Source: Desulfuromonadaceae bacterium (GTDB lineage: Bacteria > Desulfobacterota > Desulfuromonadia > Desulfuromonadales > Desulfuromonadaceae). From it: a stretch of 64,000 nt of DNA. The notes beneath the pieces were generated by a model that was given only the letters and a program-made list of their open reading frames with translations, ran no database searches and was not told the origin of the DNA. The position numbers were made by a program, and so were the translations under genes. Of this stretch, positions 1 to 64,000 are shown one piece after another; position 1 is the first letter of the stretch; each line of letters opens with the position of its first letter. Location: assembly GCA_049975505.1 (NCBI GenBank), contig JBNGCY010000001.1, positions 41,149 through 105,148 of the forward strand, given 5' to 3'.

Positions 1-1
1 C

Positions 2-1969
2 ATTTCCGGCGGACTTGCCGGTCTTAGCAAAACCGCAGCGCATGAGTGGAAGGATATCACCTGCAGAGCTCTGGATATCGATCCGCTCCTGCCGGAACAG
101 GAACAGATCAACGCTGTAGTTCAAGAGCTCGAACATGCTGGACCGCAGGAAATCGGCATCAGCCGGTGCGGAATTTTCACTCCGGTGCTGCAGAATGAAT
201 CTCTACCCTCAGAATCCCCGGAACTGAACCTCAGCCGCGCAGATGTGGTTATTATCAGCGGCGGCGGGCGCGGAGTAACTGCGGAGGTGGCACTCCATCT
301 GGCGCAACACGCCTCTCCCACTTTGCTTCTGCTCGGACGCAGCCCCCTGGAAGAGGAAGAAGAGTGGCTGCGCAGCGCAACAACCGAAGCCGAAATAAAG
401 CAGACTCTGGTAAAAAATTCTCCGGAGAAGCTGAATCCGCGCGAGCTTAATGCGCAATGTCAGAGCGTTCTGAATCAGCGGGAACTGCGGCGCAATATTG
501 AACGCCTCCAACAGGCCGGCTCACAGGTGCTCTATCATGCCCTGGATATCCGCGATGAAGAGGCGGTTAAAACCGCGGTTGAGGCCGCGCGCAGCCATGG
601 AGCAATCCGCGGCATCATCCACGGGGCCGGAGTTCTGGCCGACAAAAGGATCGAGGACAAGACCCTGGAACAGTTTGATCAGGTCTATTCCACTAAAATC
701 GGGGGTCTGCAGGCGATAATTCAGGCCACGGCAGCGGATGAAGTGGATTTCATCGCTCTGTTTTCCTCCTCCACCGGACGCTTCGGACGCACAGGACAGA
801 TCGACTACGCCGTGGCCAACGAGGTCCTCAACAAGACCGCCCAGGCTCTGGCCCGTCAGTATCCGCAGCGCCGCATCCTCTCCCTCAACTGGGGGCCATG
901 GGATGGGGGGATGGTAAACACCGGCCTCAAAAAACTCTTTGCCAGTGAAGGGATTGAAGTAATAGATCTGGAAGAGGGATCACGTTATCTGCTCCAGGAA
1001 CTCGGCGGCAGCGCCAAAGAAGTGGAACTGGTAATTCTCGGGGGCGGCACTGTTCTGCAGCCTGGCAATGATTCCGGGGTAAACGAATGTCAGAATGTGT
1101 CGGATCAGCTCCCGAATCCGGTTATGCAGATGCCTGTGAGCTGTACTCATCTTCCGTGTCTGCGTGACCATGTGATTGACGCCAAAGCGGTGGTTCCCAT
1201 GGCACTGAGTGCCGAGTGGCTCGCTCAGGGAGCGATGCACAATTTCCCCGGGCTAGCTTTTTTCGGCTTCGACAATCTGCGCATCTACCGCGGTATAACC
1301 CTGAACCGGGATGAAGAACAGCAGATAGAACTGCGCTGTGACCGCATGGAGCCCGTAGCTGCACAGCGCGGAATTTACCGGGTAGCGGTACAGATATGTG
1401 ATGCCAAGAGCGCAACGGTATTCAGCAGTGCCGAGGTGGTTCTGGCGGATACCCATCCGCAGGAGATCCCGGAGCCTATCTCCGGAGATATCTCTGCTGC
1501 AAACCAGGAGAACCGCGATTCCATCTACGCCGATTCACGCCTCTTTCATGGTCCGGCATTTCAGGCTCTGGAGCAGGTTCTGGGGCAGGATGAGAAAGGT
1601 ATATCCGCCCTGGCGTCGAACGCGGCTACCCCGGCGGCATGGATAAAAACGCCTTTACGCCATACCTGGTTGGGCGCACCGATGCTTCTGGACAGCAGTT
1701 TTCAGCTCATGATTCTGTGGTGTAGTGCCCACTGCGGGTGCGTTTCTCTTCCGAGTTCGGTGCGCTGCTATCGTCAGTATGTTGAACATATCCCAGGGGA
1801 TGTCAGTGAAATTCGCGCTCATGTTATCAGATGCAGTGCCTCCGGAGCGGAAGCCGATATCGACTTTATCACCCCCGATACCGGTAAGCTGCTGGCGCGC
1901 ATCGAGGGTTATGTATGTACCATGACCCCGAGTCTGCAGTATGCCTTTACCCGCGATACCCTGGACTGA
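2..1969 (+). CDS. C-terminal part of a type I PKS / PUFA-synthase-like multidomain protein (ketoreductase + PS-type dehydratase domains); 5' end lies outside the window
   Basis: This frame is open from nt 2 with no stop before 1969. KR Rossmann motif GGGRGVTAEVALHLA and catalytic-Tyr region IDYAVANEVLNK. This is followed by a hot-dog DH with HVIDAKAVVP (HxxxGxxxxP-like, with G replaced by A) and DSSFQ (DxxxQ). Confidence 0.75.
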   Translation: MSGGLAGLSKTAAHEWKDITCRALDIDPLLPEQEQINAVVQELEHAGPQEIGISRCGIFTPVLQNESLPSESPELNLSRADVVIISGGGRGVTAEVALHLAQHASPTLLLLGRSPLEEEEEWLRSATTEAEIKQTLVKNSPEKLNPRELNAQCQSVLNQRELRRNIERLQQAGSQVLYHALDIRDEEAVKTAVEAARSHGAIRGIIHGAGVLADKRIEDKTLEQFDQVYSTKIGGLQAIIQATAADEVDFIALFSSSTGRFGRTGQIDYAVANEVLNKTAQALARQYPQRRILSLNWGPWDGGMVNTGLKKLFASEGIEVIDLEEGSRYLLQELGGSAKEVELVILGGGTVLQPGNDSGVNECQNVSDQLPNPVMQMPVSCTHLPCLRDHVIDAKAVVPMALSAEWLAQGAMHNFPGLAFFGFDNLRIYRGITLNRDEEQQIELRCDRMEPVAAQRGIYRVAVQICDAKSATVFSSAEVVLADTHPQEIPEPISGDISAANQENRDSIYADSRLFHGPAFQALEQVLGQDEKGISALASNAATPAAWIKTPLRHTWLGAPMLLDSSFQLMILWCSAHCGCVSLPSSVRCYRQYVEHIPGDVSEIRAHVIRCSASGAEADIDFITPDTGKLLARIEGYVCTMTPSLQYAFTRDTLD

Positions 1970-1990
1970 AACGCCCTACAGGAGGTTTTT

Positions 1991-2842
1991 ATGGATATCC
2001 AGCTCGAATGTCTTCCCTGCTTTGTCAAACAGACCCTGAGTGTTCTTAAAATGCTCAAGGCGGATGACAAAATCAGCGAAAAGGTGATGCGTGATGTGCT
2101 GGAGTGCCTGAGCAGAATTGATTTCAATCAGACTCCGCCACAGCAGGCCAGGGAGATCCATGCCCTGATCCGCAAACTGTGTCGGAATGACGACCCCTAT
2201 GCGGAGCAGAAAAGCGCGGATATGCAGCTCGCCCTGCAGCTGTTTGATATGGTCGAAAACGATGTAAAGCATGCTCAGGATCCATTTTATGCAGCTCTGC
2301 AGATGGCCATTGCCGGGAACAGTCTTGATCACGGCGTTTACCACGATCTGAGTCCGGAACAGGCCCGCACTTACCTCGAGCAGGGGCTGCACACTCCGAT
2401 ACAGGGGGATATCCAGAGATTCCGTACTGAGGTGGAAAAGGTGCAGTCAATTCTGTACCTGGGAGACAACGCCGGGGAGATAGTGTTTGACCGTTTCGTG
2501 CTGCGCCATATGCAGGATAAAAAAATAACCTATGCGGTAAGAGGTGGGCCGATTATCAATGACGCCCTGCTTTCCGATGCCCTTAAAGCCGGAATTGACA
2601 AAGAGGTTGATCGTCTCATCCACAATGGAGACAATTCACCAGGTACGGTGCTTCAGTTCTGTTCAGCAGAGTTCAGAGAGGTTTTTGAAGGTGCGGATCT
2701 GATAATCGCCAAGGGTCAGGGGAACTACGAGACCTTAAGTGAACACGAAGCGAATATCTACTTCCTTCTCAGAGCCAAATGTCCGGTGGTTGCAGAGCAT
2801 ATCGGCTGTGAAGTGGGAAGTGCGTTGCTCTACAAAAGGTAA
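1991..2842 (+). CDS. DUF89 (ARMT1-like) metal-dependent damage-control phosphatase family protein
   Basis: 283 aa. LECLPCF N-terminus, GDNAGEIVFD and AKGQGNYE motifs typical of DUF89. AGGAGG RBS just upstream. Starts 22 nt after the PKS stop. Confidence 0.7.
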   Translation: MDIQLECLPCFVKQTLSVLKMLKADDKISEKVMRDVLECLSRIDFNQTPPQQAREIHALIRKLCRNDDPYAEQKSADMQLALQLFDMVENDVKHAQDPFYAALQMAIAGNSLDHGVYHDLSPEQARTYLEQGLHTPIQGDIQRFRTEVEKVQSILYLGDNAGEIVFDRFVLRHMQDKKITYAVRGGPIINDALLSDALKAGIDKEVDRLIHNGDNSPGTVLQFCSAEFREVFEGADLIIAKGQGNYETLSEHEANIYFLLRAKCPVVAEHIGCEVGSALLYKR

Positions 2843-2887
2843 TCAGGGTAAATAAAATCTGTTATTTACAATAAAAGGAAAGCCATT

Positions 2888-3970
2888 ATGTCCAGCACCT
2901 GCGGTACTCTGTTCAAAATATCAACATTCGGTGAATCCCACTGTCCCGCAGTCGGTGCCGTGGTGGATGGAGTCCCGCCCCGTCTGAGCATCAGTGTGGA
3001 GCAGATACAGGCACAGCTGGACCGGCGGCGTCCCGGACAGAACAAACTCGGCACCCAGCGTAAGGAAGCGGACCAGGTCCGGATTCTTTCCGGGGTGGAA
3101 AACGGCCTCTCCCTCGGAACCCCTATCGCCCTGATGGTGGAAAACACCGACCAGCGCCCGGGGGATTACACTGAAATGCGCAATATCCCGCGCCCCTCCC
3201 ATGCAGACTATACCTACACCATGAAGTACGGGATCAACGCCTCAAGCGGCGGCGGGCGCGCAAGTGCACGCGAGACCATCGCCAGGGTCGCCGGAGGTGC
3301 TATAGCCGAAGAGTTTCTGCGTACAAAATATGCGATAGAAATTGTAGCCTGGGTCAGCTCAGTGGGGAAAGTTGATGCCTCCGCAGTGGATATGCACAGC
3401 ATCACCCGTCCCCAGGTTGATCAGCATCCGGTGCGCTGCCCCGAAAACGCCAGTGCCAAGGCCATGACAGAGGAGATTGAGCGCGCAAAAAGTGACAAGG
3501 ACTCCATCGGTGGCATCATTACCTGCGTATGCCGCAACGTGCCCGCAGGCTGGGGTGAGCCGGCGTTCAACCGTCTTGAAGCAACCCTGGCCCAGGCGAT
3601 GCTTTCAATCCCGGCGGCCAAAGGATTCGAAATCGGCTCAGGTTTCAGCGGCACGCGCATGCGCGGCTCGGCCCACAATGATCCATTTGTGCAGAAAGGT
3701 AAACACCTCGGCACCACGACCAACTACAGCGGCGGAGTGCAGGGAGGTATTTCCAACGGAGAACCGATATACTTCCGCATCGGATTCAAGCCCACGGCTA
3801 CCATAGGACATGAACAGCGCACCGCCACCTATTCCGGTGAAGAGGTAACCCTTGCCGCAAAAGGGCGTCATGACCCCTGCGTGGTTCCGCGCGCGGTTCC
3901 TGTGGTGGAAGGAATGGCAGCTCTGGTGCTGGCGGATATGGCCCTGATGCAGCAGGCGCGTCTGGGGTAA
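2888..3970 (+). CDS. aroC: chorismate synthase
   Basis: 360 aa. [32 protein letters not shown] and [16 protein letters not shown] motifs. Confidence 0.95.
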
Positions 3971-4004
3971 TTCGAATGTTTATTGTGGACGCTTACCGCC
4001 CATG

Positions 4005-4055
4005 AAAAAAAGCTGTACCCTGGTTATACCTAACCGGTACAGCTTTTTTGTTTTT
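4005..4055. terminator. bidirectional Rho-independent terminator between convergent aroC and hom
   Basis: Stem AGCTGTACC/GGTACAGCT (9 bp) with an inner GGTTA/TAACC stem. It is flanked by an A-run on the left and TTTTTTGTTTTT on the right. Confidence 0.75.
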
Positions 4056-4074
4056 CGTTACAGGTGAAAAAATC

Positions 4075-5397
4075 TCAATTCAGCTTATCCTCAATACGGA
4101 TAAGCAGACACTCCTCCTTGACAATAGGCAGAGCTTCGATCTTTTCCAGGGCCTGACGCACGTTTTTCTCCCGCGCTTCGTGGGTCATCATAACGATGGG
4201 GAGAATCCCTTCCACATCGCTTTCAAACATCTCATCCGGCTGAATCATGGAATTGATGCTGATGCCGAAATCTCCGAGGATGGTGGAGATTTTGGCCAGA
4301 ACACCGGGAGCGTCTTCGACGATAAAACGCAGGTAGTAACGTCCTACAAGATCGTCCATGGCCTTTACCGGCAGACGCGTAATCGCTGCGGGGGTATACC
4401 CCAGGGATGGAGTGAATTCACGCGCCCCGGATATGATGGAACGTGCAATGCTCATCACATCCCCCATCACCGCACTCGCCGTGGCTTCCATGCCCGCGCC
4501 GCTGCCATGCAGGAGGACAGGACCGACAAAATCGCCATTGAGACGGATGGCATTGAATACCCCCTGCACATCAGCCATGGGATAGTTGTCCGGCACCATG
4601 GTGGGATGAACCCTGGCTTCGATGGAGCCGTTGTCAAGCTTGCCGATGGCCAGGAGTTTTACCTGATAACCCAGCTGACTGGCGAATTCGATATCCAGTG
4701 CAGAGATGCGGGTAATCCCTTCGGTGTAAATCTGATCAAAATCGATCCAGGTTCCAAAGCACATACTTACCAGAATGGAGAGTTTATGCGCAGTATCGAT
4801 CCCCTCTATGTCGAAGGTAGGGTCGGATTCGGCGTAGCCGAATTTCTGCGCATCGGCAAGGACAGAGGCGAAGTCCTCATCACTTTCTGTCATACGGGTG
4901 AGGATGTAGTTGCAGGTACCGTTAAGGATGCCATACACTCCACTGAACTGATTCGCGCACAGATTTTCACGTATGGATGCGAGGATGGGAATCCCTCCGG
5001 CTACTGCGGCTTCAAACATCAGGGTCACCCCGTTCTCATCCGCAGCCCGCAGGAGCTCTTCCCCATGGAGGGCAAGCAGAGCCTTGTTCGCGGTTACCAC
5101 ATGTTTGCCGTTGTTCAACGCCTCCAGCACAAAGGTGCGCGCCGGTTCATATCCGCCGATAAGCTCAATAACCACATCGATATCGGGATCGGTAAGCAGC
5201 CCCTGTGCATCATCACTCAGAACCCCGGGTTCCAGAGCGACACCGCGATCGGTAGTAACATCCCGATCCACGACGCGCGCCAGTTGAACGGGTGTGCCCA
5301 GGCGTTGCTCCATTATCGCTGCGTTGCTCTGAATAACCTTTATTACTCCGGTACCTATGGTGCCGAAGCCCAGTAAACCAACCTTAATTGCTTTCAT
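4075..5397 (-). CDS. hom: homoserine dehydrogenase
   Basis: 440 aa from ATG 5397, which has a GAGGAG RBS. MKAIKVGLLGFGTIGTGV NAD-binding N-terminus, catalytic domain and C-terminal ACT-like domain. The track ORF extends to 5532 only because it reads through the upstream repeat. Confidence 0.93.
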   Translation of the reverse strand: MKAIKVGLLGFGTIGTGVIKVIQSNAAIMEQRLGTPVQLARVVDRDVTTDRGVALEPGVLSDDAQGLLTDPDIDVVIELIGGYEPARTFVLEALNNGKHVVTANKALLALHGEELLRAADENGVTLMFEAAVAGGIPILASIRENLCANQFSGVYGILNGTCNYILTRMTESDEDFASVLADAQKFGYAESDPTFDIEGIDTAHKLSILVSMCFGTWIDFDQIYTEGITRISALDIEFASQLGYQVKLLAIGKLDNGSIEARVHPTMVPDNYPMADVQGVFNAIRLNGDFVGPVLLHGSGAGMEATASAVMGDVMSIARSIISGAREFTPSLGYTPAAITRLPVKAMDDLVGRYYLRFIVEDAPGVLAKISTILGDFGISINSMIQPDEMFESDVEGILPIVMMTHEAREKNVRQALEKIEALPIVKEECLLIRIEDKLN

Positions 5398-5420
5398 ACA
5401 CTCCTCTATGAAAAATCCGC

Positions 5421-5565
5421 GTAACTGCTCAGTTAGGCCTTGCGGCACCCATTCCAAGGGACACTTTGCGCCGTCCATGGCCGTTCGACTGTCGCCGTCC
5501 GTGGCGACAGACGCCCTTTCCATGGGTACCACAAGCCCTTATCGGTAGCGGTGGTGAATAGTTAC
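5421..5565 (-). mobile_element. MITE-like repeat, copy 1 (145-bp short form; canonical GTAACTATTCACC...GAACAGTTAC strand is the minus strand)
   Basis: Terminal inverted repeats and a conserved hairpin core. Perfect 8-bp direct repeat AAATCCGC at 5413-5420 and 5566-5573. No ORF of its own. Confidence 0.85.
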
Positions 5566-5577
5566 AAATCCGCGCCT

Positions 5578-6054
5578 CTATTCGGTTTTCCGACGGGTTG
5601 CGACCTGATGCGCGACTTTATCCAGAACACCGTTAAGAAACGCTGAAGTATCTTTAGTGCCATAGCGTTTGGCAATTTCCACCGCCTCATTGATGACAAC
5701 CCGATCCGGCACCGATGGCTCATACATCAGTTCAAAACACGCCTGACGCATAAGGGAGAGGTCAAGGCGGGCCATGCGATCGAGACTCCAGTTTTTAGAG
5801 GTTTCACGCAATACCGCATCAATTTCTTCAAGGTGCTCATATACTCCCTTGACAATGTATTCGGCAAACTCTTTTACCTCAGGAGATACCGTGCTGTCCT
5901 CTATCTCTTCCGCTTCCCCGAGTACATCTTCGCTGAAACGGAAGTTCTCCCAGAAATCGCTGAGAATATCTTCCAGAGGACGTTCCTGATCGTAAAGGCT
6001 GTAGAGTATTTTAAGCGCATATTCGCGCCCGTTGCGTCGTTTACCCAGTGCCAT
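5578..6054 (-). CDS. nusB: transcription antitermination factor NusB
   Basis: 158 aa. GREYALKILYSL N-terminus and NusB-family C-terminal half (VVINEAVEIAKRYG). Conserved position after ribH. Confidence 0.9.
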   Translation of the reverse strand: MALGKRRNGREYALKILYSLYDQERPLEDILSDFWENFRFSEDVLGEAEEIEDSTVSPEVKEFAEYIVKGVYEHLEEIDAVLRETSKNWSLDRMARLDLSLMRQACFELMYEPSVPDRVVINEAVEIAKRYGTKDTSAFLNGVLDKVAHQVATRRKTE

Positions 6055-6080
6055 AAATAGCTGCTTTCGCGAAAATAGAA

Positions 6081-6545
6081 TTAAATGTTCCGGAACAGAT
6101 TTACCATCTCCATTGCCGTAACTGCGGCTTCAAAGCCTTTATTACCCGCTTTGGTACCGGCACGTTCCACCGCCTGTTCAATGGTATCGGTAGTAAGCAC
6201 GCCAAAGGCCACCGGCACTTGGCTTTCAAGGCTGACAGACGCAATCCCCTTGGAAACCTCGGCGCTGACATAGTCAAAATGGGGGGTGGCGCCACGGATA
6301 ACCGCACCCAGACAGATAATCGCATCGTATCTGCCGCTCTGAGCAACTTTCTTGGTTGCCAGAGGGAGTTCAAAAGCCCCGGGAACACGAATTACATCAA
6401 TATCATCTTCCTGCGCCCCGTGACGCAGACTAGCATCCAGAGCCCCCTCAACCAGGCGTTCGCAGATAAAGCTGTTGAAGCGACTTACCACAATGGCATA
6501 TTTATGCCCGGTAGCATCCAGTTTTCCTTCTATATTGTTGGCCAT
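6081..6545 (-). CDS. ribH: 6,7-dimethyl-8-ribityllumazine synthase
   Basis: [24 protein letters not shown]... is a lumazine synthase fold sequence. ATG 6545 has a GGAG RBS. The track start at 6557 is an alternative. Confidence 0.93.
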
Positions 6546-6572
6546 GTAAATCTCCATTACATATATGGGTAA

Positions 6573-7778
6573 TTACAGATGCGTAAGCATGTGTCCCAGT
6601 TTACATTTTTTGGTCGCGAGATAGCGGGCATTAACATCGTTGGCTTCAATCTCAATCGGAACCCGTTCCACCACTTCGAGCCCATAGCCCTCAAGCCCCA
6701 CGATCTTTTTGGGGTTATTGGTCATCAGGCGGATCTTTTTCAACCCGAGTTCGGCCAGAATCTGAGCACCGATACCGTAGTCTCGCAGATCCGCCTTGAA
6801 ACCAAGTTCTTCATTGGCTTCGACCGTATCTTTGCCGCAGTCCTGCAGGGCATAGGCCTTGAGCTTGTTAACCAGGCCGATGCCGCGTCCTTCCTGACGC
6901 AGATAAACAACCACCCCGCTCCCTTCGCGCTCAATCTGCTCCATAGCTGCGTGAAGCTGATCACCGCAGTCACAGCGCAATGAACCGAACACATCGCCGG
7001 TAAGACATTCTGAATGCATGCGCACCAGAACCGGAGAGTCAGTATTTATCTCACCTTTCTGGAGGACGATATGATTGGCATCGTCAATGTCGTTTTCATA
7101 CACAATGAGTTTGAACTCGCCGCCATGGCAGGATGGCAGGATGGTTTCGGCCGCACGGCGCACCATAAGTTCGTTGCGCATGCGATACGCGATGATATCC
7201 GCGACCGTAACTATCTTCAACTGGTGCCTGTCGGCGAACTCTTCAAGCTGGGGCATGCGTGCCATGGTTCCGTCATCATTCATGATTTCACAGATGACTC
7301 CAGCAGGCTTCAGCCCCGCCAGGCGCGCCAGATCCATGGAACCTTCGGTCTGACCGGTACGGACCATAACCCCACCTTTGCGTGCCCGCAGGGGGAACAC
7401 ATGTCCCGGACGGGCGAGATCTGCAGCTGTGGAATTATCATCAATGGCCACTTTTATTGTATGGGCCCGATCCGCGGCGGAAATTCCGGTGGTAACTCCG
7501 CGTTTTGCTTCGATAGAAACGGTAAATGCGGTTTCAAAGGAGGAATTATTCTCAGTCACCATAGGGGGCAGATCGAGTTCATCCGCGCGCTCTTCGGTCA
7601 GAGAGAGGCATATCAGTCCGCGCCCCTCTTTGGCCATGAAGTTAATCGCCTCGGGGGTCACCATCTCTGCGGCCATGGTAAGATCGCCCTCGTTCTCGCG
7701 ATCCTCATCATCAGCCAGGATCACCATCTTTCCCTGGCGTAAATCTTCAAGTGCTGCTTCTACTCGTGCTATGGACAT
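6573..7778 (-). CDS. ribBA: bifunctional 3,4-dihydroxy-2-butanone-4-phosphate synthase / GTP cyclohydrolase II
   Basis: 401 aa. DHBP synthase half ([11 protein letters not shown]) fused to the GCH-II half (CDCGDQL, EGRGIGL). Confidence 0.95.
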
Positions 7779-7818
7779 GGGTTATTTCTCCAACTTAATT
7801 ACGTATTGCGGAAGGTTT

Positions 7819-8484
7819 TTAGAAGAAACCGTTTTCAGCCAGCTTAGCCATACTCAAACCACTGCTTTCCATACCGGTATCAATTGTGGTGTCGGCAGGG
7901 TTGGTTAGCAATTTTTCGACATAACGTCCCAGGATATCGGTTTCGATGTTAACCCTGGAGCCCACACCATAGTGCTGCAGAGTGGTTTTGGCAAGACTGT
8001 GCGGGATAATAGCAACCGAAAAAGTGGTCTCAGTTACAGCATTGACCGTAAGGCTGATACCATCCACCGCGATGGAACCCTTACTGATCACATAGCGCAT
8101 ATATATATGCGGCAGCTCGATGGTAAAACGTACGGCGATATCATCCTGCACGCGCTTGACTACCGTACCCACCGTATCGATATGGCCGCTGACCATATGC
8201 CCGCCGAGACGATCTCCGAGGCGCAGGGCGCGTTCGAGATTGACTGCAGCTCCGACGCTCAGATTACCGATATTGCTCGAGTGCATGGTTTCAGGCGAAA
8301 CATCGGCGCTGAAGCTTCCGGGATCACAGCTGACAACGGTAAGACAGATGCCGTTAACCGCAATACTGTCACCCAGAGCAATTTCCTCGTACGGCAACGC
8401 AGTGGCAACCTTGAGCTTGAAGCTCTTACTGCGCCGCTGAATGCTGTGTATGCACCCCAGATCTTCAATCAAGCCGGTAAACAT
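7819..8484 (-). CDS. ribE: riboflavin synthase
   Basis: 221 aa. [10 protein letters not shown] start and two lumazine-binding repeats. Overlaps the ribD stop by 16 nt. Confidence 0.93.
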
Positions 8485-9587
8485 GGATCAACCTCGCCTT
8501 CAATCAGAATATCCTGTCCCAAGCGCTGTATCCGAAGGTTCTGAAGCGCCACCGCCTCCGCCAGGTCTTTCGGACCGGCACCACTGAATATACCGTAGCC
8601 GTCACTCCCACCCAGAATTTTAGGCGCCATATACAGCATTATCCGATCCACCAGTCGTTGATTCAAAAGAGCCTGATTGAGTTCGGCACCACCTTCTACG
8701 AGTACATGCTGGATATTGCGTTGCCCCAGGGCATCCAGCACCGCTTCCAAAGACACTTTCCCGCCTGAATTATGTCCCAGCACCTCTACTTCAACCCCTG
8801 GGCAGGCATTGAGGATATTGATTTTGTCCTGAGATGCGCGCGCGGTAGTAAAAATCAGAGTCGGAGCACTGGAATCATGTTGTACCAGGGCGGAGTCAGG
8901 ATCGATTCGCAAGGTAGAGTCAAGAACCACTCTGGTTGCATCCCGCCCGCCGCCATCCTGCAGACGCGTGGTGAGGCGGGGATTGTCCGCAGTCACGGTT
9001 CCGATCCCGACCATGATGGCATCCACACGATCACGCACCTGGTGTACATGTGTTCTGCTTTCCGTCCCGGTGATCCACTGTGAGGCACCACTCGAAGTCG
9101 CGGTTTTTCCGTCCAGGGTTATGGCGCTTTTCAGGGTAAGCAGGGGACGACCATTCAGGACGTACTTAATAAACGGGGCACACAGGTGGCGACATTCATC
9201 TTCGAGAACTCCGGTAACCACCTCTACTCCAGCGGCGCGCATACGTTTTATCCCCCGTCCGTTTACCAGAGGATTTGGATCGCAGATCCCCACAAAGACC
9301 CGCCGGATTCCGGCTGCAATCAGAGCATCGCAACAGGGGCCGGTACGTCCGTGATGAGAACAGGGTTCGAGGGTAACATAGGCATCCGCTCCGTGCGCCT
9401 GAGCACCGGCAGCTTGCAGGGCAAACACTTCGGCATGTGGCTCCCCGGCTCTGGGATGATACCCCCGCCCTACCACTTGTCCGCAAGAGACAATCACAGC
9501 CCCTACCGGGGGATTGGGTGCAGTACGTCCTTCCCCTTTTCTGGCCAGGTCAAGAGCCTGACGCATATATTCCACATGAATATCCAT
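8469..9587 (-). CDS. ribD: bifunctional diaminohydroxyphosphoribosylaminopyrimidine deaminase / 5-amino-6-(5-phosphoribosylamino)uracil reductase
   Basis: Zinc deaminase motifs HAEVFAL and PCSHHGRTGPC, followed by the RibD reductase domain. ATG 9587 is preferred; the track start at 9620 is a TTG. Confidence 0.9.
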   Translation of the reverse strand: MDIHVEYMRQALDLARKGEGRTAPNPPVGAVIVSCGQVVGRGYHPRAGEPHAEVFALQAAGAQAHGADAYVTLEPCSHHGRTGPCCDALIAAGIRRVFVGICDPNPLVNGRGIKRMRAAGVEVVTGVLEDECRHLCAPFIKYVLNGRPLLTLKSAITLDGKTATSSGASQWITGTESRTHVHQVRDRVDAIMVGIGTVTADNPRLTTRLQDGGGRDATRVVLDSTLRIDPDSALVQHDSSAPTLIFTTARASQDKINILNACPGVEVEVLGHNSGGKVSLEAVLDALGQRNIQHVLVEGGAELNQALLNQRLVDRIMLYMAPKILGGSDGYGIFSGAGPKDLAEAVALQNLRIQRLGQDILIEGEVDPCLPA

Positions 9588-9616
9588 GTCATGTGTCGGA
9601 CTGAAATCACCCACAT

Positions 9617-10105
9617 TCAATCCTGCTTTTTTAATGATGTCAGATCCTGGTTCTGACGCCCGAGAATATCGGTGAGTTCCTGCATGAACTCGTTGATATC
9701 CTTGAACTGACGATACACCGACGCGAACCGTACATATGCGATTTCATCCAGATCGTGCAACGCCTGCATTACCGCTTCCCCAATGACTGAGGCCTGAATC
9801 TCCCGCTCGGATGATTCCTGCAACTGCATTTCAAGCCTGTCCACCATTTTTTCAATGGTCTCGATAGGGATCGGACGTTTTTCACATGCACGCCTGATAC
9901 CGGCGGTTATCTTACTGCGATCAAAGGGTTCGCGGCGTCCATCCTTTTTTACCACCATGGGGAGGATTTCCTCCACCCGCTCATATGTGGTGAAACGTCG
10001 CTCACAGGCAATACATTCGCGCCGGCGGCGAATATTATTGCCTTCTTTGCCCAGGCGTGAATCAATTACACGAGTTTCATCACAGGAACAAAAGGGACAC
10101 TTCAT
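9617..10105 (-). CDS. nrdR: transcriptional repressor NrdR
   Basis: [17 protein letters not shown] zinc ribbon plus an ATP-cone domain. 162 aa. Confidence 0.95.
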
Positions 10106-10578
10106 CGATTTTCCCCACCACCTTGAGCCATTTCGGGTTGAAACACGCGTACCTTGAGTCCTGATTCCTCCAAAAGCGCGCGTGCCAACTCATCGGGGTA
10201 CCCCTCAAGATACACAATTTCACGGATACCGGAATTTATCAGCATTTTTGCACAGATCACGCAGGGAGCGTTGGTACAGTAGAGCGTGGCATCCGCAATA
10301 TTGGTACCGTGTTTAGCAGCCTGAATAATGGCATTCTGCTCGGCATGCAATCCCAGGCACAGCTCGTGGCGCTGCCCGGAAGGGACTTTGTGCTTTTCAC
10401 GCAGACATCCACGCGTATCACAGTGGGCGATCCCGGTAGGAGTGCCATTGTAACCTGTGGCAAGAATATTTTTATCCTTAACCAGCACGGCTCCGACCTG
10501 GCGGCGCATACAGGTTGAGCGACTCGCCACCAGCCGCGCTATATCCATAAAATATTCTTCCCAGGATGGTCTCTGCAT
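10102..10578 (-). CDS. deoxycytidylate (dCMP) deaminase family protein
   Basis: 158 aa. HAEQNAI and PCVICAKML zinc-binding motifs. 4-nt overlap with nrdR. Confidence 0.85.
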
Positions 10579-10587
10579 TAACTCAAA

Positions 10588-11835
10588 TTACTGCAAACGA
10601 TGTGCATAGAGGGGAAACTGCTTGCACAGTTCCTTGACCTCAGCGCGAATGGCAGCAAGTTCCTTATCGTTGTCGATATTGTCCAGGGCACGCCGAATCC
10701 AGCAGGCCACCTGCTTCATCTGCTCTTCTTTCAGTCCGCGTGTTGTGGTAGCCGGAGTACCAATACGGAACCCGCTGGTGACAAACGGGGATCGGGTGTC
10801 AAATGGCACGGCATTTTTGTTTACCGTAATTCCTGCATCTTCCAGCGCCTTTTCCGCCATCTTGCCGGTAATCTCAGAGCCGGTCAAATCGACCAGAACC
10901 AGATGGTTGTCGGTGCCGCCGGAAACCAGATTCAAGCCCTGCTCCTGCAGCCCTTCGGCCAGAGCGCGTGCGTTGCTTACCACCTGGCGCGCATATGCTT
11001 TGAAATCGTCCGCCTGGGCTTCGCGGAAAGCAACAGCCTTGGCAGCAATGGCATGCATAAGAGGACCACCCTGACTGCCGGGGAAAATCTTACTGTTGAT
11101 TTTCTTGGCAAATTCCTCCCGACACAGAATCATGCCTCCGCGCGGGCCGCGCAGGGTTTTGTGCGTGGTCGTGGTGACATATTCGGCATAGGGCACCGGA
11201 TTGGGATGAGCCTCGCCTGCTACCAGGCCGGCGATGTGGGCCATATCCACCATAAGCGGCGCCCCGACTTTATCGGCAATCTGACGAAATGCGGCGAAAT
11301 CGAGGGTACGAGGATATGCACTTGCGCCGACGACAATAAGTTTGGGTTTATGTTCAAGGGCAAGGGATTCCACTTCATCGTAGTCAATGTAACCGGTTTC
11401 TCTTTTTACCCCATAAGGCACTATATTATACAGTTGACCGGAGAAGTTGACCGGCGAACCATGGGTAAGGTGTCCTCCATGCGCCAGGTTCATCCCGAGC
11501 ACGGTGTCACCGGGTTGACAGGCGGAAAAATACACCGCCATATTGGCCTGAGATCCGGAGTGAGGCTGGACATTGGCGTGCTCAGCACCAAAGAGGCTCT
11601 TGGCGCGTTCAATGGCGAGATTTTCAGCCACATCGACAAACTCACATCCACCGTAGTAACGCTTACCCGGATAACCTTCAGCATATTTATTCGTGAGCAC
11701 GGAACCCTGCGCCTCCAGAACACATTCACTGACAAAGTTTTCCGAGGCGATAAATTCCAGGCTGTACTCCTGGCGTGCGGTTTCTTTCTGAATGGTATCG
11801 AAAATCTCAGGATCAAATTGAGCCAGAGTCTGCAT
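10588..11835 (-). CDS. glyA: serine hydroxymethyltransferase
   Basis: Full-length SHMT with the PLP-Lys motif [17 protein letters not shown] 11835 has a GGGAGA RBS. Confidence 0.95.
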
Positions 11836-12003
11836 AGTATAAATCTCCCTCATTTAAGTGTGGAAACTGTTCAGGTGCAGGCACAGAAATAATTGAGGTG
11901 GCCAGCTACAGGGTGTAAAGCACAGGATAAAAATAGTTCAGGCGGACACAACCTGCCCGCCCGAGAAAACTTTCAGGTTAAGACCCGTATCTGCGGCAAC
12001 GGG

Positions 12004-12450
12004 TTATTCCCGACATTCCAGAGTATGAATCTTATCGAGACGGTTCTGATGCCGGCCTCCTTCATAGGAGGAAAATAACCATATCTGCACCATTTTACAT
12101 GCCAGTTCCGGGTCAAGTACGCGTCCTCCGAGAACCAGAATGTTGGCATTATTATGCTCGCGCGCCATCCGCGCGGTAAACTCATCGTGCACCAGCGCCG
12201 CGCGTACTCCGGGAAACTTGTTGGCCGCAATGGCCATTCCGATACCGGTGCCACAGATAAGTATTCCTTGCGCCTTTGGTTCAGAAGCGACTTTCTCAGC
12301 CACCATACCTGCATAATCAGGATAGTCGACCGAGTCGCACGAATCAACTCCGAGGTCGGTAAAAGCTATATCCCGGGCTTTAAGGCACTCAGTGACGGTT
12401 TGTTTAAGGTTGAACCCGCCATGATCACTCGCTATATACAGCATGGTCAT
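12004..12450 (-). CDS. rpiB: ribose-5-phosphate isomerase B
   Basis: 148 aa. IASDHGGFNLK and CGTGIGMAIAANK motifs of the RpiB/LacA family. Confidence 0.9.
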   Translation of the reverse strand: MTMLYIASDHGGFNLKQTVTECLKARDIAFTDLGVDSCDSVDYPDYAGMVAEKVASEPKAQGILICGTGIGMAIAANKFPGVRAALVHDEFTARMAREHNNANILVLGGRVLDPELACKMVQIWLFSSYEGGRHQNRLDKIHTLECRE

Positions 12451-12453
12451 TCC

Positions 12454-13686
12454 TTATATCTTACGGAACAGAAGAGTGGCGTTGGTACCACCGAATCCCA
12501 GAGAATTACTCATGGCTACATCCACTTTAGCATCGCGGGCCGTATTGGGGACATAGTCCAGCGTGCACTCTTCAGACGGGTTGTGGAGATTGATAGTGGG
12601 TGGAACCACATTGTTCTGCATTGCGAGCAGACAGTAAACCGCTTCCAGAGCCCCGGCAGCGCCAAGTCCATGCCCGGTCATGCTTTTGGTTGAACTTACC
12701 ATGAGTTTATCCGCATGTGCACCAAAAGTGGACTTGATCGCAAGGGATTCATACAGATCATTGAATGGGGTCGACGTGCCATGGGCGTTGATATAGTCGA
12801 CATCCTCCGGATTCACACCGCTATTGTTGAGCGCCATGCGCATACAGCGCGCGGCCCCTTCACCTCCCGGTGCCGGAGCGGTAAGATGATATGCATCGGC
12901 AGTCAGGCCGTAGCCAACCAGTTCACCATAGATCTTCGCACCACGTTTCTTCGCGGATTCATATTCCTCCAGGATTACCATTCCTGCACCCTCGGCCATG
13001 ATAAAACCATCGCGATCGGCATCAAAAGGCCTGCTTGCCGCCTGCGGATCATCATTGCGGGTCGAAAGGGCTTTCATAACACAGAAACCGGAAACCCCGA
13101 GCGGGGTAATGGTGGACTCAGTTCCCCCGGCGATCATAGCATCGGCGTCACCACGCTTGATCATGTGGTACGCGTCCCCGATAGAGTGGGTTCCGGTGGC
13201 ACAGGCGGATACTGAGGATACGTTTGGACCCTTGGCACCATAGCGGATGGAAATATGTCCGGGCGCAAGATTGATGATCAGCATGGGGATAAAGAACGGT
13301 GTGATGCGTTTGTAGCCGCTCTTCTGGTAAACCTCGTGGTATTTTTCAATAGCTGGAAGTCCACCCAGACCGGAGCCGACAAGAACCCCGACACGTTCGG
13401 CATTCTCGGCGGTAATCGTCAGACCAGAATCCTCCATCGCCATATCAGAGGCAGCCAGAGCGTACTGGATAAAGAGATCCATTTTTTTGATCTCTTTTTT
13501 TTCGATAAAATCTGTAGGCTCAAATTCCTTCACTTCACCGGCTATACGTGAAGGAAGATCCGAAGCATCAAAGCGTGTGATATGGTCAATTCCGGAACGG
13601 CCTTCCGTCAGACTTTTCCAGTTTTTATCCACTCCGGTGCCCAGGGAGGATACAACACCTACGCCAGTAACAACTACTCTACGCAT
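12454..13686 (-). CDS. fabF: 3-oxoacyl-ACP synthase II
   Basis: 410 aa. Active-site ACATG, HGTSTP and GFGGTNA motifs. Confidence 0.95.
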
Positions 13687-13811
13687 GTTCTGTCCTTATC
13701 AGTAAACTTGATTGTCTTTGCTGCAAAAGTATCCGGTGGCTTGATGTTTTATATCAGACGGTTGCTGATCTCTGGTCGAGTAACTAATAATCTGCTATCT
13801 GTTGTACATAC

Positions 13812-13848
13812 AAGCCTGCCCGCAAACGCTGGATATGCGGGCAGGCTT
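13812..13848 (-). other. 13-bp-stem hairpin in the acpP-fabF spacer (possible attenuator or mRNA-stabilising structure)
   Basis: AAGCCTGCCCGCA / TGCGGGCAGGCTT perfect stem with an 11-nt loop, directly downstream of the acpP stop. No clear U-tract follows on the minus strand. Confidence 0.5.
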
Positions 13849-13860
13849 TCCATGCATTTA

Positions 13861-14100
13861 TCAGGACTCAGTGTTGCTGCTCACATATTCAACTGCGTCT
13901 TTTACCTTCTGGATCTTCTCTGCATCTTCATCCGAGATCTCGATTTCAAATTCCTCTTCGAGAGCCATGACCAGTTCAACAGTATCCAGAGAGTCGGCAC
14001 CAAGGTCATCCATAAAGGATGCTTCCATAGTTACCTGTTCTTCTTCCACGCCCAACTGCTCAGCGACAATTTTCTGTACCCGTTCTTCAATTGAAGCCAT
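13861..14100 (-). CDS. acpP: acyl carrier protein
   Basis: 79 aa. [12 protein letters not shown] phosphopantetheine-attachment motif. Confidence 0.97.
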
Positions 14101-14214
14101 TACTAATTTCCTCCGTAGTGTGAGTTAACAGCCCGAGGCTGTACTGTTGTGCCCTTTATATCCCCAAAAGGGATGGTGTAGCATTATCAACTGACCCGAC
14201 CAGGATCCGTAAAA

Positions 14215-14952
14215 CTACATGTGCATACCACCATTAACCGAAAGCTCATGCCCGGTAATATACCCGGCTTCTTCAGATGCCAGAAAAGCTACTGCAGCCG
14301 CTACATCCTCCGGCTTGCCGAATACCCCCAGAGGTATCTGCGCCAGCATACTCTCGCGCACCTTGTCAGAAAGTTCTGCGGTCATATCCGTTTCTATAAA
14401 TCCCGGTGCCACTGCATTAACCGTAACATTGCGCTTTCCGAGTTCAAGAGCGTTTGAGCGGGTCATGCCCACCAGACCAGCCTTGCTGGCACAGTAATTG
14501 GCCTGTCCCGGATTACCCCTCTGACCTACTACCGAAGTAATATTTACAATGCGCCCGTAGCGCTGCCTGGTCATTATTTTTGCAACTGCCCGGGTACACA
14601 GGAATGCACCTTTGAGGTTTATGTTCAACACCTCATCCCAGTGCTCATCCTTCAGACGCGGCAAGAGGGCATCCCGCGTAATTCCGGCATTATTCACCAA
14701 AATATCCACTCTTCCAAACGCATCCATTGCGGTTTTCAACATGGTATCGACGTCAGAAGTTAAAGATACATCAGCGGCCACCGAAAGCGCCTGCCCACCA
14801 TTAGTGTGAATCTGCTTGACCAGATCCCGGGTATCATCAGCTTTCCGGCTCACCGCTACAATGGTTGCGCCGCGCGCAGCCATGTAATCAGCCACACTCC
14901 GTCCGATACCCCGTGAAGCTCCGGTAACTATGGCAACTCTGTCTTTAAACAT
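14215..14952 (-). CDS. fabG: 3-oxoacyl-ACP reductase
   Basis: SDR motifs TGASRGIG, NNAG and YCASKAG. ATG 14952 (MFKDRVAIV) has a GGTGGAGA RBS. Confidence 0.93.
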   Translation of the reverse strand: MFKDRVAIVTGASRGIGRSVADYMAARGATIVAVSRKADDTRDLVKQIHTNGGQALSVAADVSLTSDVDTMLKTAMDAFGRVDILVNNAGITRDALLPRLKDEHWDEVLNINLKGAFLCTRAVAKIMTRQRYGRIVNITSVVGQRGNPGQANYCASKAGLVGMTRSNALELGKRNVTVNAVAPGFIETDMTAELSDKVRESMLAQIPLGVFGKPEDVAAAVAFLASEEAGYITGHELSVNGGMHM

Positions 14953-14993
14953 ACTTTTCTCCACCTGTGCTGGTTCTAGCACTCCAGGACAAA

Positions 14994-15911
14994 CTACACA
15001 AGTGCTTTTAGTGATTTGATATCTTCAATATTGGTGCTGGGCATTTTCCGATCAATGCGCTTGATCAGTCCGGAAAGGACCTTGCCCGGCCCCACCTCAA
15101 CAAAGCGCTCAATGCCCTGTGAAACCATAAATCGAACGGAATCGTCCCAACGCACCGGTGCACTTACCTGACGCACAAGCAGATCCAGGGTTTTACTTTC
15201 ATCCGTGTAGGCTTCAGCCTCAACATTTGAAACCACCGGCGTGCCTAACGACTGGATGCGGATAGCCTCGAGTTCGCGTTGCAGACGCTCTCCAGCTGGC
15301 AGCATCAGAGGACAATGAAACGGCGCACTCACCGGCAGACGCATGGCCCGCTTCGCACCTTGCTCGGCAGCAGATTTAATCACACGTTCCACCGCAGCGG
15401 TATGCCCGGCGATTACAATCTGCCCCGGAGCGTTAAAGTTGGCCGGTGTAACCACTTCGCCCCGGGCCACCTCATTACAGATGCTTTGAAGTTTTTCCGC
15501 TTCAATTCCGAGGATAGCTGCCATGGCTCCCTCGCCATCAGGAACAGCCTCCTGCATAAAGGTGCCACGCTGACGCACAATCCGCACGGCATCAGCGAAA
15601 TCCAGAGCGCCGGAAGCAACTAGGGCACTGTACTCACCAAGGGAGTGGCCCGCAAGCAAGTGTGCTTTCAGGTCAGTTTCCTCCTCCAGCACCTTCAGAG
15701 CAGCAATACTGGTAGTAAGTATCGCTGGCTGGGTATTGGCTGTAAGACGCAGCTGCTCATCGGGGCCTTCATGGCACATCCTGCTCAGGTACTCTCCCAG
15801 GGCGTCATCCGCCTGTTCAAAAACCTCACGTGCCTGTTTGAATTCAGCACACAGTTCTTTACCCATCCCGGCATACTGAGACCCCTGCCCGGGGAATACA
15901 AAAGCTAGCAT
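14994..15911 (-). CDS. fabD: malonyl-CoA:ACP transacylase
   Basis: FPGQGSQ and GHSLGEYSAL motifs. 305 aa. Confidence 0.93.
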   Translation of the reverse strand: MLAFVFPGQGSQYAGMGKELCAEFKQAREVFEQADDALGEYLSRMCHEGPDEQLRLTANTQPAILTTSIAALKVLEEETDLKAHLLAGHSLGEYSALVASGALDFADAVRIVRQRGTFMQEAVPDGEGAMAAILGIEAEKLQSICNEVARGEVVTPANFNAPGQIVIAGHTAAVERVIKSAAEQGAKRAMRLPVSAPFHCPLMLPAGERLQRELEAIRIQSLGTPVVSNVEAEAYTDESKTLDLLVRQVSAPVRWDDSVRFMVSQGIERFVEVGPGKVLSGLIKRIDRKMPSTNIEDIKSLKALV

Positions 15912-15967
15912 TGTAACATCCGTTGTAATAATTCAGCTAAACGAGTCAAATATAGAGGAATACATGT

Positions 15968-16954
15968 TTACCAGCGCAGCAGGGATGCACCCCAGGTGAA
16001 CCCCCCGCCGAAGGCGTCCAGAAGGATGTAATCACCCTCTTTTAACAATCCTTTGTGATTGGCTTCATCCAAAGCCAGAGGAATGGATGCCCCGGAAGTG
16101 TTGCCGCACCGATCAACATTGACATACATCTGTCCGTCGCTCAAATTCAGGCGCCTGGATACTGCATCCAGGATGCGGCGATTGGCCTGATGGGGGAACA
16201 GTTTCGCAATCCTGGTGACATCCACGTCGTTAGCGCGAAGGGCTTCTTCAGCCACCTCGTACATGGAACGTACCGCCATCTTGAAAACCTCGTTTCCCGC
16301 CATTTTCAGAAAAGGGAGACGCTCCTCTATTCCTGCAATGCTGGCCGGATGGCGTGACCCGAAACCGGGCTGATACAGAAGCTCCCACTGGGAACCGTCC
16401 GCGTGCAGATGGGTTGAAAGGATGCCGTTCTCACCCTTCTGCCCCTCGAGAACTACAGCCCCGGCCCCATCGCCGAAGAGGATGCAGGTATTGCGATCCT
16501 CCCAGTCGATAATGCGACTCAGAATCTCGGCACCGATAACCAGGGCACGCTTGCAGGTTCCGGTTTCAATGAACTTTGCGGCACTGGACAGGGCATAAAC
16601 AAAGCCGCTGCACGCTGCAGACACATCCCAGGCAGAGGCATTTCGGGCTCCGATTTTATCCTGAACCAGACAGGCGGTGGAAGGCCAGGGAAAATCTCCG
16701 GTTATAGTGGCGACAACCACCATATCGATCTGATCCGCGGAAACACCTGCCATTTCCATGGCCCGCTGAGCCGCATTGACAGCCAGGTCAGAGGTCTGTT
16801 CATCATCTGCGGCAATGTGCCGTTCATGGATCCCGGTGCGGGCTGAGATCCACTCATTGTTGGTATCAACCATCTGCTCAAGGTCGAAATTGGTCAGAAT
16901 GCGCTCGGGAAGGTAAGAACCTGTGCCGATGATGCGTGCTTTAATGTGCGCCAC
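15968..16954 (-). CDS. fabH: 3-oxoacyl-ACP synthase III
   Basis: AACSGF active-site Cys, HQAN and GNTSGAS motifs. 328 aa. Confidence 0.93.
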   Translation of the reverse strand: MAHIKARIIGTGSYLPERILTNFDLEQMVDTNNEWISARTGIHERHIAADDEQTSDLAVNAAQRAMEMAGVSADQIDMVVVATITGDFPWPSTACLVQDKIGARNASAWDVSAACSGFVYALSSAAKFIETGTCKRALVIGAEILSRIIDWEDRNTCILFGDGAGAVVLEGQKGENGILSTHLHADGSQWELLYQPGFGSRHPASIAGIEERLPFLKMAGNEVFKMAVRSMYEVAEEALRANDVDVTRIAKLFPHQANRRILDAVSRRLNLSDGQMYVNVDRCGNTSGASIPLALDEANHKGLLKEGDYILLDAFGGGFTWGASLLRW

Positions 16955-17013
16955 TTGTAGAGTTCTCCACTATTTCGGATAATAATGATGCATACTGGCA
17001 GACAAATTTGTGT

Positions 17014-18087
17014 CTAGCCTGCCTGAGCTATATCCCGGGATTCTTTCCCGGCCCCGGCGGCGGGTCCTGATGGCTCTGATCGTTCTCCCAATCGATCCAA
17101 CTGGTTTACCAGGTCATCATTTACCGAGGTTAAAATACTTTCGGCTGCCTGACGGATAGCCGTGGCTATGGATTTGGCACTGGAACTGCCGTGACAGATA
17201 ATACAGGTGCCGCGAATCCCCAACAGAGGTGCGCCACCGTATTCTTCGCAATCGATTTTCTGCTTGAATGCCTTGAATGCCGGACGCGCCAGGAGCGCAC
17301 CAATTCTGGCCCAAAAGCGGGACTGAAGCTCTTCGCGCAACATGGATGCAATACTGCTCGCGAGCCCTTCAGAGGTCTTAAGCACAATATTGCCTACAAA
17401 ACCATCACACACGACCACATCCAGGGTACCACTGTAGATGTCCCGTCCTTCCACATAGCCGAGATAGTTGAGATCCTGCTGTTTCAGGAGAGCGTGGGTG
17501 CTACGGGTGAGGTCGTTGCCCTTTTTCTCCTCGGCACCGTTGGACAAAAGTCCTATACGCGGCGAGGCAATGCCCATAACATTACGCGCATACACATCGC
17601 CCATAATCGCAAACTGCTGAAGATGTGAGGGGCGACAATCGACATTGCCGCCTACATCGAGGATCAGAACTTCGCCGTTGCGCGCTGGCATAATTGTAGC
17701 GATTGCAGGGCGTTCTATACCTGCAATCCGTTTCATGACAAACATGCCGGCAGCCATGGTAGCCCCTGAATTACCCGCACTCACGACCGCCTGGGCCCTG
17801 TTGTCCTTAACAAGATCAAAAGCGACTCTGATTGATGAGTCCTTTTTTTTGCGCACCGCATCGGATGCGGAATCATGCATAGTGACCACCTGGCTGGTGT
17901 GCTTCACCTCCAGTTCGATCCCGTCGGTTGCATGGCGTTGCAGTTCCTGCTCAATGCGTTCCGCATCCCCTACAAGGATCACATTGATCCCGGGGGTGCG
18001 GGCGGCAAGAACCGCACCTTCCACTTCAGCTGCGGGGGAATTATCTCCCCCCATGGCGTCAACTGCTATAGTTACTGAATCCATCAA
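17014..18087 (-). CDS. plsX: phosphate acyltransferase PlsX
   Basis: [13 protein letters not shown]-terminus. Conserved position between rpmF and fabH. Confidence 0.93.
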
Positions 18088-18107
18088 AACGCTTAAACCG
18101 TCTTATT

Positions 18108-18287
18108 TCAGACAGTTGTATCCAAAACTTCACGATCTTTATAATATCCGCAAGTGCCACAAACCCGGTGGGATTGTTTGGGCTCATCACACTGAGGACA
18201 TACTGACATGCCGGGAGCAGTCAGATGGTCGTGAGAACGTCGCATATCACGTTTAGATTTTGAGGTTTTCTTTTTAGGTACCGCCAT
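18108..18287 (-). CDS. rpmF: 50S ribosomal protein L32
   Basis: 59-aa ORF below the ORF-track cutoff, translated by hand: [59 protein letters not shown]. It has a basic N-terminus and two Cys pairs. Confidence 0.9.
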
Positions 18288-18403
18288 GTTCCTTACTCCT
18301 TAAAATATAATCTTGACTAAAAACAGTTTGACTGCACAAAAACTTATGCAGTCAAATTTCGAACAACCGTGAAACAAACGCGTAAAAATAACCCATCCAC
18401 TGG

Positions 18404-18958
18404 TTATTTTTCAACCTTAAAATCCCGCAAAGCCGCAAAATGCATACTGATGTTGTTATCCGCACATCTGCATGTTTCAATGTTGAGGTTCGCACCACAC
18501 ACCGAACACAGGCCCTTGCATTTTTCCGAACACAGGGGGCGTGGAGGAAGAGCGAGGACAATCTGCTGCTGGATCTCATCCTGCAAATCAATAATTTCCC
18601 CGTCAAAAAGTTCCAGCCCCATCTGTTCCGCGCTGAGTTCGACCTCTCCGCCGTCCTCATCGACAACCTGGGGCAACTGCTCGACATAATCCTGGTGAAA
18701 CTCCACCCTGATATCCAGCTGATGTTCCTCCAGACAACGCGAACACTGCATCTGTACCACTGTTTCGGCACTTCCGTCCACGGAAACAATCTGTGCCATT
18801 TTATGCATCTGCGCATGACATTTAACCGCAGACAGCTCCATGATAATGCCGTCTTTTTTCAGTTGCGCGAGCACCGGAAGATCATCCGGAGTATAAACAC
18901 ACTCCAGTTCCAACCCCTGTGCCCCTATTTCATCAACATGAACTTGCATTACCCGCAT
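18404..18958 (-). CDS. yceD: YceD/DUF177 family protein (ribosome-associated, co-transcribed with rpmF)
   Basis: CSRCLEE ... CKGLCSVCGANLN Cys motifs and the conserved position upstream of rpmF. The start is uncertain (ATG 18958 or 18949, or TTG 19000). Confidence 0.8.
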   Translation of the reverse strand: MRVMQVHVDEIGAQGLELECVYTPDDLPVLAQLKKDGIIMELSAVKCHAQMHKMAQIVSVDGSAETVVQMQCSRCLEEHQLDIRVEFHQDYVEQLPQVVDEDGGEVELSAEQMGLELFDGEIIDLQDEIQQQIVLALPPRPLCSEKCKGLCSVCGANLNIETCRCADNNISMHFAALRDFKVEK

Positions 18959-19026
18959 ACCGTAATTAGGATGAGAAGAATATCCGAACCCGCAAAGCAA
19001 GCAGGATAATTAAAAATAAGGCCGAC

Positions 19027-19054
19027 AGTATAGGTGCTGTTCGGACATTGTCAA
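19027..19054 (-). promoter_or_regulatory. sigma70-like promoter for the yceD-rpmF-plsX-fab operon
   Basis: On the minus strand, TTGACA (19054-19049), a 16-nt spacer and TATACT (19032-19027), about 30-70 nt upstream of the candidate yceD starts. Confidence 0.45.
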
Positions 19055-19566
19055 GGGCGAAATCCTCCCTCGTGTACTTCATGTCACCACTCCGCTCCCG
19101 TCGGGCTTAATTCCGGCAGGCAACCGGTGACCTCTTTCACACAACACCCTTGGTAACAGCAGGGGAAGATGAGGTATAATCGAGAAGTTACCCCTGGATT
19201 TAATATGAGCATCCGGATTACAGGCAAAAACAACCCTCGATCAGTACCACATATCTGGTACTAAGAGCACATCCAAATCACCCGGGAATAGATAAATAAG
19301 CTTGACAACTAAAAACTGCAGCCATTTCAACGAAATAACTTCACCGCCCACAGCGCCTGTTGATAAGGTGTGGAAAAGGCTGTGAAAGGCTGGCATCATG
19401 CAGCAATAAAAACAACTTTCTCCATTTTGCCTATTTTTTAGGCATATATTTTTATCTAATAATTACTGGTGTTTACATTCACAAAATCATCGACTACTGA
19501 AGATTTATCCGCTTATCATGCAGTTAACCCGAGTATCACATCCATCAGACACACGGAGTAACAGAT

Positions 19567-19959
19567 ATGTTAATAACATTGCTCATAATCTTTATTATTG
19601 TTCCTGTTCTTGAGATATATGTACTTATTTCGGCAGGCAGGATTATCGGGGTCTGGCCAACTATCGGGCTCATAATTCTTACAGGTATAGCTGGGGCATA
19701 TCTGCTGCGCACCCAGGGAGCAGATGTGATAAATCGGATACATACCGCCCTGAACCGCGGCGAGCTGCCTGCTGACGACCTTATAGATGGTGCCATGATT
19801 TTCTGCGGCGGGATCACTCTGCTTACCCCGGGATTCTGTACCGATATTCTGGGGTTCTGTCTTCTTCTGCCCCTGACCCGTCCCTGGCTGAAACGCTGGC
19901 TGAAGCAATATTTCAATCGCAGGGTTGAAAGCGGTAATATCCGCATATACAGAGGCTGA
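19567..19959 (+). CDS. fxsA: FxsA family membrane protein
   Basis: 130 aa. The N-terminus PVLEIYVLISAGRIIGVWPTIGLIILTGIAGAYLLRTQG is typical of FxsA/UPF0716. Confidence 0.8.
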   Translation: MLITLLIIFIIVPVLEIYVLISAGRIIGVWPTIGLIILTGIAGAYLLRTQGADVINRIHTALNRGELPADDLIDGAMIFCGGITLLTPGFCTDILGFCLLLPLTRPWLKRWLKQYFNRRVESGNIRIYRG

Positions 19960-19990
19960 GACAACATCAGGTGCAGAACGTTGCACCTTA

Positions 19991-20623
19991 TTATTCAGGG
20001 CGCTTGCCCCAGACCAGAAACACCGGATATCCTGTCTCCCCCTGTAGACGCTGTTTAACAATGGTATGGGCGAGAACGGAATCTGTATGCCCAAGACCAA
20101 GACGCTCAAGGGTCTGTTGCAACGCTTCACTCCGGATCCCGGACTGGATAACTCCTTCAGGTTTGTCGTGAAAAGTTCCGTCATCGTTCTCCAAGTCAGC
20201 GAGAGCGAGGATTCCTCCGGGGCGCAGAGCTGCTATGAGATGTTCCAGGATCGGCTCTATCTGCGGAAGATGATGTAGCACCATACTGCTGTATATCAGG
20301 TCAAATTCACCTCGACCCAGCAGAACCAGATCATCGCCTACAAGTCTGGTACGCACCTCCCGCGCTCCGAGGTCGGCGGCTTTTTTTTCCACCACTTCGA
20401 GCATCTCAACAGCACGATCGACTGCAACCACCTCTTCCAGCGCATCAATCAGATTGAAGGTCACCATCCCGGTGCCACACCCGAACTCCATGGCACGGCA
20501 TCCGGGCGGTATGCCAACATGGGTACGTATCGCATCCGCCACGGCGGCTGCAAGCTTTACCCGCCGCGGTTTTTCATCCCAGGTAGCGGCAACAGCATTG
20601 AAATCTTTGACTCTGGTTTCCAT
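19991..20623 (-). CDS. class I SAM-dependent methyltransferase
   Basis: 210 aa from ATG 20623 (AAGGA RBS). SAM-binding motif AMEFGCGTGMVT. The track ORF reaches 20758 only by reading through the upstream repeat. Confidence 0.8.
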   Translation of the reverse strand: METRVKDFNAVAATWDEKPRRVKLAAAVADAIRTHVGIPPGCRAMEFGCGTGMVTFNLIDALEEVVAVDRAVEMLEVVEKKAADLGAREVRTRLVGDDLVLLGRGEFDLIYSSMVLHHLPQIEPILEHLIAALRPGGILALADLENDDGTFHDKPEGVIQSGIRSEALQQTLERLGLGHTDSVLAHTIVKQRLQGETGYPVFLVWGKRPE

Positions 20624-20646
20624 GTTCCATGTCCTTTTTTTTGAAA

Positions 20647-20791
20647 ATAACAGTTCAGTAAGGGCTTGTGCCACCCATTCCAAGGGACACTTTGCGCCGT
20701 CCATGGCCGTTCGACTGTCGCCGTCCGTGGCGACAGACGCCCTTTCCATGGGTACCACAAGCCCTCACCGGTAGCGGTAGTGAAGAGTTAC
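20647..20791 (-). mobile_element. MITE-like repeat, copy 2 (145-bp short form)
   Basis: Same core as copy 1. Perfect 8-bp direct repeat TTTTGAAA at 20639-20646 and 20792-20799. Confidence 0.85.
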
Positions 20792-20840
20792 TTTTGAAAT
20801 TTGTAAGTATTGGCGCTGGATATTGTAAAGTCCCTCGTTC

Positions 20841-23800
20841 TTAACATTCGCACCAGGCATCGCAGGCAGGAAAATACAATCCGGCCCGACAGCGCCTGTC
20901 CGGTTCAAGTCGTTGCATAAGAGCGACATAGCGTTCCAGTTGAGGAGCATACATGCTGCGCTGGCGCTCGAGAAAGATATCCAGTGCTTCCCCATTTTCA
21001 GGCAGTGCACTTTTGTAGTCAATAATCCAGCGCACCCCGGTTGTCGCATCCACAAAGGTGCGATCCACTACGCCGACTACCGTTTCCCCGTCATACATGC
21101 CGCAAACTTCAAATTCAGCTGCTGCCTGCGAATGGGAGGCGAGAATCCATGTGCCGGTTTCACTTTCAATGCTGCGCATGAGCATTTGAAGACAGGATTG
21201 CGCCAGAGTATCCGCATCAGCAACATAACCCTCAAGCTGGAAACGCCGGGATATCTCTTCACGTAATGTATGCAGATACTCCGGATTCTGGCGCGACTTA
21301 TCTCCACTTAAACAGGCGAGATATTCATGAACCACCGTGCCGAGAACAGCGCTGCGGCGCATTGCGGCTGAGGTATGTCGATGCTCTGACGAGGTTGCGG
21401 ATATTTGAGGGAGCAATGCCTCAGTACCGGATGTGGCATAAGGAGGAAAGGAATTCAGCGGCAGCCGTTTCAGCACCGAAGTGGTTTGAACCACGTTGTT
21501 TTCCTCATCATCCTCGCTGGTATTCCGGATCGAAGAAAAATAACCGCTGCATACCGGCCACAGCAGTTGGAGCAGTGAACCACGTTGCGGCGAGGGTTCT
21601 CCGTCTGAGTTCAGAGGAGCGTGGGCATAACAGTATATTTTTCTGCGTGCTCTGGTCAGGGCGACATACAACAGGCGCACGCTCTCGTATTCCTCTTTGC
21701 GCTTTTCCATGCGCTCAAGCATGGCATAAACCGGATCAGAATCTGAAGCACCTCTCCCGGCTATCGGAGCAAGAAGAAGGCCGAAATTGGGGTCTTCCTC
21801 CCAGCGCAACATGGTTCTGGGGCTTCTGCCCGTTCGGCTCCCCAGACCGGGAAGAAATACGTGGTCAAATTCCAGCCCTTTGGCCTTATGGATGGTCATG
21901 ACATGCAAACGCACTTCAGGTCCGCCCTGAGCGCGGGCGTAGAGTTGTTTCAGTTGCTCTTCCAGACAGGAAAAATTTTCCACCTCTGCGCCATGCTCGC
22001 AACGCTCGAGGACAGTAGCGAATTGACAGAGGGTCTCACATTCCTGCGCACTCCAGCATTTATGTACCTGCAACTCTGCAAGGCATTCATCGCATAGCCT
22101 GCGCACAGACATGCGCCCGCGTAGCTGCTGATAGCGCACCAGAATTCCAGCCACATGAATAAAGCGGATTCGTGCACCCTCTTCTGCAAAGGGGATGTTC
22201 TCCGCTTCGTTCAGAGCGGCGGCTAGGGTGAAAAACCGGGATACATGCGTAAGATCCTCAAGCTTCAGGCCGCACCACGGGGCACGCAACACGCTCATCC
22301 AGCTGAGTTTATCTGCCGGATGAAGAAGTGTTTTCAGAACTGACACCGCATCGCGTACCAGCATATTATCTTTTAAGGGATCAATCTCCTGTGCCTGATA
22401 CGCTATCGCCTCACGTTGCAGCAACGCGGTTATGGAACTCAGATGGGAGCGGGAGCGCACCAGAATCGCTATATCTTCATCCGCCGAAGAGCTGAGTATT
22501 TCTTTGACTCGCTCCACTACCGCACGGGCTTCCGCATCCGCATCGGCATCGCTTTGCGCTATAAATTCCAGGGCCTCGCCAGCGGCGGGAATAACCGGAC
22601 AGGCGCGGGAAAATTTCACAGCCCCGCTTCCGGCGTGCTCATGTGGCGGGAAAATCGTGGAAAACCACTGATTGGTGAGTTCAACCACATTTTTCTGGGA
22701 GCGGAAGTTGGCCTGCAACTGCAGAGGAACCAGAGGTATCTGCCCAATCCCTTCGCTGCCGGCACGCAAAAACAGGCCCACCTCGGCCTCGCGAAAGCGG
22801 TAAATGGATTGCATCGGATCGCCAACAATAAAGAGGGTGCGCTCCCTGCTCTGATCCCAGGCGCTGGTCAGGGTTTCCAGGAGGCTGAACTGCAGCCAGG
22901 ATGTGTCCTGAAATTCATCCACCAGAATGTGTTCAATCTGCTGATCCAACTGGAGCAACAGCTCCGTAGGATTGCCGCTATCGACCAGGGCCTGGCGCGC
23001 ACTCAGGGCTATCTCGGTAAAATCGGCTTCAGAACTGGTGCGGAATTCCATCCAGAGCTGCGCCACCAGGCGTGGGAGCACCACCAGCATGGCACGCAGC
23101 ACTTCCCACGCCGTTTCCCGGTAGTGTGCTCGAGGTAATTCACTTACCTCATGCCACACCCCGGAATCGCCCCGATCGCGCAATGCTTCGATCAGCTTCA
23201 TGGCGATCTGTTTCATCGTCTTACTCTGAGGATCTTTCCCCGGTGGAAATCCGCAGTTTTTGTCGAGACGTTTGCGCCATTGTCCCTGTCTGGTGAGAAG
23301 CACAGAAGCCAGAGCCTGCCACTGTCCGAGGCTCGTTGCTTGTGGCGGGGGAAACTTCGCCCCCTGATATGTACACACGGGGCTGCTGCTGTCTGCACAA
23401 TGCTCTGCAGCATACACCCCCAGATTATGCAACTCACGCTTCATCCCTGCATCCAGAGATGCGTCCGCCTGTCTGAGCACTTCTTCAATCTTGAATTCCA
23501 GGTTCTGTTCCAGGGCAGTGCGCATCTGCCCGGGATCATCGAGAATATGCCGCATCCACTGATCCCGGCGCGCAAGAAGATCTACCAGCATGTTCTCAAG
23601 AATATCCGCGCGATTGTCTACATGCTGCAGGAGCATCTCCACTGCTGAACGGGTAGAGGGATCCAGGCGCCGGGTAAAGAGCAGCGCCCGAACCGCACTC
23701 TGATAGTACTGCTGAGGCAGCTCGGTTATACGTGGCAGGGCGCCCAAACGTGACAACCACGGCATCCGCCGCACCAGTTCGGCGTTGAGGCTGTCGATGG

Positions 23801-24179
23801 TCTGAATGCGCAGCTGAGACGGAGTCTTGAGGATGTTCCACTGTCGGCGCCTGTCGCGTTCCAGCACTGCAAGAGCCAGATTACGGGTGATGCGCTGATG
23901 TTCCGATAATTCAGGCGGTGCCGGTGATACCGCAGCGCTGATTGCCCCTACCACACGTTCCCGCATCTCGGCCGCGGCCTTCCGGGTAAAGGTTATAGCG
24001 AGAACCTCCCAGGGGTTATCGACGCGCGCGAGCATGACCAGAAAACGCTGAATCAGAAGCTCGGTTTTACCCGACCCGGCCGGGGCGCGTACAATGCAGG
24101 AGATCTCCGGATCGAGGGCACGTTTACGCGCCGCAGCATCACTCAGCCCGGCGCTGATGATTTTTTCCGATATGCTCAT
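20841..24179 (-). CDS. addA: AddA-type helicase-nuclease (UvrD/REP helicase + C-terminal PD-(D/E)XK nuclease)
   Basis: 1112 aa. Walker A APAGSGKTELL, UvrD-like helicase motifs and the C-terminal IIDYKS nuclease motif. 4-nt overlap with the upstream addB. Confidence 0.85.
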   Translation of the reverse strand: MSISEKIISAGLSDAAARKRALDPEISCIVRAPAGSGKTELLIQRFLVMLARVDNPWEVLAITFTRKAAAEMRERVVGAISAAVSPAPPELSEHQRITRNLALAVLERDRRRQWNILKTPSQLRIQTIDSLNAELVRRMPWLSRLGALPRITELPQQYYQSAVRALLFTRRLDPSTRSAVEMLLQHVDNRADILENMLVDLLARRDQWMRHILDDPGQMRTALEQNLEFKIEEVLRQADASLDAGMKRELHNLGVYAAEHCADSSSPVCTYQGAKFPPPQATSLGQWQALASVLLTRQGQWRKRLDKNCGFPPGKDPQSKTMKQIAMKLIEALRDRGDSGVWHEVSELPRAHYRETAWEVLRAMLVVLPRLVAQLWMEFRTSSEADFTEIALSARQALVDSGNPTELLLQLDQQIEHILVDEFQDTSWLQFSLLETLTSAWDQSRERTLFIVGDPMQSIYRFREAEVGLFLRAGSEGIGQIPLVPLQLQANFRSQKNVVELTNQWFSTIFPPHEHAGSGAVKFSRACPVIPAAGEALEFIAQSDADADAEARAVVERVKEILSSSADEDIAILVRSRSHLSSITALLQREAIAYQAQEIDPLKDNMLVRDAVSVLKTLLHPADKLSWMSVLRAPWCGLKLEDLTHVSRFFTLAAALNEAENIPFAEEGARIRFIHVAGILVRYQQLRGRMSVRRLCDECLAELQVHKCWSAQECETLCQFATVLERCEHGAEVENFSCLEEQLKQLYARAQGGPEVRLHVMTIHKAKGLEFDHVFLPGLGSRTGRSPRTMLRWEEDPNFGLLLAPIAGRGASDSDPVYAMLERMEKRKEEYESVRLLYVALTRARRKIYCYAHAPLNSDGEPSPQRGSLLQLLWPVCSGYFSSIRNTSEDDEENNVVQTTSVLKRLPLNSFPPYATSGTEALLPQISATSSEHRHTSAAMRRSAVLGTVVHEYLACLSGDKSRQNPEYLHTLREEISRRFQLEGYVADADTLAQSCLQMLMRSIESETGTWILASHSQAAAEFEVCGMYDGETVVGVVDRTFVDATTGVRWIIDYKSALPENGEALDIFLERQRSMYAPQLERYVALMQRLEPDRRCRAGLYFPACDAWCEC

Positions 24180-26845
24180 ATCTGTTCCTCATCTGTATCG
24201 ACATCTGCACTGTTGTCCCGAATGCGGCACAGAGGATGGAGCTCACAGAACTGGCATACCTGCGCATTTACGGGAGCCACGGCGGCATGTGCGGATGCAA
24301 CATCTTCAGCCAGTTGTTCGAGACCATGCTCCCATTGCTGCCAAAGACACTTCCACTCATCTTCGTTCATTCCCTTCAGCGGCGATGATCCCGCCGGAGT
24401 GTCTGCGTGAGACAGGCACACTCCTTTAACAGCGCACTCTCCCGCGCGCACCTGAGCGATTCCCACACCTGAAACAGGCTGGTGTTTGCCATACACCGCA
24501 TACATTGGCAGCTGCGGTTCGAGCAGCGTCTCGCCCACTATATCCTTCAAAGAAACTATTCCGGTTTTGTAGTCGATCAGAATCACCGAAGTATCGTGCA
24601 GATTCTCATCCACCCGATCCGCAACGGCCGTCAGGTGTAGAGAGCCTACCTGGAACGCATCGCGCTCTTCAACACTCAACACCCTGAATGGTGGGCGGGA
24701 ACGCTCAATTTCCAGCCACTCCAGAGCCAGATCAACCAGACGTCTGCGTTCCAATGCATGGAATTCCGCAGGAACACAGGCATTGCTGTTTTCTTCCAGA
24801 ATGGCAGCGCACATCTGCTCCAAAAAATTGCGGATATTCGCTTCATCACGCCGTAAAAGCTCTTCCTGGGTCTTGATTTCATCCCAGAAACGCTGTAGCA
24901 GCAGATGGAGCATGCTGCCGCGCACCCGCATATCCACCCCCTCAGACGGAGTCTCCAGGGCGCTGATCCGCATGCGATATCCGGCATACGCCTTAAATGG
25001 ACATGCTGCCTGTGCCTTGAGGAGGTATGTCCCCCCTTTAACCGCATAGGGGGGATTGTGTCCCTGATATTCAATCTCCAGGGGGATCCCGTGACTGTCA
25101 GGGACGACATCCAGAATCGCTGCCTTATCCGTAAAAGCACAGGTTTCCGGCAGATCTGACAAATCCTGTACTCCGCAAGCAGGCAAAGGCAGAAAAGGAC
25201 TCGGGGTGCAGGTGTTTCCATCCTCCGTACAGAGCGGATAACTGAATACCACCTCATCTGCGAGGGCGTGAAACTGCCGCATCAGGCGGGTGCTGAATTC
25301 GATTTCACGTTCCATGCTCGCACGCGGCATGGCGTGTTTTTTCTGCACCTGCACAGGGATAAACGTATTGCCGGCCAAAGGCGCAGGGAGAACCTGGGAG
25401 TGAAGCCCGCTCACCCAGACAGCATCACATGCAAGCGCCACCCCTTCGAGAAGACCCACAACCTGAAGGCGTCTATCGTGCGCTGCAGGCTGAAATACGC
25501 TGTCCTCACACAGGCGCACAAGCAGAAGCGCAGCATCCATGCGCGAGATATCCCCCTTAACAGCGCTGAGGGAAGAGATGCAGGGCAGAATCTGCTCATC
25601 CCAGGCCTGAAGTATCTGATAGGTTTCAGAATCGGGCGCATAATCCCCTGGCCATCCGGCCTTGTGCAATGTTGTGACAAAGATATTCGCCCATATTTGA
25701 GGATGGTGAAAGTCCCTGATGGCACATAATTCGCGCAGGGCACCGACAATAGCGTCTATCCCGCAGGTGCACAGGCCCTTGTGCTCCAGAAGCCGGACAT
25801 AGTTGTCCAGAGGGGCACGCGGCCTTAAACTCGCACGCAGCTGCGCATCCGCCTCGGCATGCCCATCCATGTGCCTGAGTCCTCCGGCAAGCCAGGGGGA
25901 GCGCAGGAGCGAACCAAGGGTATTGAGCTCCACAGGATCTTCGACCTGCAACAGTTTCAGAGCTGCATGAATTACGCCGTAATCACTTAAAGACCGCCCC
26001 AGGGATAGATTGAGTTCAACCTTATCCCCTGCGATCTCGTTTTCCTCTGTGCACGCGCGCGCATGTTCAGTGAAAATCTGCTCGAGCGTGGACGCATGGC
26101 GTTCAAGTTCGGGGACAACAATTCCGACCCGCTTTCCTGCCGTAATGTGTCTCAAGGCCCAGCTGATAGCATGTTGCAGTTCAGCCCGGGGATCGGCGCA
26201 GGAAAATACCCGGGTGCAGGCAAGGCGTGCATCAATCTGCGGCTCAACTATCCTGGTTCCCCTGAGTTGCAACACTTCGCACACGGAGCGTAATTGCGGG
26301 GTTACTTCATCAAATCCGACCAGCCACACCTCATCAGGAACCGGGATCGCCCCGGTGTCAAACTGGTTCCGCATAAATGTGCCCAGGCGTTGCTGATCCA
26401 GATAGGTATGGGTATCGCAGTATTCAAGATAGGCTGTACACCAGCGTTTAAATGCATGTTCCTCCGGAGTGGAGGCGGAGTAGGAGTCCGGTTCTACCAG
26501 ATGTTCACACAGCATGGCATAGGCTTTAAGCGCCTGCTTAACCGTGGCTCCGATCTGAAGCAGGGCATACTCCTGCTGTTTGAGATCGGCGCGGATAATG
26601 TCATACCACAGCACATCCTGCTGTGCCGGGTTGAGGAGCAAAGCGATGGAAGGATTGTGCATCAGACACCGGCGCCACCACAGTTGGGAGGTGAATATCT
26701 GCGGTACCGCCCAGGCATCAGCACCCTGCCGTTGCTGCCAGTGCTGATACTCCTCTTTCAGGGTACGGGTCATGCGCTGATTGACGGTAATTATAACGGC
26801 GCCGCGCTGAGCAGCAGCACAAATATCCTCTACTTGATACAACAC
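24176..26845 (-). CDS. addB: AddB-type subunit (inactive helicase-like N-terminus, PD-(D/E)XK nuclease with Fe-S Cys cluster)
   Basis: 889 aa with no Walker A motif. CPFKAY ... LIDYKTG ... CQFCELHPLC, a four-Cys plus nuclease arrangement typical of AddB. Confidence 0.8.
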   Translation of the reverse strand: MLYQVEDICAAAQRGAVIITVNQRMTRTLKEEYQHWQQRQGADAWAVPQIFTSQLWWRRCLMHNPSIALLLNPAQQDVLWYDIIRADLKQQEYALLQIGATVKQALKAYAMLCEHLVEPDSYSASTPEEHAFKRWCTAYLEYCDTHTYLDQQRLGTFMRNQFDTGAIPVPDEVWLVGFDEVTPQLRSVCEVLQLRGTRIVEPQIDARLACTRVFSCADPRAELQHAISWALRHITAGKRVGIVVPELERHASTLEQIFTEHARACTEENEIAGDKVELNLSLGRSLSDYGVIHAALKLLQVEDPVELNTLGSLLRSPWLAGGLRHMDGHAEADAQLRASLRPRAPLDNYVRLLEHKGLCTCGIDAIVGALRELCAIRDFHHPQIWANIFVTTLHKAGWPGDYAPDSETYQILQAWDEQILPCISSLSAVKGDISRMDAALLLVRLCEDSVFQPAAHDRRLQVVGLLEGVALACDAVWVSGLHSQVLPAPLAGNTFIPVQVQKKHAMPRASMEREIEFSTRLMRQFHALADEVVFSYPLCTEDGNTCTPSPFLPLPACGVQDLSDLPETCAFTDKAAILDVVPDSHGIPLEIEYQGHNPPYAVKGGTYLLKAQAACPFKAYAGYRMRISALETPSEGVDMRVRGSMLHLLLQRFWDEIKTQEELLRRDEANIRNFLEQMCAAILEENSNACVPAEFHALERRRLVDLALEWLEIERSRPPFRVLSVEERDAFQVGSLHLTAVADRVDENLHDTSVILIDYKTGIVSLKDIVGETLLEPQLPMYAVYGKHQPVSGVGIAQVRAGECAVKGVCLSHADTPAGSSPLKGMNEDEWKCLWQQWEHGLEQLAEDVASAHAAVAPVNAQVCQFCELHPLCRIRDNSADVDTDEEQI

Positions 26846-26861
26846 CTGATTTCAATTCCTT

Positions 26862-28373
26862 TCAGTAGTGCCGCCCGGCTGCCCTCTTCTCTGCTAAACC
26901 CGACCTGGATTCAGAAGGAAATCCCAGGCGATACAGCACGCCACTGTGCGCATCCGCGATATAGAGATTGCCGTGCGCAGATACAGCAAGTGCCGCGGGT
27001 TGCGCATATATTCTGGTAGGAGTGGCACAACCGCTGAGGATATCCACACCCCACCCGGTCAGACCGCCCGTGTTGTCGAGAGGAAGTGCAATAACCCTGA
27101 AACCCTGACGCTCAGGATCATCGGAACGCCCCAGCAGAGCAACGTAGAGCATGGAACGGTAACGCCGGGGGGCATTAAGATCAGTGCCAAAAGCGAGTGC
27201 TGCAGGAACACTGTGGGGCTGAAGGGTAACAAGAGGGGCTTTGGTATCCCGGCAGATCGTACGGGTGCCCAATTCCCGGTCCGGAATCTGAAAAGCGTAA
27301 CAGAACGGCCAGCCGTAGTCGGCTCCGCGTTCAAGGACATTGATCTCATCTGCGGGGGCATCAAAGCCCAGGGTTTCAGGGGCATCATCCGCGGCCCAGA
27401 TTTCACCGCTTTCCGGATGACGCTCCAGAGCCCGGGCATGATGCAATCCGGCGGCAAAAAGTTCCACCTTACCATCGGGATTTATTTCAAGTACTGCGGC
27501 CTGTTGCCACTGCATGCTCTCAGGATCTGTGTCCCCGGCAGCCACCGACAGATAGAGCGTGCCATCAGAAGTCACAGCCAGGGCGCGGCGCTCATCCGGC
27601 AGTGCCGGGGGCAGATCGGTGACAATATATGTACCGGATTCATGCCTGCGTGAATGTGGATTATCAATTTTCAGAACCGCGGTGCGTGTTGCCACATACA
27701 TACACCCTGAATGCCATGCCAGCCCCATGGGCTGATCCAGATCGGAGCGAAAAATACTCTTTCGCCATGACCACGCGCCAGCATCCTTCTCATCCGCTGA
27801 CGGTAGTTTTCGTTCCAGGCGATATATTGTACCGGTATCGGGCACAGACACATATAATGTGTCCATGGATCCTTCGGGAACAAATATCATGTCAGCCGCT
27901 CCATTAAGGCCGCTGGCGACTGCATGCAGATCCAGCCCTTCGGGAAGCCGGACTTCAGCTCTGCCTTCTTTTCCTCCAATTAAGATGGGATGGGCTTTAA
28001 CCTTAAAATGCGGAGGTTCCGGGACAGCTCCGGAATCAGGAGATATAGTGGCTTTATCATCCACGCGGGAAAGGTATTCTCCTTTTTTGAGATCCGGAGT
28101 TAATCTGTACACCTGAGCCAACCTCTGTTCATCCTGGGGCGACCACAGCCGTTCTGCACTCAGGTGCGCCAGGAGTACCGCCATGGGGATAGCCAGAAGC
28201 AGCATCCCCCTGCCCCAGCGCTTCCCGATAAGGGCCAGCGCAAAGCCCACTCCAAGCATGGCGAGAAAGAGCAGAAGCGGACATTTGAAGGAAAATGTCT
28301 CCACCCCGAACACCAGCAATGCCGAACCATACAACAGGAGCAGATACAGAACAAATTCAATTATCGCGCGCAT
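26862..28373 (-). CDS. membrane-anchored PQQ-dependent sugar/sorbosone dehydrogenase-like beta-propeller protein
   Basis: 503 aa. About 3 N-terminal TM helices. DEINVLERGADYGWPFCY resembles the soluble glucose/sorbosone dehydrogenase signature. The family call comes from motif memory only. Confidence 0.6.
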   Translation of the reverse strand: MRAIIEFVLYLLLLYGSALLVFGVETFSFKCPLLLFLAMLGVGFALALIGKRWGRGMLLLAIPMAVLLAHLSAERLWSPQDEQRLAQVYRLTPDLKKGEYLSRVDDKATISPDSGAVPEPPHFKVKAHPILIGGKEGRAEVRLPEGLDLHAVASGLNGAADMIFVPEGSMDTLYVSVPDTGTIYRLERKLPSADEKDAGAWSWRKSIFRSDLDQPMGLAWHSGCMYVATRTAVLKIDNPHSRRHESGTYIVTDLPPALPDERRALAVTSDGTLYLSVAAGDTDPESMQWQQAAVLEINPDGKVELFAAGLHHARALERHPESGEIWAADDAPETLGFDAPADEINVLERGADYGWPFCYAFQIPDRELGTRTICRDTKAPLVTLQPHSVPAALAFGTDLNAPRRYRSMLYVALLGRSDDPERQGFRVIALPLDNTGGLTGWGVDILSGCATPTRIYAQPAALAVSAHGNLYIADAHSGVLYRLGFPSESRSGLAEKRAAGRHY

Positions 28374-28382
28374 GTATTATAT

Positions 28383-29393
28383 CTATATCTGATTCCGTTC
28401 CTGGCCCAGATGCAGCCCCTTCTGAAGATAATTGACCACATAATCGAATACAGCTGCGTTTAACGAATGCTGCTCTCCACGATAACCTGCATTGTGGAGT
28501 TTGCTCACATCAGAGCAGGTATAGTACTGGTAGCGATCCCGCAGTTCTTCAGGCATCTCGATGTATTCAATATCCGGCTCCATCCCCAGGGCGGAAAAAA
28601 TCGCCCTGGCAAGATCATTCCAGGTATTGGCACTTGAACTGCCAACATTGAAAATGCCGTTTACCTCCGGATGTTTTAAGAAAAACAGGGTCATATCCAC
28701 TACGTCCTTGATATACACAAAGTCGCGTTTCTGTTCTCCATCCCCGTATTCAGGCCGATACGATTTGAACAGACTTATCCTGCCCCTGTCCATGATCTGT
28801 TCATATGCCTTGATCACCAGAGAGCGCATTTCCCCTTTATGATATTCATTGGGACCAAATACATTGAAAAACTTCAACCCCGCAATACTCCCGAGCAATC
28901 CTTCGCGGCGCGCCCAGAGATCAAACATATGTTTTGAATATCCATACATATTCAGAGGATGTAAGTGCTCAAGCTCAGACTCGGCATCCCTGAACCCGAG
29001 AGATCCATCTCCATAGGTGGCGGCGCTGGAAGCGTAGATAAAGCGGGCATTCACCCGGCGCGCATACAGAGCCAGGTGCTTGGTGTACTCAAAATTATTC
29101 TGGATCAGATAGCGCGAATCGGTTTCGGTAGTGGCGGAACAAGCCCCCATATGGAGGATGGCTTCGATCCCCTCTGCCCCGAAATCGCACAGATGCGGGA
29201 GTTCTTCTCCCTGAGCTAGACGCAGAAAATCATCTTTTTCCACATAGTCGGCATAACGCAAAGATGCGAGGTTACGCCACTTCTCCGAGGTTCCGAGAGA
29301 ATCGACAACCAATATATCCTCTCGCCCGAGTTGGTTCAGACGCCACACCAGGGCGCTGCCGATAAACCCTGCTCCGCCGGTAACAATAATCAT
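28383..29393 (-). CDS. hldD: ADP-L-glycero-D-manno-heptose 6-epimerase
   Basis: 336 aa. MIIVTGGAGFIGSALV Rossmann N-terminus, YGYSK catalytic motif, and HldD/RfaD-like length and sequence. Confidence 0.88.
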   Translation of the reverse strand: MIIVTGGAGFIGSALVWRLNQLGREDILVVDSLGTSEKWRNLASLRYADYVEKDDFLRLAQGEELPHLCDFGAEGIEAILHMGACSATTETDSRYLIQNNFEYTKHLALYARRVNARFIYASSAATYGDGSLGFRDAESELEHLHPLNMYGYSKHMFDLWARREGLLGSIAGLKFFNVFGPNEYHKGEMRSLVIKAYEQIMDRGRISLFKSYRPEYGDGEQKRDFVYIKDVVDMTLFFLKHPEVNGIFNVGSSSANTWNDLARAIFSALGMEPDIEYIEMPEELRDRYQYYTCSDVSKLHNAGYRGEQHSLNAAVFDYVVNYLQKGLHLGQERNQI

Positions 29394-29803
29394 AGTTCAG
29401 AAATCTCCTGTATCAGTGAAGTTCAGAAGCCAAGGTAATCTATAATAATAAATATTCGATAAATATCACGTTTTCTGTATACTATCACTGCAAACATAAA
29501 CGCGCAAACCGGTATCCACCAGGGTGCACTTAATCACAACCGGACAAGATTCATCGCTTCAAACCCTTTTAAGTCAGGCTAAACAGTGTTTTACATTTCA
29601 CCTGATGGCGTTGATTATTCTTGACAATTTCATTTATACAAGTCTATGTTCTTTTTTCAACAAGACTAAAAGTGCAAACATATAGCGCTACACCAGATGG
29701 CCCCCTTTTAATGGAATTATGCTCCCTTTCAATGACCTGTAAATATTCACAGCGTGGCGCGAATATTTTTTACCCTGACTAAAAAACTGAAAGGACACGC
29801 AAC

Positions 29804-32080
29804 ATGGCAAATAAACGTGAAGCTCTTGAATACCACAGCACCGGACGCAAGGGGAAAATTGAGGTCATTGCCACTAAACCCTGCCTAACCAGCCGCGATC
29901 TGTCTCTGGCATACAGCCCCGGTGTAGCTGAACCATGTCTTGAGATCGAAAAAAATCCCAAAGATGCCTATGAGTATACTGCCAAAGGTAATCTGGTAGC
30001 AGTGGTTTCCAACGGCACCGCCGTACTTGGTTTGGGAGATATCGGCGCGCTTGCGAGTAAGCCGGTCATGGAGGGAAAAGGTGTTTTATTCAAGCGTTTC
30101 GCCGATGTTGACGTATATGACATTGAGCTTGACACCAAAGATCCGGAAGAGGTTGTGCGCACGGTAAAACTGCTGGAGCCAACGTTCGGTGGCATCAATC
30201 TCGAAGATTTCAAAGCTCCGGAATGTTTCTATATTGAAGAACAGCTCAAAGAGCAGATGAACATCCCGGTGTTCCACGATGACCAGCACGGCACTGCAAT
30301 TATTGCCAATGCCGGACTTCTCAACGCCCTGGAAATAATCGGTAAGGATATTGGAAAAATCCGGATCGTAGTAAATGGAGCGGGTGCCGCAGGTATTGCA
30401 TGTGCCAATATGGCCCTTACCCTGGGAGCCAAACAGGAAAATATGATCCTGTGCGACAGTAAGGGGGTTATTTACAAAGGGCGTACCGAAGGGATGAATC
30501 CGTACAAGGAGCGCCTGGCTACAGAATCGAGTGTACGCACCCTGGAAGAAGCGATGGAAGGTGCGGACGTATTTTTCGGGGTTTCCGCCAAGGACGCTGT
30601 AACCCCGGAAATGGTCGCAAGCATGGCAAAAGATCCGGTTATTTTTGCCATGGCAAATCCAGATCCGGAGATCCTGCCAAGTGTGGCGTTGAAGGTACGT
30701 GATGATGTGATCATAGGCACCGGACGCAGCGATTTCCCCAACCAGGTCAACAACGTTCTGTGTTTTCCCTTTCTGTTCCGGGGTGCTCTTGATACCCATG
30801 CCACCGCCATCAATGATGAGATGAAGATGGCCGCGGTTAAAGCACTTGCCAATCTGGCTAAGGAGGATGTCCCCGATTCGGTTATTAAAGCCTACGGCAA
30901 CACCAAGTTCTCCTTCGGGCGCGACTATCTTATCCCCAAGCCGTTTGACCCGCGTGTACTCCTGCATGTGGCACCGGCGGTGGCGCAGGCAGCAATTGAC
31001 AGCGGAGTGGCTCAGACCCATATTGCTGATATGGTTAAATATACCGAATCCCTGGAAGCTCTGCAGGGGCGTTCCAAGGAGATCATGCGCACCCTTATCA
31101 ATAAGGCCAAAGCATGTCGTAAGCGCATCGTGTTCCCGGAAGGTGACCACGACAAGATTCTGCGCGCGGCCCAGATCCTCATTGATGAACGTATCGCGAT
31201 CCCCATCCTGCTGGGGCCGGAGCAGGAGATTATCAATAGCATCAAGCGTCTGGGTCTGGATCTGCACGGCGTGCATATTATCGATCCGCACGACAATCCG
31301 AAGACCAAAAAATACGCGGATGAGTTCTTCCGTCTGCGCCAGCGTAAAGGTGTCACCCTGGCCGAAGCGATCCGCACCATGGACAACGAACGCAACTACT
31401 ACGGTGCCATGATGGTGCATATGGGGGATGCGGATGCGATGCTCTCGGGTATCAACCATCACTACCCGGAAACCATTCGCCCCACTCTGGAAATTATCGG
31501 CAAACAGCAGGAGATCATGGGGGTTCACGGTCTGTATATGCTCGCATTCAAAAACCGCGTGGTTTTCTGTGCTGACACCACAGTGTGTATCGATCCGAGC
31601 GCGGAAGAACTTGCGGAAACCGCAATCCTTGCAGCCAACAAGGCACGCCATTTTGATGTGGAGCCGCGCATTGCGATGCTCTCCTTCTCCAACTTCGGCA
31701 GTGCCAATCACCCCTTCACCAGCAAGATCCGCAAAGCGACCCAACTGGTTAAAGAGTGGGCTCCAGAGCTTGTGGTTGAGGGCGAGATGCAGGCCAATGT
31801 CGCTTTTGATGCGGAAATCACCGAGCGCCAGTATCCGTTTTCCGCCATCAAGGGGGACGCCAATGTGCTTATCTTCCCGGATCTGGATGCGGGGAATATC
31901 GCCTATAAATTGTTAAACAAACTCGGAGGTGCCGAAGCGGTGGGACCAATCCTGATGGGGGTCAAAAAACCGGTACACGTACTCCAACGTGGTGACGACG
32001 TAAACGATATCGTCAATCTGGCTGCTGTGGCTGTCGTCGATGCGCAACAGGCGATGGAACAGGAAGTATATAAAAGCTGA
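29804..32080 (+). CDS. maeB: NADP-dependent malic enzyme (malic enzyme + phosphotransacetylase-like domain)
   Basis: 758 aa. The N-terminal malic enzyme has [19 protein letters not shown] and NGAGAAG motifs. The C-terminal PTA-like domain gives a MaeB-type architecture. Confidence 0.93.
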
Positions 32081-32100
32081 ACAATACTCATATTAACACA

Positions 32101-32147
32101 CCACAATAAAAGCCTCCGGATTTCTCCTCCGGAGGCTTTTATTGTGG
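32101..32147 (+). terminator. Rho-independent terminator after maeB (47-nt perfect palindrome)
   Basis: A 20-bp perfect stem (CCACAATAAAAGCCTCCGGA / TCCGGAGGCTTTTATTGTGG) with a 7-nt loop. The GC-rich inner stem is followed by TTTTATT. Confidence 0.8.
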
Positions 32148-32301
32148 TTAAGCACATGCGCATTTCTCGTTATCACGCAGATATACTCCGGAGCTTGATA
32201 CGCTTTCAAAATTTTCACATCCCTGATACAATCCGCCGACCTCAGCACAACCACAACAATTACATTTTACATTAAATAACGCCTGAGCAGGAGAATCCGC
32301 C

Positions 32302-33693
32302 ATGCGCTACAAAAGCACCAGAGGTTCAGTTTCAGATATATCATTTTCCGATGCGGTCATGATGGGTTTGGCCACCGATGGCGGTCTGCTGTTACCGGAA
32401 CATATTCCGAGTGTGTCAGCACACGAACTCAGCTGCCTTCACACCATGGGATATCCCGAGTTGGCGTACCACATCATCCAGCGCTTTGTGGGTGAGGATA
32501 TCCCTGCGCATGACCTCGAACAGATCATCAGACGTTCCTACAGTACATTCACCCATCCGGATATCACCCCGGTTCAGCGCCATGGTGCGGTCCACATCCT
32601 TGAGCTGTTTCACGGCCCCACCCTCGCATTCAAGGATGTGGCACTGCAGTTTCTCGGCAACCTGTTTGAATATCTGCTCCAGAAACGTGCTGCGCACATG
32701 AACATCATCGGTGCGACTTCCGGCGATACCGGGAGCGCGGCGATCTATGGAGTAAAAGGTAAGGAAAACATCAACATCTTTATTCTCCATCCGCATGGAC
32801 GCGTTTCCCCGATTCAGGAACTGCAGATGACCACGGTTACGGATCCGAATGTGTTCAACCTTGCCATTGATGGCAACTTCGATGACGGCCAACGCATAGT
32901 CAAGGAGATTTTTGCAGATCTGGAATTCAAACAGAAGTATGCCCTGGGCGCGGTCAATTCAATAAATTGGGCGCGGGTGCTGGCGCAGATCGTGTACTAC
33001 TTTTACGCCTGGAGCAGAACGGCGTCAGCCCCTGATGCACAAGTGGATTTTGCCGTACCTACCGGAAATTTCGGGGATATTTTTGCCGGATATATGGCCA
33101 GAGAGATGGGCCTGCCCGTCGGCCAGCTTGTTCTTGCCACTAATGAAAACAACATCCTCTCCCGCTTTGTCTCAGAGGGCGACTATTCCATCGATACTGT
33201 AGTGGAGACCCTCTCGCCGTCCATGGATATCCAGGTGGCAAGTAATTTCGAACGCTATCTCTATTATCTGCTCGATGGCAGGAGCAATACGCTGGTAGAG
33301 AAAATGGATGAATTCAAGGCCAGACAATCCATTAGTTTCACTGAAGCGCAACGGCAGCGGGTCCAGGCTGATTTCAGCACCCGCACGGTGGATACTGACG
33401 CCACATTGGAAACTATCCGCAATTTCTATCACGAGACCGGCTACATACTGGATCCCCATACTGCTGTGGGAGTATGTGCCGGAGAACACTTACGCAACGA
33501 AGATATCCCTATGATCTGCCTGGCGACAGCACATCCCGCCAAATTTCCCGCAGCGGTACAGCGCGCCATTAAAATCGAGCCTCCTCGGCCGGAATCGCTG
33601 CGGGATATTGAACAACGCGACAAACGCTGCGAGCACATCAGTGCGGATACCCAGGCGATAAAGGACTACATTGCGGCTCACGCCCTGAGTTGA
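32302..33693 (+). CDS. thrC: threonine synthase (long form)
   Basis: 463 aa. MRYKSTRG start and PTLAFKDVALQ PLP-Lys motif. Confidence 0.93.
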   Translation: MRYKSTRGSVSDISFSDAVMMGLATDGGLLLPEHIPSVSAHELSCLHTMGYPELAYHIIQRFVGEDIPAHDLEQIIRRSYSTFTHPDITPVQRHGAVHILELFHGPTLAFKDVALQFLGNLFEYLLQKRAAHMNIIGATSGDTGSAAIYGVKGKENINIFILHPHGRVSPIQELQMTTVTDPNVFNLAIDGNFDDGQRIVKEIFADLEFKQKYALGAVNSINWARVLAQIVYYFYAWSRTASAPDAQVDFAVPTGNFGDIFAGYMAREMGLPVGQLVLATNENNILSRFVSEGDYSIDTVVETLSPSMDIQVASNFERYLYYLLDGRSNTLVEKMDEFKARQSISFTEAQRQRVQADFSTRTVDTDATLETIRNFYHETGYILDPHTAVGVCAGEHLRNEDIPMICLATAHPAKFPAAVQRAIKIEPPRPESLRDIEQRDKRCEHISADTQAIKDYIAAHALS

Positions 33694-33760
33694 TGCGCGG
33701 CAGTTTATATAATGTACTCTGCGCCACGAAACTGAATATCTGGAGAAATATTAAATCGTT

Positions 33761-34507
33761 ATGTTTACTCAAACCGGAGACATCACCCACTGGATCGCCT
33801 TCAGCGCCGGACTGCTGTCATTTTTTTCCCCCTGCGTTCTACCCCTGATTCCCTCCTTTATGGCGTATATTACCGGGGTTTCTTTTGCCGACCTGAAACA
33901 GGAACACCAGAGTTCGCAGGTACGCTGGCGCGTGCTGAGCCACTCCTTCGCCTTTGTGTGTGGTTTTTCAACGGTGTTTATTCTGTTAGGGGCGGCCGCC
34001 GGGCTCCTGTCGGGTTCAGTACAGTCCAGCCTGGATGAAGGTCTGCTGAGGCTCCAGCGCATCGGCGGGATTCTGGTATTCGCTTTCGGACTGCATATGA
34101 CCGGAATTCTGCGCATCGGAATGCTGATGCAGGACAAACGCATCAATATCAAAAATAAACCCAGCGGTTATGTAGGCAGCTTTCTGGTCGGGCTCGCATT
34201 TGCCGCCGGCTGGACTCCGTGTATCGGCCCCATCCTCGGCGCCATTCTCGCCCTGGCTGCGGGCACTTCGAGCGATACGGCCCGCGGCATTGCCCTGCTG
34301 ACCACCTATTCAGCCGGCCTGGGTATCCCGTTTATGCTCGCCGGACTGCTGTTTCATAGATTTCTCGAATTCTTCAACCGTTTTAAAACCCACATCCGCC
34401 TGATGGAGATCATTACCGGTGTTCTGATGATCGTGGTCGGGATTCTGTTGTTCTCCAGTAAGTTCAGCGCCATATCCAACTGGCTCTACAGGATTATCCC
34501 CATGTAG
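33761..34507 (+). CDS. ccdA: cytochrome c biogenesis protein CcdA / DsbD-family thiol:disulfide transmembrane protein
   Basis: 248 aa with about 6 TM helices. FFSPCVLPLIP and WTPCIGPILG conserved Cys motifs. Confidence 0.8.
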   Translation: MFTQTGDITHWIAFSAGLLSFFSPCVLPLIPSFMAYITGVSFADLKQEHQSSQVRWRVLSHSFAFVCGFSTVFILLGAAAGLLSGSVQSSLDEGLLRLQRIGGILVFAFGLHMTGILRIGMLMQDKRINIKNKPSGYVGSFLVGLAFAAGWTPCIGPILGAILALAAGTSSDTARGIALLTTYSAGLGIPFMLAGLLFHRFLEFFNRFKTHIRLMEIITGVLMIVVGILLFSSKFSAISNWLYRIIPM

Positions 34508-36229
34508 GCCGGTTCTACTTCCAGCGGGGCGCACGTCCTTCACCTTCAACTGCAAAGAGGTGTGCCCCTGCCAGGTATTGGTGCCTACCTGAAACAGAAT
34601 ATCCACACGCCCCTGCAACATATCCAGTTTCGAGGCAAGACCGAATGCAATGCACGGCAGACTGTGGCCGCCCTGCTGCACCCTGAAGCGCAGATGTCTA
34701 CCCCCCACCACCTGCGCCTGTTGCACCTTGAGGTCACGACACAAAAATACCGGCTCCGGATTTCCCATCCCGTAAGGCTCAAGTGCCTGCAATTCAGCAT
34801 GCAATTGCGCATCAATCTCCTCCAGCGTGAGCTCTTCATCGTAGGCCAGATGCGGCAGCAGATCCTCCGGAGCAAGGTTTTCGCGTGCATATTCTTCCAG
34901 TGCTGCGGCAAATGATTCTATTTTATCCACCTCAATACTCAGGCCGGCAGCAAATTCATGTCCGCCATAGCCCAGCATCCACTTGCTGCAGTGTTTCAAT
35001 GCCTGATAGAGATGGCATCCGTGGATGGAACGTCCGGACCCCTTGCCGACACCACCCTCCTCGTCCAGAGCGATCAGGATTACCGGACGGTGGAACATCT
35101 CCACCAGACGACTTGCGACAATACCAATTACGCCCGAGTGCCAGCCCGGATCAGCCAGTACAATGGTATACATGGAATCCTGCAGTTCCGCTTCAATCCG
35201 CATTCTGGCATGCTGCAGGGTTTGTTCCTCAATCTCCTGACGTTCGCGGTTGCACTGATCCAATTCGGTGGCGATATTCTGCGCTATGCGCATATCCTTA
35301 CTCAGAAGGAGTTCTACTCCCCTGCCTGCGTGTGCAAGACGCCCCGCAGCATTCAGGCGCGGTGCAAGGCGGAATCCTACCACACCGGCATTGACCTTTT
35401 CAACTCCGGCAACTTCTCGCAGCTTGCAGATGCCAGGACGATACTCCCCCTCCAGGAGGGGAAGTCCGGCCCTGACCATAATCCGGTTGACCCCGGTCAG
35501 AGGCACCAGATCCGCAACGGTGCCCAGGGTTACAAGGTCGAGCAGCATCCGGATATCCAATCCCTCAGGCGCCTTATGTTCCTGTCTTAAGGCACGGTAC
35601 AGGGCAACTACAAGCATGAATGCCACTCCAGCTCCGCACAGGGGCGTATAGGGGTATCCGGAAGTATCCAGCCACGGATTTATACACGCAAATACGCAAG
35701 GCAGGGTATCTCCGGGCTGGTGATGATCAGTTACGATCAGATCGATGCCGTTATCCTGCGCGATTTTTGCTTCTGCATGGGAGCTGATGCCACAATCAAC
35801 TGAAATGACAACCTTTACCCCGGCATCAGCGTCAGCGTACAGTGCCTGTCCACTTAAACCGTAGCCCTCATCAAGGCGTGAAGGGATATAATAGGAAACC
35901 CTGGCTCCGGCACATTCAAGAGCGTGGTAAAGCAAGGACGTCGCACTGATACCGTCCACATCGTAATCGCCATGGATGGCAATCGGTTCCCCGGTGTCAA
36001 TAGCGCGCACAATACGTGTTACAGCTTTGTGTATGTCAGGGAGCAGAGCAGGATCAGGAATATCCTTAAGGCGTGCATGAATAAATGCATGCGCATCCTC
36101 TTGGGTTATACCGCGTAAGGCCAGAAGTTGAGCCTGCAGGGGTGTGATTGTGTCTGAATGCTGTGCCGGCTGCAATTGTTCTGGATTCCTGCGCGGTTGC
36201 CAGTGTCTGCAGGTATGCATCTTCATCAT
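34310..36229 (-). CDS. recJ: single-stranded-DNA-specific exonuclease RecJ (with an unusual ~71-aa C-terminal tail antisense to ccdA)
   Basis: DHH motifs (IAIHGDYDVDGISA, DCG, VTDHH) and a DHHA1 domain (GGHEFAAG). The likely start is ATG 36229, 36226 or 36220. The ORF track start at 36310 is a GTG inside a repeat remnant. Confidence 0.88.
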   Translation of the reverse strand: MMKMHTCRHWQPRRNPEQLQPAQHSDTITPLQAQLLALRGITQEDAHAFIHARLKDIPDPALLPDIHKAVTRIVRAIDTGEPIAIHGDYDVDGISATSLLYHALECAGARVSYYIPSRLDEGYGLSGQALYADADAGVKVVISVDCGISSHAEAKIAQDNGIDLIVTDHHQPGDTLPCVFACINPWLDTSGYPYTPLCGAGVAFMLVVALYRALRQEHKAPEGLDIRMLLDLVTLGTVADLVPLTGVNRIMVRAGLPLLEGEYRPGICKLREVAGVEKVNAGVVGFRLAPRLNAAGRLAHAGRGVELLLSKDMRIAQNIATELDQCNRERQEIEEQTLQHARMRIEAELQDSMYTIVLADPGWHSGVIGIVASRLVEMFHRPVILIALDEEGGVGKGSGRSIHGCHLYQALKHCSKWMLGYGGHEFAAGLSIEVDKIESFAAALEEYARENLAPEDLLPHLAYDEELTLEEIDAQLHAELQALEPYGMGNPEPVFLCRDLKVQQAQVVGGRHLRFRVQQGGHSLPCIAFGLASKLDMLQGRVDILFQVGTNTWQGHTSLQLKVKDVRPAGSRTGLHGDNPVEPVGYGAELTGEQQNPDHDHQNTGNDLHQADVGFKTVEEFEKSMKQQSGEHKRDTQAG

Positions 36230-36290
36230 GGATGATCCAACTTCTATGCTCAAATCATCTCCATATTTACGATTATCCTGGATGTAATTG

Positions 36291-36343
36291 TCCTCAGGAA
36301 TGGGTGCCACAAGCCCCTATGGGCGATAGTGGTGAATAGTGAC
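36291..36343 (-). mobile_element. truncated remnant of the MITE-like repeat (one arm plus one terminus only)
   Basis: GGAATGGGTGCCACAAGCCCCTATGGGCGATAGTGGTGAATAGTGAC matches the arm plus terminus of the full copies. The other half is absent. Confidence 0.55.
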
Positions 36344-36346
36344 GAA

Positions 36347-36376
36347 TAAAAAAGGGCCGCAAACGATTCACGGCCC
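36347..36376 (-). terminator. Rho-independent terminator after secF
   Basis: On the minus strand, GGGCCGTGAATCGTTTGCGGCCC hairpin followed by TTTTTT, about 40 nt downstream of the secF stop. Confidence 0.7.
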
Positions 36377-36417
36377 GGAATAAAAAACAGTATGGTTGCA
36401 GAAACTCCTACATAATT

Positions 36418-37323
36418 TTATGCCTGCTTCTTCACAACCCTGTCCCATGCCAGGAGAATGGGACTGGCTATAAAAATGGATGAGTATGTTCCCACGATAA
36501 CGCCGACCAGAAGAGCAAAGGCAAAATCGTGGATCACCCCGCCGCCAAAGATAAACAAGGATAACACTACCAGTAACGTTGTTAAAGAGGTCATGAGCGT
36601 ACGCGACAGGGTTTCGTTTATACTCCGGTTGATAATAGTCGGAAAACCTTTGTCATTATAACGTCCACGGTTCTCACGGATTCGGTCATACACAATAATG
36701 GTGTCATTGAGCGAGTATCCGATAATCGCCAGAAATGCAGCAATAATAGGCAGGCCGATCTCTTTATCGAAAAGAGAAAACGCTCCAAAGGTAAGAACCA
36801 CATCATGTATCAGGGCGACAATCGCGCCCACTGCGAATCGCAGCTCAAAACGCCAGCTGATGTATATCAGGATACCTATCATGGCGTACACAATGGCAAG
36901 GAGTCCCTGCTTGCGCAGATCCTTGCCCACTTGGGGACCAACCATCTCCATGCGGCGTAATTCCACTCCATCAGCGCCAAACTCCGCTTCAAGCTTCTGC
37001 ATCAGCATGGTACGCATTCCCTGAAGGCCGTCGTCGCTCTCTTCGGCACGGATCAGGAATTCATTGTCCTCATCTCCGAAGCGTTGGACCTGCGCCGAGC
37101 CAAGAACATCAGGTACCAGCAGGTCTTTGAGATGCGCTGCATTCGTGGGTTTTTCGAAGCGCAGCTGCACCACGGTTCCCCCGGCGAAATCCACTCCGTA
37201 GTTGGGGCCGCCGCGCACTATCAGAGCAGCAAGACCAACCAGAATCAGAACAACCGATACTACTGCCGCATACCGACGTTTACCTATAAAGTCAATATTT
37301 ACATCGGGCTTTACCAACTCCAT
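36418..37323 (-). CDS. secF: protein translocase subunit SecF
   Basis: 301 aa. NIDFIGKRR N-terminus and 6-TM SecD/SecF family sequence. Confidence 0.95.
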   Translation of the reverse strand: MELVKPDVNIDFIGKRRYAAVVSVVLILVGLAALIVRGGPNYGVDFAGGTVVQLRFEKPTNAAHLKDLLVPDVLGSAQVQRFGDEDNEFLIRAEESDDGLQGMRTMLMQKLEAEFGADGVELRRMEMVGPQVGKDLRKQGLLAIVYAMIGILIYISWRFELRFAVGAIVALIHDVVLTFGAFSLFDKEIGLPIIAAFLAIIGYSLNDTIIVYDRIRENRGRYNDKGFPTIINRSINETLSRTLMTSLTTLLVVLSLFIFGGGVIHDFAFALLVGVIVGTYSSIFIASPILLAWDRVVKKQA

Positions 37324-37334
37324 CAGTTGCTCCT

Positions 37335-38933
37335 TTATATGCTGATCTTTTTAATATTGCGGACATTGAGAAAGTAATCGAATATCAGGCGCGATACAAA
37401 TATGGCGGTGAACATCGAAGCGAGAATCCCCACAGAAAGTGTTACCGCAAAGCCCTTGACCGGACCGGTGCCGAACTGGAACAGAACCACAGCGGCGATT
37501 AAGGTGGTGATATTGGCATCCACAATAGTGACAAATGCCTTGGCATAGCCTGAGTCGATTGCGATGCGTGCCGACTTACCCTGGCGCAGTTCCTCGCGGA
37601 TACGCTCGAAAATCAGCACATTGGCATCAATTGCCATCCCCACGGTGAGGACAATCCCCGCAATGCCGGGCAGGGTCAGGGTTGCTTTGAACATCCCCAG
37701 CAGTGCCATGATAAAGATAATATTGAGAATCAGGGCAATGTTGGCGACCACACCTGCTCCGCGGTAGTAAATCAGAATCATGAGAACAACCAGCACTCCG
37801 CCGATAAGCACGGAGTTGATCCCCTGTTCAATGGAGTCATGCCCTAAAGATGGTCCCACAGTGCGGTTTTCCAGAATGTTTACCGGAGCCGGCAGGGAGC
37901 CGGCACGCAGAACAATGGCCAGATCCGTGGCTTCCTGCTCGGTAAATGCACCACTGATCTGGGCACTGCCCCCGGAGATACGCTCACGGATGGTTGGCGC
38001 GGAATATACCGTGTCATCGAGAACTATGGCCATCCGGCGCCCCACATTGGCGGCGGTTATCTGATCGAAACGTTTTGCCCCGGCTGCGTTGAAATCGATG
38101 GCAACATAGGGTTCATTGAAGCGTGTATCAATACGCACCTGGGCATCCGAGAGGAGATCGCCGGTGAGCGAGGCGCGGTCGGATACCACAATAGGACGTT
38201 CACTGACCTGACCGGTACGCGGATCCACATCGCGCTCATACAGCAGTGTGGTACCAGGTTCAAGATCTCCGGCTTCAGCGGCTTCAATGTCCGCGTCATC
38301 CACAACCATTTTGAACTGCAGCTGCGCTGTCTTCCCCAGCAGATTGATGGCACGCTGCGGGTCTTTCACCCCGGGAAGCTGAATCAGAATGCGGTTATCC
38401 GACTGACGCTGAATCAGAGGCTCACTTACGCCGAACTGATCGACACGGTTGCGCATGGTTTCAAGAGCCTGACGTACCGCGAAATCCTTTATCTGGGCGA
38501 TCTCTTTATCGCTGAAACGGTAGTTTTTCTCCACATAACCGGATTCAGATTCAATGGTCATGGGTTCAAGGGACGGGAAATTTTCGCGCATCACCGCATC
38601 CACCTCTTCGCCTGCCTCCGCATCATATACGGTTACTCTGAGACGCTCACCATCAAAGCGATCCACACTTTTAAAAATGATATCTTCATCATTGAGAAGC
38701 ACCTCGGTTTCCTCGATGATACTGTCAAGGCGGCTCTCGACCGCCTTGTCAACCTCAACACCCAGAACCAGATGCATACCTCCCTGAAGGTCCAGCCCCA
38801 GATGGATAGGATCGAAGGCTTTCTGCCACCATGTCGGCAGGCGATCCTTCATCACCGTTGGCGCCAGTGACGCGAGGGCCAGCAATATACACGCCAGAAC
38901 CAGCAGCCCACGCAGTTTAATGCTCTTCGTCAT
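37335..38933 (-). CDS. secD: protein translocase subunit SecD
   Basis: 532 aa. LGLDLQGGMHLVL motif, periplasmic domain and C-terminal 6-TM bundle. Confidence 0.95.
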   Translation of the reverse strand: MTKSIKLRGLLVLACILLALASLAPTVMKDRLPTWWQKAFDPIHLGLDLQGGMHLVLGVEVDKAVESRLDSIIEETEVLLNDEDIIFKSVDRFDGERLRVTVYDAEAGEEVDAVMRENFPSLEPMTIESESGYVEKNYRFSDKEIAQIKDFAVRQALETMRNRVDQFGVSEPLIQRQSDNRILIQLPGVKDPQRAINLLGKTAQLQFKMVVDDADIEAAEAGDLEPGTTLLYERDVDPRTGQVSERPIVVSDRASLTGDLLSDAQVRIDTRFNEPYVAIDFNAAGAKRFDQITAANVGRRMAIVLDDTVYSAPTIRERISGGSAQISGAFTEQEATDLAIVLRAGSLPAPVNILENRTVGPSLGHDSIEQGINSVLIGGVLVVLMILIYYRGAGVVANIALILNIIFIMALLGMFKATLTLPGIAGIVLTVGMAIDANVLIFERIREELRQGKSARIAIDSGYAKAFVTIVDANITTLIAAVVLFQFGTGPVKGFAVTLSVGILASMFTAIFVSRLIFDYFLNVRNIKKISI

Positions 38934-39024
38934 ATCTCAACTCCACTCCCTTCAAGAAGGTGCCTGGCACAGCCTGGACTCCTGCCCTGACCGCACTTTA
39001 GGCATGCATAGAACATAAATAAAT

Positions 39025-39181
39025 GTAACTATTCACCACCACTACCGGTGAGGGCTTGTGGTACCCATGGAAAGGGCGTCTGTCGCCACGGACGGCGACA
39101 GTCGAACGGCCATGGACGGCCCCAATCCCAAACAGTCGTGTCCCTTGGAATGGGTGCCACAAGACCGTACTGAACAGTTAC
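39025..39181 (+). mobile_element. MITE-like repeat, copy 4 (157-bp long form; canonical strand is plus)
   Basis: Full TIRs and core. Perfect 8-bp direct repeat AAATAAAT at 39017-39024 and 39182-39189. Carries a 20-nt segment (39120-39139) in place of the 8-nt CGCAAAGT found in the short form. Confidence 0.88.
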
Positions 39182-39207
39182 AAATAAATAAACAAAAAAA
39201 TAAGTAA

Positions 39208-39522
39208 CTACTCAGCCTGTTGCGCGGTGGCAGAGATGGAACTGCGATTGAACTTCATCTTCACCCCTTTATCCACTTCAAGGGTGATGACATCGTCCTG
39301 AACGGTAACAATTTTGCCGTGGATGCCGCCGGCGGTAATCACGTTATCCCCGGCTTTGAGGGATTCAATCAGCTGACGGTGCTGTTTAGCACGTTTCTGC
39401 TGGGGACGGATAAGAAGAAAATAGAAAATGGCGAACATAAGGACCAGCATGATGATCCCTTCATATCCCTGCTGTCCGCCCTGTGCTCCAGTCCCTGACA
39501 TTGCATAAGCGTTTGAAACCAT
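39208..39522 (-). CDS. yajC: preprotein translocase subunit YajC
   Basis: 104 aa. FYFLLIRPQQKRAK motif. Confidence 0.9.
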   Translation of the reverse strand: MVSNAYAMSGTGAQGGQQGYEGIIMLVLMFAIFYFLLIRPQQKRAKQHRQLIESLKAGDNVITAGGIHGKIVTVQDDVITLEVDKGVKMKFNRSSISATAQQAE

Positions 39523-39640
39523 AATAATTATTCCTCCGAGTTAAGTTGGTTGCATAAAAATTTTAAGCCTCGTTTATAACCTGTTATGGCGCAACTTTCA
39601 AGTACAAGACCGCCATAGTCTGAAATCAGTATTTAAACAT

Positions 39641-40786
<1,146 letters not shown>

Positions 40787-41824
40787 CTACTGGATAAACA
40801 TGCAATCGCCATAACTGAAAAACCGGTAACGCTGCGCTACCGCATGGGCATACGCACGCAGAATGTAATCGGTCCCCGCAAAGGCGCTTACGAGCATAAG
40901 CAGGGTCGATTTAGGCAGGTGAAAATTGGTCACCAGGGCATCAATAACCCTGAAGCGATACCCGGGGTAGATAAACATATCCGTCATCCCTGATCCTGCA
41001 GCAATCAATCCTGATTCATTACCGACATATTCCAGGGTGCGGGTTACTGTGGTGCCCAGAGCCACAACCCGTCTGCCCTCTTTCTTTGCGGCATTAACCG
41101 CTGCAGCGGTTTGGGGCTGGATGCTGTAGGCCTCGGCATGCATACGATGCCGGCTAATGTTATCCACCCTTACCGGCAGAAACGTGCCCAGACCTACATG
41201 CAAAGTCAGCGGTATGACTGTAACCCCTTTATCTTCCAGACGTGCGAGAATCTGTGGGGTGAAATGCAACCCGGCGGTGGGAGCCGCCACCGCTCCGGGT
41301 ACGCTGGAAAAAGTGGTCTGATAGCGTTCCAGGTCGTCGGAGCGGGGCTCGCGTTCAATGTATGGAGGCAGCGGAATACTGCCCTTCTCATTCAGCCACT
41401 CCAGAAAATCGGAACCATTGTAGTCAAAACGGATATTTCTGTAACCATCCTCCCCTGAATCCAGGACTTCAGCGTTCAACTCCCCGCTAAGAGTCAGGCG
41501 CGTACCGGGACGTGGTGCTCTGGAACTGCGGGTAAGGCACACCCAGCACTGCCCCGCGAGTTCTTCATTGCGCCGTACCAGGAAAACCTCAACTTTTCCG
41601 CCACTGTCTTTAGTGCCATGCAGACGTGCCGGGATAACCCGGGTATCGTTAACAACCAGAACATCGCCGGAATTAAAATATGTGGCAATATCGCGAAACT
41701 GCGCATCCCGGATGCGTTGGTCAGCCCGTTTCAGCACCAGCAGGCGTGCATCCTCACGTCTGGGTGCGGGCTCTTGTGCGATCAGATCTTTGGGCAGAAT
41801 ATAGTCAAAGTCATTAAGATGCAT
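40787..41824 (-). CDS. queA: S-adenosylmethionine:tRNA ribosyltransferase-isomerase
   Basis: 345 aa. MHLNDFDYILPKDLIAQEP start and a FFSYGDCMFI C-terminus. Confidence 0.95.
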   Translation of the reverse strand: MHLNDFDYILPKDLIAQEPAPRREDARLLVLKRADQRIRDAQFRDIATYFNSGDVLVVNDTRVIPARLHGTKDSGGKVEVFLVRRNEELAGQCWVCLTRSSRAPRPGTRLTLSGELNAEVLDSGEDGYRNIRFDYNGSDFLEWLNEKGSIPLPPYIEREPRSDDLERYQTTFSSVPGAVAAPTAGLHFTPQILARLEDKGVTVIPLTLHVGLGTFLPVRVDNISRHRMHAEAYSIQPQTAAAVNAAKKEGRRVVALGTTVTRTLEYVGNESGLIAAGSGMTDMFIYPGYRFRVIDALVTNFHLPKSTLLMLVSAFAGTDYILRAYAHAVAQRYRFFSYGDCMFIQ

Positions 41825-41833
41825 GTGGATAAA

Positions 41834-42028
41834 TCAGGAAAAATAGTTGGATGCAATATATACAGTTGCGAGACCTGCAAGCATAAGGATAAACCCCATA
41901 CTGCGCATAGTGCGCTCCGGAAGGGGTAGAATCTGAAGCAGCATTTTTTTCACCCCCTGGGGGGAAAGAAACCAGGGTATTCCCTCAATTACCATCACCA
42001 CACCGATTACTGTGAGGAAAAACTCCAT
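41834..42028 (-). CDS. DUF2065-like small membrane protein
   Basis: 64 aa from ATG 42028 (AAGGTGG RBS). Two TM helices, MEFFLTVIGVVMVIEGIPWFLSP. Confidence 0.65.
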   Translation of the reverse strand: MEFFLTVIGVVMVIEGIPWFLSPQGVKKMLLQILPLPERTMRSMGFILMLAGLATVYIASNYFS

Positions 42029-42080
42029 AATCCACCTTATCTGCAAAAAATGTAACTTTGCGTAAGTTCTCAGGGTTCAC

Positions 42081-42116
42081 AAAAAAACCCGCCCTTATGC
42101 GGCGGGTTTTTTTGTT
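42081..42116. terminator. bidirectional-looking Rho-independent terminator downstream of the aminotransferase gene
   Basis: AAAAAAACCCGCC / GGCGGGTTTTTTT stem with a 7-nt loop, 17 nt after the stop at 42133. Confidence 0.75.
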
Positions 42117-42132
42117 TTCTATGCAGTTATAT

Positions 42133-43425
42133 TCACGCCAGGTCGGTTGCCGCCTGATAGATGAGATCAAACAGCTCTGCAATGTTATCTTCGGCAATGC
42201 AGGACAAAGCCACGCGCAGATCGGTCTTATTGACTGCAATAGTACCGACCCCGTATTTATCCAGCAAGTGCAGGCGCAACTGCTCCGCTTCAACATTTTT
42301 CAACTTCAGGCACATAAAATAGCCGGAATTAAACGGATAGTAATCCCACACCTTATCAAATCTGGAATCGGCCAACACCTCTTTTACTTTCAGGGCCCGT
42401 CCTTTCATGATCTGATACTTTTCCTCTTTCTGCTCCAGAAACTTATCTGAGCGCAGCGCGTCGAGGACAAAGGTCTGTCCGGGATGCGAACAGTTGGAAA
42501 TGGTGGCACGAATACAGCCGAGGGTTTTCTTTTCAAGAACAGAAAGCACTTCATCGCTTTCATCCGCATAGGTGATAAATCCGGTACGGAAGCCCCAGAC
42601 ATATTCTTCCTTGGTGGCCCCGTCCAATTTAATTGCCAGAATACGCGGATGCAGATTGGCCAGTTTACCATAGAGAGATTCCTTCATGGAGTCTTCGTAG
42701 AACAGGCCGAAATATGCATCATCGGTAACCACCACGAGGTTGCAACCATCCTCAGCCACTTCCTTGATCACCTTTACAATTGCATCCCCTTCCTCAACTG
42801 TAGGGGTGTAACCACTTGGATTATTGGGGAAATTAAGCAGAACAATCGCTTTACTTTTTTCAGCGGCCACATTTTCCAGCTCTGCCTTGAACGCCGGAAC
42901 ATTAAAGCCACCCGCAACAGTAAAGGTGGGAAATTTCTTGATGACCGCACCGCACCGCGTGGTGAAGGTCAGGTTGTAGTTACCCCACATCATATCGGGC
43001 ATTACCATGTGGTCTCCGGCATCCACAAACATATCTGCCACAATGGAAAGACCGTGGGTCAGGGCGCTGGTTACAATAGGGACACCGAACTTCTTCCCCT
43101 GCATGCTGGGGTTTTCGCGCAGCATTTTTTCGCGCCATACGGTGCGCAGTTCCGGTTTGCCCGCAGGAGGTGCGTAAGGAAAGATATCCTTGGGATCATA
43201 GGCGGAAAGTTTGTCATGAATGCACTGCAGATACATAGGGCCGTTTCCTTCGGTCGCGATGCCGATGGTGGCGTTGTATTTGTGTGCCTTATCTTTTGCC
43301 TCCGCCGATTGCGACAGAATCCCCTTGGGGAAAAACAAATTTCTGCCCAGATCGGAGAGCATCTCCAGAACATGAGGATTTTTCTGCGCCAGTACATCGT
43401 TTAGTTCTTGAGCCAGTGGATTCAT
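42133..43425 (-). CDS. class I/II PLP-dependent aminotransferase (aspartate aminotransferase-like, ~430-aa type)
   Basis: 430 aa from ATG 43425. FPNNPSGYTPT motif and overall aminotransferase fold sequence. Substrate is not assignable from the sequence alone. Confidence 0.75.
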   Translation of the reverse strand: MNPLAQELNDVLAQKNPHVLEMLSDLGRNLFFPKGILSQSAEAKDKAHKYNATIGIATEGNGPMYLQCIHDKLSAYDPKDIFPYAPPAGKPELRTVWREKMLRENPSMQGKKFGVPIVTSALTHGLSIVADMFVDAGDHMVMPDMMWGNYNLTFTTRCGAVIKKFPTFTVAGGFNVPAFKAELENVAAEKSKAIVLLNFPNNPSGYTPTVEEGDAIVKVIKEVAEDGCNLVVVTDDAYFGLFYEDSMKESLYGKLANLHPRILAIKLDGATKEEYVWGFRTGFITYADESDEVLSVLEKKTLGCIRATISNCSHPGQTFVLDALRSDKFLEQKEEKYQIMKGRALKVKEVLADSRFDKVWDYYPFNSGYFMCLKLKNVEAEQLRLHLLDKYGVGTIAVNKTDLRVALSCIAEDNIAELFDLIYQAATDLA

Positions 43426-43571
43426 GGTTGGGACCTTCTTTCTCAAGTATTGTATAGAATGCCGATCCTGCCGGATCGGAACAAAACAAGGTGCAATTAA
43501 ATCAGGATTCTTTGCTTGATGTCAAACCCTATTTAGGTCGTGCTTCTGCCTTCAAAACATGGCCATTATGC

Positions 43572-44837
43572 TCAGGTAACCACCGGAATATCCTCCCAGC
43601 GCGTGGTATATGCAGGGGACAGATACGCACGCCGCATGCGCCAGTCCTCTTTTATCCCCTGACTGCCGAACCACACCTTCCCTCTTCCACTGTTATTGAT
43701 AGCATCCACCGCCTGCATCAGCGCCGGGTTGTTGCGCTGGGTGGAGGTGTGATCAAACAATCCCGGCTGCATTTCTTTCACCGGGCACAGATCACTGAGG
43801 ATTACTCCGGCCTTGGCATAACGGTAACCGTCACGCCAGATGCTCTGCAGGGCATTGGTGGCGGCATTAAGAAGCGCCATGGTATCGTTACCGGGAAAAT
43901 CGAGACAACGCTGGGCTGCATTGGAATAGTGGCGCTCGGTGCTGCTGTAGGTTCCGGTGCGGATAAACACCGTCACCTGTGTGGCAACCTGCTTCTGTTC
44001 GCGCAGTTTCTGCGCCGCTCTCACCGTATAGGTGGATACGGCTTCGCGCAATTCGGTAAAATCGGTTATGCGCCGGGCAAACGAACGCGAACAGACAATC
44101 TGATGTTTATTAGCGGGAGAATGTTCAATCCCGAAACATGCCTGTCCGTTCAGTTCATATATGGTGCGCTGCAGATTGACGGAAAATTGCCGCCGGAGAC
44201 GTTCCGGCGAAGCTGCCGCCAGATCGGCAACTGTGCGGATCCCCAGAGCATGCAGCTTCTGTTCCATGCGCCGCCCGATGCCCCACACCTCACCAACCTC
44301 CGTGCGCCTGAACAGCTCCTGCCTTTGCACCTGATCACACAGATCCACAACGCCGCCGCTGGCAGGATCGCTCTTTGCCGCTGTATTTGCCAGTTTGGCG
44401 AGGGTCTTACTCGGGGCGATCCCGACGCACACCGGCATCCTGAGCCACTTCAGGATCCGATCGCGCACCTTGTGTCCGAACGCCAGACGCCCATCCAGTC
44501 CCGCACGTTCATCGGGAAGACGTAAAAACGCCTCATCAATGGAGTATACCTCCATGTCAGGCACCATCTCCTCCAGGACCAGCATCACCCGGGCCGAAAT
44601 ATCCGCATACAGGGTGTAATTGGACGAGAACACCACTACCTGATGGCGTTGCAGCACATCACGCACCTGAAAGTGAGGGACTCCCATGCCGATGCCGAGA
44701 TTTTTGGCCTCCTGACTGCGCGCCACAACACAGCCGTCGTTGTTGGAGAGCACTACCACCGGGCGGGTGCGCAGATCAGGGCGGAACAGGCGTTCGCAAC
44801 TCACATAGAAATTATTGCAATCCACCAGGGCAAACAC
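43572..44837 (-). CDS. umuC: Y-family translesion DNA polymerase V catalytic subunit UmuC
   Basis: 421 aa. [22 protein letters not shown] start and SIDEAFL motif. Confidence 0.9.
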
Positions 44838-44849
44838 TTTAAATATTCC

Positions 44850-45302
44850 TTAGCGTCTTAAAGAATGGATCACATTGGTGACCACACCTATGATGTTACT
44901 CTCCGCGTCGGGATTCATCGCTATGGGTCTGTATGCCCGGTTCATAGGGACCAGGCGTGCCTCCGGATAGAGTTCGAGTTTCTTGACTGTCAGTTCATCA
45001 TCAAGACAGGCAATGACAATATCGCCATGGCGCGCTTCAAGACTGCCTTCCACAATAAGAACATCTCCATCGTGGATGCCGCCCTCAAGCATGGAATCAC
45101 CCTTCACACGCACAAAAAATGCCGTGGCCGGATGACGGATGCACAGTGCATTGAGATCCATACACTGATCCACATAGTCCTGCGCCGGGCTGGGGAAACC
45201 CGCCTCGATATACTCGGCAAACATGGGTATGGAACAATCATGCGCCTGATCCGAAGCAGGCTTGAACATTTCGAGTACACTGGTATCTGTTTGAGTCGGC
45301 AT
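44850..45302 (-). CDS. umuD: LexA-like S24 peptidase UmuD
   Basis: Ala-Gly cleavage site (IEAGFPSP), a GDSM Ser nucleophile and TVKKL Lys. ATG 45302 is preferred; the track start at 45311 is a TTG. Confidence 0.88.
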   Translation of the reverse strand: MPTQTDTSVLEMFKPASDQAHDCSIPMFAEYIEAGFPSPAQDYVDQCMDLNALCIRHPATAFFVRVKGDSMLEGGIHDGDVLIVEGSLEARHGDIVIACLDDELTVKKLELYPEARLVPMNRAYRPIAMNPDAESNIIGVVTNVIHSLRR

Positions 45303-45359
45303 AAAGGCCAAAGTACCTCATTGGTGGTTCGGGGTTCAATTCAGAAACCTGAAAATACT

Positions 45360-45505
45360 GTAAACTATTCACCACCGCTACTTCTATGGGCTTGTGATAC
45401 CCATGAAAAGGGCGTCTGTCGCCACGGACGGCGACAGTCGAACGGCCATGGACGGCGCAAAGTGTCCCTTGGAATGGGTGTCACAAGACCTCGCTGAACA
45501 ATTAT
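45360..45505 (+). mobile_element. MITE-like repeat, copy 5 (146 bp, the most diverged full copy)
   Basis: Same architecture as the other copies. Degraded flanking repeat AAAATACT / AAATTACA (6 of 8 match). Carries a compensatory G-C to A-T change in the long arm. Confidence 0.75.
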
Positions 45506-45564
45506 AAATTACACCTATCTGGTATTGAAAGGCAACAGATACCCGGAGGATGCAGACATGGGCA

Positions 45565-45600
45565 ATAAAAACAGGCGATGGGTATACGCCCATCGCCTGT
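45565..45600 (-). terminator. Rho-independent terminator after hsp20
   Basis: On the minus strand, ACAGGCGATGGG / CCCATCGCCTGT 12-bp stem with a 6-nt loop, followed by TTTTTATT. Confidence 0.7.
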
Positions 45601-45688
45601 CTGACATGCGTTCAATTTATCTTCAGGCAAATATTTTCGGGAAGCTGCGCTGCCATCTAGGGGACAATAAAATTCAGGTTCAGCCTTG

Positions 45689-46132
45689 TCAATCCTCGAT
45701 GTTGACATCAATAGCTTTGGGTCTGGCCTCTTTGCTTTTCTGCAAGTGTATACTCAGCATCCCATCTTTGAAATTAGCCTTTATGCTCTCCTGGTCCACG
45801 GTATCAGGCAGGGTAAAACTGCGGTTGAATGTGCCGTAATGCCTCTCAATACGATGGAAGGTTTTACCCTTTTCCTCCTTCTCCTGTTTCCGCTCCCCGT
45901 GAAGCATGAGAACACCATTTTCAACCGTTACCTTAACATCCTCCTTGTTGACCTCGGGTATTTCCGCTTTAATTACAAATTCATCCTCAGTCTCCATAAT
46001 ATCAACCCTTGGAGACCAGTCGCCTTTGCGAATTACGTCCTGTCCGCTCTCCTGTCCGGAACCGAGAGCGCGATTGTAGCGATCGACAAACTCTTCCATT
46101 TCTCTCCATGGGTCCCAACGTACGAGTGACAT
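45689..46132 (-). CDS. Hsp20/alpha-crystallin family small heat-shock protein
   Basis: 147 aa from ATG 46132 (GGGAGGG RBS). WDPWREMEEF N-terminus and an alpha-crystallin domain (PRVDIMETEDEFVIKAEIPEV ... GVLMLHGER). Confidence 0.9.
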   Translation of the reverse strand: MSLVRWDPWREMEEFVDRYNRALGSGQESGQDVIRKGDWSPRVDIMETEDEFVIKAEIPEVNKEDVKVTVENGVLMLHGERKQEKEEKGKTFHRIERHYGTFNRSFTLPDTVDQESIKANFKDGMLSIHLQKSKEARPKAIDVNIED

Positions 46133-46262
46133 AGTCAATCCCTCCCTTTAAATAACTTTAAGTAAATCTAATCAGAACAAATGCCAGATGCACGCTCTGA
46201 TTTGGTGCCTCCCCTGCAGCAGACAGGGCGCAGCTTCCTGAAATACAACCCTTTTACCGGTT

Positions 46263-46290
46263 ATATTAACGCGGCATATTCGCTTTTCAA
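46263..46290 (-). promoter_or_regulatory. candidate sigma70-like promoter for hsp20
   Basis: On the minus strand, TTGAAA (46290-46285), a 16-nt spacer and TAATAT (46268-46263). This implies a ~120-nt leader. No sigma32 CCCCAT -10 element is seen. Confidence 0.35.
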
Positions 46291-46435
46291 GGGCAGGAGA
46301 ATATTTTTTTCTGCTTGTGCCATCATCCATTAAAACAAGGAATTTTAATGATTTTCCAGTCAGAGAAAAATTATAGAAGAGACACACAAACATGTTACAC
46401 TTACGCATAATAATATCAGAAACAGTGGAGAGCAT

Positions 46436-47938
46436 ATGGTTACTGGTGAAAAACAGGGAGCGGTTTTTGTCGCCGGCGCAACCGGATATGTAGGAGGGCG
46501 CCTGGTGCCGCGCCTGCTGGAGCAGGGTTATCCGGTGCGTACCCTGACCCGTGCCCCGCAGAAACTGGAAACCAGGCCGTGGGCACAGCATCCGAATTTT
46601 TACTGCACCGAAGGAGATATCCTTGACCGGACCGCTCTGACCCACATCCTGAGCGGCTGCAGCTCGGCTTACTTCCTGGTCAATTCTGTGGATAATCCCG
46701 GTTATGCGAGGCGTATTGCAGCACAGAACATGGCTTCTGCCGCCCTGAACACAGGATTGAAGCAGATTATCCATCTTGGAATATTAAGTGAAGATTACAT
46801 TGGCAACGACACCGCGGAAGCGCAGAGCACCGACTCCATTCTGCGCCAGGCTGGAGTGCCGGTAACCACCTTACATGCAAGCCTGATTATAGGTTCAGGA
46901 AGTGCAGCCTTTGAGATGCTGCGCTATCTGGTGGACCGCCTTCCTCTGATTATCGCACCGCGCCGCGCCGCGACACCATGCCAGCCCATCGGTATCCGCA
47001 ATGTTCTTTATTATCTGCTCAAATGTCTCGATAATCCTGCCACTCTGGGACAGAGCTTTGACATAGGTGGGCCACAGGTAACCTCATATCCCGAGCTGAT
47101 GCGTATCTACGCCGAGGAAGCAGGTCTGAAGCGCTACGCTGTTGAACTTCCCTTCCTCCACAACAGACATCTGAGTGCCTACTGGACTCATCTGATAACG
47201 CCGATTTCCCTGACGCAGGCACGTATGCTGGCGAATATGCTGAACGGACCCATGGTATGCCGCGAGATGCGCATAACTGAAATTATCCCTCAGGATCTGT
47301 TCGATGCCAGAACCAGTATCCGCCTTGCCCTGCAGCGCACCCGCGAGCAACAGGTGGAAACGCGCTGGAGTGATTCCGGTGCCCTGCCTCCGGCGGAGTG
47401 GAGCGATCCGGCTGATCCGGAATGGGCCGGAGGGAGTATATTCGAAGATGCGCGCCGCGTTGTGGTCAAATCTTCACCTGAACAGGTCTGGCCTTCAATC
47501 ACCTCTTTGGGCGGGGATGTGGGCTACTACTACGCCAACTGGCTCTGGAAAATACGTGGAGTGATGGATCAGCTTGTCGGAGGAGTAGGCCTGCAGCGCG
47601 GACGGCGTAAATCGCAGGCCCTGTATCCGGGAGACGCCATTGATTTCTGGCGTGCGGTAAAAATAACCCCCCACCGGATGCTCCTTCTTTCAGCCGAGAT
47701 GAAGCTTCCCGGTGAAGCGGTGCTGTTGTTCAGGATTAAACCGGTCGATGGCGGATATACCGAAATTCAGCAGATTGCGCGTTTTCTTCCCAGGGGAATT
47801 CTGGGGCTTGCATACTGGTATGCGGTGTTCCCGTTTCATTTCTTTGTGTTTGACGGAATGTTGCGCGGCATAGCCAAATCCACCCGGGCTCAGGTGATCG
47901 AAGGGCCGAAGCGCTTCAAGCCTTCGGTTCAGGAGTGA
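46436..47938 (+). CDS. NAD(P)-binding SDR/NmrA-like domain fused to a DUF2867-like C-terminal domain
   Basis: 500 aa. VFVAGATGYVGGRLVPRLLEQGY Rossmann N-terminus. The C-terminal domain call comes from memory of this common fusion. Confidence 0.65.
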   Translation: MVTGEKQGAVFVAGATGYVGGRLVPRLLEQGYPVRTLTRAPQKLETRPWAQHPNFYCTEGDILDRTALTHILSGCSSAYFLVNSVDNPGYARRIAAQNMASAALNTGLKQIIHLGILSEDYIGNDTAEAQSTDSILRQAGVPVTTLHASLIIGSGSAAFEMLRYLVDRLPLIIAPRRAATPCQPIGIRNVLYYLLKCLDNPATLGQSFDIGGPQVTSYPELMRIYAEEAGLKRYAVELPFLHNRHLSAYWTHLITPISLTQARMLANMLNGPMVCREMRITEIIPQDLFDARTSIRLALQRTREQQVETRWSDSGALPPAEWSDPADPEWAGGSIFEDARRVVVKSSPEQVWPSITSLGGDVGYYYANWLWKIRGVMDQLVGGVGLQRGRRKSQALYPGDAIDFWRAVKITPHRMLLLSAEMKLPGEAVLLFRIKPVDGGYTEIQQIARFLPRGILGLAYWYAVFPFHFFVFDGMLRGIAKSTRAQVIEGPKRFKPSVQE

Positions 47939-48396
47939 TTTTCCAGCCCGAGAATATAAAACCACTCATGCTCGGAAACCGGCATTACTGAAAGGCGATT
48001 CCCCTTCTGCAGCAGTTTCATCCCCGCGAGTTCATCGTGTTCCTTTAATTCGGCAAGCGAAATCACGCGACCGGTGTGGCGCGCATATTTTACATCCACC
48101 ATGAACCAGCGCGGCTTCTCCGGGTCGCTTTTGGGGTCAAAGTGTTTTGACTCCGGATCGAATGCGGTGTGATCGGGGTAGCCCTCACGTACAATTTCCA
48201 TGATCCCTGCAATCCCGGGGGTTTTGCAGCTGGAATGGTAGAAAAACGCCTGATCTCCGTTACGCATCTCATCGCGCATGAAATTACGCGCCTGGTAGTT
48301 GCGCACGCCGTCCCAGGGTTCGGTCTGCTTCGGTCTGTGCTTTAAATCATCAATGCTGAACTCTTCCGGTTCCGACTTCATCAGCCAATAGCGCAT
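47929..48396 (-). CDS. EVE (PUA-like) domain protein
   Basis: 155 aa. MRYWLMKSEPEEFSIDDL ... WDGVRNYQARNFMR ... FYHS is typical of EVE domains. 10-nt convergent overlap with the previous gene. Confidence 0.85.
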   Translation of the reverse strand: MRYWLMKSEPEEFSIDDLKHRPKQTEPWDGVRNYQARNFMRDEMRNGDQAFFYHSSCKTPGIAGIMEIVREGYPDHTAFDPESKHFDPKSDPEKPRWFMVDVKYARHTGRVISLAELKEHDELAGMKLLQKGNRLSVMPVSEHEWFYILGLENHS

Positions 48397-48409
48397 AAGT
48401 AATCACCTC

Positions 48410-49789
48410 TTATTCTTGTGTTCGGTCTTGCAGACGCACCAGCGAACATCCTATCCCCAGGGTACACAGAGCACTAAATATCAGCAGAGTTATATGCATA
48501 CTGCGCAAAAAGGGATCAAGGGTCTGTTCCGACACGGCAACCCCAGGCATAACATGGGTAAATACCAGGGTAATAATCATCATGCTGCTTAGCATCCCGA
48601 AAGTGCGCATACTTGCATTCATTCCCGAAGCAATCCCTAAATAGCGCGGTGCGACGCTTCCCATGATAATGCTGATATTAGGTGAGGAAAACAGGGCAAA
48701 CCCGCTGCCCAGAAATACCAGCAATGCATACACCATAAACATATCCGAGTTGCGCTCCAGGTTTGCGGCAAACGCGAGAGCACAGGCGCAGAAGAGCATG
48801 CCCGCTGTAGCAATCCAACCCGCAGGAATTTTGTCTGCGAGCCTGCCGCACATGGGGGATAGAACGGTTTGTACCACCGGGGAAATGATCAGGACAATCC
48901 CGGCAGCCTGAGGTTCAAAGCCTTTGACATACTGCAGATACAGGCTCATGAAAAAAACGATCCCGAAGGTGGCGGCGTAGTTGAACATGGCGGCAAGATT
49001 GCTGAAGGCAAAGACCCGGTTACGCGTCAGCAGTCTCACATTGAGGATAGGATACTCCAGACGCGATTCAAGGCGGAGAAATCCGACAAGACCGATATTC
49101 CCCAGCCCTATCAGCCCCCAGGCCCATAAACCGCGATCCACATTCACCACCCCTGAAAACAGCAGCAGTACAGCAACCGCATACACAAGGGCTCCATTTA
49201 AATCAAAGGGTTCGCCGCAGGCTTCGGCCCAGTCCTGTTTAATCCGGGTACGTACCACCCCGTAGGTAAGCAGCCCCAGTGGAAGCACCATATAGAATAG
49301 CGAGCGCCACCCGAAATGCTGCACCAGAAATCCACCTGTTAGCGGACCAAACGAAATTCCGGCATATACGCTCGCCACCACTATTCCCAGAGCGCGTCCG
49401 CGCTCCTGAGAGGGAAAGGCTGCAACCACCATAGCCATGGTGGTTGCCATTACCATGGAGCCACCAATCCCCTGAAAAAAGCGCAGAATGATCACCGCTT
49501 CCACACTCGGGGCGATGGATATGAGACCACCGAAAACAGAGAAGACCAGCAGACCGTTTACAAAGATCCGTTTTCGTCCGTAGATATCTCCCAGACGCCC
49601 CATACTCAGAAGGAACACCGCCGCAGCCAGGGCATACGTGGTTTCTACCAGCCCCAACTGCAGGGCGCTGGCATCCAGGTCCCGTCCCAGCGCAGGCAGG
49701 GCTACGCCTACAGCAGAAACCATAAACGGCATCATAAAGTGAGCCATGCACACTGAAAACAAGAGGGCGGAGCGGGCTCCTTTTTCCAT
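48410..49789 (-). CDS. MFS transporter (drug:H+ antiporter-like)
   Basis: 459 aa, 12-14 TM helices, MGRLGDIYGRKRIF motif (MFS loop 2-3). Confidence 0.85.
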   Translation of the reverse strand: MEKGARSALLFSVCMAHFMMPFMVSAVGVALPALGRDLDASALQLGLVETTYALAAAVFLLSMGRLGDIYGRKRIFVNGLLVFSVFGGLISIAPSVEAVIILRFFQGIGGSMVMATTMAMVVAAFPSQERGRALGIVVASVYAGISFGPLTGGFLVQHFGWRSLFYMVLPLGLLTYGVVRTRIKQDWAEACGEPFDLNGALVYAVAVLLLFSGVVNVDRGLWAWGLIGLGNIGLVGFLRLESRLEYPILNVRLLTRNRVFAFSNLAAMFNYAATFGIVFFMSLYLQYVKGFEPQAAGIVLIISPVVQTVLSPMCGRLADKIPAGWIATAGMLFCACALAFAANLERNSDMFMVYALLVFLGSGFALFSSPNISIIMGSVAPRYLGIASGMNASMRTFGMLSSMMIITLVFTHVMPGVAVSEQTLDPFLRSMHITLLIFSALCTLGIGCSLVRLQDRTQE

Positions 49790-49795
49790 GGATTT

Positions 49796-50983
49796 CTACT
49801 TGTTTTTCTGTTGCCGGCTGGACTTGAGCAGATCCCCAAGGGTTCCAAGCCCGGAGGAAGGCGCTGTATCGGTATAGCTTCTGGCGCCGGCGTCACTTTC
49901 CTGCCCGGCAGGAACCAGGGAGATACGGCGTTCTTCCTGATCGATTTTTTCGATACTCACGCGGATATTCTCTCCGGGTTGCAGAACCTCCTGTGGATGG
50001 CCGATGCGTTTACCTTCTCCCAGTTTTGAGATATGAATCAGACCATCCACTCCATCCTCAAGAGTGATAAAGGCGCCAAAGGGAGCCAGACGGCTTACTA
50101 CGCCGGGATATTCCTGCCCCTCCTTGTAGATGGTACCCACCTTCTTCCAGGGATCAGCCTGGGTATCGCGTAAACTGAAGGAGAATTTGTTGTTTTCCCA
50201 GTCCAGTTTCTTAACCGCTACTTCCAGTTCCTGATCAATGCTCAGTACCTGGTTGATGTCCTCTACCCGGCCATGGCTTATTTCGGAAATGGGAAGCAGC
50301 CCTTCAAGCCCGCCAATATCCACAAAAGCACCAAAATCGCGGATATTGGTAACCCGGCCTTTGACAATCATTCCCTCTTTGAGGGTCTTGCGCAGTTCTT
50401 CACGCTGGCGTTCGCGTTCCTCTTCGAGGATAGCGCGATGGGAAACCACAATATTGCGCCCACGTTCACCAAACTGGGTGATTCTGAAACTCACACTCCG
50501 ACCGGGGATGCTTTCAGCTTCACTCTGGCGGAAACCACTTTGAGAAAAGGGGCAGAAAGCGCGGATATTTCCTGCCAGCTTTACGCTGAAGCCTCCCTTG
50601 GTTTCTGCCTCAAAAGTGCCTTCAACCGGGATGCCACTGTGAAAAGCGCTTTCATACTGATCCAGTCCGGAACCCCCAGCTCCTACTTTTGTGGTAAAAC
50701 GCAACTCTCCGCCTTTGCGCGAGACAAAATACACCTGAAGTTTGTCTTCAGGAGCATAGCGGAAATTTCCTTCCTCATCCTGAATCTCAGCACTCGCCAG
50801 AACTCCTTCGCCTTTTTGGCCGACATCGAGAAAGGTCCAGTCCTGCCCTGTCTGGAGAATGGTTGCCTCCACCTGCATGCCAGGATCAAGCTTTGTCCCC
50901 ATGTGGGCAATGCTCTCTTCAAACATGGCGGCAAAATCCTCATCTTCATTCTGTTCCTGGCCGGGGTTAAATTCTTCGTTCAT
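49796..50983 (-). CDS. S1 RNA-binding domain protein (four S1 repeats, RpsA-like but shorter)
   Basis: 395 aa from ATG 50983 (AAGGAA RBS). Repeated S1 folds (e.g. GRVTNIRDFGAFVDIGGLEGLLPISE and GVVSRLAPFGAFITLEDGVDGLIHIS). The track ORF reaches 51160 only by reading through the repeat. Confidence 0.85.
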   Translation of the reverse strand: MNEEFNPGQEQNEDEDFAAMFEESIAHMGTKLDPGMQVEATILQTGQDWTFLDVGQKGEGVLASAEIQDEEGNFRYAPEDKLQVYFVSRKGGELRFTTKVGAGGSGLDQYESAFHSGIPVEGTFEAETKGGFSVKLAGNIRAFCPFSQSGFRQSEAESIPGRSVSFRITQFGERGRNIVVSHRAILEEERERQREELRKTLKEGMIVKGRVTNIRDFGAFVDIGGLEGLLPISEISHGRVEDINQVLSIDQELEVAVKKLDWENNKFSFSLRDTQADPWKKVGTIYKEGQEYPGVVSRLAPFGAFITLEDGVDGLIHISKLGEGKRIGHPQEVLQPGENIRVSIEKIDQEERRISLVPAGQESDAGARSYTDTAPSSGLGTLGDLLKSSRQQKNK

Positions 50984-51026
50984 CAGTGGTTCCTTAAGAT
51001 TGCGGTTCGGGTGAGAAATTCCATTT

Positions 51027-51183
51027 GCAACTGTGGAGTAATGCCTTGTGGCACCCATTCCAAGGGACACGACTGTTTGAGATCGGGGCCGTCCATGGCC
51101 GTTCGACTGTCGCCGTCCGTGGCGACAGTCGCCCTTTCCATGGGTACCACAAGCCCTCACCGGTAGCGATGGTGAATAGTTAC
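51027..51183 (-). mobile_element. MITE-like repeat, copy 6 (157-bp long form)
   Basis: Perfect 8-bp direct repeat TTCCATTT at 51019-51026 and 51184-51191. It has the long-form internal segment, as in copy 4. Confidence 0.85.
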
Positions 51184-51198
51184 TTCCATTTAAGAGCT

Positions 51199-51244
51199 AA
51201 AAAAGCCCCACAACAGCACAGCTTTTACTGCACTGGTGCGGGGC
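51199..51244 (-). terminator. Rho-independent terminator after rubredoxin
   Basis: On the minus strand, a long imperfect GC-rich hairpin (GCCCCGCACCAG...CTGTTGTGGGGC) followed by TTTTTT. Confidence 0.6.
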
Positions 51245-51298
51245 CGGTACAAAACATATAGATATTTTTTGCGAAAGTATCAAATTGGTGCAGTACGT

Positions 51299-51460
51299 CT
51301 ATTCTACCGGTTCGAACATATCCTTGCCTACCCCGCACAGAGGGCAGACCCAGTCATCGGGCAGATCAGCAAACGCGGTTCCGGGTTCAATTCCACTATC
51401 CGGATCACCCTGCTCAGGATCATAAACATACCCACAAGCTGTACACTCAAACTTCTGCAT
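51299..51460 (-). CDS. rubredoxin
   Basis: 53 aa from ATG 51460: [20 protein letters not shown]...[17 protein letters not shown], with two CxxCG motifs. Confidence 0.92.
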
Positions 51461-51636
51461 TGACAATCTCCTTAATCTTAATAGGGGAAATGACAGTTCT
51501 TTCAATTCAGAACTCTATCTGTTGGGGCTGATTTGTCAAGGTCTTAAATACCAATATCAGTGCTATTGAAATTGAGAATTTGTTTGTTAAATTAAAAATA
51601 TTGCTTTAGACCATTTAATCATTTTACAGGAGTCCC

Positions 51637-52200
51637 ATGCGACATATGTTTTCTTCACAATATCACTACTATGAACTTCAGAATCCAGACCGATGGATCC
51701 GACGTCTGGGAATATTTCTCTGCATTCTCGGCGGACTCGCAATCCTCGGGGCCTTTTTTACCACCATGCTTACGGTTATCCTTCTGGGTATCTTTCTGAC
51801 CGGAGCCGGTCTGATCCAACTTGCATTTTCGTTTATGCTCGGATCTTCGAACATCTTCAGGCGTGGTTCCGGGCTCATGTATCTGTTAGTAGGTCTGCTT
51901 ATGCTTATCGCCCCGGTGGGAAGCGCTATCGGTCTGACCCTGGTTTTTACCCTGTTTTTTATTGTAACCGGATTTATCCGCTTGGGATACGCTCTCGCTG
52001 CGCGCAGAACAGGGATACCTTCCGGATGGTATTTCAGTGGTGCCGCTCTCAATCTGGGGCTGGCGTTGCTTGTTCTTCTCGGCCTGCCCGACACCGGCAC
52101 CTGGGTTATCGGCTTATTTATCGGGATGGAATTGCTCTTTGCAGGTTTGAGCATGATATTCTTTACCGCGCGCTTACCAGCGCTAACTGAATGGCGTTAA
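51637..52200 (+). CDS. HdeD/DUF308-like integral membrane protein
   Basis: 187 aa, about 6 TM helices, with the repeated GxxxLxxG pattern typical of DUF308. Confidence 0.6.
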   Translation: MRHMFSSQYHYYELQNPDRWIRRLGIFLCILGGLAILGAFFTTMLTVILLGIFLTGAGLIQLAFSFMLGSSNIFRRGSGLMYLLVGLLMLIAPVGSAIGLTLVFTLFFIVTGFIRLGYALAARRTGIPSGWYFSGAALNLGLALLVLLGLPDTGTWVIGLFIGMELLFAGLSMIFFTARLPALTEWR

Positions 52201-52213
52201 CAGATTCTACAGG

Positions 52214-53332
52214 ATGATACCTATGACCAGACCATCACCGTTACGCTTTACTGTAATTGCTGCCGTGCTCTTGCTCGGCGTTTCCTGGGCCTTTGCCTCC
52301 ACCAGCAGTAATCCTTATGCTGAATTCCCCAACGCGCAGTACATCATCAACGCAAAACAGCTACAACAGCGTATGGACACCGATAAGTCCCTGATCATTG
52401 TGGATGTAAGAAACGATAAATATTTTGATGGCAAGATGATTCCTGGGGCAATCCGCATGCCGTGGTCAATGTTCCGCCAGGATCAATCCGCTACCAATAC
52501 CGGGGGCAATTTCATATGCAGCAATAAAGCCCAGGAGATTCTGGGGGAGCATGGAATTTTCCGGAATGACACCGTTATTCTGTACGATTCGGTTGCGCGC
52601 GACGGAGGAGCTACCGCGTCTTATGTGTTCTGGGTACTTGATTTGCTGGGGCACGAAAAGATGGCGATTCTGGAGCGCGGCATAGATGGCTGGATAGATG
52701 CCGGCGGCGAAGTGGTCAACTCCCCGGCTCAGCGGGAGGCACTGCTCTATCAGGCTCCGGCCAAAGAGATTGACACGCGCAAAATGGCTGATGACACCTT
52801 TATCAGCAGGCGCCTGGGAGATCCGTACTACCAGATTCTCGATGTGCGTTCCCGGGAGGAATACCTGGGCCAGGCCCTCAATGAGGGGCTAGATGGTACC
52901 CCTCTCAAGGGCGGACATATCCCTGGGGCGGTTAACATCAACTACAAAGACAACTGGACTGACAAGGAGAGCAAGGGGATCAAAAGTTATGCCGAACTTG
53001 CTGAACTCTACCGCGGTCTGGACCCGAATATCGGAGTTATCACCTACTGCCATTCAGCCAGACGCAGTTCCTTCACCTACTACATCCTGCGCCTGATGGG
53101 ATTCAGGGATGTCATTCTTTACGATAACTCCTGGTACAGCTGGGGACGACCCGAAGCATTCTTCCCCGTAGAGACCAGAGCTCAGTTACTCCCCGGGCAG
53201 AGTTTACCCACAGTGGAGCAGAAAACTGAATCGCCCAAAGGGGCAACAGAAGCAGTACCGCCGGAGCCACAGGCAAAAACACAGGAACCATCTGACGGCG
53301 GCGGCAAAAAATATATCTCATGCGGAGGCTAA
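52214..53332 (+). CDS. secreted tandem-rhodanese sulfurtransferase
   Basis: Signal peptide (LLLGVSWAFAS). The N-terminal rhodanese domain lacks the active-site Cys. The C-terminal domain has the active-site loop YCHSARRSS. A low-complexity C-terminal tail follows. Confidence 0.85.
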   Translation: MIPMTRPSPLRFTVIAAVLLLGVSWAFASTSSNPYAEFPNAQYIINAKQLQQRMDTDKSLIIVDVRNDKYFDGKMIPGAIRMPWSMFRQDQSATNTGGNFICSNKAQEILGEHGIFRNDTVILYDSVARDGGATASYVFWVLDLLGHEKMAILERGIDGWIDAGGEVVNSPAQREALLYQAPAKEIDTRKMADDTFISRRLGDPYYQILDVRSREEYLGQALNEGLDGTPLKGGHIPGAVNINYKDNWTDKESKGIKSYAELAELYRGLDPNIGVITYCHSARRSSFTYYILRLMGFRDVILYDNSWYSWGRPEAFFPVETRAQLLPGQSLPTVEQKTESPKGATEAVPPEPQAKTQEPSDGGGKKYISCGG

Positions 53333-53334
53333 GT

Positions 53335-53847
53335 ATGAAAAAACCGGGTAACGCTCCATACTGGCCTATCCTCCCGAGTGCATTTGCTCTGGCAGGGATC
53401 ATGGTGTTTATTTTTGCCAGCTTCGGTCCGCCGGCATCTTCAAGTGGATTTGTAACCACCATGAAAGGTTTCTTTCTCGAGTTCGCTCCTGAGTATGTTT
53501 CGAACAAAGCCCACTATCGCAGCATGCCCGGTCCCGGATCATGGCTGATGGCTTTTGTTCTGGGTATGGCGATTGGAGGCTTTATCGCTGGACGCACGTT
53601 CAGACAGCAAATAAGCGATATCCCCGCTATCTGGATGGAGCGTTTCGGTAAAAGCCCGATAAAACGCTACACGGTGTGCTTTGTGGGCGGATTCCTTATT
53701 CTGTTCGGTGCGCGCCTCGCGGGAGGTTGTACCCTCGGATTGTTCCTGTCTGGCTCAACCCAACTAGCCTTGAGTGGCATTTACTTCGGAATGGTAATCT
53801 TCAGTGTAGCCATGCTGACAGCGCATCTGCTGTTCAAGAATAAATAA
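53335..53847 (+). CDS. YeeE/YedE family sulfur-compound transporter component
   Basis: 170 aa from ATG 53335 (GGAGG RBS overlapping the rhodanese stop). GARLAGGCTLG motif. Confidence 0.85.
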   Translation: MKKPGNAPYWPILPSAFALAGIMVFIFASFGPPASSSGFVTTMKGFFLEFAPEYVSNKAHYRSMPGPGSWLMAFVLGMAIGGFIAGRTFRQQISDIPAIWMERFGKSPIKRYTVCFVGGFLILFGARLAGGCTLGLFLSGSTQLALSGIYFGMVIFSVAMLTAHLLFKNK

Positions 53848-53858
53848 AAGGATCAAAC

Positions 53859-54401
53859 ATGACAGAGATATGGATCGGTCTGATATCAGGAATCGCATTT
53901 GGCTTTGTGATTCAACGCGTAGGAGCAACCAACCCGCAGAAGATGTTTCTGGCCCACCTGATGCGTGAGCGTTACATACCCCAATTCATGCTGTTGGTGG
54001 TTATCTTCTCAGCTATAGGGCTCTTTGCCCTTGAAGCTTCGGGAGGAGGCACTACCAGACCGCTGCCCACCAGCATTGTCGCCACGGGGCTTGGAGGCAT
54101 TATTTTCGGTATCGGCTGGGGACTGTCCGGGTACTGTCCCGGTACCTGCTGGGCAGCAGTGGGCGAAGGGCGCATGGACGCGGTGTTCACCCTTTTGGGT
54201 GGTTTGGTCGGTACCGCAGTCTTTGCCCATCTGCACGAAGCTCTTATCCCGGCACTCTACATGCCCACCAATATCGGGCAGATAACTTTAACCGATATCC
54301 TGGGTAGCCGGGGCGTAGCTGTGGGAGTTCTGAGTGTATTTTTTGGTCTCGGTATTTTGCTGATCGGCAAACTGTGGAGAAGCAATGATGATCAGATGTA
54401 G
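53859..54401 (+). CDS. YeeE/YedE family sulfur-compound transporter component (second half-transporter)
   Basis: 180 aa. GWGLSGYCPGTC motif. Paired with the preceding gene, as is usual for split YeeE/YedE. Confidence 0.85.
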   Translation: MTEIWIGLISGIAFGFVIQRVGATNPQKMFLAHLMRERYIPQFMLLVVIFSAIGLFALEASGGGTTRPLPTSIVATGLGGIIFGIGWGLSGYCPGTCWAAVGEGRMDAVFTLLGGLVGTAVFAHLHEALIPALYMPTNIGQITLTDILGSRGVAVGVLSVFFGLGILLIGKLWRSNDDQM

Positions 54402-54996
54402 ACACTCGCTCTGCACCTGGCTGACGCCCTGTGCATGTTTTGTGAGCCTAATTTTGCTTACATCACCTTTGTTTGCAAAAGTAGATATTCCACGTGGTTA
54501 CTATGCACAACTTGAGATAACACATCAGGGTCAAATCCTTAATTTCGGACCTTTTGTAGGTTACTATTTCAAGCCTGTATCAGGTGCAGATACCAGCCAT
54601 CTCGAATTCATGTGCTTCAACACGGATCAATTCTACACCGATGATCTCCCCGGGGAAGCCCTTTTGTTCAGGGGAGAAGCACAGCTCACTACCCTCCCCG
54701 ATGTGCGCCCTATCCCGCGCTCCGATCAGCGCATTACTCCGGTATTTGCCCCGGATGCCCCAGCGGAATGGCTGGCAACGCGCCCGGCACCGCAGAACGA
54801 ATTCATCCACTTCCATTCCACCTATGATCACGGCGGAGCGACCTATACCGGCTACTGGCTGCGCCATGATCCGGTGAGAAAATTCACCTATAATATGGGG
54901 GGGCGCCTGAGCGAGGACAGCCCCCTGTATCACGAAGTTGAGCCCGGAAGTTCGCCTGATTTCCCGGCTATCATTGAGTTTGATCGTGGGAATTGA
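54385..54996 (+). CDS. hypothetical secreted protein (no family recognised)
   Basis: 203 aa. N-terminal signal-like hydrophobic segment ending in PLFAKVD. 17-nt overlap with the upstream YeeE/YedE gene suggests translational coupling. Confidence 0.5.
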   Translation: MMIRCRHSLCTWLTPCACFVSLILLTSPLFAKVDIPRGYYAQLEITHQGQILNFGPFVGYYFKPVSGADTSHLEFMCFNTDQFYTDDLPGEALLFRGEAQLTTLPDVRPIPRSDQRITPVFAPDAPAEWLATRPAPQNEFIHFHSTYDHGGATYTGYWLRHDPVRKFTYNMGGRLSEDSPLYHEVEPGSSPDFPAIIEFDRGN

Positions 54997-55072
54997 AGTT
55001 GAGAAAATGGAGACAGAGCTCTCAAAACTTCTTCTCTCCGGGTAAAATCCAACAGTTAAGTGTATAATTTTC

Positions 55073-55217
55073 GTAACTATTCACCACCACTACCGGTGAG
55101 GGCTTGTGGTACCCATGGAAAGGGCGTCTGTCGCCACGGACGGCGACAGTCGAACGGCCATGGATGGCACAAAGTATCCCTTGAAATGGGTGCCACAAGA
55201 CCGTACTGAACAGTTAC
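55073..55217 (+). mobile_element. MITE-like repeat, copy 7 (145-bp short form)
   Basis: Perfect 8-bp direct repeat TAATTTTC at 55065-55072 and 55218-55225. Lies between convergent genes. Confidence 0.88.
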
Positions 55218-55223
55218 TAATTT

Positions 55224-55502
55224 TCAAGCGTCCGTAGCCAGCTCCAACAAAGTTTGCAGATCAGCAATCTCCGCACCTTTGTACAGATGTTTATATCCCC
55301 CTGCATCGGGGCAGTATCTGCGCACAACCTCCAGCCAATCGTCTTCAGATGGGGTAACCCCTTTCGCATGCAGCGCCTGGATATCCTGTTTTATTTTTTC
55401 CAGCTGAGTCGAGCTGGGTTCTGTTGTCGCGGTACCAAACCTTATTTTAATCTTCTCAGCCAATTCAAAATCTTTACTATCCATTATTCTCTCCTTTTTC
55501 AT
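55224..55502 (-). CDS. hypothetical 92-aa protein
   Basis: ORF 46 nt downstream of the DRTGG gene on the same strand. No motif recognised. Coding status unverified. Confidence 0.4.
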   Translation of the reverse strand: MKKERIMDSKDFELAEKIKIRFGTATTEPSSTQLEKIKQDIQALHAKGVTPSEDDWLEVVRRYCPDAGGYKHLYKGAEIADLQTLLELATDA

Positions 55503-55548
55503 CTAAGCAAATCAGCATGTTACAAATCAGAACCAATGCTTTATTCTG

Positions 55549-56646
55549 CTAAAAGAGTAACTGCTCAACTGCTTCAAAATCAAAGCGTTTTTCAGCCAGT
55601 TCGTAGATCAGAGCGAGTTTTTCTGTATCTTCATGGGTGATTTTGGAAACGTCAGAAGTAATTTGCAGATACAGATCGGAAGTGCTGCGCTCCATAATCC
55701 GCATATAGGGGATATTACTGTTATCGATAATCTCCTGAGTAGTTTTACCCACCGGCTGTTTACCCGGAATAAGCAGCCCGGCAATTTTACCCCGATGTTC
55801 AGGCATCTGATACATTACGCTTAGGGTTACCAACAGTTCATCCCGGCTGCTGGTGACAATTGCCAGGGTCGAATCCTCGAGGAGTTCGGTTACCCTCTGC
55901 GTAGATGCCGCTCCTACCTGAACATTATGTACGATCCTGTCCGTTGAGTCCTGATCCCCATGGATATCGAGATCGAGAATCTTTGCGATCCGGCGCATGG
56001 TGGGATTCGCCAATATGGGCTGGTAGTTAAACCCGCCTAAAACCTTAAAGGGGTGCTTTATGAAGCCGCGCTGGAGTAAATCCAGCACCATTTCGCGCTT
56101 GTCGGGAACTATTTTATTGACCAGCAGAGCACGTATATTTATCTGCTCCTGCTCAAACATGGCAAGATTCAGATGCACGGTGTCAATAACGTTGCCGATT
56201 CCTCCGCCGGAGACCATAAGCACCGGGGCATCCAGCATTTTAGCCATTTTGGCGTTGGACATTCCGAGTACAGATCCTACCCCGCAGTGCCCCGCCCCTT
56301 CAATAATGAGGAAATCGCATTCCTCCTCCAGTTGTGCACATGCGTCGCAAATCTGTTTCTGCATACAAGTCACATCAAGCTCATTGCGCAACACCTTTTG
56401 GGTATCTCCAGGTTGCAGAACCAGAGGTGACATCTGCCTGATCCTTTCCTCATGCCCAAGGATCTGGGCCATAAGAGCAGCGTCTTTATCCGCCGGAATT
56501 CCATTCAGAAGTACAGGCTTGGGACCCAGAGGTTTGATAAAGCCTACGCGGGCATACTTTTTACGTGCCAGATGCAGCAGGGAAAGGCTGACAGTGGTTT
56601 TTCCGCAGTGTTGTCCCGTAGCTGCAATAAAAATTTTCCGTGCCAT
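55549..56646 (-). CDS. phosphotransacetylase N-terminal-like protein (BioD/CobQ-type P-loop domain + DRTGG domain)
   Basis: 365 aa. IFIAATGQHCGKTTVSLSL P-loop. The C-terminal half resembles DRTGG domains. No PTA catalytic domain is present. Confidence 0.65.
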   Translation of the reverse strand: MARKIFIAATGQHCGKTTVSLSLLHLARKKYARVGFIKPLGPKPVLLNGIPADKDAALMAQILGHEERIRQMSPLVLQPGDTQKVLRNELDVTCMQKQICDACAQLEEECDFLIIEGAGHCGVGSVLGMSNAKMAKMLDAPVLMVSGGGIGNVIDTVHLNLAMFEQEQINIRALLVNKIVPDKREMVLDLLQRGFIKHPFKVLGGFNYQPILANPTMRRIAKILDLDIHGDQDSTDRIVHNVQVGAASTQRVTELLEDSTLAIVTSSRDELLVTLSVMYQMPEHRGKIAGLLIPGKQPVGKTTQEIIDNSNIPYMRIMERSTSDLYLQITSDVSKITHEDTEKLALIYELAEKRFDFEAVEQLLF

Positions 56647-56849
56647 AATTCATCATCCTCTCCATCCATCCAGGAAAATACACATCTCAATAAATTTAAA
56701 AAAGGCGCACGCCTCAAGTATTGAACACAATCGCAGGAATGTCTACCCAGACGCGCTTAAATTAGTTCGACCCAAAGCATGCTGATATATTGGAGACACA
56801 CAACATGCTATGCTTACAAGAAATGACTTTCAATCTGAAGGAGAAGCTT

Positions 56850-57611
56850 ATGCCCAACATAACCATGCTTACCATCAACAGAGACAATTACTCCTACATT
56901 CTTAAGCTTGATGGTGTCACCATCGCCATCGATCCGGGAGAGGCGCAGCCGGTGCTCGATTTCATAGATAAGGAAACATGTAATTTAGATTTGATCCTCA
57001 ACACCCACATGCATCAGGATCACTGCGGGGGGAATTTAAGCTTAAAACAGGCTACGGGATGTAAGATCATGGGCTGTGATATGCGCATTCCAGGAATAGA
57101 TGCCATCTCTGCTCACGGAGAAGAGCTGCCGGAGACGGGGGAAAAGCTTCAGGTTCTGTCTACCCCCGGGCATACCCTGAAGGATTGTTGCTACTACCTC
57201 CCCCCTGAGGGTGAACACCCTGGAGCCTTGTTTTCCGGCGACACCCTGTTTTCCGGCGGCTGCGGGCGCGTTTTCGAGGGGACAATTGAGCAGCTGTTTC
57301 AATCCCTGCAAATCCTTGCAGATCTACCTCCTGACACTCTGCTCTACTGCGGACATGAGTACACCCTGGACAACTACCGTTTTGCCGAACACATCGAGCC
57401 GGATTCAGTCGCAGTTCGAAATAAGCGCCACCAGGTGGAACGGTTGCGCAAAAAAGGGGAACCCACCCTGCCTGTTTCCCTGGCCGAAGAGCTGGAGACC
57501 AACCCTTTTCTGCGCCCTCAGGATCCCGCATTGCGTCAGGCACTGCACATGGATGATGCCGGTGAACTGGAGGTGTTTACCGAGTTGCGCAAGCGCAAGA
57601 ATCGGTTCTAA
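56850..57611 (+). CDS. gloB: hydroxyacylglutathione hydrolase (MBL fold)
   Basis: 253 aa from ATG 56850 (AAGGAG RBS). NTHMHQDHCGGN metal motif and a C-terminal NPFLR. Confidence 0.85.
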   Translation: MPNITMLTINRDNYSYILKLDGVTIAIDPGEAQPVLDFIDKETCNLDLILNTHMHQDHCGGNLSLKQATGCKIMGCDMRIPGIDAISAHGEELPETGEKLQVLSTPGHTLKDCCYYLPPEGEHPGALFSGDTLFSGGCGRVFEGTIEQLFQSLQILADLPPDTLLYCGHEYTLDNYRFAEHIEPDSVAVRNKRHQVERLRKKGEPTLPVSLAEELETNPFLRPQDPALRQALHMDDAGELEVFTELRKRKNRF

Positions 57612-57661
57612 GCAGAATCTGATTTATCCCCTGTGACATGCCGACGCTAGAGGTCAGATCG

Positions 57662-58906
57662 CTATTCCCCAGTGTTAGCGGTACGCATGCCGCGGATGCG
57701 CTGGTACAGACTGGGATGGGAATAGTGAAAAAACACATACGCCGGATGCGGGGTCAGATTGCTTAAGTGATTGACAGACAATTTCTTCAGCGCATTTATC
57801 AAATCTTCTGCATTGTGGTGGCGCACGGCAAAAGCGTCTGCCGCATATTCGTTGCGACGCGACCACATGTGCATGAGCACTCCGCTCAGAAGGGAAACCG
57901 GGCTATACAGCAGGGCAAAGGCCACCAGACCTACATGGAACACGGCCTGCTCCACCCCGAGAGAGCGCGAAAACACCGCATATTCCAGAAACAACGAGAG
58001 GAGAAAAAAGATAACTCCACTCTGAATAATCGACAGCACCAGCGCCTGCTGAGTATGTTTCTTCTTGAAGTGACCGATCTCATGCGCCAATACCGCAACA
58101 ACCTCCTGCGGGGTCAAATCCTCTACCAGGGTATCAAACAGAACGATACGCTTTTTCGCGCCGAGTCCGGTAAAATACGCATTGGCTTTGGTAGAACGCT
58201 TCGAACCATCAAGCACATAGATATCCCTGACCGGGAAATCCACCTTGGCCGCAAAGGCCTCAATCGCACCCTTAAGATCCCCATCCTCAAGGCGGGTCTG
58301 CTTATTGAACAGCGGCACTATAAGGGTTGAGTAAAACAGGGTAAAAAACAGGCTGAAAGCGGTTACACTCAACCACGCATATATCCAGAACATCTCTCTG
58401 GTCTGATAGTAGAACCAGGCTATTCCCGCCAGCACCACGCCACCAATCAGGGCGCCGAGTACCCATCCCTTGAGTTTGTCGGTCACAAACGTACGCACGT
58501 TCATAGTATTAAAGCCAAAGCGCTGCTCTATTACAAAGGTGTGGTACAGATCAAAAGGAATACTGATAACATCCTGAGCCAGAAACAGGATGCCGAAAAA
58601 AATCAGGGCCTGGACAATGCCGTTAGCAGATATCTGGGCTGTCAGCTGGTGTAACCATGCAAAACCATCGCACAGCAGAAAACCCAGCAGGAGCATAAGA
58701 CTGAACGTGGAGGTTATAAAGCCGAACCGTGCAGTAGCTTTCTGATACTCCTGTTGTTGGCGATACCTGTCCGCATCATAAAGCCCCTGCAGCTCGGCAG
58801 GAGGTTCATGTCCCATCCAGCGCGCGTTCAAACCTTCCAGAACCCGCTCCAGCACGTAATCCACCAGCAGAAAGACAATAATAAGATTTAAGACCACTGT
58901 TTCCAT
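57662..58906 (-). CDS. M48 family (Ste24/HtpX-like) zinc metalloprotease
   Basis: 414 aa, multi-TM. HEIGHFKKKH HExxH motif. Confidence 0.88.
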   Translation of the reverse strand: METVVLNLIIVFLLVDYVLERVLEGLNARWMGHEPPAELQGLYDADRYRQQQEYQKATARFGFITSTFSLMLLLGFLLCDGFAWLHQLTAQISANGIVQALIFFGILFLAQDVISIPFDLYHTFVIEQRFGFNTMNVRTFVTDKLKGWVLGALIGGVVLAGIAWFYYQTREMFWIYAWLSVTAFSLFFTLFYSTLIVPLFNKQTRLEDGDLKGAIEAFAAKVDFPVRDIYVLDGSKRSTKANAYFTGLGAKKRIVLFDTLVEDLTPQEVVAVLAHEIGHFKKKHTQQALVLSIIQSGVIFFLLSLFLEYAVFSRSLGVEQAVFHVGLVAFALLYSPVSLLSGVLMHMWSRRNEYAADAFAVRHHNAEDLINALKKLSVNHLSNLTPHPAYVFFHYSHPSLYQRIRGMRTANTGE

Positions 58907-58968
58907 ATGGATAGGGGTTGTAGCAGATTGATCTTAAAACGCAACCGGAAATAACTGCGTAGAGAGTT

Positions 58969-59409
58969 TTAATGGTTGAAAACGCGGCGCACCAGAGGAT
59001 AAACCTTGCACGCCACGCAGAAGCGGAATATCGCCTCAAGTGAGGCAAACAGCGCAAGCACGGAGGCCAGAATCAAGGCCAGGCTGCACCACTGCATTAT
59101 CCATGCAACGGTAATGCAGGCCGCAAATACAAACCCGGTTCGAGCGGCAAAAATCTTCGGCCCAGCATTTGTCATGCGCGCTTCGATCCGGATGCGCCGC
59201 AAAAGCAACTCTGCCATTATGTTGAACAGGCTGTAGGCAGGACTGAGAAATCCGCGCACGAAAAAATCCAACGTCAACAGAACAATAATCCACTTGGCCG
59301 GGGTCAGGATAAAGGCCAGCATCCCGACAACGGTAAATAAAGCATTTACCTGAACCACTCTCTCGTTAACCTGATGACAGGATATAGGACAAACCTGAGA
59401 CATTTGCAT
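58969..59409 (-). CDS. small integral membrane protein (DUF4395-like)
   Basis: 146 aa, about 4 TM helices. The family call is from memory only. Confidence 0.5.
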   Translation of the reverse strand: MQMSQVCPISCHQVNERVVQVNALFTVVGMLAFILTPAKWIIVLLTLDFFVRGFLSPAYSLFNIMAELLLRRIRIEARMTNAGPKIFAARTGFVFAACITVAWIMQWCSLALILASVLALFASLEAIFRFCVACKVYPLVRRVFNH

Positions 59410-59597
59410 ATTCTCCTCTATATAAATTTTCTACTTCGGAAATTCATCCAATTTTCAATATATGCAATAATACATATCTACGGATTCCATGTCCAGAATA
59501 TTTTTCCGCCCTGATATATCAAATCTACACCTTTTGTGTCTCGCATTTTTGTGCCCGGCATTGCATGTATTCCTTAACATGTTAGTCTGATTAGAAA

Positions 59598-59677
59598 GTA
59601 ACTGTTAAGTAGGGGTCGTGTAGCGCCCATGCTAATGGGTGGCATAAGGCCCACAGGTTGTGGTGATGAATAGCTAC
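59598..59677 (-). mobile_element. internally deleted, diverged derivative of the MITE-like repeat (80 bp)
   Basis: Retains both termini (GTAACTGTTAAG ... GATGAATAGCTAC) and parts of both arms, joined at CCCAT-GCTA-ATGGG. Flanking repeat ATTAGAAA / ATTAGAAT (7 of 8 match). Confidence 0.55.
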
Positions 59678-59714
59678 ATTAGAATTAACATTTAAACAGG
59701 GAGGAATCCGTTTT

Positions 59715-61418
59715 ATGTCTGTAGATATGACAGTTAAAATCGGCGGCGAAGCCGGCCAGGGAATCCAGACCGTAGGAGACCTTCTGTGCCGCGTATCCCG
59801 AAAGGCCGGTTATTATTTTCTTGCCGTCAACGACTATGAATCCAGGGTGCGCGGAGGGCATAACTTTTTTCAACTGCGCATCAGCGACAAGCCGGTACTT
59901 GCACCCGCATCTGCGGTGGATCTGCTTGTTGACCTGGATGGGATCACGTGTAAACAGCATGGGCACGAACTCACGGACGACGGAATAATCCTGTGCCGCC
60001 CGGAGCAGAAACCGGAGGGGAAGCAGATTCTGGCTGTGGATTTCACCACCCTGGCGAAAGATGCAGGCGACAAAGCGACGGAAAACACCGTGGCCGCATG
60101 CGTATGCCTCGCTCTGCTTGGGGCTGAAAAAGAGCTGTGCCGCAAGGTGGTTGAAATGCTTTTTGCCCGTGCGGATAAAAAGCTGATTAACGCAAACCTG
60201 AAGGCAGTGGAGACCGGATTTGCCCGCGTACACGAATCTGACTTAAAAGGCTGGGAGCTTACCTGGAAGGAACAACAGCCAGCAGGAGCCATGCTCGATG
60301 GAGCTAAAACCCTGGCTCTGGGGGCTGTAGCTGCCGGCTGTCGCGTGGGAGCATTCTACCCCATGTCCCCTGCCACGGGAATTATGACTCAGTTGGTGCA
60401 ACTGGCTGAACTCTTTCCCCTGGTGGTGGAACAGGCTGAAGATGAGCTCGCGGCAGTAAATATGGTGATCGGCTCCAGTTTTGCGGGATCCCGGGCACTT
60501 ACCGCCACAAGTGGCGGTGGTTTTGCCCTCATGACAGAAGGGATAGGCCTTGCTGCTATAACCGAAACCCCGCTGGTTGTCATCAACGCCCAGCGACCCG
60601 GGCCCGCTACCGGACTGCCCACGCGCACCGGTCAGGGCGATCTGCTCTTTACCCTCCATGCTTCTCAGGATGAATTCCCCCGTTTTGTTCTCGCCCCATC
60701 CACAGTGGCCGACTGCTTTACCACCATGCAGCGCGCCTTTTATCTCGCCGATACCTATCAGGTTCCGGTGGTGGTACTGGTGGATCAGTACCTGGTGAGC
60801 ACCTCAATGCTCGTAGAAGAGAAGCTCGCGATCAGTTCCGATGCTGCTCCTTCCGGTGTTCCGGAATCACCGAAAAATCCGGAAGCCTATGAACGCTTTG
60901 CCTTTACCCGGGATGGAATTTCACCCCGCCTGTTCCCCTGCCTGAGCCGGGCTCTGGTAAAAGCCACGGGCAATGAACACACTCCGGATGGGCATATCAG
61001 CGAAGATCGGGAAATCCGCAACGCCATGGTGGAAAAACGTCTGGCAAAACTCCCGGCCATGAAAAAGGAACAGCGCCCTCCCCTGCTCCACTACGAAGAT
61101 GCCGAATGGCTTCTGGTGAGTTGGGGCTCCAGCTACGGTATGGTGCGTGAAGCTGTCGAGATATTACGCGAGCACAAATATGAAGTTGGAATGATGCATC
61201 TGGTGGATATCTGGCCGTTACCTCAGGAACCTCTCCAAAGCATTCTCAACGAGCACAAATGGCTGCTGGTAGAGCAGAACGCCACCGCTCAGCTTGGCTG
61301 GATGCTGCGTGCCGAACTCGGAGTAGAGCCTCAGGACTCGATCCATCAGTACGATGGCAGACCTCTCGAAGTAGACCGCCTGGTAAAACTAGCGCAGAAA
61401 AGATTGGAGGTTGAATAA
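59715..61418 (+). CDS. korA: 2-oxoacid:ferredoxin oxidoreductase, fused gamma-alpha subunit
   Basis: 567 aa. An N-terminal gamma-like domain (GGEAGQGIQTVG) is followed by the alpha domain (FYPMSPATGIM). GGGAGG RBS. Confidence 0.85.
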   Translation: MSVDMTVKIGGEAGQGIQTVGDLLCRVSRKAGYYFLAVNDYESRVRGGHNFFQLRISDKPVLAPASAVDLLVDLDGITCKQHGHELTDDGIILCRPEQKPEGKQILAVDFTTLAKDAGDKATENTVAACVCLALLGAEKELCRKVVEMLFARADKKLINANLKAVETGFARVHESDLKGWELTWKEQQPAGAMLDGAKTLALGAVAAGCRVGAFYPMSPATGIMTQLVQLAELFPLVVEQAEDELAAVNMVIGSSFAGSRALTATSGGGFALMTEGIGLAAITETPLVVINAQRPGPATGLPTRTGQGDLLFTLHASQDEFPRFVLAPSTVADCFTTMQRAFYLADTYQVPVVVLVDQYLVSTSMLVEEKLAISSDAAPSGVPESPKNPEAYERFAFTRDGISPRLFPCLSRALVKATGNEHTPDGHISEDREIRNAMVEKRLAKLPAMKKEQRPPLLHYEDAEWLLVSWGSSYGMVREAVEILREHKYEVGMMHLVDIWPLPQEPLQSILNEHKWLLVEQNATAQLGWMLRAELGVEPQDSIHQYDGRPLEVDRLVKLAQKRLEVE

Positions 61419-62279
61419 ATGTCAACAGTCAAAGATTTCGCCAATGACTATGAAAATAAATGGTGCCCGGGATGCGGCAACTTCGGGATTCTACAGGCCA
61501 TGAAAAAGGCTTTTGTAGCCCGGGATCTTTCACCTCATGAGCTCCTGATTGTATCCGGGATCGGCCAAGCAGGAAAGACTCCGCATTTTCTGGAGTGTAA
61601 CTTCATACATACCCTCCATGGGCGTGCCCTTGCAGTAGCGAGCGGGGCGAAACTCGCCAATCACGATCTTAATGTCGTGGTAAATTCGGGCGATGGTGAC
61701 TGTTACGGCGAGGGGGGTAACCATTTTATTCACGCCGTGCGTCGCAATCTGGATCTGACCCTGCTGGTGCACAACAACCAGATCTACGGCCTCACCAAGG
61801 GGCAGGCATCTCCAACCACTGAAGAGGGAATGATCACCAAAATCCAGAGTCACGGGGTTCTCAACCGCCCTTTCCGCCCTCTGGCCGTAGCCTTGAGCCT
61901 CGGAGCCGGATTTGTCGCGCGCGGATTCTCCGGACAACCACAAGAACTTTCCACTCTGATCCAGGCCGGCATGAACTACAAGGGCTTCAGCCTGATCGAC
62001 ATTCTCCAGCCGTGTGTCTCATTCAATCATCTGAATACCGCTGCGTGGTACAAAGAACGCATTGTGGATGTGAATTCCCTCGAACACGACCATCAGGATC
62101 GCCAGGCGGCGATGCAACTGGCTATGGAATGGGAAGAGCGTATCCCGGTGGGGATAATATTCCAGAAAGATGAAGAGGATTTTACCACGCGCAACCCCTG
62201 GCTGCAGGACGGACCCATGTTACACCGAGAATATGATGTCGATAAAATAAATGCCTATATCGAAGGTATGTATCAGTAA
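61419..62279 (+). CDS. korB: 2-oxoacid:ferredoxin oxidoreductase beta (TPP-binding) subunit
   Basis: 286 aa. WCPGCGNFGIL and SGDGDCYGEGGNH TPP motifs. The start abuts the korA stop. Confidence 0.9.
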   Translation: MSTVKDFANDYENKWCPGCGNFGILQAMKKAFVARDLSPHELLIVSGIGQAGKTPHFLECNFIHTLHGRALAVASGAKLANHDLNVVVNSGDGDCYGEGGNHFIHAVRRNLDLTLLVHNNQIYGLTKGQASPTTEEGMITKIQSHGVLNRPFRPLAVALSLGAGFVARGFSGQPQELSTLIQAGMNYKGFSLIDILQPCVSFNHLNTAAWYKERIVDVNSLEHDHQDRQAAMQLAMEWEERIPVGIIFQKDEEDFTTRNPWLQDGPMLHREYDVDKINAYIEGMYQ

Positions 62280-62293
62280 GAATATACGCACGG

Positions 62294-62322
62294 GCCGGGG
62301 ATTTAATTCACCGGCCTTTTTA
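62294..62322 (+). terminator. candidate Rho-independent terminator after korB
   Basis: GGCCGG / CCGGCC stem with a 12-nt loop, followed by TTTTT. Confidence 0.45.
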
Positions 62323-62398
62323 CGCCACATCTATCTGAAAACCTGGTTTTGCATCCTTCAACAGCCATATTTACAATCTCGTTACGGGGCATGACCCA

Positions 62399-64000
62399 AT
62401 GACAGCAGAAAAACTCGATCATCACGGACATCAACTGCATATAAGTGCTCCATGGGCTGTTTCAAGTGACGAAATAGCACGACAACTTGAAATTGATCCC
62501 GCTAAAGGACTTAACAAAAAGCAGGTGCGCAGCCGTCTGCACACATATGGCCCCAACCTGTTGCGTAAAAAACAAAAAGTCAGTGCCTGGCAGATTCTTC
62601 TGAATCAGTTCAAAAGCCTGGTGATAATTTTACTTGGAATTGCTTCTGCAGTCGCTTTTCTGTTCGGCGAATGGATTGAAGGCTTTGCGGTGGCAATTGC
62701 CCTGGTGTTGAATGCGGCAATCGGTTTTCTGACCGAGCTCAAAGCCGCGCGCTCCATGGAGGCGCTGCACCAGCTGGAACAGATCAAAGCGCGGGTTCAC
62801 CGCAATGGCCACAACAGCGAGATCCCCGCTGCCGAACTGGTTCCTGGAGATGTAGTCCTTATTGATGCAGGGGATATAGTTCCCGCCGACCTGCGCCTCA
62901 TCGAAGCCAATCGTCTACAGGCGGATGAGTCCGCCCTGAGTGGGGAATCGGTTCCCGTTGATAAAAATACCGCCACACTGGACGAATCCACCCCTCTGGC
63001 TGAGCGCACCAATATGCTCTTCAAAAGTACCCCTGTCACTTCCGGTTCCGGTGCCGGAATCGTCACCGCCACCGGAATGCAGACCGAAATCGGCACCATC
63101 GCCGGCCTGGTTCAGGAGGCCGAGGATGAAATGACCCCCCTGGAAAAACGTCTGGAGCGCCTGGGGCGACGTCTGGTACTTCTCACTCTGGTAATGGGAG
63201 CAGTGGTGGCCGTGGCCGGGATCATCGGGGGCCGAAATGTGGTGCTGGTGCTTGAAACCGCCATTGCCATGGCAATTGCAGCCGTTCCGGAAGGGCTGCC
63301 GGTGGTGGCAACCATCGCCCTGGCACGTGGAATGTGGCGCATGGCGGCACACAATGCCCTGATCAGCCAACTATCCGCCGTCGAAACCCTGGGGGCCACG
63401 ACGGTAATTTTTACCGACAAAACCGGAACCCTGACCCAGAACCGCATGCAGGTAAACCACCTCATTCGTGCCGGGGAAGAAATTGACCTCAAAGAGAGCA
63501 ATCTTGAGACAATACACCGGGATAGTGTCGCGCAACGGATGCTTCAGGTCGGGGTTCTGTGTAACAATGCCTCAATTGACAACGGAAAAGAGATGGGAGA
63601 CCCCACTGAAACCGCTCTGTTACGCATTGCGGAAGCCTCCGGCATACATCGTCATACCCTGCTGGAGAAATATCCCGAAATTCGCGAAGAGGCCTTCAGT
63701 GCCGATACCAAGATGATGGCGACCCTTCACCAACATGAAGACAGGATAAGCGTTGCGGTAAAAGGCGCGCCGGAAGCGGTATTGCAGTGCTGCATCCGTG
63801 TGGCAGACGCCGACACGGAAAAAGAACTCTCCGATAGCGAACGCGCCCGCTGGGAAGAGAAAAACCTCGATCTTGCTTCCCGGGGGATGCGTATTATCGC
63901 CCTGGGTTACAAAACCACGCAAAACAAAGATGATAATCCCTATCAGGATCTTACCCTGCTCGGGTTTGCCGTCCTGCACGATCCGCCACGCGAGGATGTT
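62399..64000 (+). CDS. P2-type cation-transporting P-type ATPase (Ca2+/Mg2+-ATPase-like), 3' end outside the window
   Basis: Not in the ORF track because it has no stop inside the window. Hand translation from ATG 62399 gives MTAEKLDHHGHQLHISAPWAVSSDEIARQLEIDPAKGLNKKQV (cation ATPase N domain), ESALSGESVPV, the phosphorylation site IFTDKTGTLTQNRM, and LHDPPREDV at the window edge. Confidence 0.9.
   Translation, partial: MTAEKLDHHGHQLHISAPWAVSSDEIARQLEIDPAKGLNKKQVRSRLHTYGPNLLRKKQKVSAWQILLNQFKSLVIILLGIASAVAFLFGEWIEGFAVAIALVLNAAIGFLTELKAARSMEALHQLEQIKARVHRNGHNSEIPAAELVPGDVVLIDAGDIVPADLRLIEANRLQADESALSGESVPVDKNTATLDESTPLAERTNMLFKSTPVTSGSGAGIVTATGMQTEIGTIAGLVQEAEDEMTPLEKRLERLGRRLVLLTLVMGAVVAVAGIIGGRNVVLVLETAIAMAIAAVPEGLPVVATIALARGMWRMAAHNALISQLSAVETLGATTVIFTDKTGTLTQNRMQVNHLIRAGEEIDLKESNLETIHRDSVAQRMLQVGVLCNNASIDNGKEMGDPTETALLRIAEASGIHRHTLLEKYPEIREEAFSADTKMMATLHQHEDRISVAVKGAPEAVLQCCIRVADADTEKELSDSERARWEEKNLDLASRGMRIIALGYKTTQNKDDNPYQDLTLLGFAVLHDPPREDV

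Follow-up and report, generated by a model that had tools for sequence, protein, structure and literature searches.

The 64-kb window, by which we mean the whole stretch of DNA analysed here, contains a genuine and recently active MITE family from Desulfuromonadales, apparently undescribed, with ends and target-site duplications of the ISBst12/IS66 type. We judge it probable that these elements are non-autonomous and that an ISBst12-group DDE transposase, from the IS66 family, mobilises them in trans. The first-pass annotation had called the repeat MITE-like, and the properties of the element support this designation: it is shorter than 300 bp, non-coding, bounded by terminal inverted repeats and flanked by duplications of a fixed length of 8 bp, it occurs in multiple copies, and at one locus a filled as well as an empty site was found.

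Aligning the repeats of the window yielded six full copies, one internally deleted copy of 80 bp and one relic, in agreement with the coordinates and lengths first assigned to the copies. In coordinate order, the full copies measure 145, 145, 157, 146, 157 and 145 bp. The first (5421..5565, minus strand) separates the nusB stop from the hom start, with the two genes on the minus strand, and the second (20647..20791, minus strand) is flanked by genes for an addA-like helicase and a methyltransferase. The third (39025..39181, plus strand) occupies the yajC-secD spacer and is strain-specific, and the fourth (45360..45505, plus strand), between hsp20 and umuD, is an older copy which is fixed in all sister strains. 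The fifth (51027..51183, minus strand) is located upstream of an S1-domain gene and the sixth (55073..55217, plus strand) between two convergent genes. The 80-bp copy, which is diverged, is found at 59598..59677 on the minus strand. A remnant between secF and recJ had been annotated as truncated at 36291-36343; the remnant is indeed present and is conserved in sister strains, but it spans about 59 bp at about 36285..36343 on the minus strand and, because it retains both tips, GTCACTATTC...GGACAATTAC, it is a heavily deleted element and not a one-sided truncation. The 145-bp and 157-bp forms are not related by a simple indel; what distinguishes them is the substitution of CCCAATCCCAAACAGTC for GCAAA. 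Searching the window with the 22-nt arm of the element gave six matches at up to two mismatches, where shuffled sequences are expected to give none, and the 15-nt left tip gave 14 matches at up to three mismatches against 0.9 expected. The copies had been thought to differ by only a handful of substitutions, an estimate that was too low, since pairwise identity among the six full copies is just 85-97% with a mean of 91%. The closest pair is 96.6% identical, and one of its members is the polymorphic copy of the yajC-secD spacer. Examination of the gene context confirmed that all copies are intergenic, at a density of about one per 8 kb, and their orientation relative to the adjacent genes is mixed.

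Five window copies are flanked by perfect 8-bp duplications which, read on the canonical strand, are GCGGATTT, TTTCAAAA, AAATAAAT, AAATGGAA and TAATTTTC. That of the yajC-secD copy, AAATAAAT, occupies 39017-39024 and 39182-39189, and TAATTTTC flanks the copy at 55073; on the plus strand, the duplications of the copies at 5421, 20647 and 51027 read AAATCCGC, TTTTGAAA and TTCCATTT, respectively, GCGGATTT, TTTCAAAA and AAATGGAA being the reverse complements of the plus-strand 8-mers originally listed. Imperfect duplications matching at 6/8 positions at the 45360 copy and at 7/8 positions at the 59598 copy complete a pattern that is exactly as the first-pass annotation described it. Outside the window, perfect duplications were also found at five copies (L011, L014, L023, L026 and L027), bringing the total to ten copies; the duplicated sequences are mutually unrelated, and those of the window are AT-rich. 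Duplications with 7/8 matches occur, besides the 80-bp window copy, at L015, L016, L024, L025 and L035. Four metagenomic copies (L012, L031, L033 and L034) have no duplication, which may reflect inter-copy recombination or chimeric assembly.

Additional copies were expected beyond the window, and we found them in two MAGs and in 24 metagenomic contigs. Scanning 185,579 genomes, one per species, with a 22-mer tip sequence retrieved two MITE copies only, and the MAGs that carry the element are 'Deltaproteobacteria bacterium tcs-42' and one Geobacteraceae MAG. A metagenome scan with a gapped tip-plus-arm pattern retrieved the 24 contigs, all of them with MITE copies and mostly from one sample. 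Compared with the window, tcs-42 shows 88% identity in its copy of the element and about 70% in syntenic housekeeping genes; between lineages with housekeeping genes at about 70% identity, the identity of the element amounts to 88-90%. The SecD protein of the host shows 76-79% identity to Desulfuromonas proteins, and its nearest clusters are metagenomic only, from which we conclude that the host is an uncultured, Desulfuromonas-like member of Desulfuromonadales.

Comparison with sister strains indicated mobility of the element. An insertion that duplicates its target should have orthologous empty sites with a single 8-mer, and the yajC-secD site largely conforms to this expectation. The copy is missing in all of 14 sister-strain contigs, which encode an identical YajC and share 95-99% identity with the window over 6-20 kb, and their spacer has neither the 157-bp element nor a second 8-mer; however, the one empty site that could be aligned and the reconstructed pre-insertion site differ in the length of a short (ATTT)n tract, by a single unit. 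Since the copy is absent from such closely related contigs, we infer that this insertion is recent. A search for empty sites had also been suggested at two other loci, where a different picture emerged: the hsp20-umuD copy, like the secF-recJ relic, is present in all sister strains, and the nusB-hom site is filled in another sample (L038) as well. The family, as we read these comparisons, mixes old, fixed insertions with at least one very recent insertion. In a sister-species MAG (L073, about 80% identical), the element is missing over 11 kb in which the intergenic DNA is unalignable, and exact-protein look-ups for further empty sites returned no match, probably because the starts or the sequences differ.

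The anatomy of the element can be described on the yajC-secD copy. Its left terminal inverted repeat tip, GTAACTATTCAC (39025..39036, plus strand), is 98% conserved among 20 copies, and the right tip, GTAACTGTTCAG (39170..39181, read on the minus strand), is 94% conserved, so that the imperfect terminal inverted repeats noticed at the outset are present, their tips GTAACTATTCA / GTAACTGTTCA having 94-98% conservation across copies. Inside the tips, a left 22-nt arm, CTTGTGGTACCCATGGAAAGGG (39055..39076, plus strand, 98% conserved), pairs with the right 22-nt arm, CCCTTGGAATGGGTGCCACAAG (39142..39163, plus strand), leaving GGA unpaired; this arm pairing, proposed earlier, was reproduced in the folds, and in total the arms leave two GGA motifs unpaired. 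Between the arms lies core hairpin 1, CTGTCGCC-ACGGAC-GGCGACAG (39080..39101, plus strand), which the first-pass annotation had correctly recognised, and also a core hairpin 2, GGCC-ATGGAC-GGCC (39108..39121, plus strand), which had gone unnoticed; both have AYGGAY loops. In fact, every full copy contains CGCC-ACGGAC-GGCG followed by GGCC-ATGGAC-GGC(C/G) within a stem of at least 40 bp. The whole element folds as one long hairpin, with energies of -69.2 kcal/mol as RNA (z = -6.6) and -36.8 kcal/mol as DNA (z = -4.4). Over 20 copies, conservation is 94-98% in the tips, 96-98% in the arms, 98% in the core and 84-87% in the sub-terminal segments, and because the conservation of the AYGGAY module equals that of the tips, the module probably matters for propagation or as RNA. 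Open reading frames within the element are short, up to 54 amino acids, and fall in several frames, and neither promoter-like nor terminator-like sites were detected in the two copies scanned.

The element also appears to change after it has been inserted. In size variants of 100-121 bp, the parts of the core that are missing are bounded precisely by short direct repeats within the element (GCCAYGGACGG, CCATGGA), and this coincidence of the deletion endpoints with the repeats points to slipped-strand deletion. At the orthologous hsp20-umuD site, the copies of the window and of L064 have a 145-type centre and those of L063, L069 and L070 a 157-type centre. Since all five share site-specific substitutions in the arms, the difference in their centres indicates that the centre was swapped between copies by gene conversion.

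To identify the relatives of the tips, we compared them with nine single-ORF insertion sequences (ISs) of the IS66 family, each of which encodes a transposase with PF03050 DDE_Tnp_IS66. These ISBst12-group ISs share the ends GTAACTRYTCAG as inverted repeats of 12-16 bp, and perfect 8-bp duplications flank six of the nine. One of them, located on pHTA426 of Geobacillus kaustophilus (L039 14107-15741), contains one ORF with PF03050 DDE_Tnp_IS66, PF13005 zf-IS66 and DUF6444, has the ends GTAACTATTCAGCCC / GTATCTATTCAGCCC and carries the duplication GACGAGTT on both sides. The eight others, five plasmid-borne and three abundant in metagenomes, come from Bacillus, Acaryochloris, Deinococcus, Oceanisphaera, Chlorohelix and metagenomes. 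Their ends are GTAACTACTCAG, GTTACTGCCCAG, GTAACTGCTCAG, GTAACTATTCAG, GTAACA(A/G)TTCAG, GTAACTGCTCAG, GTTACTGCTCAG and GTAACTATTCAG, with the consensus GT(A/T)AC(T/A)(A/G)(C/T)(T/C)CAG. Perfect 8-bp duplications, mostly AT-rich and including CTTCATTC, TAAAAATC, AATTATTT and ATAAAAAG, were counted at five of these eight, and a near-perfect 7/8 duplication, TCAAATT(G/A), was seen as well. The left tip of the element, GTAACTATTCAC, is 11/12 identical to the IS ends GTAACTATTCAG (L039, L043, L057), the exception being position 12, which is C in the left tip and G in all nine ISs, and the right tip, GTAACTGTTCAG, fits the GTAACTRYTCAG consensus at 12/12 positions; for both tips, the likeness stops after about 12 nt. 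The element therefore resembles the ISBst12 group (ISBst12, ISDge4, the pHTA426 IS, ISKpn15 and ISAs21) in its terminal 12 nt, its 8-bp duplications and its frequently AT-rich targets, and it differs in that the ISs are 1.45-1.65 kb long and encode a transposase, whereas the element of 145-157 bp encodes none. ISDge4, an ISBst12-group member of the IS66 family with the ends GTGACTACTCAGCA / GTAACTGCTCAGCA and an 8-bp direct repeat, is the first of the group for which transposition was experimentally shown, in 2026 (PMC12898284).

Canonical IS66 elements, which have three ORFs (tnpA, tnpB and tnpC), are alike in their GTAA start and their 8-bp duplications. Their ends, however, are GTAAGCGTCC... 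and GTAAGCGTCCGG (PMC12888890), that is, GTAAGCG..., and past GTAA they are unlike the GTAACTATTCAC of the element; of the canonical inverted repeat GTAAGCGnCC, only GTAA is held in common. An IS66-type partner had been guessed from the start, and this guess was right at the level of the family. Since the tips fit the ISBst12 consensus at 11-12/12 positions, with duplications of 8 bp, and share with canonical IS66 only GTAA, we assign the element more narrowly, though provisionally, to the ISBst12 group on the evidence of short tips and duplication length.

Having observed that both the tips and the duplication length match, we infer mobilisation in trans by an ISBst12-type transposase, and this could proceed as follows. 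The tips GTAACTATTCAC and GTAACTGTTCAG would serve as binding and cleavage sites for a DDE transposase from the single-ORF ISBst12 group, which an autonomous IS, not seen in the DNA examined, would provide in trans. This transposase would move the element into AT-rich intergenic DNA by staggered cuts 8 bp apart, the repair of which would generate the 8-bp duplications. Once inserted, copies would undergo internal deletions between short direct repeats (GCCAYGGACGG) and exchange central segments with one another. In addition, the element carries, as an internal module, the two AYGGAY-loop hairpins in a long stem. Because the nine ISBst12 ISs examined have no such double hairpin, we conclude that the module was not inherited from IS ends.

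What goes beyond a routine MITE in this family is the strongly conserved AYGGAY double-hairpin core with its possible kinship to TwoAYGGAY RNAs (Rfam RF01731, clan CL00106, which we take to be the Csr/Rsm clan). The two share a long basal stem carrying two consecutive AYGGAY hairpins, and both are multi-copy and intergenic; thus, the architecture that defines RF01731, two sequential AYGGAY hairpins on one basal stem, is present in the element. When single copies were searched with RF01731, two gave full-length matches of 20.0 and 20.6 bits, which, at E-values of 0.95 and 0.51 for the 200-250 nt searched, are not significant alone and stay far below the gathering score of 43; the whole window had no match at that score either. 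For the reverse comparison, a model built from the MITE alignment, R1, was searched over 250 kb of Agathobacter rectalis DNA, in a replicon of which we found genuine TwoAYGGAY copies (159 bits). With default filters, R1 produced two matches at E of 10 or lower, 18.9 bits (E 0.033) and 15.8 bits (E 0.25), and both fall inside genuine TwoAYGGAY copies, on the correct strand and with hairpins 1-1 and 2-2 aligned. With the filters off, a third copy appeared at 15.8 bits, making three of the four copies, but unrelated hairpins scored alike. The two models thus cross-match weakly in both directions. They disagree on hairpin 1, which R1 aligns to TwoAYGGAY hairpin 1 and the Rfam model to its hairpin 2. 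The hairpin tops GCCATGGACGGC (GCC-AUGGAC-GGC) are identical in the element and in the Agathobacter TwoAYGGAY copies. The Agathobacter copies differ from the element in having copy-specific, covarying, self-complementary outer stems, in lacking the GTAACTRTTCAG / GTAAC tips and in showing no clear 8-bp duplication, and Desulfuromonadales, to which the host of the element belongs, is not among the reported taxa of TwoAYGGAY. We therefore place the element outside RF01731 and advance kinship with TwoAYGGAY as a tentative hypothesis.

These comparisons bear on whether the element could primarily be a structured RNA of the TwoAYGGAY or Csr/Rsm type, a candidate CsrA sponge or cis-regulatory handle for which the transposon-like ends are a mere vehicle. 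We consider this possible but unlikely; it is compatible with the MITE interpretation, and the two differ in what selection preserves. A transcript of the canonical strand would display two AYGGAY loops and two unpaired GGA motifs, which would suit such an RNA, as would the sub-threshold but full-length RF01731 matches and the fact that the only default-filter matches of R1 are in genuine TwoAYGGAY copies. The pattern of variation is likewise suggestive: the core is 98% conserved, five of the six loop substitutions among copies are at Y positions and retain Y, and the two substitutions seen in the hairpin 1 stem each yield G-U on the canonical strand; over the stems as a whole, however, G-U and A-C events number 17 and 10, which is not a significant difference, and RNAalifold gave two compensatory double-change pairs and a covariation term of about zero, there being too little variation. 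That the module is missing from the nine ISBst12 ISs speaks for the RNA as well. Moreover, four of the six full copies are probably transcribed, since they are flanked by co-directional genes. The element would, however, be sense at nusB-hom and addA-methyltransferase and antisense at yajC-secD and hsp20-umuD, where the transcripts would show UCC and not GGA. Further arguments against a primarily RNA-based identity are the low Rfam score (20 against 43 bits), the unrelated hairpins that equal TwoAYGGAY copies when filters are off, the Agathobacter copies without GTAAC tips or clear duplications, and the fact that no csrA was seen in the DNA examined.

A related proposal, which we also rate as rather doubtful, combines both aspects: the element may be a mobile double hairpin of the TwoAYGGAY type, around which ISBst12-type ends were captured or evolved, so that an IS66-family transposase would distribute candidate CsrA-binding hairpins among operons and untranslated regions. 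TwoAYGGAY has been proposed to bind Csr/Rsm proteins, and a September 2026 preprint describes its expansion as 'mobile-element-like', with the link between mobility and regulation left unresolved. If the proposal is true, the copy-number explosions of TwoAYGGAY-like repeats would for the first time have a concrete transposition mechanism, and the family would be an example of a MITE spreading a post-transcriptional regulatory site. If the element is a true relative of TwoAYGGAY, its defined tips, its duplications and a candidate transposase family would make it a tractable case for studying the multiplication of RNA-like repeats and their possible binding to CsrA.

Returning to the MITE mobilised by an ISBst12-type transposase, we also looked for its autonomous partner. 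The first-pass annotation had proposed that an IS, of IS66 type or otherwise, might share its ends, but an autonomous IS with the ends of the element (GTAACTATTCACCACC, GTAACTATTCACC) was not found in our genome, metagenome, plasmid and phage searches. The 22-mer scan of 185,579 species genomes and the metagenome pattern scan with its 24 contigs returned MITE copies and no IS, tblastn of an ISBst12 transposase against the collected Desulfuromonadales DNA gave nothing, blastn brought up no relevant match in plasmids or phages, and viral contigs had no match. Three abundant metagenomic clusters of ISBst12-type transposases were considered as the cognate IS; their tips are related, and none is cognate. 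This outcome, together with the limitation of the tip similarity to about 12 nt, leaves some room for a MITE moved by another DDE family that makes 8-bp duplications (ISL3, IS256, IS6 or IS1595), with GTAAC tips arising by coincidence. Indeed, several IS families make 8-bp duplications. However, ISL3, IS256 and IS6 ends typically start with GG... and not with GTAAC, both tips fit the ISBst12 consensus at 11-12/12 positions and the motif is present in all nine ISs, and we regard such an origin as improbable. Palindromic repeats of the REP/BIME type or similar, which a RAYT (Y1) transposase or recombination would have spread, would also be palindromic, intergenic and dense, but REPs are 20-40 nt long and are not known to make duplications, so the precise 8-bp duplications of unrelated AT-rich DNA, the 145-bp length and the clean presence/absence polymorphism rule this reading out for practical purposes. 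An integron attC site, a CRISPR or other tandem repeat and a protein-coding element were likewise rejected.

Among known MITEs, the Correia elements of Neisseria, Nezha and others resemble the present family in size class, in a density of about one per 8 kb, in insertion into operons and in their internal-deletion variants. The inverted repeats of Correia elements are 26 bp long and their duplication is TA, and Correia- and Nezha-type MITEs have no sequence similarity to our element. A MITE from a related Desulfuromonadales lineage, Chunjie of Geobacter uraniireducens Rf4, is also intergenic and forms a very stable hairpin; it is AT-rich and 178-235 bp long, its inverted repeats measure 21 bp and its duplications 9 bp (PMC3184786). 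By these features, it is set apart from the GC-rich element of 145-157 bp with matching tips of about 12 bp and 8-bp duplications. The claim that the family is undescribed holds within the sources searched: Rfam gave no match at the gathering score for the whole window, the sequence strings of the element had no match in the searchable literature, and its motifs do not occur in the 'multicopy nucleotide sequence' supplements of two Geobacter genome papers. In the literature that we found, no description links a bacterial MITE to the ISBst12 branch of IS66.

The element sits inside operons, for example yajC-secD and nusB-hom. Many metagenomic contigs terminate inside a copy; the site at 55073, for instance, is filled in a 93%-identical contig (L075) which itself ends inside the copy. 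Since contigs end within its copies, we conclude that the repeat breaks the metagenome assembly of this uncultured host group.

The older MITE copy between hsp20 and umuD (window 45360-45505), which is fixed in sister strains, was compared with the orthologous insertions on the sister-strain contigs L063 (4006-4159), L064 (588-729), L069 and L070. We found that the centre of this insertion is of the 145-type (TTTGCG) in some strains and of the 157-type (GACTGTTTGGGATTGGGG) in others, while the arm substitutions specific to the site are common to all strains compared. This combination of mixed centres and constant arms points to gene conversion between dispersed MITE copies. Shortened copies of 100-121 bp also occur (L015:2085-2202, L016:1030-1150, L023:4087-4207 and L021:528-627), and their missing core segments are bounded exactly by the short internal direct repeats GCCAYGGACGG and CCATGGA, a pattern consistent with an origin of these deletions by replication slippage; each deletion removed one or both of the AYGGAY hairpins.

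Between the window lineage and that of the 'Deltaproteobacteria bacterium tcs-42' MAG (LLYT01000001.1, here L011; MITE copy at 835-979), the MITE is 88% identical, whereas syntenic housekeeping genes of the same two lineages (L011:2944-6327 versus window 29819-33275) are only ~70% identical, and this difference suggests either that the MITE or its partner has spread horizontally or that the MITE sequence is under strong constraint. At the strain-specific insertion between yajC and secD, a short tract of (ATTT)n/(TTTA)n (window 39182-39210; spacers of L001-L010) shows one-unit and single-base differences between strains, and this variation blurs exact reconstruction of the empty site.

In the window, the longest ORFs of hom (4075-5532, minus strand), the methyltransferase gene (19991-20758, minus) and the S1-domain gene (49796-51160, minus) enter the adjacent MITE copies, and under longest-ORF gene calling their start codons would fall within the MITE. 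Metagenome contigs of the host lineage repeatedly terminate inside MITE copies (starts of L065 and L066; ends of L075, L038, L013, L022, L028-L030 and L036); assemblies of this lineage are fragmented by the MITE, and counts of the MITE in MAGs are probably too low.

The Xanthomonas sRNA sX7 matched window 55076-55149 in Rfam below threshold (15.3 bits, E 0.76); its 3' hairpin, GGCGCC-ACGGAC-GGCGC, shares its top with MITE hairpin 1. The TwoAYGGAY RNA motif occurs in 4-5 copies in Agathobacter rectalis record NZ_CP143948.1 (L077-L081), with long outer stems that vary in sequence from copy to copy but keep their self-complementarity. This record, labelled 'plasmid unnamed1', looks like chromosomal DNA despite its label, because it contains ribosomal-protein operons, rpoB/rpoC, tuf, fusA and secY.

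In several metagenomes (L045, L047-L050), the right end of an ISBst12-type IS is disrupted, reading AGAACATCTCAGCCTG in place of GTAACTGCTCAGCCTG, and the IS is directly followed by an IS110-family transposase gene; this arrangement looks like a recurrent nested insertion.
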